Assembly (NCBI RefSeq): GCF_035594765.1
Contig: NC_085842.1
Coordinates: 160,407,036-160,471,035, forward strand
Direction: 5' to 3'
DNA from: Anolis carolinensis
Lineage: Eukaryota
DNA length: 64,000 bases
The position numbers and the translations under genes were made by a program. This document shows, piece by piece, positions 1 through 64,000 of the stretch. The stretch's first letter is position 1; each line of letters opens with the position of its first letter. Under the pieces are notes generated by a model. That model was not told where the DNA came from. It did not search any database and saw nothing but the letters and a program-made list of their open reading frames with translations.

Positions 1-2
1 GT

Positions 3-3000
3 GTCTTAGCTGACACTAATGAGAAAGAAAATAAGGTGAGGGCAATTCTAGATGCCTTGGAATTTAGTTCTCCACCTGTTAATCTAAGGTCTGAGCCAAA
101 AGGAAATCAGTCTTCCTTATGCAGCCATGAGACCAATCTTTTAAAATCACCTGCTGTGGCACTTAGTCTTAAGTCCAACCGCTCTAGCCAGGTATCTAAA
201 CTAAGGGAGTGTGCATCATCTAAACATAGCCACTCTAGCAAGTCTTCTGCTGCTGGGAGTGCCATCTCTTCCCTAGCTGCCTTGCACATTAAGGAGGCTG
301 CACGTCTGGAGCTAAAGAGCAAGGTAGCGGGGGCGGAGGCTGATGCTAAGGCAGCTGATCTCACCCTTCCCTTTAAAGAAGAAGAGCAACGACTGCAAAG
401 CAAAATGCAAATAGAACAGGCCCAAAGGCAATGTGAAATAGAAATGCTTAGAATAAAGATGGATGCCGCAGCCAAAAGGGTAAGGGCTGAGACTTTGGCC
501 AAGGCCCTAATTGAGCCACTCACAGAAGAAAATGTAAGCCAGTTACCAATACAGGATCCTTCTGCCAAAGTGTTTGCGCACCTTGGCAGCATGAACAGCC
601 AGTTTTCGGATGAGGAACAGGGAGACTTCTCTCCTTACCCAGAGCAGGGCCCCAAAGTCACTTTTGAGTTTCCTGCAGAGCAGAGCGTCATAGCGGGGAG
701 CTCACCCTTGCTCGAGCTACCTGTGCCTCCTGCTAAAACCCTAGGTCAGTCAATCAGGGCCTCAAGGCCGAGTGCTAGTTGGCCCCTACAGACAGCTGCA
801 CAGGGAACCATCGATTCGTCAGTGGTCGATGTCATCCCTCCAAGAGGCCAAAGGTTGACGCAAGGTACACGGTGGGAGTCCACTCCACAACAGCAAACTC
901 CTCAATTGTTCCCTTCGACGCCAGAGTCCCAGCTTGTCTCCATCATCAGAAGCCCCAGAAGAGATCTTAAGGACAAGGGTGTCGAAAAGTTTTCGGACAA
1001 GCCTGAGGAATTTCTTCTCTGGAAGGCCACCTTCCAGAGAGCAATCAGAGACTTAAAGTTATTGCCTGAGGAAGAACTGACTCTTCTGGCTGCATGGTTG
1101 GGCCCAGCCTCATCCTCACAAGTTAAGAAGATCTACGCAGCCCACGTAGCCGATCCCGACAAAGCCCTGGAAAAGGCCTGGGCCAGGTTGCAGCAGAGGT
1201 ATGGGGCCAGCACAGAGATTGAAGCATCTCTTATGGACAAGCTCCAAAGGTTCCCAGCTTTAAAACTCAAAGACTTCAAACTCTTGTGGGACCTTAGCGA
1301 TCTCCTTACGGAATTAGAGTCGGCCAAGGAGAATCCAGAACTGCCCGGTTTGAAGTGCCTCGATCAGCACCTGTCCCAGAGGCAGATCTTGACCAAGCTG
1401 CCCTTCACTTTGCAAGAACGCTGGGGACAGGAGGTCTTCAACTACAAGGAGGCCCACTCCCAGGCATACCCTCCATTTTCTCATTTGGTCCAGTTCATCA
1501 CCAGGGCGGCCAGAGAAAGGAATGATCCGCAGACGGGCCTCCCCACCTTATACCGAGGGACCCATCCAGGGAAGGCATCTGAAGTGGACAAGAAACCACC
1601 TAGAGAGGCCAATAGACCTGTCAGCGTAAAGGCAGTCGAAACTCAGCACAGGGCCAACGAATCCAAGTCAGAGGTGAAGGAGGTGCTCTGCCCCATTCAC
1701 CAAAAGCCTCACAGTTTGGCCAACTGCCGGGAATTTGGCAAGAAGCCTTATAAAGAAAGACAACAGATTGTACAGAAGCTGGGCATATGTTTTAGGTGCT
1801 GTGGAGCAACTCCTCACTTTGCATCCAACTGCAAAGAGGACGTCAAATGCGCAAGGTGTAACAGCCTTAAGCATTGCACCGCGATGCACAACTCTGACGC
1901 TGTCTCCCGCGCCAAAGGGGACACGTCTTCCAAAGAAGGGTCATCTACTGAAGCCACCAACATGCAGACCGCGTCACGGATGCAGGAGGATGCCCCATCG
2001 GTCGCCTGTACTGAACTATGCTCTGACGTGCACCAGTTCAGAGTCTGCCATCCCATCTGCCTAGCAGATGTATATCCAGCCAGAAGACCTTGGCTTAAAA
2101 AGAGACTTTACGTGGCTTTGGATTCACAAAGCGACGCCTCCCTGGCGACTCCAGAGTTTTTCCAACTGTTTGACATAAAAACCCAGACGGTCGACTACAC
2201 CATGTCCACCTGTGTAGGGAAGAAGAAGTTGCAGGGTCGCATAGCATCCGGCTTTGTTGTCTCCTCTTGTGACCAGAAGAGACTGTTCGAGTTACCAGAC
2301 CTCATTGAGTGTTCCTCTATTCCCCGGAACAAAAGGCAGATTGTAACTAGAGAAGTTGTGGAGGCTCATCCACACTTGCGAAGGCTGAAGAACGCCTTAC
2401 CTGCTTTCCGTCCAGATGTGGACATTGCCCTTCTGCTTGGTGCGGACTGTCCGAACTTGTTCTATGTGAACGACCAAGTTAAGGGACCTCCAGGGGCGCC
2501 CATTGCTCAGCTGCTACCACTAGGCTGGACAGTTACAGGCCCAGTGTGCATAAACAAGATGCACCCACCATCGTCGTTGGACTCCAATCAAGCACAGGTG
2601 CTTAAAGGTGGACGTCCTACACTTGTGCGCAGTTGCCTAAGTCACATCTCAGTCTACTGCCAAGCAATAACTCCAGAGTATTCCTCCATCTTCAAAGTCT
2701 CTGAGAGAGACGAAGCCACAGCGCTCTCGAAAGATGAGCAAAGGTTTTCGGACATTATGAATGCTCAAGTCTCACGAAGTGCAGAGGTGAAAGCCTGCAA
2801 ATCAACCACAGAAATCAAGATGGGCCAAAGATCTTGCCTGGAACCACACCGTTTTGAACGTTTTTCGGAGTGGCACAGTCTTCTTAGAGCAGTTGCTAGG
2901 CTTATACATCGTTTAGCTTGCAAAGATAGTGAGCCTTTACAGGTCCAAGATATGATAAAGGCTAAGAGCGTCATATTCAAGTCAGTACAGAGATCTGCTT

Positions 3001-4319
3001 TCAAGCAGGAAATAGCTAGGCTAGAGCAAGGGCTCAACATCCCTAATCAAAGTCTTCTAAATGAGTTAAACCCATTTCTAGACAAGGAGGGTATTTTGAG
3101 AGTTGGAGGAAGGTTAGCCAAAGCTAAACTCAAGGCGTGCATAAAAAACCCCATCATCATACCCCCTAATAGTCACACTGCATTGCTGCTCGTTCGGCAT
3201 CACCATGAAAGGATCCATCATCAGGGTAGAACTCTAACTGAGGCAGCCCTTAGAAATGAAGGTCTGTGGGTAGTTAATGCCAAAAGGTTGGTCAACAGTT
3301 GTATTTTCAAATGTGTTAAATGCAGGCGCCTTAGGCGAAACTGTCAAAGTCAGTTGATGGCAGAACTACCTCAGGATAGGACTTTGACAGACCCACCCTT
3401 TTCCCATGTGGGAATCGATGTGTTTGGTCCTTGGGAGATTGTCACTAGGAAAACCAGGGGTGGTGTTGTAAATAACAAGAGGTGGGCAGTTTTGTTTACT
3501 TGTTTAGTAATACGAGCTGTCCATATAGAAGTCATAGAAGGGATGGACACTTCATCATTTTTAAACGCATTGAAAAGGTTCATAGCCCTCAGAGGGCCAA
3601 TTAAGTCAATTCGGTCGGACTGTGGCACCAATTTTGTAGGTGCGACCAAAGAACTCAATTGTGTGTCTAGGTTTGGGAGAGACCCAAAGGTTCAGAACTT
3701 TACGAATACTGAACAAATTATGTGGACTTTCAATGTTCCTCACGCCTCCCACATGGGTGGTGTTTGGGAGAGGATGATTGGTATTAGTCGCAAAATCCTT
3801 AATGCCATGCTTTTGAGTCATAGGTCATTGACGCATGATGTTTTGGTGACACTTATGGCGGAAGTTACCGCAATTATCAACAACCGGCCGCTGGTTCCCC
3901 TTACCAGTGACCCTGAGAACTTACAACCACTGACTCCTACACTTATTTTGACACAAAAGGTGCCAGGATGGAAGGACATCATGTTGCCAGTTCCGGACGG
4001 AACTCACCGTGCCCTGTGGAAACAGGTGCAGTCCTTGGCCAACCACTTTTGGAAAAGGTGGAAAGCTGAGTACTTAAGCCAGCTTCAAGCTAGAAGAATC
4101 TGGCAAAGCCCACAGGACAACATTGAGGTTAACAACGTTGTGTTGTTAAAGGACAAAGACTTGCCCCGCCATGCATGGCCCATGGGCATTGTATTAAAGA
4201 CCTTTCCTTGCCCGGACGGTAAGGTCAGGAAAGTTCAATTAAAGACTTGCAACAGAGGCAAAGTGTCCATTTTGGACAGACCAATTAGTGACCTCGTGTT
4301 GCTTATTGGAGATGTTTAA
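3..4319 (+). CDS. BEL/Pao LTR-retrotransposon polyprotein (Gag - triple zinc knuckle - aspartic protease - integrase), lacking RT and RNase H; 5' end runs off the window
   Basis: Frame is open from nt 3 to the TAA at 4319. Gag motif KFSDKPEEFLLWKATF; three Cys/His knuckles (CPIH..HSLANC, CFRCC..HFASNC, CARC..HCTAMH, ~1689-1890); protease ALDSQS (Asp codon 2121); LLLGAD..LGWTVTGP; integrase HHCC plus GIDVFGP / RSDCGTNF / GGVWER DDE triad; C-terminal FWKRWKAEYL..DGKVRKV typical of BEL/Pao. Confidence 0.95.
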   Translation, partial: VLADTNEKENKVRAILDALEFSSPPVNLRSEPKGNQSSLCSHETNLLKSPAVALSLKSNRSSQVSKLRECASSKHSHSSKSSAAGSAISSLAALHIKEAARLELKSKVAGAEADAKAADLTLPFKEEEQRLQSKMQIEQAQRQCEIEMLRIKMDAAAKRVRAETLAKALIEPLTEENVSQLPIQDPSAKVFAHLGSMNSQFSDEEQGDFSPYPEQGPKVTFEFPAEQSVIAGSSPLLELPVPPAKTLGQSIRASRPSASWPLQTAAQGTIDSSVVDVIPPRGQRLTQGTRWESTPQQQTPQLFPSTPESQLVSIIRSPRRDLKDKGVEKFSDKPEEFLLWKATFQRAIRDLKLLPEEELTLLAAWLGPASSSQVKKIYAAHVADPDKALEKAWARLQQRYGASTEIEASLMDKLQRFPALKLKDFKLLWDLSDLLTELESAKENPELPGLKCLDQHLSQRQILTKLPFTLQERWGQEVFNYKEAHSQAYPPFSHLVQFITRAARERNDPQTGLPTLYRGTHPGKASEVDKKPPREANRPVSVKAVETQHRANESKSEVKEVLCPIHQKPHSLANCREFGKKPYKERQQIVQKLGICFRCCGATPHFASNCKEDVKCARCNSLKHCTAMHNSDAVSRAKGDTSSKEGSSTEATNMQTASRMQEDAPSVACTELCSDVHQFRVCHPICLADVYPARRPWLKKRLYVALDSQSDASLATPEFFQLFDIKTQTVDYTMSTCVGKKKLQGRIASGFVVSSCDQKRLFELPDLIECSSIPRNKRQIVTREVVEAHPHLRRLKNALPAFRPDVDIALLLGADCPNLFYVNDQVKGPPGAPIAQLLPLGWTVTGPVCINKMHPPSSLDSNQAQVLKGGRPTLVRSCLSHISVYCQAITPEYSSIFKVSERDEATALSKDEQRFSDIMNAQVSRSAEVKACKSTTEIKMGQRSCLEPHRFERFSEWHSLLRAVARLIHRLACKDSEPLQVQDMIKAKSVIFKSVQRSAFKQEIARLEQGLNIPNQSLLNELNPFLDKEGILRVGGRLAKAKLKACIKNPIIIPPNSHTALLLVRHHHERIHHQGRTLTEAALRNEGLWVVNAKRLVNSCIFKCVKCRRLRRNCQSQLMAELPQDRTLTDPPFSHVGIDVFGPWEIVTRKTRGGVVNNKRWAVLFTCLVIRAVHIEVIEGMDTSSFLNALKRFIALRGPIKSIRSDCGTNFVGATKELNCVSRFGRDPKVQNFTNTEQIMWTFNVPHASHMGGVWERMIGISRKILNAMLLSHRSLTHDVLVTLMAEVTAIINNRPLVPLTSDPENLQPLTPTLILTQKVPGWKDIMLPVPDGTHRALWKQVQSLANHFWKRWKAEYLSQLQARRIWQSPQDNIEVNNVVLLKDKDLPRHAWPMGIVLKTFPCPDGKVRKVQLKTCNRGKVSILDRPISDLVLLIGDV

Positions 4320-4407
4320 AGTTCTAGTGTTTGTATTGTTGTGTATACAAAGGTGTTTGTATGTTTTTGATTGGTAAATTCCCACATCCTGGGAATTTAG
4401 CGGGGAG

Positions 4408-5122
4408 TGTTCCGTCCCCCAGGACGATGGTTTGCCTTACCTATTGGTCGTTTGTTTGTTTTCCCTCCTTTACATTTTGTTTGAGCCTCTGGCTGCAAAA
4501 GCCTAGGAAAAGTGGCTTGGAATCTGCAAGAGCTGGCTGCAGTTTTCTTTGCAGTGATTGGTCAAAGAGTGCAACATCTTAGGACCGCCCTTTTTACCAG
4601 GGTCTAGTCTCCATTTTAGAGTTTCATTCTGGCTATAGTCTTCCAACGTGCTGGAGCTGTGCAAGGCTAACTGGGACAAATCATCCTCAAAACCAGGCCA
4701 ATCTAAGCCTATCCAAATTAGATAAGTATTGAATTATACTGATCTGGAATAGGAATTCTAGTTAGAGGAGCAGGGTTATTCCATCGCTTCTAGAACTAAT
4801 CTTTGCTGTAAAGATAGGGAAGAAAAGAGTTTCTCCTTCTAATATAGACAGCGTGATTAGGGTATAGTGGTTTTATAATCACCTTTGCCTTCTGGAACCA
4901 GGGATAATTCTGCAACTAAAACCTATGGAAATTTGTTTCATTTTCTGCAACTTTAAGATCTGTGCCAGGTTTACAACCTTGTATGAATAAACATCCTTTT
5001 TGAAGTTATCCAGACTCAGTCGTTCAATATCTATAGGACAGCTTATAGGGATTTGCAGTTCGCCCGGATAAAGGACAGCACGTTTCAGTTTTATAGTTTT
5101 TTATTGTCCGGCGGACGGCACA
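4408..5122 (+). mobile_element. 3' LTR of the BEL/Pao element (715 bp)
   Basis: Follows purine tract AGCGGGGAG (4399-4407). Starts TGTTCCGTCC and ends GGACGGCACA (TG..CA termini, 9/10 inverted repeat). AATAAA at 4986-4991. Confidence 0.88.
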
Positions 5123-5190
5123 CCACTTATCAATAGGTGTAGTTGCCATGATCTTGGTTTTCTTGACGTTTAACTGCAACCCAGCTTTAA
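5123..5190 (-). mobile_element. RTE/BovB LINE fragment (insertion target of the BEL element)
   Basis: Translates to KAGLQLNVKKTKIMATTPIDKW, matching the BovB post-RT motif (GLKLNIQKTKIMASGPITSW), and stops exactly at the LTR end. Confidence 0.75.
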
Positions 5191-5369
5191 AGTTGTACAG
5201 TGGGATAAATATGTAAATATTTCCTGCCCACAATTCTTAGGGTGTATTTAAGGTCAAAAGAATTGGGAGGGGCCTACGGAAACAGCATGGAAAGAGGTGG
5301 GTGAATAGTTTTCCTGGTATCTGGGGAAGGAAGGCCAAAAAAAAATATGTAAAATGGACGACTCCTATT

Positions 5370-5739
5370 TTAGTTACAAACATCCAACTTACAAATGACT
5401 CATAGTTAAGAACAGGTGAGACAAGAGGAAGTGAGAGAAATTTACTCCTCAGAAGGAAAATTCACTCCTAAAAACGTTATAGGGAAAAGGTGTCTCCACT
5501 GAAGCTTTCTCACCAATCCTTGTTCCCACAACAAGTCATTTTTGTCCCTGGACAGAGATGAAATCTGAATAGAGGCACAGATAGCAAAACAACAACAAGG
5601 ATGTTAACCCTTCCCTACGCTATCCAAAGCTTTAAAAAAAATTGGCTGGAGTTACACTTTAAAAATGTACCTGTTCTGATTTACGTACAAATGCAACTTA
5701 AGAACAAACCTATCTTGTTTGTAACTTGGGGACTGCCTG
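5370..5739. mobile_element. Tigger/pogo-like non-autonomous DNA transposon, left end degraded
   Basis: Right end GTAACTTGGGGACTGCCTG+TA; body homologous to the split copy at 44019-45570. Confidence 0.65.
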
Positions 5740-6190
5740 TATACAGTTAAGAAGGTGAAAATGAGAAATTGGTCTGGGGTGGCAAGAGAAGCAATCCACC
5801 ACAGATAAACTGTATTGTTAGATTTTTTTGTAACATACTTAGGGAAAAAACATCAGATTGAGTATGCCAACTTTTCTTCCTCAAGCAAACATAATTTAGG
5901 ATTGACTAACAAAGTAGCCAACTCTGCCCAATGGATATTATTACTACCAAAAATGCTATTTTCAAAGATAGTAATGACAATTATGTTCAAAAAATTGTCC
6001 ATTTAACTTAAACACTAGTTTCAAGTCCCAACTTGGGAACCTGTGTCTTTCTGGGGAACTCTTCAAAGTTACATTTTTGAGAAATTATTTTATATAAAAA
6101 TAACTCGATAAAGGCTCTTCCTCAAACTTCAACACCATTGATAAAGCTCCTACCTATCTCTTTAATATGTCAGATCTTAGCCCCTTCAAT

Positions 6191-6256
6191 CAGTGGTTCT
6201 CAACCTGTGGGTTCCCAGATGTTATGGCCTTCAACTCCACAGGTTGAGAACAACTG
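6191..6256. mobile_element. Minimal 66-bp hAT MITE
   Basis: TIRs CAGTGGTTCTCAACCTGTG / CACAGGTTGAGAACAACTG; 8-bp TSD CCTTCAAT/CCTTAAAT. Deletion derivative of the 47118-47252 copy. Confidence 0.75.
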
Positions 6257-6291
6257 CCTTAAATGATCTTGCAAAACCTGCATTATAGTTA

Positions 6292-6593
6292 CAGTAAATG
6301 GGCCGGCAGAATGTTGGATAAGTGAATATGTTGGATAATAAGGAGGGATCAAGGAAAAGCCTATTAAACATCAAATTAGGTTATGATTTTACAAATTAAG
6401 CACCCAAACATCATGTTATACAACAAATTTGACAGAAAAAGTAGTTCAATACGCAGTAATGTAATGTAGTAATTACTGTATTTACAAATTTGGCACCAAA
6501 ATATCACGATGTATTGAAAACATTGACTACAAAAATGTGTTGGATAATCCAGAATGTTGGATAAGCGAATGTTGGATAAGCGAGACTCTACTG
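6292..6593. mobile_element. Tc1/mariner-class MITE (CAGTAGAGTCTCACTTATCCAA TIR family), left TIR partly deleted
   Basis: Near-identical to copies at 13317, 17469, 36156, 48065, 48431, 48783, 53340 and 54439; TA flanks. Confidence 0.8.
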
Positions 6594-7065
6594 TACTTTC
6601 ATAATTTGAATATCTTTGGCCCTTTACCACTTAACCAATGTGCTGGTTTTAAAAATAGTTAATCTGGTCTGGCTGAACTATTTGCAATTATGTGAATTAC
6701 AGATAATACTCCAATATTTCCGGATGTAACTTTCATTTCATTCCGTTCCATTGTCATCTACAAAGTTCATGCTCAAGAACTGCACAATTAGGTTACAAAA
6801 AATCATTTCAATTTTTTAAACATTTAAAGTAAATTTACGATTTTGTGTTGGACCTCATTAATAGATGCATTCATAGCAACCCACAGGCCATGGGTTAGAC
6901 AAGCCTGCTGAGTGCCTTCTATCCCACTTTCACCGGATGACACAAATATGCTTATCTGCAATGCCTCACTGTCTTTGAGCAGTATGTTTTTTACATATGT
7001 TTTTACATCATATTTCATGCCTCTTGATCTGCTTCTCAGCCATTACTGGGCTTTCTAATTAGAAT

Positions 7066-8135
7066 AATAGAATCATAGAATAGAGTTGGAAGAGACCTCA
7101 TAGCCATCTAGTCCAACCCCCTGCACAGAGCTGTCCTTAGGTAATTCCCCCCCGCCCCCCGGCAGTGCGGGGGGCGGGGCCAGGCAGGGGCAGGACCAGT
7201 ATGTCTGAGAAAAATATGCTTCCAATCTTCCAGTTGTTGGGAATACCATGACAGAGGACCCCACATAGCAACTGATAGGGATGCCCATGCTGAAATCCTT
7301 TTACAAGTGTTGCTTCTCCTCTTTGCTAAGTAGGAACGCTGGGTGTTACCTAAACTGTATTGCTTGAGGACTTGTCTCCTGAGTCTGGCTGCGGGGGGAG
7401 GGGGGGGGAAAAAAGGCCTGGAAAGGAGGAGAAGGAGGAGGGGTGGTGGCGCCATCCCCCCGGGGCCTCAACGGCACCCCGGGATGATGGCGCCACAGGC
7501 AAATGCTTCCCTCGCCTGGCGGTTGGACCGCCTCTGCCCCTGCAAGAAGCAGGAAATAGCATTCAAAGCACCCCCGACAGATGGCCATCCAGCCTCTGCT
7601 TAAAAGCCTCCAAAGTAGGAGCCTCCATCACACTCCTGGGCAGAGAATTCCACTGCCAAACAGCTCTCACAGTTAGGAAGTTCTTCCTGATGTTCAGGTG
7701 GCATCTCCTTTCCTGTAGTTTAAAGCCATTGTTCCATGTCCTAGTCTCCAGGGCAGCAGAAAACAAGCTTGCTCCCTCCTCCCTAAGACTTCCTCTCACA
7801 TATTCATACATGGCTATCATGTCTCCTCTCAACCTTCTCTTCTGCAGGCTAAACGTGTCCAGCTCTTTAAGCCGCTCCTCATAAGGCTTTTTACTCCTGA
7901 CCCTTGATCATTTTAGTTGCCCTCCTCTGGACACATTCTAGCTTGTCAACTGCGGTGCCCAGAATTGGACACAATATCCCAGGTGAGGTCTGACCAAGGC
8001 AGAATAAAGGGGGAGCATGATTTCCCTGGATCTGGACACTATTGATGCAGGCCAAAATCCCGTTGGCCTTTTTTGTGGCTGCATCACATTGTTGGCTCAT
8101 GTTTAACTTGTCCATGAGGACTCCAAGGTCTTTTT
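7066..8135 (-). mobile_element. CR1 LINE 3' portion, interrupted by a hAT MITE
   Basis: [60 protein letters not shown]; (ATTCTATG)-type tail at the left end. Confidence 0.9.
7126..7536. mobile_element. GC-rich hAT-type non-autonomous element inside the CR1 3' UTR
   Basis: Perfect 8-bp TSD CCCCTGCA (7118-7125 and 7537-7544); imperfect TIRs CAGAGCTGTCC / GGACCGCCTCTG. Confidence 0.8.
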
Positions 8136-8511
8136 CTTTTATTTCAATTTATTTAGTAAATATACAAATCTGCATCAGAGAAGTGGTACGCATGTGTCTC
8201 ATGGATTTGCAGGAACCTGAAAAACTTTAGAAAATGAGGAGCTCCAACAGATATAACAGAAAAAGAATGTGGACTCCTGCACTTGAGATGGCAGACTGCT
8301 CCTTGTGATAGTCTGAGAATGCAGCAAGTAAATCTCTCTTTGGGAATTTAATAGCTCCCTAAACATTTGTGTTCAACCATTGTTTAGTTATTGCTATGAA
8401 ACAGTAGTACATGTATGCATAGTAAAGATTTGTGATATCTCTATATGAGCTCTATGAATTTCTCATTTAATAAAAATTTTCTTTAAACTTTAAAAGATGG
8501 ATTATTGTTAC

Positions 8512-8777
8512 CTTTCTCCTTTTCACTTCCCCATCCGCTTATGAAACATGGAGTTTCGAGAGTTATCAAACGAGGACTACTAGATATGCAGATGGGCTGA
8601 ATACGGTCACTGAATATGACAGATGTCTGTAATTTCATCAAGGCAATATCATTGTCATAGGACTCGTTCTTGAAGTTAAAATGGACCAATATAGCTCTGA
8701 CCAGGCTCTTTACAGTGTAAGTGTTATGGTTATAAAGATCATGCAAACCAAGTACAACTCTCCAAAAATGTGGATCC
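8512..8777 (-). CDS. TMPRSS12: TMPRSS12-like protease copy A, exon 3 (catalytic Asp, NDIAL)
   Basis: 266 bp, AG acceptor and GT donor, phase 2/1; DPHFWRVVLG..YDNDIALMKL..IQPIC..CFISGWG. Confidence 0.9.
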
Positions 8778-10159
8778 CTAGGGAAGAATAAAAACTGCTT
8801 AAAAATCAACAATTACTACATCCCTTATTGTTATGTCAGATACTTTGTAAGTCATCACAAACTTCACAATCTGCAAAACATTACATATGAAGCTAGACTT
8901 AAATCAGATTCAAGAATTTACTTCAAATAATAAAGGTGGAATCCCATCAAGGCAAATGCTTCAATAATATAGCAGTCTTTTCCTATGTATATAGCTCAAT
9001 GGAAAATAACTCTTCCACATGAAAAGTTTATTATAACCGGAAATATTTTTTTTCCAGAAGCTAGTATATCTATATCAAGAGAGTATCATATTCATGGTTG
9101 ACTGACATCACAAATGTTTAGAGCAGGCAACATGAATTTTATGTATTTTGAGGCTTTTATTTTTAATTTCTTGAGCAGCAACTGCTTTTTGTACCATGTA
9201 ACCATCCATCTTTTCATAATATTTTATAATTGATATCCTTTTCCCCAAATGGCATGAAACTAAGTGTAGCTGCATAAAACAATGGTAATTGTTCAAAATA
9301 GCAATAAAAAGATGCATGCCACAAAAATAACATAATATTCTTCAGATGCTATGGAAGTCACAACTTGTAAAATGAAAGGCAAATTGGAAGTCATAGCTAT
9401 CTCTTGTGGCAGTAAGGCCCATAGTTTAATTATACACTATGTAAAGAAGGACTTTCTGTTACTTGTCTTTAATCTGTTTCACAACCCATCTTCAGATGAT
9501 CTTGGACTCTAGTATTGTGAGACAAGACATAAAAGTTTCTCTTTATCTACTTTCTTCTCACCATGTATAATTTTATATACATCTATTATGTTTCCCCTTA
9601 CCTTTTTCTAAGCCAGCCTTATACACTTTAACACAAGCAAACTTTGGAAAATCCTAAAGAAATTGATTGTCTTTTCCCTCATTCTGCAGCCAAACCTAAA
9701 GAACTCAGCATCCAGATCTTGAATGGAAACAAATTCTAAAATCAAGTCTAGAGGTTAAAGGTAGCAACCAGTAGACCTTTTCCCCCACTATCATCTGTAA
9801 ATTAAATCAAAGAAATGATGTGGAAGGTATTCCAGTGATGGTATCCACAGGACCAAAGAAATGAACTTTCCATTTCCAGAAGCACGTGCCTTTCTACAGT
9901 CTGAGATTAATGAGGTTGTATTAAACAATCAACAAACAAGATGTGCAAACACCTACTTTGTGTCCTACAGCAATGAAAAAAGTGTGTATCCAAGACTGCA
10001 TCTCTTTGCTTCAATATTACAATCCAGAGTTCCTTCAGAAGACATTACTGCCCATAAACATTTATAGCTGATTGAATCTGCAGGATGGTTTACTACTACG
10101 CCACTTTAGAACACTCATCACATTTATATTTGAGTTTATCTATATTAATTATTAGAATT

Positions 10160-10419
10160 TTTTCATGTCAGGAGCAACTTGGGAAACTGCAAGTCACTTC
10201 TGGTGTGAAAGAATTAGCCGTCTGCAAGGACGTTGCCCAGAGGATGCCCAGATGTTTGATGTTTTACCATCCTTGTAGGAGGCTTCTCTCATTTCCTCGT
10301 ATGAAGAGCTGGAGCTGACAGAGGGAGCTCACCCACTCTCCCCGGATTTGAACCGTCGACCTGTTGGTCAGCAGTCCTGCCGGCACAAGGGTTTAACACA
10401 TTGCACCACCGGGGGCTCC
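10160..10419 (-). mobile_element. tRNA-derived SINE with Vingi-like 3' tail (Anolis SINE2 type)
   Basis: Head GGAGCCCCCGGTGGTGCAATG, B box GGTTCAAATCC, tail GTTGCTCCTGACA; other copies at 20285, 28245, 55335 and 62072. Confidence 0.8.
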
Positions 10420-11351
10420 ATTATTATAAATGGGGGGAGCTTTGCCTCCATGCAGTCCCTGAGGTAGGATCATGCATCAGATTTTATATTGTAATTGGCC
10501 CATCTAACCCTTTTCTTCCTGTTCTACTTTCCTGGCTGCCTTACCATGAAGTATCCTTCTTTTCAGCGAAGAGTGGCGTAGGCAGACCCTCTCATCGAAA
10601 GGGAGGGATGAGCTGTGGGTTGTATTTGCATAATTCTCCCAACAGTTAGTTAGGAATCCCAATGACATATCTGTTTTTTTTCTCTTTGGATTCTAAAGTA
10701 GGAAATTAAATTAATTCATTAAATACATTCTGGTTAAGTGCTTATGGTTATTACGTTTTCTGCAATTTATTCAACTAAAGGAGTCTCTCCTCCTCTGGCT
10801 AGGCAACATTTAAATTGCTTAGACCTCCAACCTTCCATAGAAAACTGATTTTTTTTCCTGTTGCCATACTCCTCACTGACTGGAGGGATTTCTCCTGGCA
10901 GGTTCGTCTTTTCCTTTTTCAAACTACCTTTGTCTAACATTTTTCTTACCACAAACTTGTTTTTATATTCTAAGAATCTCCAGACAGTGCTTTCTTTGCC
11001 TTGGCTTCTACGTTTTACACAAAGTTTCTGGTTAACCACTTTCTCCTTCCCCCCCATCCATTTCAGTTTTACTCAAGTGTTCTTTATCCCTAGTAATATC
11101 TGATTTCTGACTACATAAGAACATTGTCTGCCTATACAGATATCATTTATATTCAGATTTTACCCATGTAAAAGATAACAGATATCACAAACAACATATT
11201 TTCTTTCTGATGAGCTTAGCATAGGGCAATAAACACTGAGTAGGAAAAAGCTGATTGATATATATGTAAAAATACTAATTATTTATATATTTCCAAACTA
11301 CATTTTAGGAAAATAATTTCATTTCACCAAAATTTATAGAAAAGAAAGTTA

Positions 11352-11645
<294 letters not shown>

Positions 11646-12296
11646 CTAAAAAAGATTGCTTCAGACTTATTAATTTGTCACAACAATTCTGTTACTAGAC
11701 TGTTTTCTCCTGGAGAGATTACGCAAGCCTAACAAGTATGAATCATTATCAGAAGCTGATATGAAAGTATAATCTGGCCTGTTACTCAGGGTAAGATCAT
11801 ATGATTTATTGTTAAATCATATGATGCTACAGGCGCTGAGGGGCGCACCCTGGGACCTCAGGGCCAGCCTGCCTGCCTTTCTTCTTCCTTCCCTGCTTCC
11901 TCCCTCTGGTCTGGAAGGAGGGAAAGAAGGACGAAAGGAAGGAGAAAAGAAGGGAGCGAGGAAGATGCATATTATTATTGTTATTATTACAAAGGCTGGA
12001 TGGCCATCTGTTGGGGTGCTTTGATTGTACTTCTACTGCATGGCACACACATTTCTCGGGGCTCCACAGGAAACTGTTGCTTCAAAAAGGGTTCCGCAGC
12101 TGAAAAAGTTTGAGAACCCCTGATTGAAGGAATCATCTTAATATGGAGACATTTTACTGGTACAGACACATCTAAGCCAGTTTACATGTAATATTCCTGG
12201 CTTTATAAAGAAGCTAGCTGTGCCCGGCCACGCGTTGCTGTGGCAAAGTATGGTGGTATGGGAAATAAAGTATTGAGGAATTGGTGGTAGTTAAGG

Positions 12297-12601
12297 TCAA
12301 GGGTAAAGGTTTTCCCCAGACATTAAGTCCAGTCGTGTCTTACTCTGGAGGTTGGTGCTCATCTCCATTTATAAGCCGAAGACTCCTCCAAGGTCATGTG
12401 GGATGACTACATGGAGCGGCGTTACCTTCCCGCCGGAGCAGTACCTATTGATGCACTCACATTTGCATGTTTTCGAACTTCTGGGTTGGCAGAAGCTGGA
12501 GCTAACAGTGGGGGCTCTCTCCGCTCCCCCAATTCAAACCTGTGGCCTTTCAGTCCAGAAGTTCAGCAGCTCAGCGCTTTAACACGCTGCGCCATCAGGG
12601 G
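12297..12601 (-). mobile_element. Sauria SINE (within the Helitron)
   Basis: tRNA-like head TGGCGCAGCGTGTTAAAG and BovB-type tail GGGGAAAACCTTTACC on minus. Confidence 0.85.
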
Positions 12602-12689
12602 ATATTATTTCCTAAAGGTTGTGAATATACAATATTTCTGATTGGTTTTTTTTGTTTGTTGGAGGCAAGTATGAATGCTGCAATTAGGA

Positions 12690-13130
12690 AAAATGATTAG
12701 GATGTAATGGCCTTGCAGCTTTAAAGCCTGGCTGTTTCCTCCCTGAGTGAATTTTTTATTGGGAGGTGTTAGCTGGCCCTGATTGTTTCCTGTCTGGAAT
12801 TCCCTTGTTTTCAGAGTGGTGTTGTTTGCGATATTTTATGTGCTTGTACTGTCTGTGGCTCTGAGAAAACAGAGGATTTTCCAGACTTTGATGATGGGAA
12901 TACTTTGTTGGGAGGTGTTAGCTGGCCCTGATTGTTTCCTGTCTGGAATACCCTTGTTTTCAGAGTGATGTTGTTTGCGATATTTTATGTGCTTCTACTG
13001 TCTGTGGCCCTGAGAAAACAGGATTTGCCAGACTTTGATGATGGGAATACTTTGTTGGGAGGTGTTAGCTGGCCCTGATTGTTTCCTGTATGGAATTCCC
13101 TTGTTTATTTACTGTCCTGGTTTTAGAGAT
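12690..13130 (-). repeat. Three tandem ~150-bp units of Penelope-derived sequence
   Basis: TGGGAGGTGTTAGCTGGCCCTGATTGTTTCCTGT recurs at ~12760, ~12910 and ~13056; the same segment occurs in Penelope fragments at ~16345 and ~46905. Confidence 0.75.
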
Positions 13131-13177
13131 TATATTGTTCTGCATTATTCTATCCCAGTAATTATTTCATATTAAAG

Positions 13178-13834
13178 AAGAATCTCACTTATCCAACATT
13201 CGCTTATACAATGTTCTGGATTATCCAACGCAGTCTGCCTTTTCATAATCAATGCTTTTGTAGTCAGTGTTTTAAATTCATTGTGATATTTTAGTGGTAA
13301 ATTTGTAAATACAGTACAGTAGAGTCTCACTTATCCAACATAAACGGGCCGGCAGAACGTTGGATAAGCGAATATGTTGGATAATGAGGAATTAAGGATA
13401 ACCCTATTAAACATCAAATTAAGTTATGATTTTACAAATTAAGCACCAAAACATCATCTTAGACAATAAATTTGTCAGAAAAAGTAGTTCAGTACACAGT
13501 AATGCTATATAGTAATTACTGTATTTATGAATTTAGCACCAAAATATCACGATATATTGAAAGCATTGACTACAAAAATGTGTTGGATAATCCAGAACGT
13601 TGGATAAGCGAGTGTTGGATAAGTGAGACTCTACTGTAAATACTACATAGCATTACTGCGCATGGAACTACTTTTTCTGTCAAATTTGTTGTATAATATG
13701 ATGTTTTGGTGCTTAATTTGTATAACGATTACCTAATGTGATGTTTAATTGGCTTTTCCTGAATCCCTTCTTATTATCCAACATATTCACTTATCCTGCC
13801 GGCCTGTTTATGTTGGATAAGTGAGACTCTACTG
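13178..13834. mobile_element. Mariner-class MITE with a same-family MITE (13317-13636) inserted in the opposite orientation
   Basis: Inner copy CAGTAGAG..CTCTACTG is flanked by a duplicated TA; the outer halves rejoin as AAATACAGTA-AATACTAC. Confidence 0.8.
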
Positions 13835-15242
13835 TATATTTCTAATCTTATATTTGCTCAGAACTGGATTATCTGAGGCCCCTTCTTCACAGCTGTATAA
13901 AATGCACACTGAAGTGGATTATATGGCAGTGTGGAGTCAAGATAATCCAGTGCAAAGCAGATAATATAAGATTATAAATGGATTATATAGCTGTGTGGAA
14001 GGGCCTTGAGTCTACACTGCCATATAATCCAGTGCAAATTAGATAATCTGTGGAAGAAGCCTAAGTGAGGCCTAAATCTCCCTGTCCCCTAACTGAAACC
14101 TGGCTGTCCCTTGGTTGCTAGGCAACCAAGTGGGCAGAGATTAGCCCTCTAAACTGGCAGCAATTGGATAAAAAAAATTATTGCTCTCCCTCTAATTAGG
14201 ACTTTATTTTTCTTTTCTTTTTGTTGTATCAACCTTGAGGCGTGGATGATGGGTTGTGTTGTCAAATTTTGAGGTTGGGGGGCCTGTACTTTTGTTGTTT
14301 TGTGAATTGCCGTGATGCCATCACTCTTTTATATATATAGATAAGTTACAGATCTGCACACTCCTCCCCTACCTTTTTGTTTCTTTCTTATGAACTACAG
14401 TTCTTAGTTCTGTGTAAAACCAGGAAATCAGTTTATTATCAATTTATTAACCAGAATATTGAGTCAACATCCTGACATTGAAACAAAAGGTCTTTAATCA
14501 GATCTACAAGAATGTCAGAAATAAGCAAACCAAGAGATCTTTGTGTTCAAAAATAAAAGGAAAATGTTAGTAGAACTTTAATGTTTGAACAGGCCTTCAG
14601 GGGAAATTAAAATTGTAGATGGTTTGCAGGTCTCTCTAGCTCAAAGAATATGGGAACTTGGCTCCCAATGGGGTTAATTAATGATTTTAAATATGAATGT
14701 TATATTTGTAAATAGGGTTTTAATCACTGACAGTTTTAGATAATCAGGTCGCTATAAGGAATTTATTAAGTTTTAATCTGTTTTAATTTTTACTTTGTAT
14801 GTAGTAATTGTTAGCCGCTTTGAGTCTTGCCTTGGCACAGTATAAAAGCATGGAAAAGTGACTCAAACAAATAAATAGTAAAGTACAACTCAGGATCCCT
14901 CAGAAACCAAAAGACTGAAAAATGAAATGAATTTACCACTTGTACAAAGGGGGGAAAGTCAACACTTCCAACTTTACATCCAGGGCAGCCAAATACAAGC
15001 CTGCTCCCTCCTGCCTATTACATCCCCTCACATCTTGATATAGGGCCCTCATCATGTCTCCTCTCAGCCTTCTTTTCACAGGCTAAACATACCCAGCTCC
15101 TCATAGGGCTTGACCTCCAGACCCTTGATCACCCTGTCTTCTCCCATTTTCAGATGAACATCGACATCTCATCCACACTCCTAGGATGCGGATCAACGGC
15201 TACAGGAAAGTAGATTCTTACTTTCCTATAGGGAAGTAGATA

Positions 15243-15470
15243 AACTACAGGAAAGGAGATTCCAACTGAACATTAGGAAGAACTTTCTCAGGGTGAAAGC
15301 TGTTCAGCAGTGGAATTCTCTGCTGCGGAGTGTGGTGGTGGCTCCTTCTTTTGGAGATTTTTAAGCAGAGGCTGGATGGCCATCTGTAGGGGGTGCTTTG
15401 TATACAATTTTCCTCCTTGCAGGGGGTTGACTGGATGGCCCACAAGGTCTCTTCCAACTCTATGATTCTA
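15243..15470 (+). mobile_element. CR1 LINE 3' end
   Basis: AAACTACAGGAAAGGAGATTCC..CTCTTCCAACTCTATGATTCT. Confidence 0.8.
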
Positions 15471-15754
15471 AGATAACACTCCTCTAGTGATGCCACTGCT
15501 TGGGGCGTCTGGTAGTTTCAGTTTAAAACATCTAGCGTCGTGGCTCCCAAATTTTGATCCGCAGATATTCCCAGAACATTTGATAATGCGCATTATCTGC
15601 TTTGAACTGGATTATTTGAGTCTACACTGCCCTAGTTCAAAGCAGATAATCTCGATCTTGTACAACAGTGTAGATGGGGGCTGAGTCAGCGATGGCTTCT
15701 GGGAATTGTAGCCCCAAACACATGAGAGCCCAAAGTTTGGGAATAAGGGTGGGT

Positions 15755-16180
15755 TCCGACCGCAAATGGGGTTCCGAAAAAATGGGAATGTAAAGCTCCG
15801 TCCCCGCGCTTCTTTGCTCGCGCAGGCGCAGTTATTCCCGCCGCGGAGGCGCGCTAATAAGCAACGAGTCCCAGTAAGGAGTCTACTCCTTCGACGCCTG
15901 CCGTCGGACTCACTTTCTGTTGAGGTCACTGGTAACGACGATACCTCGCTCAGCACTACCAGCGCCCAAAATGAAGCGGCAGCAAAGCCAAGGTCCCACC
16001 GCATTGCCCGTCGGAGGGCACACACGAGTGAATTGAGGCCCGCAGCACCTCACTCTCCCTCGCCCGCCCTCCGCCGACGGACAGAAAGGCCGTTGGGCGT
16101 CACCTGAGGGGAGCTCGAGGGAGGTGGCGCGGCGCTTCGTCTCGTGCCGCTCTGCCGTACGTCACGGTTGGAACGCTCCC
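15755..16180 (-). promoter_or_regulatory. CpG-island promoter of TMPRSS12-like copy A
   Basis: Local CpG enrichment; CRE-like TACGTCA (16158-16164) abutting MYB-like CGGTTG (16165-16170); NRF1-like GCGCAGGCGCA (15820-15830). Confidence 0.65.
15914..16004 (-). CDS. TMPRSS12: TMPRSS12-like copy A, exon 1 (signal peptide)
   Basis: ATG at 16004; MRWDLGFAAASFWALVVLSEVSS; consensus GTGAGT donor; 91 bp, phase 1 fits exon 2; same length as copy B exon 1. Confidence 0.82.
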
Positions 16181-16184
16181 TTGC

Positions 16185-16548
16185 TGTTGGAAACTTGGCA
16201 AGTGGGGTTTATATATCTGTCCAGGGTGGGAGAAAGAACTTTTCTCTGAGGCAAGTGTGAATGGTGCAATTGGCCACCTTGATTAGCATTACATGATCTT
16301 GTAGCTTCAAAGTCTGGCTGCTTCCTGCCTGGAGGAATCCTTTGTTGGGAGGTGTTAGCTGGCCCTGATTGTTGCCTGTCTGGAATTCCCTTGTCCTCTG
16401 ATTTGTTCTTTATTTACTGTTCTGATTTTAGAGGGTTTTTTTAATATTGGTAGCCAGATTTTGTTCATTTACATGGTTTCTTCTGACAGACTACACAGAG
16501 AAGCTGTTGAAATCCACAAGCATGTGGACAATTTCAACAGAAAGGAGG
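16185..16548. mobile_element. Penelope-like element fragments (inverted junction; GIY-YIG C-terminus)
   Basis: pLTR-type sequence on minus, then RLHREAVEIHKHVDNFNRKE on plus. Confidence 0.75.
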
Positions 16549-16664
16549 TCCCCATTTCAGTATTATTGAGGAGATGCCACCTGAATGCAACCACACCCTT
16601 CATAATCTATGCCTGCCATTTCAGGAAGGCTTTTGATTATGTCCACTGAGGTATCGCCATGCCT

Positions 16665-16960
16665 TTACCCTCCTCAGCAAGAATCACCAACAACCACCAC
16701 AGATCTCTTCTTGTACCTCAGGGAGGTACAGGAGCCCTTCCACCAACACTGCTGAGCTTTCTGAGGCTGGTCCAGGACATGTCTTTGTAACTTCAGAGGT
16801 AGAGAATAATTTCTGATATTTCTGTGTGTCACATTCTTTCAAACATTCGCTTCTTCCTTTGGTTGCCTTCCTCATCCCTTGGCACATCCTTTCTATGTTC
16901 TTCCTGAAGAGTGCTCCGCTCTGTCTAAAAACAATTAATCTTCCCTGATTATTCATAGCA
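16665..16960 (-). mobile_element. Probable CR1 ORF1 (esterase) relic
   Basis: KKRSVVVVGDS motif on minus near 16675-16715. Confidence 0.45.
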
Positions 16961-17468
16961 AGGGGTTAGACTGGATGACCTTTGTGGTCTCTTCCAACTC
17001 CGTAAGTAGGATTCTATGATGATTTTAAGTGGGCATCAAACTCTAGTACCTTCTCTTTCAACAGAACAATCTGTTTGCAGATACTGCGTGATGATGATGA
17101 TGATGATATAGATGATGATGTTTCCAACTCCTACAACTAGCCACCACATCTTCAAACTGGAAAACAAACCTTGCATGTAACTCTTAAAAGAGATACATAC
17201 ATTTTATTGATTAGCCTATTGAAAGTATCAAAACATTTGACAAACACATTTAACACATACGACATACAACCCACATTACAACCAAAGTTAAAATAAACAA
17301 ACTGTTAACAAGGGGTCAAAATCTTGAAACAGATCAAATATCTGCATCACCCCTACAATTTACACCAATCGACTACAAATATACAGTTCTCAGAGTTACT
17401 TTAAATAGAAAAGGGGTCATTTTGTATGTTATTTTACCATTCTGGCTGGCCAATAAACCTTGTATGTA

Positions 17469-17799
17469 CAGTAGAGTCTCACTTATCCAACATTCGATTG
17501 GATTATCCAATGCAGTCTGCCTTTTAGTAGTGAATGTTTTTGTAGTCAATCTTTTCAATACATTGTGATGTTTTGGTGCTAAATTCGTAAATACAGTAAT
17601 TTCTATAAAACATTGTTATGTATTGAACTGCTTTTTCTGTCAAATTTGTTGTAAAACATGTTTTGGTGCTTAATTTGTAAAATCATAACCTAATTTGATG
17701 TTTAATAGGCTTTTCCTTAATCCCTCCGTATTATCCAACATATTCACTTATCCAACGTTCTCCCGGCCCCATTAATGTTGGATAAGTGAGACTCTACTG
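17469..17799. mobile_element. Mariner-class MITE (CAGTAGAG family)
   Basis: Both TIRs present; TA at the left flank. Confidence 0.8.
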
Positions 17800-18089
17800 T
17801 GTATTACACCGCATTGCAACAGCTCCATCACTTGTCTCTTGATTTGCTGAGGTGGTAACTCAGCACTCCAGGCTTCACCCTCATACTCATCCTGCTAAAG
17901 CCTCAAACAGAACGCTTCTGTTTATTTACCCCCATTCTCAAACATCTCTTCCAAACTAACAAAACACGGAGAGCAGCCACATAAAGCTAGGGACTGCCAG
18001 CAAAATTTAACCAAGCCATGTGGAAAGGGACTCATGTACTCTCAGTGGACATGTCATCTCATAGCCTTCTTAGACAGAATACAGAATGC

Positions 18090-18090
<1 letters not shown>

Positions 18091-18141
<51 letters not shown>

Positions 18142-18165
18142 CAATAATAATAATAATAACAATAA
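18091..18165. repeat. (AAT)n microsatellite, probably the tail of an L2-type element on minus
   Basis: About 25 TAA/CAA units adjoining GCCCGCCACCATCTCCC..GAGTGGCTTAC. Confidence 0.85.
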
Positions 18166-18749
18166 TACTTTATGGCCCGCCACCATCTCCCAAAGGGTCT
18201 TGGAGTGGCTTACATAAGCACGTAATAGTGCAATAAAATACACAAAATACAGTAAAACAATAGCAATGACAATTTACATGAAACAAATATACAATAAACA
18301 GCATATAAAATCCTTGTTAATTAAATAAGATATTTAATAAAACTCAACTTTCGCAGAATACACACAATGGTGGTGTTAAGGCTACATACATTTGAATCCC
18401 GCTTTGAATCCCCAATGAGGGAAGAAAGCTGGATATAAATAAATAAATAAATATTATAATAATATATTTGAGGGGAGGGGATTCACCAACATTTTATCCC
18501 AGAACTTTTAAGCTGTTACAGATGTATCAATTTTTGAGGTACACATTGTATGTCTTGGGGTACATATACTGGACAAGCCACAGGTAATGTTAAACTGTAT
18601 TTTTACATGACATACACAGCATTACATTCCCTGTCTTCTTTCCATCATGCTTCAATAGGTTCCTTTCATAAAAAGCATTTCCAGTGAACCAGTAACCTAG
18701 TAATGTGGTTTAGAGAGCCCACACAAATCTTAAATTTTCACTTAAAATA

Positions 18750-19588
18750 TGAGGGTCTCTCCAAAAGTATTGCACAACATTAAAAAAAGTTATTCTACAT
18801 CTTTGCTATTTGCTGAGGGCACAGAGGAATCCTTCCCACTTTCGTTCAGATTGAATTCAACCCACACCTGCATACAGCGCTGTCATCGCACTCCTCCAAG
18901 ATGTTTGCTGCTCTTTAGATCCATCAGAGCAACGTGCTGTAATTGATTCCTGTTTTGTGAGAATGAGACAGTCGGGAACATTGACAAGACTGAGGAAGGT
19001 GACACTGCCGATCACAGTACTGTTAGTCGCTGGGTGCGCAGGTTATCTGGTGAAAAAAGGCATGTTCTTTTCAGGATGCTCCACAAAGCAGCAGACCATA
19101 CACCACACAAACTGACAATGTGGAGCATGTGAATGACATGGTTAAGGCTGATAGGTGCATAACTGTTAAAGAAATGTCACATCAACTGGACATTGGGGAA
19201 GCAAGTGCGTGCAATTGAAGAAAGTCTGTACAAGGTGGGTCCTGAGGAAGTGGACAGATGCAAACCAGGAAATCTGAAAATCCGCATTCAGCGAACTCTT
19301 GGCTCAGTATGAGAATGATGGAAACATTTCTTTCAAAAATCATGATGGGAGATGAAACACGGTCACACCATTTTGAACCAAAGACAAAGAGACAATAAAT
19401 TAAGTGGCATGTGAGCTGATACTGTGAGGCATACAGTCCCAAGGTGGTGTCAGGTTGTTGAAAGGGATGGGGACTATGTGGAAATGTGACATTTCCCCCC
19501 CTATATATCAATATACTGTATAAATAGCAAAAATGTTGAATAAATTTGATTTTTTAAAAAATGGTGTGCATTACTTTTGGAGTGACCT
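18750..19588 (+). mobile_element. Degraded, internally deleted mariner transposon with transposase remnants
   Basis: TIRs GAGGGTCTCTCCAAAAGTATTGCAC / GTGCATTACTTTTGGAGTGACC; TA at left; remnants TVSRWVRR, DRCITVKEMSHQL, KVCTRWV, FLSKIMMGDETRSHHFEPKTK with stops and frameshifts. Confidence 0.8.
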
Positions 19589-20284
19589 GAAGAGCAAATA
19601 TATGTGGCATGATCTGTTTACAAATCCTTTTGATTTTAGCCTTTACAATATCTAATCTAATCTATCTAAATCTAATCTATCTAAATCTAATCTAAATCTA
19701 TAATAAAAGCAAAAACCCATATGTGTGTATGTGGCACAGATGTCTGCTCGCACAGACAGCCTCCACAAACAGGCTATACTTCCCAGGGTTAAAAATCTCT
19801 TTTCCACTGACACTGTCACTCTTTTCCACTGACATTGTCGTTACAATGAGCGCCATGAAAATGCAGCCCAAACCATGCCAATGTCCTTCCCAAACACTAC
19901 AGCCCACCATCTAAGGCAGGGGTCCTCAAACTTTTAAAGTGGAGGGCCGGTTCATGGTCCCTCAGATTGTTGAGGGGCCGAATTATCATTTGGAAAAAAA
20001 AAACCGAACAAATTTCTATGGACACTGCACATATCTTATTTGTAGTGCACCCCTCCCCCCCCCCCGACAACAATTATTTATTTATTTGCTACATTTATAC
20101 CCCACTCTCTCTCACCCCGAAGGGGACTCAGAGCGGCTTACAAGTTGTATACAATATATTATATTATTAGCATAGTACAATATTAGCATTACATATTAAT
20201 ATATTGTACTATACCACTATACTGTAATATTATTGGTAATATTATATTTAATATATAATATATAATTAATATTATTATTATTTT

Positions 20285-20511
20285 GTGTCAGGAGCAACTT
20301 GAGAGAATTGGCCGTCTGCAAGGACGTTGCCCAGGGGACGCCCGGATGTTTTGATGTTTTTACCATCCTTGTGGGAGGCTTCTCTCATGTCCCCGCATAG
20401 AGGGAGCTCATTCGTGCTCTCCCAGGGTGGGATTCGAACCTGGCAGCCTTCAGGTCAGCAACCCAACCTTCAAGTCACGAGGCTTTAATCCACTACGCCA
20501 CTGAGGGCTCC
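20285..20511 (-). mobile_element. Vingi-tailed tRNA SINE
   Basis: A and B boxes; flanked by AATTAATATTATTAT direct repeat. Confidence 0.82.
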
Positions 20512-20545
20512 AATTAATATTATTATACAATACTATTATATTGTA

Positions 20546-21013
20546 CTAGCTGTGCCCAGCCACGCGTTGCTGTGGCAAAGTGGTGGTGGTATTGGTTAAA
20601 AATTGTTGTGTAATTTTTATTTGACGTTATTTGTATTTTTTAATTAATTTTATTGTAAGTTATCTTTTTATTTATTATATTTTATTATTTTCTTGTATAA
20701 TTTTTAGTTATTTTTTGTTATTATGATATTTTATTGTATTCATTTTTTAGTGTTTTTTTTAGTGTTTTTTATTATTTTTTATTGGGTTGCTAGGAGACCA
20801 AGTTGGAGGAGCTTAGCCTTCTAACTGGCAGCAATTTGGATAAAAGCAATTATTCCTCTCTCTCTAATTAGGACTTTATTTTTCTTTTCTTTTTGTTGTA
20901 TCAACCTAGAGGCGTGGATGATGGGTTGTGTTGTCAAATTTCGAGGTTGGGGGGCCTGTAGTTTTGTTGTTTTGTCGGTCGCCGTGATGCCATCACTCTT
21001 TTATATATATAGA
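20546..21013 (-). mobile_element. Short non-autonomous Helitron
   Basis: Same termini as 12214-14341; inserted between A and T. Confidence 0.85.
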
Positions 21014-22986
21014 TAGATTATTATTATTATTAGCTGCCCTGAGTCCCCTATTGGGTGAGAAGGGCAGGGGTAGAAATACTGTAATAAATAAATACGTATT
21101 ATATTGTATTACATTATAATATTATTATCAAGATTATATGTATACACAATATATTATATTATGATCATAGCACAATATTAGTAAATGAAAGAACAATACA
21201 ATATTTAAAAATAAAAACAGTTTTAACCAACATACTGTAAACCTTTCAGGATTTCAATGGGAAGTGTGGGCCTGCTTCTGCCCAATGAGATAACCAAGTT
21301 AAGTAGGATTGTTGTTGTTGTGTGCCTTCAAGTCATTTCAGACTTTGGGCGATCCTAAGTCTAAAACTGAGAGCGGGGGCCAGGTAAATGACCTTGGAGG
21401 GCCGCATCCGGTCCCCGGGCCTTAGTTTGGGGACCCCTGATCTAAGGAATGCTTTTATTTGGGGACAATTTCCTCCTAGATTTTGCTTTTTCTTCCACCA
21501 CAGGCAGGCATCCCAGGGTTCTCCATTGCTGTGGCATTTGCATGGCCCCGCCCACTGCCCTTTCCTTTCCAATCTCTCTGCATAACAAACAGAGCACAAC
21601 TGAGCTGCAACTAAACTTACTGGAGGAGTTTAGGGATTGACTCCACATGGTGGAAGTTGTAGTTCACCCTGCATCAAGTCAGAGCACTGTCACTCCTACT
21701 GGGGAATATACAGGAGTTGTAGTTCACCTACACCCAGAACACTATGAACCCAAACAAGGATGGGTCTGGGCCAAACTTACCATGCAGACCCGATATGCCC
21801 AGATTTGACTACTGGTGGGTTTGGAGGGGAACTGGACTGGAAGTTCAGGAGTAGTAGGTATTAAGATTTATAGTTCACCTGATATGAATGAGCATCACAC
21901 TTGGCACACAGAGCCCCCATAACCAATACAACATATTGGATAAGTTTGGGGGAAATGGAGTTCACCTGCAACCAGAGAAACACTGACCCCCACCGACAAT
22001 GCACTAGGAGCACACTTCACATAGAGAAGCCTCATGACCTACTGAACATACTGCAGGCATTTGTGGGAAGGGGCCTTGATTTTGGGAGTTGTAGTTCACC
22101 TCCATCCAAAGACCACTGAACCCAGCCAATGACGAATCTAGACTTGCCACACAGACTGAACTGGGAACACAGACTGAATATTGCCTGCTGTGACTACTGA
22201 TAGATAGGGAATCTGGAAATTGCAGTAGTTCATCCCCATCCACAGAGTACTGCACCACACGATTCTGGGAATTGTAGTTCACCCACTCCAAACAGAATAC
22301 ATAACATTAAAACACAAATAATACCATTCTCAAATGACCCGGGCATCGCCGGGTCCCCAAGCTAGTGTTAAATAAAAGCTACTGTAATTTGAACTGTACC
22401 TGAAAAGAATACATGCCTGACTTTCCATGGCTTCATGAAAATCAGTAGAACCCGCAAGAACTAACAAGATCTCTCTGAGAGTGATCTTCGAGATACAGAA
22501 ATATCACTTCTTCGAACACTAAGAAACTAGTTGTGGACAAATGTTTTGCAGGAATGAAGAGTGAAATTGTGTACTTTTCAGTTTTTGGAAGTGCATGACT
22601 GAAAAATATTATAGCTAAATAATGATAGATGCACTTCACTACAAAGTATGTCTAAAGTTCAAAACATTATGGATAATATTAATTAAATCTATTTGAATCT
22701 ATATTGGGAGTGAAATAGTTAATCCGTTACACAGTGTAATCATGTTAAAAATGATACAGTGCATTTTTAAAACAATTCTCTTTCTTTTCAGCATGCTTTG
22801 ATTAATATGATGAAAATAGTTTAGAATGCAAACATACATACAACTCATCAGTGCCTTTCCATTTGCATTTTAAAATAATTACTGACATTTATTTGTGAAT
22901 TTCTGGGGTCAAAATTATAAACCCTACCACATTGTAAAATAATTCATTTGAAACAATATTTTGAACAACATTTTAAAAGGCCATGT

Positions 22987-23238
22987 TTAGTCTGAGATAA
23001 TTTTAGAATAATGGGAAGCAACCCATAACACAGTGAAAAAGATAAGCATATGGTGACTGCACAGGGTGGTGGTTCTGTTATTAAGCTTTGAATGCAGCCA
23101 ATCTTTGTACTTGGCTAAATTTACGTAAATTCCTGGGCTCCTAGGTCGGCCACAACCATATCCATAACTTGTGATTCCTATCAGATAATACTTGTCCTCA
23201 TTTTTGAGATAGCACATCAGCGGTCCACCACTGTCTCC
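22987..23238 (-). CDS. TMPRSS12: TMPRSS12-like copy B, exon 5 (catalytic Ser GDSGGP, hydrophobic tail, stop)
   Basis: AG acceptor, phase 0; GDSGGPLMC..GITSYGYGCGRPRSPGIY; AATAAA on minus at 22888-22893. Confidence 0.92.
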   Translation of the reverse strand, partial: GDSGGPLMCYLKNEDKYYLIGITSYGYGCGRPRSPGIYVNLAKYKDWLHSKLNNRTTTLCSHHMLIFFTVLWVASHYSKIISD

Positions 23239-24057
23239 CTGCAAAATGAAGAAAACAACCTGAGAGCTGTGCAGTATATTCTGAAGATTTACTATGCAGA
23301 GAGTTGGCAGCATTCAATAAGCCATGTTTCTGGAGAATCTTGGTTAACTACTTGCCTCTACACAGTAGATACAGCTAAACTAATCAGATATTGACTACAG
23401 TAGACTCTCAGCTGGAACTCAAGCAACGAGCAAAATAAAATCAAAATAATGCATATTACATGTACAATGCTGGTTTTATAATACAATAAAACGGTGGTTA
23501 GATATACAAAGCCATATAAGGTCGATGTAGATTCATATAATGCTGATCAATTGAGCTGAACTGCATTGCATGGGTTTACACACTGACCACATAATGCAGT
23601 TCTAAACTATATAGCAGTGTAGATCCAGCTTGTGTTACTTTGTCTTGGTTTGCTTGCAGTTACCAAATTTCAATATGAATATCAAGTCAATGCAGAGTTT
23701 ATGGCATAATTTGGGATATAGGACTGTATTAGTTGGACCTATTTTTAATCATAACTCTCAAGCAACCAGAAACTACATTTGTGCAGCATCTACCAGTCCT
23801 CATGAGTGCCAGTTAACTGAGAGTCTACTGTATTTATCAGGTCATATCGACTGAAACACTTGTTTTGATGCATGTATGCCAGGAGCATTAACCAGAGTTT
23901 TTGTTTAGTATTAGGGACAGATGAGTTATTAGCAGCCACATTTCAAATAATATAATAAGCATTCCATATTTGTTTAGTTTAGTATATACTTCTAAGACTA
24001 AATCAGACATGACCAAGTGTTGCACAATAACAAATGCTTTTTTAAGCCAACCAAGAT

Positions 24058-24192
24058 TGTGTTGTCGAAGGCTTTCATGGCCAGAATCACAGGGTTGTTG
24101 TATGTCTTTCGGGCTGTGTGGCCATGTTCCAGAAGCATTCTCTCCTGACGTTTCGCCCACATCTATGGCAGGCATCCTCAGAGGTTGTGAGG
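24058..24192 (-). mobile_element. Penelope-like pLTR fragment containing a hammerhead motif
   Basis: ..GGCCATGAAAGCCTTCGACAACACA terminus shared with other copies. Confidence 0.8.
24144..24184 (-). ncRNA. Minimal type-I hammerhead ribozyme motif (Penelope type)
   Basis: CCU-CUGAGGA-U-GCCUGC(cauagau)GUGGGC-GAAA-CG-UC-AGG: intact core, 6-bp stem II, palindromic ACGU stem III, 3-bp stem I. Confidence 0.75.
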
Positions 24193-24593
24193 TATGGAGG
24201 TATGGAGGTACCAACCAAGATTCTCCAAAACTCTGGCTTCCCATTAGTGTGTGAGTATAATCACGGTGATATAATGCGTTATCATTCTCATGATTCATAA
24301 AGCATTAAGAGAAAATTACAGAGGAATCCAGAAAGCCCTTTATTGGTAATCTTGTAGGTATCATACATAAATCTTATTAAAAACATTTGTATAATTCTCA
24401 ATTGGAATTTTACCACCTATCTCAAATATATATTTTACATATTAAATTATGGGATTTTTAATTTTCATTTATCTTCCCTCAATTTCTTGTTTGCTTTGAT
24501 GCCACTATGACTTGTTACTGGATAATACAGTTCTAGGAAATAAGATAAAATTATTTAGCTATTTGTTTTGAAATAAATCTGTCTTCACTTTAC

Positions 24594-24736
24594 CTGGCAG
24601 CTATCAACATGTCCACTTTCAGAACCAGCACAAATATTATTTTTTGATACAGATCCCATATACCAACCTAAACTATTACAGATTTCTAGTGGAATAAGTT
24701 TCACTTGAGCTTCTCGTAATATATAAGAGGCAGAAC
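24594..24736 (-). CDS. TMPRSS12: TMPRSS12-like copy B, exon 4 (S1 Asp, VDSCQ)
   Basis: 143 bp, AG/GT, phase 1/0; ILREAQVKLIP..CN..ICAG..VDSCQ. Confidence 0.92.
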
Positions 24737-24856
24737 CTGTAAGAAAAATACAAAATGTGGCTGTAAATATGCTTCCATATAAAAATATGCCATTTTTCAT
24801 GAATCTATATTACTTGTACTGCTTGGTCCAATATAACTCTCCAGTGTAGATCAAAC

Positions 24857-25085
24857 TATAGGAAAGAAGATTCCACCTGAACATTAGGAAGAACTTCCCC
24901 AGGGTGAGAGCTGTTCTGCAGTGGAACTCTGCCCTGAAGTGTGGTGGAGGCTCCTTCTTTGGAGGAATTTAAACAGAGGCTGAATGGCCATCTATCAGGG
25001 GTGCTTTGAATGTGATTTTCCTGCTTCTTGGCAGAATGGGGTTGGGCTGGATGGCCTACGAGGTCTCTTCCAATCTGTGATTCTA
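24857..25085 (+). mobile_element. CR1 LINE 3' end
   Basis: Homologous to the other CR1 3' ends in the window. Confidence 0.8.
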
Positions 25086-25723
25086 AGTCTTAATACATCA
25101 GGAGGATAACCTTCTATATGTATTTCAGAATACAGACATGCATCTGACAAGCCCAACCCCTCTTTTCTGCCTTGCCCTGTCTAGCTGGAAGATTTTAATA
25201 CCATTGGCATTGTGGTGGGGTCAATGAAGGCAAGCAGGATACAAGATTTTCACTATGAGGTATAGCAGTGTGTCTGCAATAAACAATGCAATACAATTTA
25301 AGATTGGGAATAACAGAATTACATTCTAACTGATCCTCATGTATCTGTATCTGTTTGAATACAATATGGGAATTTTAAAAGGTTTATCCCAAATGACACT
25401 CAGAATTCACTACTTAACAAAGCTAATGAGGGAAAATCATTATAGCCATATGACTTAGATCCTTAGATATATAAATATACATTTAAAAATATAAAGTATA
25501 AGTAAAAAAACAGGAGTATTGTCAGGTACCTTCAGAAGAAAACCATGTGTGTCTGCAACTCCCTGCTAAATGTGTACTCATGGACAGATTTGAGTTTTTC
25601 TGTGTATAATGTGTGGAAGAACTCTAGATAATACATTCACTAAATATAATTGTTCTGATCTTACTGGGTTTATTAGTTAATAATAGTTCTCAGCAAGGTT
25701 AAATAGCAAAATAAACGACTTAC

Positions 25724-25989
25724 CATTCTCCTTTTTCAATCCCCATCCACTTATGTAACAGGGAATCTCATCAGTCAAGGGACGAGAAGAGTTAAATAAG
25801 CAGATGGGCTGAACATACTCATTGTATTTGATGGACTTTTTTAGTTTAAACAAAGCAATGTCATTCTCATAGGTTTTTTTGTTGAAGTCATCATGTATCC
25901 AGATAAACTCAACCTGTCTGTATATAGTATAATTTGTCTGCATATAAAGTTGATGGAGACCAAATACAGCCCTCCACTTTCCTGGATCC
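25724..25989 (-). CDS. TMPRSS12: TMPRSS12-like copy B, exon 3
   Basis: 266 bp, AG/GT; DPGKWRAVFGLHQLY..YENDIALFKL..CYISGWG. Confidence 0.92.
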
Positions 25990-26432
25990 CTAGGGCAGAA
26001 AAAAAATCCTGTGAAGAATCAAAGATTCTAAGAAGTAAAAACCAACACAACAAAGAAAGCATTTGTTTCTAGAGAGACTTAATAACCCATCAAATATATT
26101 GCAGAACATCTACTCATAATGCTCATGGTAGTGCAATAAGTTATGAGCAACCATGAAGGTTGCAAACAATTTGGGAGGGATGTGTATAAAAAAACCCTCA
26201 CACCTTTTAATATTCCCTATTCCTAAAACAACTCTTGGTTTAAAGTATCTCACTCTGGAGCAAGTTTCTAGAAACTACTATTCCCAAAATGATTGACTCG
26301 CATAACTCATGAAAGGAATGTGCCCACAACATAGAAATGAAGATGGATAAACAGAGAACATGGTTTATCATCATGTGGATAGAAAGGTTGGGCTATTTGA
26401 CTTTTGAGTCACAAAATGTCTACAGTCTATAT

Positions 26433-27150
26433 CAGGGGTCCTCAAACTTTTTAAGCCGAGGGCCGGTCCACAATCCTTCTGACTGTTGAGAGGCCGGATT
26501 ATCATTTGAAAAAAAATACAAACAAATTCCGATGCACACTACATATGTCTTATTTGTAGTGCAAAAACAACAACAACAGCAACGAAAGAACAATACAATA
26601 TTTAAAAATAAAAACAATTTTAACCAACAAACATTTATCAGGATTTCAATGGGAAGTGTGGTCCTGCTTCTGGCCAATGAGATAGTCAAGTTAATTAGGG
26701 TTGTTGTTGTTGTTGTTGTGTGCCTTCAAGTCATTTCAGACTTTGGGTGAGCCTAAGTCTAAAATTTATTATTTATTTATTTACTGCATTTATTTACTAC
26801 ATTTGTATCACACCCTTCTCACCCTAAAGGGGACTCAGAATGGCTTACAAATTATATGTACATACAATATATTATATTATTAGCATAGCACAATATTAGC
26901 ATTATATATTACTATATTGAACTATACCACTATACTGTAATATTATTAGCAATATTATATGTAATATAGAATATATAATCAATATTATTATATGGTATTA
27001 TTATTAGAGTTATATTGTATTACATTATAATATTATTATCAATATTATATGCATATACAATATATGATATTATAAAACTGAGGGCGGGGGCCAGGTAAAT
27101 GACCTCGGAGGGCCGCATCCGGCCCCCGGGCCTTAGTTTGGGGACCCCTG
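26433..27150. mobile_element. hAT non-autonomous element (same family as 19917-21439)
   Basis: Same TIRs; perfect TSD GTCTATAT (26425-26432, 27151-27158). Confidence 0.9.
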
Positions 27151-27330
27151 GTCTATATGATCAGATGGGAATGGGGCTTTTATTCTTTTTGCAGCAGTTC
27201 CTAGAATTGACTTCATTTCTGGAAGTGAAAAGTGGCAGGTAAGGAATAATGCCTTTTGCACCAAAGCAATGCCTTTGCAAGTTCAGAAAATATTTTATCA
27301 CATGAGGCAAGGGATGGAAAAGTTACGTAC

Positions 27331-27532
27331 AAGCTCTTTAATGTGCAGTGTGCAGCTGACAGCACATAGTCCTTATTGATTAAAGTTCCACCACAGAGGT
27401 GAAGATATCCTACACCCTTTTGGTAAATCTGAATGCTAACTTGCCATGGCCATGCGCCGGCCTGAGCACTGCGACCACCGATAATACGCATGCCTGTTGC
27501 CATGTCATTCTCTACCATCCTTCTTCCGCATT
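27331..27532 (-). CDS. TMPRSS12: TMPRSS12-like copy B, exon 2
   Basis: 202 bp, AG/GT; [28 protein letters not shown]. Confidence 0.92.
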
Positions 27533-28244
27533 CTAGGAGAAAAAAAGTGAAATGCAAGCTTTGCACATTTTAAAATCATCATCATAATAATGGGGTATCA
27601 CTTGTAGTAGAGTATGATTGTCTTCCAAGTGTAGTCGTCTTAGCGGTGAGTCTGCAAATGACTGTAGAGACCTTTTTAAATACAGAGCTCCTGAAATGAC
27701 ATTGAGACATTTCCTAATCTTAGGACTTAGCTTCTTTTCAAGCATGGAGGAGTTGAAAAGAGGTAGAAATGTCCTGAAAGGAGGGAACTCTGAACACAGG
27801 CCAGCAATTGTGTTCAGAGCTCCTACCACTTATGGCACATTACTCCCATCTATACAACCAAAAAGGTCAGATGGGAACCACCAAGTTTCCCATCCTGTTT
27901 CTTTGCCAAACCAGCAGTAGTCTCTTGTATCCTATTGGGTTTGATGCAGAACCATATGATCCCATGGAAATAAGTGTTTTAATCTGGATCACTGTCTCTT
28001 GTGTCCTATGGGGCTTGATGCAGAACTTCCCATGGGAAGAAATAGTTTAACCTGGATTGCTGGATGGATGTAAAAGGTCAATGTATTGCCAGCTCTTAAG
28101 TTTCCACTTGTGAGTCATTCACTGTAAACTGTGCAATTCCATTCAAGCCTACTCAGAAATAACCCCAATTAGTTTAAATAGGACTTCCAATGTGCATCTG
28201 ATTGAAAGTTAAACATAATAATGCCTTAAATATGTCAGTTACAG

Positions 28245-28465
28245 TGCTGGCTGGACTGCTGACCTGAAGGTTGCAGGCACGAATCTACGAGATGGGTTGA
28301 GCTCCCATCTGTCAGCTCTAGCTTGCAGGGACATGAGAGTAGCCTCCCATGAGGATGGTAACACATCCGGGAGTCCCCTGGGCAACATCTTTGTAGATAG
28401 CTAATTCTCTCACACCAGAAGAGACTTGCAGTATGTTCTCAAATTGCTTCAGACAAGATAAAAAA
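28245..28465 (+). mobile_element. Older Vingi-tailed SINE copy
   Basis: Diverged match to the 62072 copy. Confidence 0.65.
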
Positions 28466-29079
28466 GGCGGAGGGGGGGGGAATGGTAAGTACGACTATGC
28501 ACTGAGAATGCTCTATAAAGGGCATCATCATACTTCCAGGGAGATAAACTAAAGAGCAGCTTGGGCCACATCTAGATTGTAGAACTGGTAGTTTAATTCC
28601 AGTTTAGCTGTCAGGGCTCGATGCTAGGAATCCTGGGGTTTGTAGTTTGGCAAGGCTGTTTGGTAGAGAGGAGATGAAAGGCCTTGTGAAACTACAACTC
28701 TCAGGATTTCCATTGCTCTGAATTGCGTCATTTAAAGGAGTGTCAGGCTGCATTAATTCTATTGGGCAGGTGAACCCATTAACAGAAGGGTTCCCAAGTT
28801 CTGGACCTCGTTTTAGACTCCAACTCCCAGAAGCCTTGGCCAGCTTGTCCAATGGACACGGATTCTGGGAGCTGAAGTTCAAAAACCAGGTGGACTACAG
28901 TTGGGGCACCAGTCTTCTAGGGTTAAACATGTAAGAGGGCAAGGTACTGATCTCAGTATGAGGGATTTCCAGGCAAGTCCTATTTATTTATTATTTATTT
29001 CCATCATTTATATGCCGCCCTTCTCACCCGAAGGGACTCAGGGCGGCTCACAATACAGTAGTCCTACTCTGTCCTACTC

Positions 29080-29746
29080 TGTGTTGTCGAAGGCTTTCAT
29101 GGCCGAAATCACTGGATTGCTGTGAGTTTTCTGGGCTGTATGGCCATGTTTCAAAAGCATTCTCTCATGATGTTTTGCCTGCATCTATGGGAGGCATCCT
29201 CAGAGGCTGTGAGGTCTGCTGGAAACTAGGCAAGTGGGGTTTATATATCTGTGGAATGTCCAGGCAAGAAGCTGCAAGGTCATTCAATGTCGATCAAGGT
29301 GGCCAGTTACAACATTCACACTTGCCTCAAACAGATAAAGAGTTCTTTCTCCCACCCCGGACATTCCAAAGATAATATATAAACCTCACATGCCAGATTT
29401 TGTTCGTTTTCGTGGTTGAAATTGTCCACATGGTTGTGGATTTCAATGGCTTCTCTGTGTGGTATGACATGGTGGTTGTTAGAGTGGTCCAGCATTTCTG
29501 TGTTCTCAAATAATATTCTGTGTCCAGGTTGGTTCACCAGCTAATCACCTCCCGACAAAGGATTCTCCCAGGCAAGAGTTCTTTTCCCCACCCTGGACAT
29601 CATTCCACAGATATATAAACCCCACTTGCCTAGTTTCCAACAGACCTCTCAACCTCTGAGGATCCCTGCCATAGATGCGGGCGAAATGTCTGGAGAGAAT
29701 GCTTCTAGAACATGGCCATACAGCCCAGAAAATTCACAGCAACCCA
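29080..29746. mobile_element. Penelope-like element pieces in inverted arrangement, including the GIY-YIG endonuclease tail
   Basis: NQPGHRILFENTEMLDHSNNHHVIPHREAIEIHNHVDNFN on minus; pLTR segments in both orientations with degenerate hammerheads. Confidence 0.8.
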
Positions 29747-29990
29747 AGTCCTTTTCTTCTAACCACCACCTCTGACGACATCTTGACCCCTGAAATCTCA
29801 ACACGGTCGCCCACTCCGCTCCTGGTGGCGGACGGGATTAGTCTTGTCTCTCTCCGCACCCGCCCTCCCCAAAGTGGAGAGTGCGCAGGCGCGGCTTGGC
29901 GGTGAAAGCGGCAAACAGGCCAAAAACCCGCGTGCCTTTGGCGCCGTCCTCCAGCGCGAGGACGGGGGCCTGGGGGCGGGGCTCCCTCAC

Positions 29991-30081
29991 CCTTTGAGGG
30001 CTTTTCTGTGGAAAGGAGGGCGGGCGGGGCTTCCGCCAGTAGCGTCATCAGCGCCAGGAGGGAGCAGCTCCGCCCCGGCAT
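29991..30081 (-). CDS. TMPRSS12: TMPRSS12-like copy B, exon 1 (signal peptide; alternative in-frame ATG at 30102)
   Basis: MPGRSCSLLALMTLLAEA; GTGAGG donor; 91 bp, phase 1 fits exon 2. Confidence 0.8.
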
Positions 30082-30222
30082 CCTTCCCCCGCCGAACAAC
30101 ATGGCGGCCGAGCCAGGCCCGCCCCGAAGAACGGCCGGATAGCGGCTTGCGAGCCGGGCGGAACGGAGAAGGCTTCCATGCCGGGAACGCCTGGCTTGGC
30201 CTTTCTAGCGTGGCTTCCAAGT

Positions 30223-30303
30223 GCCTCCAGCACCTGGGTCTCTTGGGCGGTCTCCCATCCAGGCCCAAACCAGGGCTGACCCGGCTTAGCTTCCAAGATC
30301 AGG
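30223..30303 (-). pseudogene. 5S rRNA-derived fragment (5S pseudogene or 5S-SINE head)
   Basis: Minus strand reads CTGATCTTGGAAGCTAAGCCGGGTCAGCCCTGGTTTGGGCCTGGATGGGAGACCGCCCAAGAGACCCAGGTGCTG, colinear with the 3' two-thirds of vertebrate 5S rRNA (box A, intermediate element, box C). Confidence 0.8.
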
Positions 30304-30569
30304 ATGACGAAGAGCGCCAAGGGGACGGAAGAAGCAGAGCTCTGCGAGGAGGGAGGCCTTGCTCGCTGGGAAAAGAGGCACAGGCCACCTCCGTCAGTTC
30401 CTATCTATCTCGTTTAGAAGGGAGATGATTATTGTTCTTTGATGTCCAAATACAGTTTCGATCCAGAGCTTTAGAACCCGTGCCTCTGAGATTAGGAAAC
30501 TTTTAACATGGCTCCCAGACTTTATATTTCAATAATGATTTTTTTTTTTGCTTCAACTTTAAACGATGC

Positions 30570-31563
30570 TCACAACTTTTGAGGATGCCTGCCACAGATG
30601 TAGGTGAAACGTCAGGAGAGAAAGCTTCTGGAACATGGCCATACAGCCCGAAAGACTCACAGCAACCCAGTTTAAACAATGCTGTGACTAATAATAACAA
30701 CAACTAAGGTAAAGGTTTTCCCCTGACATTAAGTCTATTTGTGTCCGACTCCAGGGTTGGTACTCATCTCAATTTCTAAGACAAAGAGCCAGCGTTGTCC
30801 GTAGACATCTCCAAGGTCATATGGCAGGCATGACTATGGAGCGCCGTTAAATAATAACTATTCTTATATCTCGCCCCATCTCCCCAGGTACTTACATGGA
30901 GGCTTACATGGGGACCAAGCCCAGTAATGCAATAATAGAATGCAACAACATGCCATAAAGTGTAATAAACTGAGTATTAGAATGGGTCATAGTAACAAAG
31001 TGTTGTTGAATGCTTTCATGGCCAGAATCACTGGGTTGCTGTGTGTTTTCCGGGCTGTATGGCCATGTTCCAGAAGCATTCTCTCCTGACTTTTCACCCA
31101 CATCTATGGTAGGCATCCTCAGAGCTTGTGAGGTCTGCTGAAAACTAAGCAAGAGGGTTGTTGTGAATTTTCTGGGCATGATTCCAGCCATGAAAGCCTT
31201 CAACAACACATTAAGTAAGAGGAGTTTATATATTATCTGTGGAATGTCTAGGGTGGGAGAAAGAACTCTTGTCTGTTTGAGGCAGGTGTGAATGTTTCAA
31301 TTGGCTACATTGATTAGGATTGTGTAGCCTTTCAGCTTCAAGGTCTGGCTGCTTACTGCCTGACATTGAAAATGAACAAAATCTGGTTACCAGTATTAAA
31401 AACCTCTAGAATCAGGAAAGTAAATAGAGAACAATACTCAAAAATAGGGGAATTTCCGACACGAATCAATCAGGGTCAGCTAACACCTCCCAACAAAAGA
31501 TTTTCCCAGGCAGTAAGCAGCCAGACCTTGAAGCTGAAAGGCTAATCAAGGTGACCAATTGAA
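30570..31563. mobile_element. Cluster of Penelope pLTR fragments with a Sauria SINE fragment (30705-30848)
   Basis: Recurrent GAACATGGCCATACAGCCCG and CAGCTAACACCTCCCAACAAA blocks in both orientations. Confidence 0.7.
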
Positions 31564-31567
31564 AGAT

Positions 31568-32031
31568 GTATTTATTTATTTATTTATTTATTTACAGTAT
31601 TTATATTCCGCCCTTCTCACTCAGGGGACTCAGGGCGGATTACAATGAAACATATATGGCAAACATTCAATGCCAACAGACAAACAACATAAATTAGACA
31701 GACTCAGAGGCATTTTTAACATTTTTCCAGCTTCACAATTCTGGCCACAGGGGGAGATGTTGCTTCACCGTCCAGTAGTGGCTGTACTTCCGCATTCCTT
31801 TCCTCGTGTTTTGCTGGCAGTTTTATGGTGTTGTAAATTAGCCTCCCGCATAAAGTGTCCCTAAATTTCCCTAATTGACAGGTGCAACTGTCTATTGGGG
31901 CTGCATAGGTCAACAGCAAGCCGGGGCTATTAATGGTCGGAGGCTTAACCCGACCCGGGCTTCGAACTCATGACCTCTCGGTCAGTAGTGATTTATAGCA
32001 GCTGGTTACTAGCCAGCTGCGCCACAGCCCG
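31568..32031 (-). mobile_element. tRNA-headed SINE with L2-type 3' tail
   Basis: A box TGGCGCAGCTGG, B box GAGTTCGAAGCC, tail CCGCCCTGAGTCCCC..GAAGGGCGGAATATAAAT(AAAT)n; deleted sibling at 58561-58792. Confidence 0.8.
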
Positions 32032-32379
32032 ACCTTTGTCCACTGGCTTACGAGGAGGAGGAAGAATGGATGGTAATACAGTACTACCGTTACACCTCTG
32101 ATAAATAGCTGTCATCCGTATCCGTCCTGTTTGCCCCACCAGCTCAATAGACATCTTGAGCAATGATCAATGTATGTGCCACCAAAGAACTGGGATATTG
32201 ATACTTCTGTTTGATGTTTTGATTCATGTCAGATATAACAGATTGTGTTTTTCATTTACTGTAATTTTAGTTAAGTCATAATTTGCTTTTATATGTTGGG
32301 TTGTCAATTTTCGTTATTATGGGTGTATTGTTATGTTCGGGCATTGAATGTTTGCCCTTTATGTTTGGAATCCGCCCTC

Positions 32380-32763
32380 AGTCCCTCCGGGGAGATAGGG
32401 TGGAATATAAATACAAATGATGATGATGATGATGAGTCCCTCCGGGGAGATAGTGTGGAATATAAATACAAATGATGATGATGATGATGAGTCCCTCTGG
32501 GGAGATAGTGTGGAATATAAATACAAATGATGATGATGATGATCAGTCCCTCTAGGGAGATAGTGTGGAATATAAATACAAATGATGATGATGATGATGA
32601 TGAGTCCCTCTGGGGAGATAGTGTGGAATATAAATACAAATGATGATGATGATGAGTCCCTCTGGGGAGATAGTGTGGAATATAAATACAAATGATGATG
32701 ATGATGATGAGTCCCTCTGGGGAGATAGTGTGGAATATAAATACAAATGATGATGATGATGAT
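32380..32763 (+). repeat. Minisatellite of 7 units (~55 bp), each an L2-type 3' stem-loop plus (GAT)n
   Basis: AGTCCCTCTGGGGAGATAGTGTGGAATATAAATACAAA(TGA)n starting near 32380, 32435, 32490, 32545, 32603, 32655 and 32710. Confidence 0.92.
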
Positions 32764-33799
32764 TATTAATGGCTGTTGAAACCAAAGAGATAGGTGTTGG
32801 TGACAGGATTAGCATGTAATACCATTGAGAGCCACTGGAGGTCCAAAGACAACAGCACCAGGGTCGTTTTTTAAAGGCTTAGCACTGAGAACCCTTCCAG
32901 ACAAGCCCTATATCCCAGGATCTGATCCCTGGTTTTCTGTTTATCCCAAATTATCTGGCAGTGTAGACTAATATAATCCAGTTTAAAGCAGAAAACCAGG
33001 GATCAAACCCTGGGATATAGGATCTGTCTGGAAGTGAATAAGGTCTAGAAAAGTTACACGTGAAGCTTTATTGGCCCAAAGTTAAGCGATGGAGACACTT
33101 GCAACAGTTTTGCAGCCTTGTCTTAGTCCACTTAGTACAAGCCTGTGACAAAGAAGCTTCTTTTTACAAAGTTCAAAATGTCCCATTCTGGCCTTCTACT
33201 GACATTATTTTTTCAACATTAGCCTTTCGCAGATACTGCATCAGGACTAGAGAAACAGACTTTCAGTGCCCATTTCAGAAAATTCTCTCAAGTGTTCTCT
33301 AGAAGATTCACGTTTTATTTAGTTGTGCAAGGCTTACCTGGCTTACTCGTGTCATTTCACATGTGTGAAATAGAAAGTTGGCTAAAACACATTGAATTGC
33401 CCTTTTTTTGTGGAGTAGCAACTTATCCTCCTTCTTTCCATGTTCTGCCTCTAGTGCCAAAGTTTCAGTTAAAGAAGTGAAACCAAGGAATACATTGACA
33501 TTGTTATGTGATATGTAATTCTACTGAGCCCTTAACTTTGGGGTGTGGATGGGATCCAAATGTTGCTGTTCTTGTTAAGTTGAATTTAATTAATGACAGC
33601 TATGAACGACAGACTTCCAGATCACTCTGTAATCAAGTGCCTGACTTATGTTTTGAAGACTGAGGAGCTCTTGCTTCCTTGATGGAATCTATTAATCTGA
33701 AATGCAATATTTCACCACTGCCTTTGACTTTAACAAGCATTATTGTCTTTTCTAGTGGGTCACGCCTTCTCATGGTATTTCCAAAATATGACATTCTGA

Positions 33800-33946
33800 G
33801 ACCCTATCTACACTGCCACATAAAATCCATATTATCTGCTTTGAAGTGGATTATATGACAGTGTAGACTCATAATCCAGTTCAAAGCTGATAATGTGGAT
33901 TATCTGATTTGATAATCTGGATTATAGGGCAGTGTAGAAGGGGCCT
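33800..33946. mobile_element. Palindromic PIF/Harbinger-type MITE (relatives near 13877, 15580, 32890, 40142)
   Basis: TIRs GACCCTATCTACACTGCC / GGCAGTGTAGAAGGGGCC; TGA/TCA flanks. Confidence 0.6.
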
Positions 33947-35531
33947 CAGTTTAGTAATTCTGACTATTAGGAAGTGTTTAGGTTTTTGCTCTATGACTCA
34001 CTTATTTGTCCTTTTTGCAGTCCATGGTACCTGCAGAATTCTCCAGCACCTAATTATTCTCTTCCTATCGTCTGTGGTCATTATTTTTTTAAATATTCAA
34101 CTATACACCTATCTTTGCACTTTTCCCCTTGACTTTCATCCATAAAGCAATTTGGCATATTGGCACAATTGTATCCAAATTGATCACAATCTGATACTTA
34201 TGTATCTGCTTAGAAACAGCTGATGAAAACAGCACCACCCTCCTGCAAGGGTCCTGTGGCCAAAGAAATCAATTATAGATTTTAACTTGCTTCACACAGT
34301 TTTTAAATTTAAAAACTTTACTACTGTTTAGGAAAAATTTAAAAATGTGTTTAATTTACTTTAAAAGCAGCAAGAGAAACATCATTTCTAAAATTAAACT
34401 TTCTACTACAGTGTTAATCCTGCAAATACTTTGGATGTACTTACGGTTCAAGCTGAATTAATTTCCTTCCACTTTCAAGATGTTTACTTTTTAAGTATAA
34501 AATTTGGAGAGAATTTCAAACATATTTGAATCCATATGTTTTATTTGCATATGTTTTTTATTTTATGAGCATGTATTTGAGTATGATTTCTTCAATATTG
34601 TAAAAAAAAAAAAAGCATAGCATTAGCATCTCCTGTGCATGTTGCTTGTTAAATTCAGAAATACATATTTAAGATAGGGCTGCTTTGAATTCTTACCTTA
34701 GGGGAGAAAAACGTGTTCTACAATAAATGATTTTCAGTGTATATTGTTTTAATACCAGTGGTGTCAAACTTGTGACCCTCCAGATGTTTTGGAGTTCAGC
34801 TCCCAGAATTCCTGGTTATTCAATAAGCCTGCTAGGGCTTATGGGAGTTAATCTAAAATATCTGGAAGGCTATAAGTTTGATACCTCTGCAAGTTTAGCC
34901 CATTTTGGAGAATGATAATTATCACTGCCAACACACATTTTGGTGTCTGAAATGTTAGTTCTGTTTCTGGGCATATTTGACCTGCTGATTCAAAAATGGC
35001 ACCGGTTTTCCCTTGTCAGCTGTTTGAGATGCAGAACATATGCCATATACCAGTTGCTATCTGTTTGCCCGTAATGAATCTTGATAAAAAATATCCAAGA
35101 AACTAGAGCTAATGTAGTCTAACCAATACCATTTTCTGAATCTGTGCCACAAATAACCCCAGAAACAGGCCTATAAACCAAGACACCAAGAATTTTTGTT
35201 GTGTGTTATATGTAGGGTTTATGGGTGAAAATTTGCAAGATAATGGCAAAGAATCTTCTGTGTTTACAATTTTTAAATTACAAGTTAAGTATCCAAATCT
35301 TTTGCAGTAATAAAATAACAGAAAATTGTTTATTGAAAATGACAAGTTGGATTAGAGCACATAGTTATTATTGAAATCAGTGGGACTCAAAGAAGCCATA
35401 ACTGACTTGGGATATCACTTTCAGTGGGAAACAATCCAATTTAATTACTTTTGTTAAGTATTTGCAAGCAGAAAAAAGCTTAAAAAATAATAAATGATGC
35501 CGCAAGTGCAACAAAAGGACATTCTGCTTCT

Positions 35532-35771
35532 TCATAGAACGTTGTGTAACAGCATCCTCCCAGCTGTCAGAAAAAACAGGACAAATTGTATGTTCACACT
35601 GATGGCTTTGTTAAGTAGTTGTGAATCTATCCAATTTCTGTAATTTGCTGTACGTACATATAGTCCTGGGTATTTTGGCCTGCCACAGCCGACGCCAGCA
35701 CTGGTAATTCCTAACAGATAATATCTGGAGGCATTTGGAAAATAGCACACCAGAGGACCACCGCTGTCACC
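35532..35771 (-). CDS. TMPRSS12: TMPRSS12-like copy C, exon 5
   Basis: GDSGGPLVC..GITSAGVGCGRPKYPGLY, hydrophobic tail, stop; AATAAA on minus at 35329-35334. Confidence 0.92.
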   Translation of the reverse strand, partial: GDSGGPLVCYFPNASRYYLLGITSAGVGCGRPKYPGLYVRTANYRNWIDSQLLNKAISVNIQFVLFFLTAGRMLLHNVL

Positions 35772-36155
35772 CTGGAATATGAAAAATAAATAATACACTT
35801 TAAGCATTGCTTGGAAATATCGAAGAATGTGGGCATCTTGAATTGGATAATCTTCCTTTAATTGGATAGCAAATAGGTCACTCTCAAAATGTATTTATGT
35901 GTACTCTGAGTTGGAACTATAGATTGCCCCAAACATCTTAAATTTATTCTAAACATCAAGTTACATACTCCATTTAGAGATTGTTAAGATCCACCCAGTT
36001 TCCGCTATCATGAAGCCATTATACACATAAGGAACCAACCTGTGTTTCCAAGTGATCTCTTAATCACACGTGTCAAATACAAGGCCTGCGGGCCAAATTT
36101 GGCCTGCCACATCATTTTATGTGGTCTGCAAGGCTTTTAGTGCCAGAGCAAAATA

Positions 36156-36472
36156 CAGTAGAGTCTCATCCAACATAAACGGGCCAGCATAACGTTGGAT
36201 AAGCGAATATGTTGGATAATAAGGAGAGATTAAGAAGAAGACTATTAAACACCAAATTAGGTTATGATTTTACAAATTAAGCACCAAAAACATGTTATAC
36301 AACAAATTTGACAGAAAAAGTAGTTCAATATGCAGTAATGCTTCGTAGTAATTACTGTATTCATGAATTTAGCACCAAAATATCACGATGTATTGAAAAC
36401 ATTGACTACAAAAATGTGTTGGATAATCCAGAATGTTGGATAAGCGAATGTTGGATAAGTGAGACTCTAATG
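36156..36472. mobile_element. Mariner-class MITE inserted in an older hAT-like MITE (~36065-36565)
   Basis: TIR family with TA flanks; host ends GTGTCAAA / TTTGACAC. Confidence 0.7.
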
Positions 36473-37033
36473 TAGTTACATTTATATATTCTTATAATTA
36501 CAGCCAGCTCTTTGAAGGCAACCCTAAGGCTGATATGCCCCTTGGTGAAAATAATTTGACACCACTTCCTTAAGTGGAAAAATAATAGTCCACTTCTTAA
36601 AGGAAAGAACTATGGTTATGCTTTCTAAACAGGTTGCCTGCCTTTACTCTAGCCCACCCATATGTCCTGTTATTTTTTTAAAATTGGGTTTTCAATTTCA
36701 GCAGGAATATAATTCCATAGTACGTATTCTTCCTTTTCTGCACCTTCTTCCTCCTTTCATCTCCCCATTCACTTTAATTTTGATCTTGGAGGTTGAAACT
36801 TTTTGTATTTAATTTATGTAGTGCCTTAGGCACATCAAACATTCTTACAAATAAATGCTGATGATAAAAAACAAACTATGGTATTTCTTGAATTTTGTTA
36901 TGACAGTTCTAACAGTCGTTCCCAAACCAATTCACTGCTTTTGTGCTACAAACTTGTCTTACTATCAATTAACAAAATGTAACCAAAAACCACATGATAT
37001 GATGTTTTGAAAATAGGATTATCTCAGTTTTAC

Positions 37034-37176
37034 CTGGCAGCTATCAACATTTCCACTTGCAGAACCAGCACAAATAGTATTCAATGATATTGCTCCTGCA
37101 TACCAATCAAACTTGTTACAAATTCTTAGTGGAATAATGTCAACCTGAGCTTCTTGTAATATATGTTCACCTACAC
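37034..37176 (-). CDS. TMPRSS12: TMPRSS12-like copy C, exon 4
   Basis: 143 bp, AG/GT; ILQEAQVDIIP..CN..WYAG..ICAG..VDSCQ. Confidence 0.92.
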
Positions 37177-37529
37177 CTGTAGTAAAAACATACGACAAAG
37201 CTGTTTCTTTTTGTTTAATGTCTTGTATAAACTGTTGTGGAAAACTTAAGCACTTGAAAGTCATGTGCCACAACATTTCTTCTAAGGCAAGTTCACATCC
37301 AATGTGTTTGCTATACTTTAGTTGCCAAAATAAGGCTTAAGAATTCTACTGGCATTTTGGAGATGGGGAGTTTAGAAGTTATGTCAGGAATTCAATAAGC
37401 GTTATCATGAAAGCCTAAAGCTTGGCCAATACATTTAGCCAAATGAACTGTTTGACCTACTGCACTTAGTATATTGTTAGGACTTTCCAAACGGTATATT
37501 TTAAACAGATTATAAAGTAAAATATAGGT

Positions 37530-37855
37530 TAGTCTGCTGTGTTGCATGACAAGAGAAGGTTAGGAGGTGAAATAAATATTTAAATATTTGAAAAAAATGG
37601 CATATTGAAGATGGTGCAAGCATTTTCTTTCCTGTGGTTCTAAAGACTAACATCAAGCCATTTATTCAAACAAGAGGAAAATTGATTCCACATGAATCTA
37701 ACAAAGAGCTTCCTGACAGTAAGAGCTGTTCAAGAGTGGAATATGGTACTTTGGAGTTTAGTGAAGTGAATGGCCATCTGTTGGGAGTGTTTTGTGTGTT
37801 CCTGAATGAGATTGGACTAGATGGCTCTTATGACCTAATCCAACTCTATGATTAT
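37530..37855 (+). mobile_element. Old diverged CR1 3' fragment
   Basis: Degenerate match to the CR1 3' ends, ending CAACTCTATGATT. Confidence 0.6.
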
Positions 37856-39658
37856 ATAGATTATATGAGCTTCATACAAGGGAACAAAGCAGAGAGATTG
37901 CTGTTTGGTTAGCTGTAATATTCTTATTGACAGAATAGGATTCATTTCCTGTAGATTGCATCTATGGCCAATTTATTTTCAATTAGACGTTGCAATAAAG
38001 TGCATGTTCCATCACTTTGGGTATATTATGACCTACCCGTGTCTTTAAAAGTTTTATGAAGGAGATGGTGTTTCAGATCTCCAGAGAATTCCTTGTTAAG
38101 GAAATGCAAAAGAATATGGCTTTTCTCAATCAAATTAAGTATGCTGCTTAATTAAGTATTGGGGAAAATAACTTCTCATTCTTTAAGGGGCATGCATGTA
38201 TTCATACTCATGAATCTTGTGCTCGCTCACGACTGTATAGTAACATTCCAAACCTGAATAATTTAAGAACCTGACCAAAACAGTACTCCAAGATGCAATC
38301 CCCACTCAATTTCTTTTCACCACCTCAGTGATCAAAGAGAGGGAGAGATGCTGACAACTCAGCCATGCTATTTTCAGCATGTCAGTTCGGGCACAGCAAG
38401 TGTACGGGAGATGGCAATCTATTTGCACAGTCCATATTTATAGAAGGGGCCTTTACAAGATAATTGCAAAGACATAAATTGAGGAAGTGAAGACTGGGAA
38501 ATGCTGGGAAATGAAAACAAATAGAGGTAGATAAGCTAAGAAAGCCCAGCAGCCAATTTCTTGTCCGAGATGTGACAGAGAATGCTCCCTATAATATCAC
38601 CAATGTGGCAGTTAAAAACTAACCAAGCCTGAGTAATTATTTCATGAATAGGTAATGCACATGTACTTTAGGAAGGGAGCAGGATTCCGGCCATACTATT
38701 CAACTTTGGAATGTTAAGTGAGATCCTTTGCAGATGCAAAACCTGTATATGATACACAGAGACCATGGAAAGCGATTGATAATAAACAATACTTGATAAT
38801 CTAAACTGAAAATGTATATGTCTGCCACTAAGTAAGATTTCTGAACTTTTGAAGAAAGTTTTAATGTACTGCTAGAGAGTAAAAGCAGAAGATATGACAA
38901 AACATTCTGCTCTAGCCAATAAACTGATACAACACTTTGGAATTCAGCTAAGACTCAATACCTGCATGGTGCAGATATATACATAGAATGCTTAATAATA
39001 ATAATGTTAATAACGCAGAGCAACAATTCTTTAAGCCCCTTGCTCCATTTCATGTACCTTTTCATGTGGGAATAATAGAAGTGGACTGTGTGTTGTGTGG
39101 GGGGGTCTCTTAGCTCAATTTCAAATATAACTCTTAAATCATATGGAAAGGGTGGTGCATATGTTATGATTTTTTGTATTGTCAACCTTTTTTAAAAAAA
39201 CAACAACGTTTTAGCCTGAACTGTGAAGATCTATGTCTAATATTTGCTGGAAGCACAGAAGCCAAATCTGTTTATTTATTCATCCATCCGCCTTTTCATT
39301 CGTGCAGGACAGCCAAGTTTTTATTTTGACACTGTGATTTGGCCAATATTTTCACATAGTTAATTTTCTTTGTTGACTAGCAAGTTTTTAAAAAATATTC
39401 CAAGAGTTTAAAAGATATTAATTTTATGCTTTATATTATTTAGCTTTAAACTCCCTACTAATGTATTAACAAATCTGTTTTCTTTTTCTTAGTATTGTAT
39501 ATGAAACAGCTCTCAATATATATACAGCAACTAAGTTTTCTTAGAAAACAGTCCTAATCAGGCCACATTGCACTGAATTCAATGACTTATTTTCAGTTTC
39601 AGATCACTAAATTAATTATATGATACCAATATATGAAAGTGAAAAATAAAAGACTTGC

Positions 39659-39924
39659 CGTTCTCCTTTGTGCTTCCCCATCCACTGATGTAACATGGGG
39701 TCTCATCAGTGAGAAGAAGAGAAGTCTCAGGTAAGCAGATAGGCTGAATGTAGGCATTATACTTGACAGGCTTGATTAGTTTGAACAATGCAACATCATT
39801 TTCATTGGTTGCAAGTTCAAAATGTGAATGGATCAAAATATCTTTAACTTGGTTCTTTACAGTGTAAGGATAATCTTTATAAAGATGATGCATGCCAATC
39901 ACAACTCTCCACATCTCTGGATCC
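39659..39924 (-). CDS. TMPRSS12: TMPRSS12-like copy C, exon 3 (GC donor)
   Basis: 266 bp like copies A and B; NENDVALFKL; donor AACG|GCAAGT. Confidence 0.88.
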
Positions 39925-40788
39925 CTAGGACAAAATAGTGATCTTCTGTAAGGTTAATAAACCCTAAAGAATTGCTACTGTGAATATAAAAAAGGATGGA
40001 CGCCACCCAGAGTTCGTCTCAATGAGTGTATAAAAGTAATATTGATCAGATGTAATTTGTTCTTCCTTTCTTTTTATAGAGACGCAAATAAAATAAATGT
40101 AACTGGTTCGGTATAGTTTTATAATCTTCAGTCTCCTATATGGTCCCTTCTACACTGTCATATAAAATCCAGATTATCTGAACTGGATTATATGGCAGTG
40201 TAGACTTATTTAATCAGTTTAAAGATGATAATGTGGATTATTTGCTTTGGCAATCTGGATTATATGGCAGCGTAGAAGGGGCTTTATTTTCCCTGAAGTC
40301 TGAAAATATCCATTTGTCTGAGAGCGCTGGACTGTTTCATAGAAATATCGTATCCTGTTACAATAAGTAAAACACTATCGTCTAATATAAGGACTCAACA
40401 GCACACTTTCTTGTACAGTTACAGACTAATCATAAAGCATATTCTGATTTCTGTATTCCAAAATTCTAATGAACAGAACCCCAGGTTGAAAAAGTTTACT
40501 TGTACTTAACACAATGCTACTGACATGATTTAAGCGCTGTGAGAAGCTCAGCAAAGAAATTTTAAAAAACATGAACATGATGTGAGCAATATAACTTAGA
40601 TGATATGGTAGTTACTTTATATCATCTTCCTTGTTCTTAGATCTCATTGCTTTCTATACTCCCATCATAACTTGTGTTCCTTAATCCTTCTTCTAACCCG
40701 CATTCAGGTATTTGTTTCTGTACTATGGTATTTTTATTACTACAGTATCTCTCTTTCCCTGATCACTTTTATGCCCTTAGTATCCTCA

Positions 40789-43021
40789 AACATGTTAGAT
40801 GACAAGATCATATCTGTTGCCCCAATACCTGAGGAATACAAGCACTTTATCAAAATAATAAAAATCGGACTTCTGTACCGAGAGGCTACAGAACACAATA
40901 CCTTCAGGGCATTACTCCTGAAACAGCTGTATTGTTGGAAGACTATTACAGGCTACACAACGAAGAGTGAGCAAACTCTTCAAGCAGTGCAGAGCATTTT
41001 GTCCTCTATGAAGCCAAGAAAGAACTGGATAAAGCTGATAACAGAAGTCAACATGTGCAGAAGCAGTCAGAAGGTGTGGAGGTTGTTAGGACAGCTGAGC
41101 AATGATCCCTCACAAATTAATACCCATGCCAACATAATGGCAGATCAGATAATGCATCAACTTCTGAAGAATGGGAAACCAACCTTGCCACCAAAGTAGG
41201 AAAGAAACCAACAGTCAAGACAACCAGATAATGAGAACAATAACCTTCACTAACCTTTTACATCTACTGAATTGGACATGGCCTTCAATAAATGTAAAAA
41301 TGGAAAAGCAGCTGGCCTGGATGATCTACGGATGGAACAAATTAATAACTTTGGCCCAAAAGCAAGGTGATGAACAACTGCACCGCATCCTGTCAGATAC
41401 CCAAAATCTGGAGGAAAGCAAGAGTCATAGCCATCTTGAAACCTGGCAAAGACCGTAATGATCCAAAGCACTATAGACCAATCTCCTTGTTGTGCCATCT
41501 TTAGAAAGTTCTGGAGAGACTTATTTTGTATAGAATTATGGAAAAATAGACTCATGTGTGATTCCACAGCAAGCTGGCTTCAGGAAAGGCAAAAGCTGCA
41601 TATCGTAAGTGTGGAACCAGACTCAGCAGATAGAAGATGGCTTTGAAAGGCAGCAGATTCAGGAGTTGTCTTCATAGCCCTATCAGGAGCTTAAACACTG
41701 GAAATCAATGCTTTCTCCTGAGAAAAACTTATAATATCACAAAGGACTACCACCTCACCCGCTTCATAGGAAATCTGCTACAAAACAGGAGCCTTTTTGT
41801 TGAATTCCAGGGGCAGAGAAGCAGATGGTGAAAACAGAAGAACGGCCTGCCTCAGAGGTGCGTCCCATTAATGGTCCCATTAATGTTTAACATTTACACA
41901 AATGATCAGCCACTGCCAGAAGGGACAAAGAGTTTCATCTATGCTGATAATCATGCCATAATCACCCAAGCAGGGAGCTTTGAAATGGTTGAACAGAAGC
42001 TCTCCAAAACTTTAGGTGCTTTTGCTGCCTATTACAGGGGAAACCAGCTGATCCCTAATCCATCTAAAATGCAGCCATGTGCTTTTCACCCTAAGAAGAG
42101 ACAAGTATCTCAAGCTCTGAGGACTACCTGGGAAGGAATCCCACTGGAGCATCGCAGCACACCAAAATATTTGGGAGTTACCCTGGACCATGCTCTGACC
42201 TACAAGAAGCACCACTTGAATATCAAGCAAAACATAATATGAAAGCTGACTGGCACAGCCTGGGGATCACAACCAGATACAGCGAAGACATCTGCTCTTG
42301 TGCTTTGTTACTCTGCTGCTGAGTACGCATGTGTGGAACACATCTCACTATGTTAAAACAGTGGATATATGAAACATGTGGCATGTTAATGAAACATGCC
42401 ACATTACCCCAAGATGTCTATGCCCTATACTGCTGGAGAAATTACACTGTTTAGCTGGTATTGCACCACCTGACATTTGCTGGGAAGTAGCAGCCAACAA
42501 TGAAAGGACCAAGACAGTGACATCTCCAGCCCATCCCCTGTTTGGATATCAGCCAGCATGCTAACGCCTTAAATCAAGAAAAAGTTTCCTAAGATCTACA
42601 GAGATACTCGCAGGAACACCACAGCAAGTGAGAGTTCTAAAGTGGCAGGCTAAAACCCGGAACCTCAGTCTATGGCTGAGACCAGCCTCTGGGCACACAG
42701 AAGGCTGGGTGACTTGGAAGGTGTTGAACAGGCTGCACTCTGGCACTATGAGTTGCAAAGCCAATCTTAAGAAATGGGGCCACAAAGTGGAGTCCATGAC
42801 ATGCGAGTGTGAAGAAGAGCAAACCACAGACCACCTATTACAATGCAACCTGAGCCCTGCCACATGCAAAATGGAGGACCTTTTTAGAGCAACACCAGAG
42901 GCACTCCAAGTGGCCAGCTACTGGTAAAATGACATTTAATATAATGCCAAGCTTTTAACTTTGTGTTTTTGAATACATTACAACTGTACCCTCGGTTCAC
43001 TTCTGATACGATAAATAAATA
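40789..43021 (+). mobile_element. Vingi (Ingi-group) LINE, 5'-truncated and decayed, antisense in intron 2 of copy C
   Basis: YRPISLL, AGFRKGKSC, FNIYTNDQP..FIYADN, KYLGVTLD, C-terminal CECEEEQTTDHLLQC, (TAAA)n tail; possible TSD AGTATCC(T/C)CA. Confidence 0.82.
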
Positions 43022-43565
43022 AGTATCCCCAGGGTCTTTCCCTAATGTCTCCAAACACCTACTTCCTCCTCTACCTCTCATCTTCCTTAGTTTTACTCAC
43101 CTGGAGCTTGATTTACAGCAAAGCAGTTGTGTTCTGATTACAGTACGTATTCCTATCCCCATTTGAAAGATAGTAAGTAGTGTAATCAGAACACAACTGC
43201 TCTTGAAAACTTTCTAATTATTTGTCTTGTGACTTTTCCTAAAGTTGATTGTCATGAAAATTGTATTGAAATACATTTTCTAATTTCACGGTATGATTTA
43301 ATAGCAATATTCTTACTTGGCCAGGTATAGAAATTCAAGAACAGCTGTTTAAGTTCAGCAACATAGTTTTCAGGTAATAGACCTGAATTCGTGCAATCTG
43401 ATATGCGTCTATAGGATAAATGAAGGGGCGAGAGGGAAATGGAACCTGCAAAGGCAGAAGGTCTTAAATGCTAAGTACACAGATGCATATTTCAAAATTC
43501 AGTGTCTGGATGGAAATGTGCCTCAGATTTAAAAATGATTATGAAGATTTAAAAGTGATACAAAC

Positions 43566-43767
43566 CTATTATTTTTAATGCAATGTGCTGCTGTCAGCAC
43601 CAAGTTGTGACTTATTAAAGATCCACCACAAATATGCCGATATCCTACAGGAATGTGGTGAATCTGAAGACTAACTTGCCATGGCCATGCCCCAGGTGGG
43701 GCATCACGTCCACCTATAATGCGACTTCCGGTTGCTAACTCATTCACAGCAGGCCTTCTTCCACATG
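43566..43767 (-). CDS. TMPRSS12: TMPRSS12-like copy C, exon 2
   Basis: 202 bp, AG/GT; [28 protein letters not shown]. Confidence 0.92.
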
Positions 43768-44018
43768 CTAGAAATCAAAAGAGTTACACTGATGAGATGC
43801 AGCCTTTGTAAGCACTCCATAAAAGAACTAACATTTCAAACATATTTGAAGCAGCGCAGTCATTTTAAACTGATCTGATTCTATTTTGTTCCAGAGACAA
43901 AACAAGGCTGAATGTTGAACTGAATCTCAGAATCACCAGATGCTGTTATAAGAAACTACAAAAAGTATTTACTGGCCTTTCAGAGGCAATGCTTTGAAAT
44001 CAACTTTCCAATGGTGTG

Positions 44019-45570
44019 CAGGCAGTCCACGAGTTACAAACATCTGACTCACAAATGATTCCTAGTTAAAAATGAGGGTGAGACAACAGGAAGTGAAGAA
44101 ACTACCCTTGGAAGGGAAATTCACATCTGGAAGAGTTTTCATGGGGAAAGGGTGACTCAAGTGAAGCTTTATTACCCATTCTTGTTTCTTTCCATATCAA
44201 GCCAAATTTTTCAAAACACAATTATCATAGGGAGATAAAGTGCAGTAAAATCTTCTGAACAGGGGCACAGACAGCAAAACAAACACCCCTATGCTGCCCA
44301 AAGCTTATATTCTATCCCCAATGCTCTTTAATATTAATATGAAGCCTTTGGGAGAGATCATTTGTAGGAATTAGGTTGGTTGTTATCAGTATGCTGATGA
44401 CACCCAAATATATTTCTTTGTGCCTTCAAAAACAGCTTCAGCTCTGAATGAATGCCTGGAGGAGGTAATGGGCTGGATGAGAAAAAACAAATTGGAAGTG
44501 AATCCAGACAAAACAGAGGGTTGTTGCCATCAAGGGTCCTAATATGGGGATGGAGGTGTGTCAACCAGTTCTGGATGAGGTTACACCCCCACTGAAAGAC
44601 TGTGACTGCAATTTGGGAGTACTGCTGGCTCCATCTCTCCAAATGTCAGCCCATGTAGATTTAACGGCCAGGAGTGCTTATGATCAGCTTCGGCTTATCC
44701 ACCAGCTGTGCCCCTTCCTAGATTGGGAGGACCTGAAGATGGTAGTGCATATGCTGGTAACCTCAAGGTTGGACTTCTACAATGTGCTTTACATTGAGCT
44801 ATCCTTGTACCAAATTTGGAACTCCAGCTGGTTCAAAATATGGCAGCCAGATTGGTTACAGGAACATCTAGGAGTGAGCATATTACACATATCTTAAAGT
44901 CACTCCACTGGCTCCCAATTAGTTTCCGGGCAAAGTACAAGGTGATGGTTTTGACCTTTAAAGCTCTACATGATTTGGGTCCAGGTTACGTAAAGGATCG
45001 CATTCTCCCATACATTCCACCCCACACACTTCAGTCTTCTCGGGGGCATCTGTTCCAATCAGCCAGAACTCAACTGGCAACCACCACCCAGAGGACCTTG
45101 TCATCGGCCGCCCCAAGGCTGTGGAACGGCCTGCCGGTAAGGCTCTGAAAGCTAAATCAGCTGTCGGAAAAGACACAAGTGAAGACCTGTCTCTCCCAGC
45201 AGACCTAACCAGACGGTCTTTAAACATAAACACGAATTTTAATGCATGTCCTTTGTTTGTCTGTTTTAGTATGTATTTCATAGAGACATGTTTTGGCATG
45301 TAAATTTTATAGAGGTACGTTTTGGTGTATTTGGGATGTTTTATGTGTTTTAATTGTTTTGTAGCCAGCCTCGAGCCATGAGGAGAGGAGGGTAAGAAAT
45401 AAAATTTTATACCCCATGTAAGCCGCCCCAAGTCCCCTTGGGGAGATGGTGGCGGGATATAAATTATATATATAATATACGCCTGGAGTCACACTGTTCT
45501 GACTTCATACAAATTCAATTTAAGAACAAAACTACAGAACCTATCTTGTTCCTAACTTGGGGACTGCCTG
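44019..45570. mobile_element. Tigger/pogo-like MITE split by an L2 insertion
   Basis: TIRs CAGGCAGTCC..AGTTA / TAACTTGGGGACTGCCTG+TA; the two halves together match 5370-5739. Confidence 0.72.
44325..45470 (+). mobile_element. L2 LINE 3' portion
   Basis: YADDTQ (44390), NPDKTE, VTSRLDFYN, LQLVQNMAARLVTG..HITHILKSLHWLP. Confidence 0.88.
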
Positions 45571-45809
45571 TATTGAAAGTGCAGCTGGTGCGACTGCGGG
45601 CGCTGCTGTTGACCTGAAGGGCAACAGGCCATGTCTCCGTGTTGACATTTCAATGGGAAAAGTCCAGTTAACATCACTGGTCACATAATCAACCTACGTA
45701 TTTCAATGAACCGTTGGCCAACCCTGTAAATTGATGCTGATATTGACATTTATGTTTTATGTTAGATATAATTTACTTGATAGGTTTTTTTAATTTTAGT
45801 TGTCATGTT

Positions 45810-46982
45810 ATAGGTTGTTGTGATTCTTCCGGGCTGTATGGCCATGTTCCAGAAGCATTCTCTGCTGACGTTTCGCCCACATCTATGGCAGGCATCCTCA
45901 GAGGTTGAAGGATCATGTTATAATTTATTCTTGTTCCAAGGTAGGAGTTATTATGTTTGAATTTGTTGCTCTGTCAAGACACTGAATGCTTGATTTTTTA
46001 TTTGTTGGAATCTGCCCGAAATCCCATTGGGGAGATAGGGTGGAATATAAATAAAATTTATTATTATTGGGTTGCTGTGAGTTTTCCGGACTGCATGTCC
46101 ATGTTCCAGAAACATTCTTTCCTGACGTTTCACCCACATCTATGACAGGCATCCTTGCAGATTGTGAGGTCTGTTGGAAACTAGGAAAGTTTATAGATCT
46201 GTGGAAAGTGGGAGAAATAACTCTTGTCTGCTTGAGTCAAGTGTGAATGTTGCAATTGGACAACTTGATTAGCATTGAATGGCCTGACGTCTAGATCCAG
46301 GGAAATCATGCTACCCCTCTATTCTGCCTTGGTCAGGCCACACCTGGAATACTGTGTCCAATTCTGGGCACCCCAATTGAAGGGATATGTTGACAAGCTG
46401 GAAAGCGTCCAGAGGAGGGTGACTAAAATGTTCAAAGGTCTGGAGAACAAACCCTATGAGGAGCGGCTTAAAGAGCTGGGTATGTTTAGCCTGCAGAAGA
46501 GAAGGCTGAGAGGAGACATGATAGCCATGTATAAATATGTGAGGGGAAGTCATAGGGAGGAGGGGGCAAGCTTGTTTTATGCAGCCCTGCAGACTAGGAC
46601 GCAGAACAATGGCTTCAAACTACAGGAAAGGAGATTCCACCTGAACATTAGGAAGAACTTCCTCACAGTGAGAGCTGTTCAGCAGCAGAACTCTCTGCCC
46701 CGGAGTGTGGTGGAGGCTCCTTCTTTGGAGTCTTTTAAGCAGAGGCTGGATGGCCATCTGTCAGGGGTGCTTTGAATGAGATTTTCCTGCTTCTTGCAGG
46801 GGGTTGGACTGGATGGCCCGTGAGGTCTCTTCCAACTCTACGATTCTATGATATTATGATTCAGTTTCAAAGCCTGGCTGCTTCCTGCCTGGGGGAATCC
46901 TTTGTTGGGAGGTGTTAGCTGGCCCTGATTGTTTCATGTCTGGAATTCCTCTGTTTTCTGAGTGTTGTTCCTTTATTTACTG
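45810..46982 (-). mobile_element. Penelope pLTR fragments, the second split by a CR1; near-intact hammerhead at 45864-45904
   Basis: Penelope sequence stops at ~46285 and resumes at ~46862. Confidence 0.75.
46289..46860 (+). mobile_element. Young CR1 LINE 3' end
   Basis: Open 166-aa frame [33 protein letters not shown], then the ATTCTATG tail. Confidence 0.92.
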
Positions 46983-47117
46983 TTTAATTATTTACAATTA
47001 TTATTATAAAAAGAGGGAATAAAGACAATATGGAAACCCGCTTGAAGCCACATCACACACAGGCAGCATTTGCGGGGATTAGTAGGGATCGTGGCTTCCA
47101 GTGTTGAAACCCTAGGG

Positions 47118-47252
47118 CAGTGGTTCTCAACCTGTGGGTCCCCAGATGTTTTGGCCTTCAACCCCCAGAAATCCTAACCGCTGGTAAACTGGTTGGGATT
47201 TCTGGGAGTTGTAGGCCAAAACACCTGGGGACCTACAGGTTGAAAACTACTG
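47118..47252. mobile_element. hAT MITE
   Basis: Long TIRs; TSD CCCTAGGG/CCCTTGGG. Confidence 0.82.
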
Positions 47253-47339
47253 CCCTTGGGCTAATTGCTCTAATCCACACCGAATGGCTCCAAGGAATGG
47301 TGCCTACCAGCCCTCTAGCTCTAGCCTTGCCCTGCAGCT

Positions 47340-47740
47340 GGTCTGGCAATGTGACTCGGAAGTGGCGCGATTAGCGTCACCGAACTACAACTCCCAGCAT
47401 GCCACGATGTTGCCATGGTAACCAAAGGCCCAGCACTACGAATAGCTTAGTGCCACCCCGCTCTTGTAACCAGGCTGAAGACCCCCTTCCTCGGCGAGCC
47501 CTCGCCAGGCAACAAGAAGGGCAGGCAAAGCATGGCTCACCCCCGGCGGGGGACTGAAGGGAAGGGCTCCTCCTGGGCGACGCCTCCCCTCCCCTCAGCA
47601 GCACAGGCAGCAGCACCAAGAGCGCCGGGGGAAGGCTCCGCCCCATCCTCCGCCCGGGGGGGAAACAAAAATGGCGGACGACCGGACGCTCTTCCCCGGC
47701 TTCGTCAGGAGTGACGCCAGGAAGGTCACGTGACTCGCCA
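47340..47740 (-). promoter_or_regulatory. CpG-island promoter and intron-1 motif cluster of TMPRSS12-like copy C
   Basis: ETS CGGAAGTG 47357; ZNF143-type ACTACAACTCCCAGCATGC 47384-47402; RFX X-box GTTGCCATGGTAAC 47409-47422; YY1 CAAAAATGGCGG 47666-47677; half-CREs 47703 and 47712; E-box GTCACGTGAC 47725-47734. Confidence 0.7.
47541..47646 (-). CDS. TMPRSS12: TMPRSS12-like copy C, exon 1 (signal peptide)
   Basis: MGRSLPPALLVLLPVLLRGGEA; GTGAGC donor; 106 bp, phase 1 fits exon 2. Confidence 0.82.
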
Positions 47741-48020
47741 GCACGATTTGCATATGCAGAGTGAGAGATCCACGGGATGGGACCCAAATCTAAACGCTAT
47801 AGACTTCATCCCACTGAACATGTCCAGTGTTTGGAAGGGACTATGATTTTTGTTCCTGGAATATAAATGTAATTTCCTAATTGGTTCTATCATAAACACA
47901 TTGGAAAAGTTTATTAAACTGCAAAAATGTTGTCTTTGCAGGAGGGACGTCCTGCTATGGCACGTTTTGCTCAAGTTTCTCAATGATTTAATATCATATA
48001 GTCTCTCCACCAATTTAACA

Positions 48021-49088
48021 TAGTTTGTGGGCACAAAAACAAAGTTTCTGGAGCACGACAACCACAGTAGAGTCTCACTTATCCAAGCCTCGCTTATCCA
48101 AGGTTCTGGATTATCCAAGCCATTTTTGTAGTCAATGTTTTCAATATATCGTGATATTTTGGTGCTAAATTCCTAAATACAGTAATTACAACATAACATT
48201 ACTGCGTATTGAACTACCTTTTCTGTCAAATTTGTTGTATAACATCATGTTTTGGTGCTTAATTTGTAAAATCATAACCTAATCTGATGTTTAATAGACT
48301 TTTCGTTAATCCCCCCTTATTATCCAATATATTCGCTTATCCAAGGTTCTGCCGGCCGTTTACGTTGGATAAGTGAGACTCTACTGTTGTTTGTGGGCAC
48401 AAAAACAAAGTTTCTGGAGCATGACAATCACAGTAGAGTCTCACTTATCCAAGCCTCTGGATTATCCAAGCCATTTTTGTAGTCAATGTTTTCAATATAT
48501 CATGATATTTTGGTGCTAAATTCCTAAATACAGTAATTACAACATAACATTACTGCGTATTGAACTACTTTTTCTGTCAAATTTGTTGTATAACATGATG
48601 TTTTGGTGCTTGATTTGTAAAATCATAACCTAATTTGATGTTTAATAGGCTTTTCCTTAATCTCTCCTTATTATCCAACATATTCGCTTATCCAATGTTC
48701 TGCCGGCCCGTTTACGTTGGATAAGTGAGACTCTACTGTAGTTTGTGGGCACAAAAACAAAGTTTCTGGAGCATGACAACCACAGTAGAGTCTCACTTAT
48801 CCAAGCCTCACTTATCCAAGGTTCTGGATTATCCAAGCCATTTTTGTAGTCAATGTTTTCAATATATCATGATATTTTGGTGCTAAATTCCTAAATACAG
48901 TAATTACAACATAACATTACTGCGTATTGAACTACTTTTTCTGTAAAATTTGTTGTATAACATGATGTTTTGGTGCTTAATTTGTAAAATCATAACCTAA
49001 TCTGATGTTTAATAGACTTTTCCTTAATTCCCCCTTATTATCCAAGGTTCTGCCGGCCCGTCTAGCTTGGATAAGTGAGACTCTACTG
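48021..49088. repeat. Tandem triplication of a 44-bp flank plus mariner-class MITE
   Basis: Units start at 48021, 48387 and 48739; MITEs at 48065-48386, 48431-48738 and 48783-49088. Confidence 0.9.
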
Positions 49089-49134
49089 TACTTTCAAAAT
49101 AAGGACTATACAATTAAACAGGAAATAACACAAA

Positions 49135-49762
49135 GTGTTGTTGAAGGCTTTCATGGCCGGAATCACTGGGTTGCTATGAGTTTTCCAGGCTGTAATGGCC
49201 ATGTTCCAGAAGCATTCTCTTCTGATGTTTTGCCCACATTTATGGTAGGCACCCTCAGAGGTTGAGAGGTCTGTTGGAAACTAGGCAAGTGGGGTTTATA
49301 CATCTGTGGAAGGTCCAGGGTGGGAGAAAGAACTCTTGTCTGTTTGAGGCAAGTGTGATTGTTGCAACTGGACACCATGATTCGCACTGAATAGTCTTTC
49401 AGTTTCAAGGTCTGGGTGCTTACTCCTTGACCTTGAAAATGAACAAAATCTGGCTACCAGTATTAAAAAAAACCTCTAAAATCGGGACAGTAAATAAAGA
49501 ACAACACTCAAAAACTGGGATTACCTGGCCCTGGAATTGCCCTGTTTTTTGAGTGTTGCTCTTTATTTACTATCCTGATCTTAGAGAGTTTTTTTTTTTA
49601 AAAAAAATACTGGTAGCCAGATTTTGTTCATTTTCATGGTTCCACGAATATATAAACCCAACTTGCCTAGTTTTCAACAGATCTCACAAACTCTGAGGGT
49701 GCCTGCCATAGATGTGGGCGAAACAACAGGAGGGAATGCTTCTGGAACATGGCCATACACCC
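49135..49762. mobile_element. Penelope pLTR fragments in inverted arrangement
   Basis: Minus copy 49135-49430, plus copy 49640-49762; hammerhead motifs are degenerate. Confidence 0.78.
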
Positions 49763-50984
49763 TCATACTTTGAAACAAATCAAATACCAAAGATAAAAAT
49801 GCAATCAAATCTAGTATTCTGTGGATCTTGTTTAAATGACAATTAAAAAGATAATAAAGGAAGCATATAAGCTTGAAATTTCTGAAATACATCTGTGAGG
49901 CTGGGTGAGCTGGACAAAAGTTACAATGAAAATTTGACTTTTCTTAACCAGTTCAAAGCTATTAAAGTCACTCCACTGTCAGGGGTGCTTTGAATGCAAT
50001 TTTCCTGCTTCTTGGCATGGGGTTGGACTAGATGGCCCACAAGGTCTCTTCCAACTCTATGATTCTATGAAATATATTCACCAAATGAACCTCTGAGGTT
50101 TTAGCAAAGAGCTTTAAGAAGTTTTTCAAATGGCGTATTTATAGAAAAGAGCTGGAAATAGCCGGCAGCTGTATTTTTGACACGGATTTGAGTGAAAGTT
50201 CAAGAAGATGTTATCAGTATATTAACACTTCAGTGGCTTTTCCCATCTGGATTCTTTGTCAGTGAAATTGTTTATTAGTGAAATTATCATATACGCTAGC
50301 TCTGTGGATAATATGTAGAAGAAAAATGTGACAAATCAAGGGCATTTCTCAGCTGGCAAAATACATGTCCCTAAAGTGCTTAAAATTACAAAGGCTTCCA
50401 ACGTATCCATTTAATAACTGCAAGACTCAGAAACTAAACTTTCACCTTATTTTTATGATAGCATATCTGTTTATCAAAAAGGTTTATAGGTTAATCAAAT
50501 TGCATGAAAAAGAATTAGCATGTATGTTGCATATAAGCACAATTAAAAGTTACTCTCTGCCAATTAACACCCCCCCCCCGCAATTAGCACTGTGTTCTCT
50601 CCTACAGATATACACCCGTTGCTTCGTCTTAAATCCCAGTTGATAGAAACACAGCAAAAGAAAAAAGTCAACACACTGTTTGTGAATTTTGTGTTTGCTT
50701 TCTGACAACAGCCATCACTATCATATTTTATTTCATAATTAAATAATGTAGCACTAGCAATTTCATGAATGGGGGAATGGCATTAAGGTATCTAGTAAAA
50801 AGTACCCATTTCCAGCAGATTAAACTTTTTAAAAATAAAATAAAGAAGTTTCAATTTGAAAAAGAATTTCATTTCAGTCCTAAATTTTGCCAATATGATA
50901 TGTGCCAATTATGAGTAAACTGTCTAGTATCTGATTCTGCTTGTTTAGTATTTGGAAACTCACCTAACAGCTTTTATTATATAG

Positions 50985-51221
50985 TTACTTCACAGCATAG
51001 CCTATAATATGTGGTTTAGCTGGATTCCAGTTTAAAGGAGCATCTATATAGCGTAGCTTCAGATCTGAAAACCCAGCTTTTTCTAACTCCTTTCCAGTTT
51101 CTCTGGTCAAACAGCATCCATCAAAAAAAACATCCCAAGCTGCATCATAGATTTGCTGCCAGAAGAACATCCAGGTGGAAGGAGAAGCGAGGACATGCTC
51201 CATAAAGTAGAAAGCACCTCC
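50985..51221 (-). CDS. METTL7A: METTL7A/TMT1A-like copy 1, exon 2
   Basis: Pyrimidine tract plus AG; GGAFYFMEHV..WQQI..FDGCCLTRET..PHIIGYAVK*. Confidence 0.92.
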   Translation of the reverse strand, partial: GGAFYFMEHVLASPSTWMFFWQQIYDAAWDVFFDGCCLTRETGKELEKAGFSDLKLRYIDAPLNWNPAKPHIIGYAVK

Positions 51222-52694
51222 CTGGGGAAAAAAACAAAACCCAGAATAAAGTGCATGTTACTTTTTGATGTTCTTTGGATAAGCTTCCATAGAAATTATT
51301 TTGTGAAAATAAGGATATTATTGTGATTGCTGCATGTGAGTTCTTCACACTGCTGTTCATCTTATATAGCACAACGAAAGAAAAAGATGTAAAACCCGAC
51401 TCAAAAGTAATAAGAGTCAGGATATAATATTATACACACACACATTTTAAAGGGTTGTTGTGTCCATTGGTGAGATCAGACTAATGCATTTTGTTTGATT
51501 TATAATACTGAGTTAGATACTTTTGAGTTATATACCTTAGGACTGAGTATTGTTTCTGTGTATGTTACATGTATATGATGCTCTAATATACATATTGTGT
51601 ACTACTTATGTGTGGAACCACTATTGTGTTATATAGTTCATTACATTGTTTAGAATAGACATCTGTGTTTACTCAATAGCATAAGCCTTTCCTGCCAAAG
51701 AGTGCTGGTGCCTCACAAATGACAACTCCCAGGATTCCATAGCAATGGTCTGTGATAGTTCAAGTGGTGTCAAGTTGCATTAATTCTGCAGTGTAGAAGC
51801 ACCCCAAGACAACCCAAAAGTTCCCCACATTTGATGCCATAACAGTGGGATAGGACGAGGTCATCACTTTTGGTAGCAGTGATGGGAGTAAATAGAAGCC
51901 ATTGTATTTGACTGCAGTGCAGGTCCTTACCAGTTACTGAAACTGAAACTCAAATCTCCCAATCATATTTCTAATTTTGACACTCATATCTCTTACTGAT
52001 TCAAATTGGCTTAACTTTAATGCAGATGTGAATGTAGAATGGATGTTATCTGCAGTACTTGGGCAAAACAAATATAGATCTTCATTAAATGCAAATCTGC
52101 AATCCAGACCAGGAAACTAGAACACCCAGTGGCCAGTCATTTCAACTCAGAACATCACAGCATCTCTGAATTGTTGGAGTGTCATTTCTTTCAGGCATTT
52201 TGGACAAAATGGAAGGTCCTGGATTCATAAACATAAGAACCTAACAACACAGCTTAAAGGGCACCATCATCCACTAAAGAATGTTGAAAATCCTGGGACC
52301 ATCAAGGCATCTGGGAATGCAATTGTCCCAAACCTGGGAACTGTGTCCCCAGAGATAATCCTGTCAAGCACCCATTGTCTCCCAGCCTCCCCTCATTCCA
52401 TTTCCACATCCTCCTAAAGAGATGAACAGGTAACAGGCAGCTTCAAATGCATCCAGTGACAGTCTATTTCTTTTGGAAAATGGCATTTATAACCTTTTGG
52501 AAAAATCCATTTGGATATCATAACTTTTAGATAAGCATGACCTTTCAGAGGAGAGCCAAAAACCCTTTCGAGTAGAATATTCTCTTGTGGTATTTCAACC
52601 AGATATAATTATGCAAGGCAATGGTTTCAGTTGTTAGACTGAATAACCTTTTACCTCCGATCTGTTAGGAACATCTTCTTATGAACATTTTACT

Positions 52695-53675
52695 CTTTAA
52701 TGTCACAAATCAGATTGTCATTGATCACTATATTCCAAATTTGTTTATGCCATTCTTCTAAATGAATTTCCCTTTTATCTTTCCAATTCTTTGCAACTAT
52801 CAATCTTGGCGCCGTCAGTGAACTAGAGGGAGAGAGCCTGGTATGAGTGTTTACAAATTGAACAAATGTAATGGGGTTAGAGACTATACAAAATTTGAGA
52901 GAATGATAATCCAATGTGAAAAAATAAAAAAAATTAAAAATAAAAGGTACCATAAGTGATATTTATAAATTATTACTAGAAGAATAACAAAAATGAGATC
53001 ATTTTACAGAATTATGGGAACAAGAATTAGGAAAAATTTTAAATATTCAAGAATGGAAAAGAATATGGAATATGAGTATCTTAAAAATATGTCTATAAGA
53101 ATTAAGGAAAACTATTATAAAATAATTTGGATGTTGTATTTAACCCCAGTTAGACTAAATCAGATAGACAAGAAATGTTCTAATCAGTGCTGGAGAGGCT
53201 GCCAGGAAGTAGGCTCATATATACACATTTGGTGGTCTTGTAAATATATTTTAAAATTCTGGGATATAGTTTTTAAAGAAATAAGGGCAATAATAAAAAT
53301 AGAGTTTAAAATGTACCAGAAATAGCATTACTATAAATACAGTAGAGTCTCACTTATCCAACATAAACGGGCCGGCAGAACGTTGGATAAGCGGAAATGT
53401 TGGATAATAAGGAGAGATTAAGGAGAAGCCTATTAAACATCAAATTAGATTATGATTTTACAAATTAAGCACCAAAACATCATGTTATACAACAAATTTG
53501 ACAGAAAAAGTAGTTAATTACACATTAATACAATGTAGTAATTACTGCATTTATGAATTTAGCACCAAAATATCACGATATATTGAAAACATTGACTACA
53601 AAAATGCGTTGGATAATCCAGAACGTTGGATAAGTGAATGTTGGATAAGTGAGACTCTACTGTATATGATAACAT
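52695..53675. mobile_element. L1-clade LINE ORF2 C-terminal relic in two opposite orientations, interrupted by a MITE (53340-53662)
   Basis: Plus: YLTPVRL..CWRGC..HIWWSC..FW..PEIALL. Minus (52818 leftward): LTAPRLIVAKNWK..EEW. Confidence 0.75.
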
Positions 53676-54438
53676 GATACACACACAGCGTTGCTCCGAA
53701 TTAGCGTAGGCCTACTGATGTTGGCATGACTTAAGTCACAACCAAAGTAAGTCCCATTAAAACCCTTTGACAATAATACAATTGAAGGTAATATTTAACT
53801 AAATCCAGTTAAGTGGCCATTTTTTTGGAACAGTTTGTTCAATAAAACATTACTTCAACCACGTTATATCTACTTTTTGGCTCTAAATGTCCAGTAGATT
53901 CTTGCAAAACAGGAAACCTGACATTATGTTTTGGCATAACATTTTTAGACCACGTTGTAGGAAGTGATGAGCACAATCCATATTGATAAGTATTTCCATT
54001 ACAAAACTACACGCGGTTCACTTTTTCAAGAAAATGCAGAATGCATCTATGACTATCTCTTGCTATCAGAAATATTTGGGCAATGTAGCAGAACCGACTA
54101 TGGAAAACAGAAACTTTCGATTGCTTTGTTATTTATTTATTTGTTGGGTAGGAAGGCTGAAGCAGCTCATCTCTTTTCTCAGGGAATTTTCATTGGCTGC
54201 CATTTGATTTGCACAGTCAGCTAAATCCAAATGCAACTCACCAGCTTCGTTTCTGGATCACCTAACCTCATTAGCTTTTTCATCATTGCCTTTCTGCCTT
54301 TTCAGTAAAATTCACAGGATTTTGAGAAAGAATTGACTATTTCTCTGTAGAATAGGAAAGGGAATGGCAACAGTGAATGAAGCTGGCCATAGTGAAACTT
54401 TTCAAGGATTGTTTTCAGGAAACAGAAAAGTGGAATAC

Positions 54439-54761
54439 AGTAGAGTCTCACTTATCCAACATTCGCTTATCCAACGTTCTGGATTATCCAACGCATTTTT
54501 GTAGTCAATGTTTTCACTATATCATGATATTTTGGTGCGAAATTTGTAAATACAGTAATTACTATGTAGCATTACTGCGTATTGACCTACTTTTTTCTGC
54601 CAGATTTGTTGTATAACATGATGTTTTGGTGCTTAATTTGTAAAATCATAACCTAATTTGATGTTTAATAGGCTTCTCCTTAATCTCTCCTTATTATCCA
54701 ACATATCCGCTTATCCAACGTTCTGCCAGCCCGTTTATGTTGGACAAGTGAGACTCTACTG
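54439..54761. mobile_element. Mariner-class MITE
   Basis: Full TIRs, TA TSD. Confidence 0.85.
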
Positions 54762-55334
54762 TAGTTTGTACAGTGTTGCAAACTTGCCAGGATCCCAACC
54801 ACTAGTCGTCGTTCCCCCTCCATGGTTTCACCAATGACCTAATGAAAAACTTCCAGGAATTTGTTTTGATGAATCACACTTCCACAAAGAAGAAAAAAGG
54901 TTTTAAAGAGTTGGTCCATGCTATCTGTTGGCATTTGGTTCGAGGGGCCTTGTGGATTCTAAATCCAAAGGTGCTCAAGTCTCTTTATATATAGTGGCAT
55001 ATCAATGGTGCCTCCTATATAAAATGGGAATACCAATGTTTTCTTTTTTTCTGTTTTCCCCCACCAATATTTTCAAGCCTTGGACAGGGAGGATGAACAG
55101 TATTTTAAAAAGACATTGTGCAACACATGTACCCATGGATGCGGAAGACCAACTGTATGAATAAAAATGGTGTTATGGGAACTAAAAATGAGGTCTGCAC
55201 AGAAATGCAATGCAGGCTGCCTACCTAAAGCAAAGTATTCATTACAAGAGAGGAAATGTGGTATAGTGGTTTAAGTGATGTACTATAAATCTGGAGACCA
55301 GAATTCAAATCCTTGATTGAACATAGGGTTTTTT

Positions 55335-55552
55335 TTCCATGTCAGGAGCAACTTGAGAAACTGCAAGTCGCTTCTGGTGTGAGAGAATTGGCTGTCTGCA
55401 AGGATTTTGCCCAAGGGATGCCTGGATGTTTGATGTTTTTACCATCCTTGTGGGAGGCTTCACTCATTCCCTGCATGGGGAGCTGGAGCTGACAGAGGGA
55501 GCTTATCCATGCTCCCCCCGGATTCCAATCGGCAACCTTCAGGTCAGCAATC
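55335..55552 (-). mobile_element. Vingi-tailed SINE, 5'-truncated
   Basis: Matches the 10160 and 20285 copies. Confidence 0.78.
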
Positions 55553-55967
55553 CAAAAAAAAGAGAGGCAAAAGCAAAACCCCTCTGAACAAATCGTGCCA
55601 ATAATCCCTGTAACAGGGATACCAAGTTGGAAACGAGGCACACCCTAGCCATATCCACACATGATATAAGCACACTTAAAATGTAAGTGTTTGTGTCATA
55701 TATAATCACAGAAGGAAAGAAGCTTAAACACATTCTTAGTGCAGAAGTTCTTCGTGCATGAGAAGAGATTTCACCTAAACCTTAGGAATAATTTACTGAT
55801 GATAAAGTCTGTTTGTCAGTGGAATAGGCAGTGGAGTCTCCTTCTCTGGGGGTTTTAAAGCAGAGGCTGGGTGGCCATCTGCCAGGAGTGCTTTGATTGT
55901 ATATCCCTGTATGACAGAAGGGGCTGGACTGAATGGCCCTTGAGGTCTCTTCTAATTCTGTGAGTAG

Positions 55968-56263
55968 TAAAGGTAAAGTTTTTCCCCTGGCATGAAGTCT
56001 AGTCGTATCCGACTCTGGGGGTTGGTGCTCATCTCCATTTCTAAGCTGAAGAGCCAGCGTGGTCCGTAGACACCTCCTAGGTCATGTGGTCAGCATGACT
56101 GCATCGAGCGCCATTACCTTCCTGCATGTTTTCGAACTGCTAAGTTGGCAGAAGCTGGGGCTAACAGCGGGGGTTCACTCTGCTCCCCGGATTCGAACCA
56201 CCAACTTTGCAGTCAGCAAGTTCAGCAGCTCAGCGGTTTAACCCACTGCACCACCAGGGGCTC
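55968..56263 (-). mobile_element. Sauria SINE, adjacent to a CR1 3' end (55760-55962)
   Basis: GGAGCCCCTGGTGGTGCAG head and ACCTTT tail. Confidence 0.82.
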
Positions 56264-56997
56264 CTCTTTGAGTAGTATTTCCTATTAAACTCAGTGGGGC
56301 TTCCTTCACCATAGGCATATATAGGATTGCACTGTAATAAGCATGTTTACAAATCTAACAGAGCTCTTAGAAGGTAATTCCCAGCAATTATTGCATTTAA
56401 AAAGAAAAGTGGGACGGACCAAGGGGAATTCACCACTCATCAATTCCGTGAAGTTGAACAGTTTAAAAGAAAAGTGATAAGCAGCTCTGTACGAAAGATT
56501 GGGACTTACCCAACCCTGTCTGCCGTTATTAAACAGCTTAAAACATGGCTCTTCAAGTGTGCATTTGAACAACCAACAAGATGATAGACCTCCATCTGTT
56601 CCTTGCATTTTATTTTCCTTCCTATCCATCTTATCCCAAATCATCTCAGGCAACTCTCCGACACTGGTCCATGCACTTTATTAAATGGTCTTAAAATTAT
56701 GCACTTTTATATGACTGCCCCCATTTATCCATCAGTGGTGATGCCTGTTTTTACTACCTCATTTTCATATAGTAACAACGATGGTAGTATACTGTATTCT
56801 GTGTTTTAATTGTAATTGAATCATTTAATTGTTTATTTGATTGTTGTGTTGACACTGTTTTTAGTTATTGATACTTGTTTTAACCTGTTATGTTTTGTTT
56901 CTGTTTTGGGCTTGGACCCATGTTAGCCGCCCCGAGTCCCTTCAGGGAGATGGATGTGGGATAGAAAAATAAAGTATTATTATTATCATTATTATAA

Positions 56998-57272
56998 AGG
57001 TCACAGGTTCAACTCCGGAGAGCGTAGTGAGCACCTGCTGTTAGCCCCAGCTTCTGCCAACCTAGCAGTTCGAAAACATGCAAATGTGAGTAGATTAATA
57101 GGTACCACTCCGGTGGGAAGGTAATGTCGCTCCATGCAATCATGCCGGCCACATCACCTTGGAGGTGTCTATGGACAATGCTGGCTCTTCGGCTTAGAAA
57201 TGGAGATGAGCACCAACCCCCAGAGTCGAATACGACTGGACTTAACATCAGGGGAAACCTTTACATTTACCT
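56998..57272 (+). mobile_element. Sauria SINE
   Basis: B box GGTTCAACTCC, core CTGTTAGCCCCAGCTTCTGCCAACC, tail GGGGAAACCTTTAC. Confidence 0.82.
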
Positions 57273-57587
57273 ATTATCATTATTAGTGCCTCAAATTCAC
57301 AACTGGCCAAGACCCACCAATATTAAGCACATCTCTCTTTTTCTCTAAAAAGAGGGACCTTGTTGGGCTTTCACTCCTATTTACAACTCTTAGCAGGTGA
57401 ATCTGGCTGATCGGAAGCCCCCCAGCGAAGTCTATGGTTAACGGAGGAATAACTTCTTGGATCTCCCAGGGCCCAGTCCATCACCCTAACCACTAAAACC
57501 ACACTGAGAATCCCTGTTTTGGAAAATGACTATTTTGGGATTCCTGTTTCCTATAGCCCTGCTTTCCCCACTCTGTGAGCTACTTAC

Positions 57588-58091
57588 TGGTCGCAGAACT
57601 CGCAGGACTTCGCTCAGGACTCTGGCTGTGTTCTTCACAGAGCACAGCACCAAAGTACAAACCACCACGTCCACCGAAGCATCTGGTATTTGGTGCAAGT
57701 CCTCGGCTGCTGCCACTATGCAACTCTCTAGCTTTACATGTGGATTCTTAGACAGGTTCTTGTCAAGATATTTCTGGAAGTTGGGGTTAGGGTCAGTGCA
57801 TATAACCTTGCATCCTGTAGGGTAGAACTCAAAGTTGGTCCCAGTTCCTGTGCCAATCTCGAAAATTGTAAGTCTTCCTGCAGGGCTTGCAAAGTCAGAG
57901 AGGTTGCTGAAAAGATCCTTCTTCTTGGCAGACATCTTGCTGTTGTAGTGGACAGAGAAGGAATCCATAAAATAAGGGAATGCTTTTTTGCAAAGGGGAT
58001 CCCACAATCCTAGGTAACACAGCAAGTAAACAGGGAGAGCACAGAAGTGGACACATAATCTAAGTAGGGCAACTAGAAAGTTAGTTTCCAT
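57588..58091 (-). CDS. METTL7A: METTL7A/TMT1A-like copy 1, exon 1
   Basis: ATG at 58091; hydrophobic N-terminal anchor; SAM motif EIGTGTGTNF; VDVVVCTLVLCSV; RVLRP|GTAAGT; 246 aa in total with exon 2. Confidence 0.92.
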
Positions 58092-58560
58092 GTTGACAAG
58101 AGACAAAAACTACAGAAAGAGGAAGCCGAGACAAAATAAAAGTCTCTGTGGGGTTTGGGGAGGAGTTAGTTTTTATCTGTTGCTTCCAGGGCTTTTTAAG
58201 GGGCCAATCAGATACAGCCACTCGTCCAGAAATAGTGTGATATGTGGCCAAGGCAGAACAAACAAAGTCCTTGGCAGCAGCTCTGTAGTTGCTGGTATGT
58301 CTCATATTAGAGGCACAGTTAGTTCTCTCAAGATTATGTAACAGAAAATTTTGCACTAAAGACACGGTTTCCAAACTGTCCGTAAAACTTTGTTCATATT
58401 TTCAGAGAAACTGTTGCATTTGTGGGAGCTACAAACAGAACTTGTGTAGAATTTGTGCTACCTCTTCTATCTCCATGGGATCCAGCTTTTCTCAGGCAGC
58501 AATTGGGAGTGGGGGGCTACATCCACACCACTTTAACTGCCATAGCTAAATCCTATAGAA

Positions 58561-58792
58561 TATTATTTATTTATTTATTTATTTACAGCATTTATATTCC
58601 GCCCTTCTCACCCCGAAGGGGACTCAGGGCGGATCGCATTACACATATAGGCAAACATTCAATGCCTTTTAACATAGGACAAAGACAAACAACATAGCTC
58701 CGAGCGGGCCTCGAACTCATGACCTCCTGGTCAGAATGATTCATTGCAGTTAATTGCAGTTGGTTTGCTCTCCTGTCTGTGCCACAGCCCCG
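58561..58792 (-). mobile_element. Short L2-tailed tRNA SINE
   Basis: Same head and tail as 31568-32031 with the middle deleted. Confidence 0.75.
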
Positions 58793-59119
58793 GGCTGTGA
58801 ATAGCCTTTTCTTCCATAGAGGGATTGGTGCCTCATTAAACTACAGCTCCCAGGATTCCATAGCATTGAGCCACAGCAGTTAAAGTGGTGTCAGGCTGCA
58901 TTAATTCTACAGTGTAGATGCACCCTGGATTACCAGGGGGTTTCCAGGGCTTTCCTCTCCTACCCAATCTGTCCTCCCCAAATATATGTTTGAGAGGTGA
59001 ACATGTGTCCTGTGCGAATCTCCGTTCATTTTAATTCTCCTGAAAGGAAACAGGCATTCAGATTAGTGGCTCCGCAGGGAACAGAAAATATACATACGAA
59101 TCTATGTGCTTTTCATTTA

Positions 59120-59440
59120 TTGATGGCGCAGCAGGTTAAACAGCTGAGCAGCTGAACTCGCTGACCAAAAGGTTGGCAGTTCAAATCCAGAGAGCGGGGT
59201 GAGCTCCCACTGTTAGCCCCAGCTTTTGCCAATCTAGCAGTTAGAACATGCAATGTGAGTAGATCAATAAGTACTGCTCTGGCAGGAAGGTAACAGCACT
59301 CCATGCAGTCATGGCAGCCACATGACCTTGGAGGTGTCTACGGACAATGGCAGCTTTTCAGGTTAGAAAGGGAGATAAGCGCCAACCTGCAGAGTTGGAC
59401 ACAACTAGACTTAATTTCAGGGGGAAACTTTTACCTTTTC
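59120..59440 (+). mobile_element. Sauria SINE
   Basis: TGGCGCAGCAGGTTAAA head and GGGGGAAACTTTTACCTTT tail. Confidence 0.82.
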
Positions 59441-59816
59441 GGTATATGCAGAGAAAAACAAAACATGAAATCTAAGAGGTGCATATGCTTACTGATCACA
59501 GCACTCACATGTATTCCTAAGTTTTTCCAAACAAAAAGCAGGCATTCTTTTAAAGAATAGTCCAGAATATTTTCCTTTGTGTCATAGATTGAAAGAACAA
59601 ATAGACCATACATGAGTCAAGTTGGAGGTCTAGTTGAATTGTTGGACATATTTTGATTGATGCTTTGATTGGAATGATGCATTTATCCCTATCTAGCACA
59701 AAGATTCTAAATCACACAACTACCTTATGGGGCAAGAGTAGGAAAACAGACCTTTCTTTAAAATGAGAGAGGACATACATGATTTGCAGATGGCACCATG
59801 CTACTAACAAAAAATT

Positions 59817-61290
59817 AGAATCATAGAATCATAGAGTTGGAAGAGATCTCGTGAGCCATCCCGTCCAACTCCCTGCCAGGAAGCAGGAAAATCACATTCA
59901 AAGCACCCTCGACAGATGGTTATCCACCCTCTGCTTAAAAGTCTCCAGATTAGGAGCCTCCACCGCAGCCCGGGGCAGAGAGTTCCACTGCTGAACAGCC
60001 CTCACAGTGAGGAAGTTCTTCCTGATGTTCAGGTGGAATCTCCTTTCCTGTAGTTTGAAGCCATTGTTCCGTGTCCTAGTCTCCAGGGCAGCAGAAAACA
60101 GGCTTGCCCCCTCCTCCCTATGACTTCCCCTCACATATTTGTACATGGCTATCATGTCTCCTCTCAGCCTTCCTCTTCTGCAGGCATGTGTCCAACCCTT
60201 TAAGCTGCTCCTCATAGGGCTTGTTCTCCAGACCCTTGATCATTTTAGTCACCCTCCTCTGGACACCTTTCAGCTCGTCAACATTTCCCTTAAGTTGCGG
60301 TGCCCAGAATTGGACACAGTATTCCAGGTGTGGTCTGACCAAGGCAGACGCAATAATCCAATGGTATTTATGCAGGTCAACATCCCATTGGCTTTTTTAG
60401 CTGCCACGTCACATTGTTGGCTCATGTTTAACTTGTTGTCCACGAGGACTCCAAGATCTTTTTCACACTTACTGCTGTAGAGCCAGGCATCCCCCATTCT
60501 GTATCTTTGCACTCCATTTTTTCTGCCGAAGTGAAGTATCTTGCATTTGTCCCTGTTGAACTACATTTTGTTAGTTTTGGCCCATCTCTCTAATCTGTTA
60601 ACATCGTTTTGAATTCTACTCCTGTCTTCTGGAGTGTTTGCTATCCCTCTCAGTTTGGTGTCATCTGCAAACTTGATGATCGTGCCTTCTAACCCTTCAT
60701 CTAAATCATTAATAAAGATATTGAACAGAACCGGGCCCAGAACGGAACCCTGCGGCACTCCACTCATCACTTCTTTCCAAGATGAAGACGACGCATTGGT
60801 GAGCACCCTTTGGGTTTGTTCATTTAACCAATTACAGAACCACTTAACTGTAGTTTTGCCTAGTCCACATTTGACTAGTTTGTTTGCCAGAAGGTCATGG
60901 GGGACCTTGTCGAAGGCCTTACTGAAATCCAGATACGCTACATCCACAGCATTCCCTGCCTCTAGTAAGAGATCAAATTAGTCTGGCATTACATGTTTTT
61001 GATAGATCCATGTTGACTATTAGAGATGACCTCATTTGATTCTAAGTGTTTGCAGACCACTTCCTTAATGATCTTTTCCAGCTTCACGTCGATACCAGGC
61101 AAATATTGGGATAGTTGAAATTGACCATGGCTTTCTCTTTTTTGTGCCTGTTTGGTCAACTGTTTACCGAAGGCTTTGTCGAATTCTTCAGCCTGGCTTA
61201 GAGGTCTGTAGCAGATGCCCACGACGAGATCCTTTTGAGTCCCATTTCCCTTGATTCGTATCCAGATCACATATGTGTTTTGATGTTCAA
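59817..61290 (-). mobile_element. CR1 LINE ORF2 (endonuclease remnant fused by deletion to RT and the 3' end)
   Basis: VVGICYRP (EN); LDFSKAFDKV, GVPQGSVLGP, KFADDTKL (RT); ATTCTATG tail. Confidence 0.92.
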
Positions 61291-62069
61291 GACACATTTT
61301 AGATCTGGTTATGACTAGATAATTATTTTAAAACATTATGTTTGTCTCAAATTGTGGGGCTTGTTTTAAAAATATATACTTTTAACCTGTGAAATAGTTG
61401 AATCTTTGGATGCAGTATCTGTGGATATGGAGGGCTGACTGGAATTCATAATTTCAGGGTACTGTAATTTGTCTTATTACTTTATGGTCACTTGGAGTGT
61501 ATTTCTTTATAAATCCTTTCTGGTATCCTCTTGAAACATAAAAATAGCTACAGGGTTGTCCTTTACCTCCTTGCCATAGTTAGAAGGTCAGTGAACAATA
61601 CTCCCATTCTCTGTTTAAATTCTGTTTAATTCTTGCCGGAGTTGTTCTTGGGATCACATGAGTTTCATACAATTGAGAATCTTTTTGAAGACAAACAAAA
61701 TATCTCATTTGCAATGGGAACTGAATGGCAAAACCATGTAAGAAATCAATTAATGTGTGTTTGTCAACTGTAAAATACGATGCATGAAGCTGATTGGCTG
61801 GGCCATGCCCGGGGAGTTGGATGATCCTGGGACTTTTGGATACTGTTACATTTTTCAGGTTTGAGCTACGCAGGTGCTGAGAGAGATGAGAGAAGCAGAG
61901 ACAGATTTTGAAGTCTGCTCTTGCTTCATGAGCTGCTGGAGGGAGATTCTCCACATGGACAGAGAAAGACAATTTTAAATTGCTCATAAAAAGACATTAT
62001 TATGTAAGTCGATGCCACTGATCACATGATTGTAAATATGTTGTTCTGAACCACTTTAATGGCCATGGC

Positions 62070-62363
62070 ATAGAGCCCCTGGTGGCCAGGGAATTAAACT
62101 CTTGTGCTGGCCTGGCAGGATTGACGACTTGAAGGTTGGGTTGCTGACCTGAAGGTTGCCGGTTCTAATCCAACCCTGGGAGAGCGTGGATGAGCTCCCT
62201 CTATCAGCTCCAGTTCCTCGAGGAGACATGGGAGAAGCCTCCCACAAGGATGGTAAAAACATCAAAACATCCGGGCGTCCCATGGACAACATACTTGCAG
62301 ACACCCAATTCTTTCACACCAGAAGTGACTTGCAGTTTCTCAAGTTACTCCTGACACGAAAAA
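62070..62363 (+). mobile_element. Full-length Vingi-tailed tRNA SINE
   Basis: 12-bp TSD AATGGCCATGGC (62058-62069, 62364-62375). Confidence 0.85.
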
Positions 62364-63170
62364 AATGGCCATGGCTCAATGCATGGAATCATGGGACATG
62401 TAGTTTGGTGAGGCACCAGCACTTTTTGGCAGCGAAGGCTAAAGAGCCTACAAAATTATATCTCCCATTATTTCGTAGCATTGAGCCTTGGCTGTTAAAA
62501 TGGTGCCAAACTGTATTCATTCTACAGTGTAGATGTGCCCTGTGTTGATATTGTCATGACTCATGACATCAACTTTTTCTACAGGTGACAGGCATTTTTC
62601 CCCAGTGCATGATGCACCATTTAAAAATATGATGGGCTCACTTTCACCTCAAACTTTGACCAGTTTTATAACAGTTTAATTGAATTGCACTTTTGAAAGG
62701 AATTGTATGAATTCTACTTTAGAGAATTTTTAAATGTGAACTTAAAAAAAACCCAAACAATAACCTTGCTTTCTTTTGCCTGAACACTAGATTCCCAGAT
62801 AAGGAAGCAGATGTGAAAGCACTTTAAGTGCCCACACTGCAGATATGCCAGACATATAAAACACCCCTTCTATTTTTTTAAAAAATGACACCCACAAAGC
62901 ACAGATGTTGGACTATGGGTGGTGCATAGTCCTGATTTTAATCCACATTCTGTCAGGCAGGTGTCTTTTATTCCTGCTCTCATGTGGACACTTTCATTTC
63001 AAACAAGGTACTGTTACTTTAAGAGATGACTGCCAGAGAAACCCGGATATATTGTGACTATTTAGGGAGGAAGCAAAGCAGGGAGCATCAGGAAGCAAAT
63101 GCTCAAGAGAGAGAGAGTCACAGAGCTCCATCTGCTTTGCAAAGAAGCTGATTGAAATAGATTTCCTAGC

Positions 63171-63668
63171 ATGGCGGTGCTGATCTTTCTCTGCCAAAGA
63201 TGCATCCAGCTCCTTGCACTTCCCATCTTTGTGCTGTCCTTCCTTGGTTTGTGGGATCCTATGTGCAAAAAGGTTTTCCCGTATGTCATGAACAAATTGG
63301 CCAGATCGTACAATGTGAAGCTTCACAAGGAGAAGCAGCAACTGTTCAGTAATTTGAAGGACTTTGCGGGTTCATCAGGCCAACTCTCTCTGCTAGAAAT
63401 TGGCTCCGGCACCGGGGCCAACTTTCAGTTCTACCCATCTGGCTGCCGAGTGACTTGCACAGACCCCAACCCCAACTTCAAGGATTTCCTGGCAAAGAGC
63501 ATGGCTGAGAACCAGCACCTCCAGTTTGAGAACTTTGTGGTGGCCCCAGCGGAGGACCTGCGGCTTGTGTCAGATGGGTCTGTGGATGTCGTGGTTTGCA
63601 CGCTGGTGCTCTGCTCTGTGAGCAATGTCACAACTGTCCTGAAGGAAGTCCTGCGGATACTCAAACCT
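63171..63668 (+). CDS. METTL7A: METTL7A/TMT1A-like copy 2, exon 1 (exon 2 beyond the window)
   Basis: AGCATGG Kozak context; EIGSGTGANF; VDVVVCTLVLCSV; RILKP|GTAAGT; 166 codons. Confidence 0.92.
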
Positions 63669-64000
63669 GTAAGTATGAGGGAATGATACGGGAAGGCATT
63701 TGTAATAGGACTAGGTTCACCAAGCCTAGGAACCTTTGGCCTTCCAGATAGTTTCGGAGGAGACAACTCCCTCTGGCAGGCCAAAGATTTCCTGCTTCTG
63801 CAGTGTGTGAAGGATTTATGCAATAAGGCACACTACGGGTTTATCTACATTGCAGAATGAATGCAGTTTGATACCACTTTAATTGTCTGTCATGGCTCAA
63901 TGCTATGAAATAATTAGAGCTGCTGTTTTAGAAGTTCTTTAGCTTTCGCTACCATATTGTGCTGGTGCTTCATCAGACTATAACTTCTATGCTTCCATAG

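Follow-up and report, generated by a model that had tools for sequence, protein, structure and literature searches.

The locus raised the question of how a BEL/Pao retrotransposon whose reverse transcriptase (RT) and RNase H had been removed in frame could keep an otherwise intact coding frame. It might be a one-off deletion, an artefact of assembly, or one copy of a lineage that multiplies with borrowed enzymes. The window analyzed here is a stretch of 64,000 nucleotides of Anolis carolinensis DNA (contig NC_085842.1, positions 160,407,036 to 160,471,035), and its start falls within the element. An earlier note on this DNA had proposed an RT-less element served in trans, with a single recent chance deletion or early domestication as alternatives.

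Open frame, domains and ends of the element

The frame at 3..4319 (+ strand, frame +3) ran for 1438 codons without a stop, in agreement with the previous claim of more than 1430. Over the same interval, each of the five remaining frames contained 37 to 101 stops. The frame was open at the 5' edge of the window, and comparison with protein P0003 placed approximately 111 N-terminal codons outside it.

A Pfam search of the 1438-aa protein detected DUF1759 in the capsid-type region of Gag (aa 330-437; 990..1313, +; under the curated cut-off), Integrase_H2C2 (weak, E 0.083), rve, and DUF5641 in the C-terminal region of the integrase (aa 1339-1434; 4017..4304, +). No RT and no Peptidase_A17 was detected in this search. 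In contrast, Peptidase_A17 was found by Pfam at E 4e-42 in a full-length frog relative. Profiles derived from a set of 40 full-length BEL proteins located the aspartic protease at aa 682-846 (2046..2540, +) and the integrase core at aa 1131-1300 (3393..3902, +); with the same profiles, RT and RNase H were absent from all six frames of the entire window.

The residues expected of active enzymes were all present: D707 of the protease (at nt 2121), D1139, D1206 and E1256 of the integrase core, and the HHCC zinc-binding motif H1068, H1073, C1104 and C1107 (3204..3323, +; Pfam and alignment), of which H1068, C1104 and C1107 were invariant columns in alignment A2. Three Cys/His knuckles of the BEL Gag (aa 563-575, 596-610 and 616-629; 1689..1889, +) also fell on invariant alignment columns. 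The alignment and an AlphaFold model (aa 677-1438, 32-row alignment, mean pLDDT 75) placed a mostly helical domain ahead of the integrase zinc finger (approximately aa 946-1056; 2838..3170, +), and this domain was retained in the Anolis forms A, B and C and in the frog form discussed below. In the model the protease formed a high-pLDDT block, and the best structural matches of the integrase part were the integrases of foamy virus and Ty3.

The order of these domains, with Gag and its three knuckles followed by protease and, last, integrase in one frame, is that of BEL/Pao. DUF1759 (below the curated cut-off) and DUF5641 make up the BEL-type signature, and the nearest relatives were all BEL/Pao, so the assignment made before was upheld. 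What an autonomous BEL/Pao element carries between protease and integrase, namely an RT with YxDD and an RNase H, was missing. The in-frame loss of both was borne out by Pfam, by the BEL profiles and by alignment to full-length relatives.

A short polypurine tract (4399..4407, +), also claimed to be intact and found so, adjoined the 3' LTR (4408..5122, +). The LTR was 715 nt long, began with TG and ended with CA, and had a terminal inverted repeat matching at 9 of 10 positions, as expected of an element of this type. It contained TATAA at 4874 and AATAAA at 4986, and its borders coincided with loose ends of public-run contigs at 4408 and 5122/5123. The claim of intact LTR termini thus held for the 3' LTR; the 5' LTR lay outside the window. 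The five nucleotides at 5123..5127, inside another repeat, are likely the downstream half of a target-site duplication, a candidate whose 5' counterpart would lie outside the window. No second copy of the element and no tRNA gene was found in the window.

Alignment to three full-length relatives, one of the checks named in the earlier note, gave a deletion of approximately 559 aa (about 1.68 kb) at aa 926/927. The in-frame junction, designated form A, lies at 2780..2787 (+; alignment and public-run contigs) in a linker of pLDDT below 50, between the well-modelled protease and the well-modelled helical domain. Form A was contiguous DNA at the window locus. The letters GCAGAG at 2781-2786 had been proposed as the microhomology of the deletion. 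An overlap did exist, but at 2782-2787, where the window shares its letters with downstream parent sequence seen as a loose end in public run X18; the upstream half of the microhomology, read back from the protein, is putative.

The window copy is young. It had 2 private residues in 1438, and its open frame therefore needs no selection. No identical record for its protein was present in the protein collection searched.

Copies, mosaics and a likely helper in the anole

The nearest proteins to the window frame were gene models of Anolis carolinensis. The four nearest Anolis clusters comprised 16 records, all of which were examined. The form A junction was found in 11 of them, nine from NCBI (on five chromosome-size contigs of 25-369 Mb) and two from MetaClust; one of the 11 stops just past the junction. 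The other five records (LOC134298220, LOC134293969, LOC134299107, LOC134295953 and LOC134299662), on five contigs, had a second junction, form B, with a loss of approximately 440 aa of RT/RNase H. YxDD occurred in none of the 16 records, and the catalytic residues were kept in every record that covered them. An essential enzyme was thus missing, yet the form A element had been amplified at many loci, as is characteristic of a non-autonomous element.

The junction was also recovered from public runs. In run X1, a 942-letter contig (2537-3478) spanned it with 2 differences. The contigs of runs X2 and X3 (2537-2793) had 0 differences but extended only 6 letters beyond the overlap, short of the 31-letter rule applied for bridging. 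In X18, no junction-spanning contig was present among the matches listed.

Relative to a gag contig (594/623-1577), the depth of the junction contig was 0.77 in X1, 0.92 in X2 and 0.77 in X3, and that of the LTR contig was 1.4-2.8 times the gag contig across the four runs, contig depth being a rough measure and not a copy number. This pattern reflects a multi-copy element in which form A probably makes up the larger share. The flank of the element was without cover in X1, and the start of the LTR was preceded by two different flanks in X3 and X18.

The earlier proposal would have fallen if the junction were single-copy or if it were an assembly collapse. The first was contradicted by the 11 records on five contigs, and the second by the bridging contig of X1. 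The absence of RT and RNase H is real and is not confined to one copy.

The relationships among the copies were examined in an alignment of 16 sequences: the window, 10 of form A (the 210-aa fragment P0126 was excluded) and five of form B. Variation occurred in blocks, the alleles of which were 71-88% identical and appeared in many combinations. Among the 11 form A sequences, the four-gamete rule was violated by 36 of 1120 pairs of sites less than 30 aa apart versus 3579 of 10598 pairs more than 200 aa apart. Block mosaics in LTR elements usually come from co-packaging and template switching. This suggested that reverse transcription remains part of the lineage's life cycle. Gene conversion may be an alternative source of the mosaics.

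Within form A, the 66 residues upstream of the junction were 94-100% identical; compared with form B, their identity fell to 79-80%. In X1, X2 and X3, the form A allele continued into the junction in one contig, with no branch among the loose ends listed. With this segment 20% away from form B and no listed branch, the sequences suggest that form A was born in a sister lineage of which few or no complete copies survive. It probably outlived its direct parent and is probably carried today by a sister lineage that has diverged from it.

Codon selection was another check named in the earlier note. Among the listed variants of the open frame, in a test that rested on 40 of 157 variant rows, 15 of 29 were synonymous (expected share 0.28-0.31, p 0.007-0.014). 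When two allele-swap blocks were removed, the excess disappeared (5 of 12, p 0.23-0.30). The overall excess stood, but as a sign of selection after the deletion it was rejected.

Part of form A has also lost its integrase core. A joint at 3639-4026 in X2, X3 and X18 removed 386 nt of the core (3640-4025) with a frameshift, and accounted for approximately one third of the local depth in these runs. It matched P0005, P0130, P0132 and probably P0131, or 3-4 of the 11 form A sequences; the window copy retains the segment. The amplification of this sub-lineage indicated that integrase is not needed in cis. In the public-run contigs, this was the only frameshifting loss, and it came late. An early loss of 60 nt in gag was in frame.

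A candidate source of the missing enzymes is found in the published family NC-1, which has 397 elements in Anolis carolinensis, belongs to the Sinbad superfamily, and has more copies than any other BEL/Pao family in a survey of 62 genomes (PMC3118150). Comparison by eye of the window integrase with the NC-1 integrase entry gave 178 of 180 residues equal. The NC-1 entries include an RT (YVDD) and a Peptidase_A17/RNase H (PMC3118150), whereas the window copy and all 16 related records are without RT. Families in that survey were clustered by nucleotide matches of at least 500 bp, so the published entries are RT-bearing members in the cluster, from which neither their number nor their linkage to this gag and integrase follows. 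Since a published NC-1 entry has RT, a helper for form A likely exists. The words 'non-autonomous', 'lacking' and 'missing' are absent from the main text of the survey.

Among proteins, no RT-bearing member of the window's Anolis family was found in the near relatives, in the 50% representatives or among longer proteins, where a search gave 13 matches, none belonging to this family. Among shorter proteins, for which the form B junction region was the sole query, there were 191 candidates, none significant.

Polymorphic insertions also bear on the age of the clade. BEL elements in anoles account for 9391 of them, with a mean frequency below that of every other LTR clade, and include entries of 718 bp, close to the 715 nt of the window LTR (PMC7561263). 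Insertions so numerous and at such low frequency indicate that the BEL clade is recently active.

Losses in a second anole family and in a frog

A second Anolis family, 49% identical, had its own in-frame loss of RT/RNase H, approximately 432 aa long, in 7 of 9 records. The integrase core was present in none of the 9.

In the frog Anomaloglossus baeobatrachus, a BEL cluster of 35 RT-less members (P0162 and 34 others) was found. A loss of 451 aa of RT/RNase H, also in frame, had one and the same junction in all 15 frog records listed and in P0071. Thirteen frog proteins of 1487 aa were 98.3% identical to three full-length proteins of 1938 aa from the same species. The two groups differed by 11 shared residue changes, 9 of which adjoined the junction, and the full-length copies were annotated as unspliced. 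These two observations, made on annotated sequences, indicate that the RT-less frog copies form a separate genomic lineage.

The frog cluster resembles the lizard form in that RT and RNase H were lost in frame, Gag, protease and integrase were kept, and many loci are occupied. It differs in its breakpoints, in an identity of only about 39-47%, and in that its helper is visible, at 98.3%; the frog picture is drawn from gene models alone. With RT-bearing NC-1 members in print and both components side by side in the frog, the helper/parasite reading of the earlier note was supported; its further proposal, that the element might form particles and integrate through proteins of its own, is a possibility.

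Among proteins with both protease and integrase, complete losses were found in 6 of 119 near relatives and 7 of 125 of the 50% representatives. Those beyond the lizard and frog families were single-member clusters, five proteins and P0066 (Trematomus, Synaphobranchus and four ENA contigs), and might reflect accidental deletions or faulty models. Outside Anolis, complete losses seemed too frequent relative to partial ones (7 of 16 versus 0.23 expected, p 0.055), but this was discounted, as the search favours complete losses. Pairwise mapping of breakpoints worked in 5 of 10 proteins, was split in 3 and gave none in 2.

Taken together, independent in-frame losses of RT/RNase H recur in Sinbad-like BEL/Pao elements. 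For forms B and C and the frog form, this is read from gene models, which are skewed to open frames and in which a predicted intron would be possible.

Proposed explanation and comparison with known systems

We interpreted form A as a non-autonomous lineage whose RT and RNase H are borrowed, complete relatives providing both enzymes inside particles that the two share (probability approximately 0.9). The entire RT/RNase H block was lost in frame between folded domains, presumably by a jump between short homologies that probably took place during reverse transcription. The junction is multi-copy, and its copies combine diverged alleles block by block; co-packaging with template switching would make such mosaics and would keep the lineage reverse-transcribed. 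The RT-bearing kin in NC-1 are the likely donors.

By analogy with the mouse IAP 1Δ1, translation of the open frame may favour the element's own RNA in cis, and its Gag-protease-integrase protein likely helps that RNA to enter particles. Its own putative integrase might perform the insertion. We lean, less firmly, towards this fuller account, in which borrowed RT/RNase H is combined with a cis advantage from the element's own polyprotein.

A different use of the same borrowed enzymes is unlikely but deserves the most serious consideration among the alternatives: a pure RNA parasite, for which helper proteins do everything and the element's own integrase is idle. Its frame would stay open through youth, recombination with coding kin, or escape from nonsense-mediated decay. 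The amplified sub-lineage without the integrase core agrees with this, as do the second Anolis family, in which the core is missing from 9 of 9 records, and the absence of a synonymous excess outside the allele blocks. The 9 of 11 frog diagnostic residues that hug the junction are explained by recombination with the helper as well as by selection. On the other hand, all four amplified RT/RNase H losses are in frame (a protein search sees only open frames), the early gag loss is also in frame while the only frameshifting loss is late and in integrase, and the catalytic residues are kept in all covering records.

Splicing is an improbable source of the RT-less families. Full-length elements would splice RT/RNase H out to make surplus Gag-protease-integrase, and the RT-less families would be retro-copies of the product; form B itself may be a spliced gene model of full-length copies. 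The integrase-core joint at 3639-4026 has GT..AG ends, the form B junction reads K/V and is compatible with AG/GT, and an X18 contig that begins 4 letters upstream of the form B junction hints at two upstream paths. There are also five form B models and zero full-length models in the same annotation. However, the form A junction does not match a simple GT-AG join to the observed parent sequence, and both it and the joint at 3639-4026 have 6-letter direct homologies, which are typical of template switching. The unspliced full-length frog copies and the 11 residue changes shared by the RT-less ones also argue against splicing. One chance deletion, spread by DNA duplication or domesticated as a host gene, is very improbable: DNA was read at one junction locus only, but copies of the junction occur on five chromosome-size contigs, their variation is mosaic in blocks, LTR flanks differ, and a second loss occurred independently in the same family. 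Least credible is an assembly collapse or error. The region is repeat-rich and the best-matching public DNA could come from the assembly's own source sample, but the same junction is present in public-run contigs and in another 11 protein records, drawn from two sources.

A stronger version of the borrowing lineage is doubtful. Loss of the RT/RNase H block might be a recurrent selected strategy among single-frame BEL/Pao elements, producing a divided, recombining two-component retroelement in which an RT-less majority gives surplus Gag, protease and integrase and a few complete copies give the polymerase. If so, the BEL/Pao family with the most copies in the 62-genome survey would consist largely of RT-less elements, and the lizard form would have outlasted its own parent by switching helpers.

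LTR elements are detected, tallied and grouped by their RT. A class that is abundant, young and RT-less but carries integrase can thus easily escape notice or be absorbed in a full-length consensus, the apparent fate of NC-1. The anole, with three amplified in-frame losses, and the frog, with one, offer four natural replicates in two vertebrates that bear on supply in cis versus borrowing, on the balance of Gag and polymerase in single-frame elements, and on parasites versus partners. The frog pair of helper and derivative, 98% identical, makes such questions testable by sequence alone.

Non-autonomous LTR elements and the NC-1 family are already known. What is new, within the open-licence literature, is an amplified BEL/Pao element in which one frame still encodes Gag, protease and integrase while RT/RNase H has repeatedly been dropped; no description of an RT-less, integrase-keeping BEL/Pao element was found in that literature, and Repbase or Dfam, outside the scope, may note one. 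The mosquito elements, as presented in the available parts of PMC3442997 and PMC3286476, include no such class.

Partly coding LTR elements are also known in cereals, in the semi-autonomous RLG_Sabrina and RLG_WHAM of wheat and in BARE2 of barley. Elements of this type co-evolve with an autonomous partner and switch partners through template switching. As described in the accessible text, Sabrina and WHAM are without RT and integrase and BARE2 is without Gag, and none drops RT/RNase H yet retains integrase (PMC9744471).

The closest analogue is the mouse IAP 1Δ1. There, a 1.9-kb deletion joined gag to pol in a fusion with activity in cis, which needs Gag and Pol in trans and outperforms its helper (PMC6466679, PMC7411935). 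The internal deletion, the single open fusion frame and, probably, the need for helper proteins in trans are shared with the lizard form. IAP, however, belongs to the class II endogenous retroviruses, and the deletion there cuts both gag and pol, whereas Gag and protease are whole in the lizard element. Unlike the IAP deletion, the lizard and frog losses took only RT and RNase H, fell at domain borders, and arose in several independent events.

Length variation in gag and integrase

The contigs of four public sequencing runs (X1, X2, X3 and X18) were compared with the BEL/Pao element, in which Gag, protease and integrase share one frame. In early gag, all four runs carried a 60-nt in-frame loss at window 51–112, in agreement with P0004, P0005, P0130 and P0131 among the Anolis carolinensis protein records of the same family. 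The number of short repeats of the EQARRQSEMQ type in gag differed from record to record.

A joint at window 3639–4026 was found in runs X2, X3 and X18, where 386 nt of the integrase core were absent, with a frameshift. The joint had GT..AG ends and direct homology of 6 letters. The sequence at that place diverged by about 15%, and the loss belongs to a sub-lineage related to the window element.

LTR border and surrounding sequence

Position 5122, the end of the 3' LTR, was a loose end in X1, X2 and X3, and other contigs carried different sequence after it. We interpreted that sequence as likely to be the 5' LTR-internal border. It begins with GT, whereas TGG would be expected of a primer site for a tRNA 3' end.

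The element lies inserted within another repeat (window 5123–5188). Other copies of this host repeat in the run contigs carried common sequences that extended it on both sides, upstream from 5123 and past 5188 in the downstream direction.

Elsewhere in the window, two frames with Pfam matches to Methyltransf_11 lie head-to-head at 57486–58109 (minus strand) and 63156–63686 (plus strand), and we take them to be METTL7-like first exons. A tandem array of 55-nt units occupies 32365–32821, with at least seven overlapping copies. Three copies of a fragment, 90% identical, lie at 7554–7892, 46269–46784 and 59877–60172, presumably a LINE-like 3' fragment; a Pfam search of the 46269–46772 frame in one copy gave zero matches.

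Other BEL families with RT and RNase H loss

A second Anolis BEL family (P0065 and P0134–P0141) showed its own loss of RT and RNase H in seven of nine records, and the integrase core was absent from all nine. A third Anolis BEL-derived model, P0006, with partial RT, was annotated within a host gene model and formed a cluster of one; it is probably a decayed copy.

In a BEL family of the frog Anomaloglossus baeobatrachus, an RT-less cluster contained 35 members; the RT-less proteins examined, all gene models, included P0162, P0071 and P0307–P0320. The family also has full-length kin, P0070, P0145 and P0147, with 98% identity to the RT-less form. This set is the cleanest candidate helper-derivative pair in this analysis.
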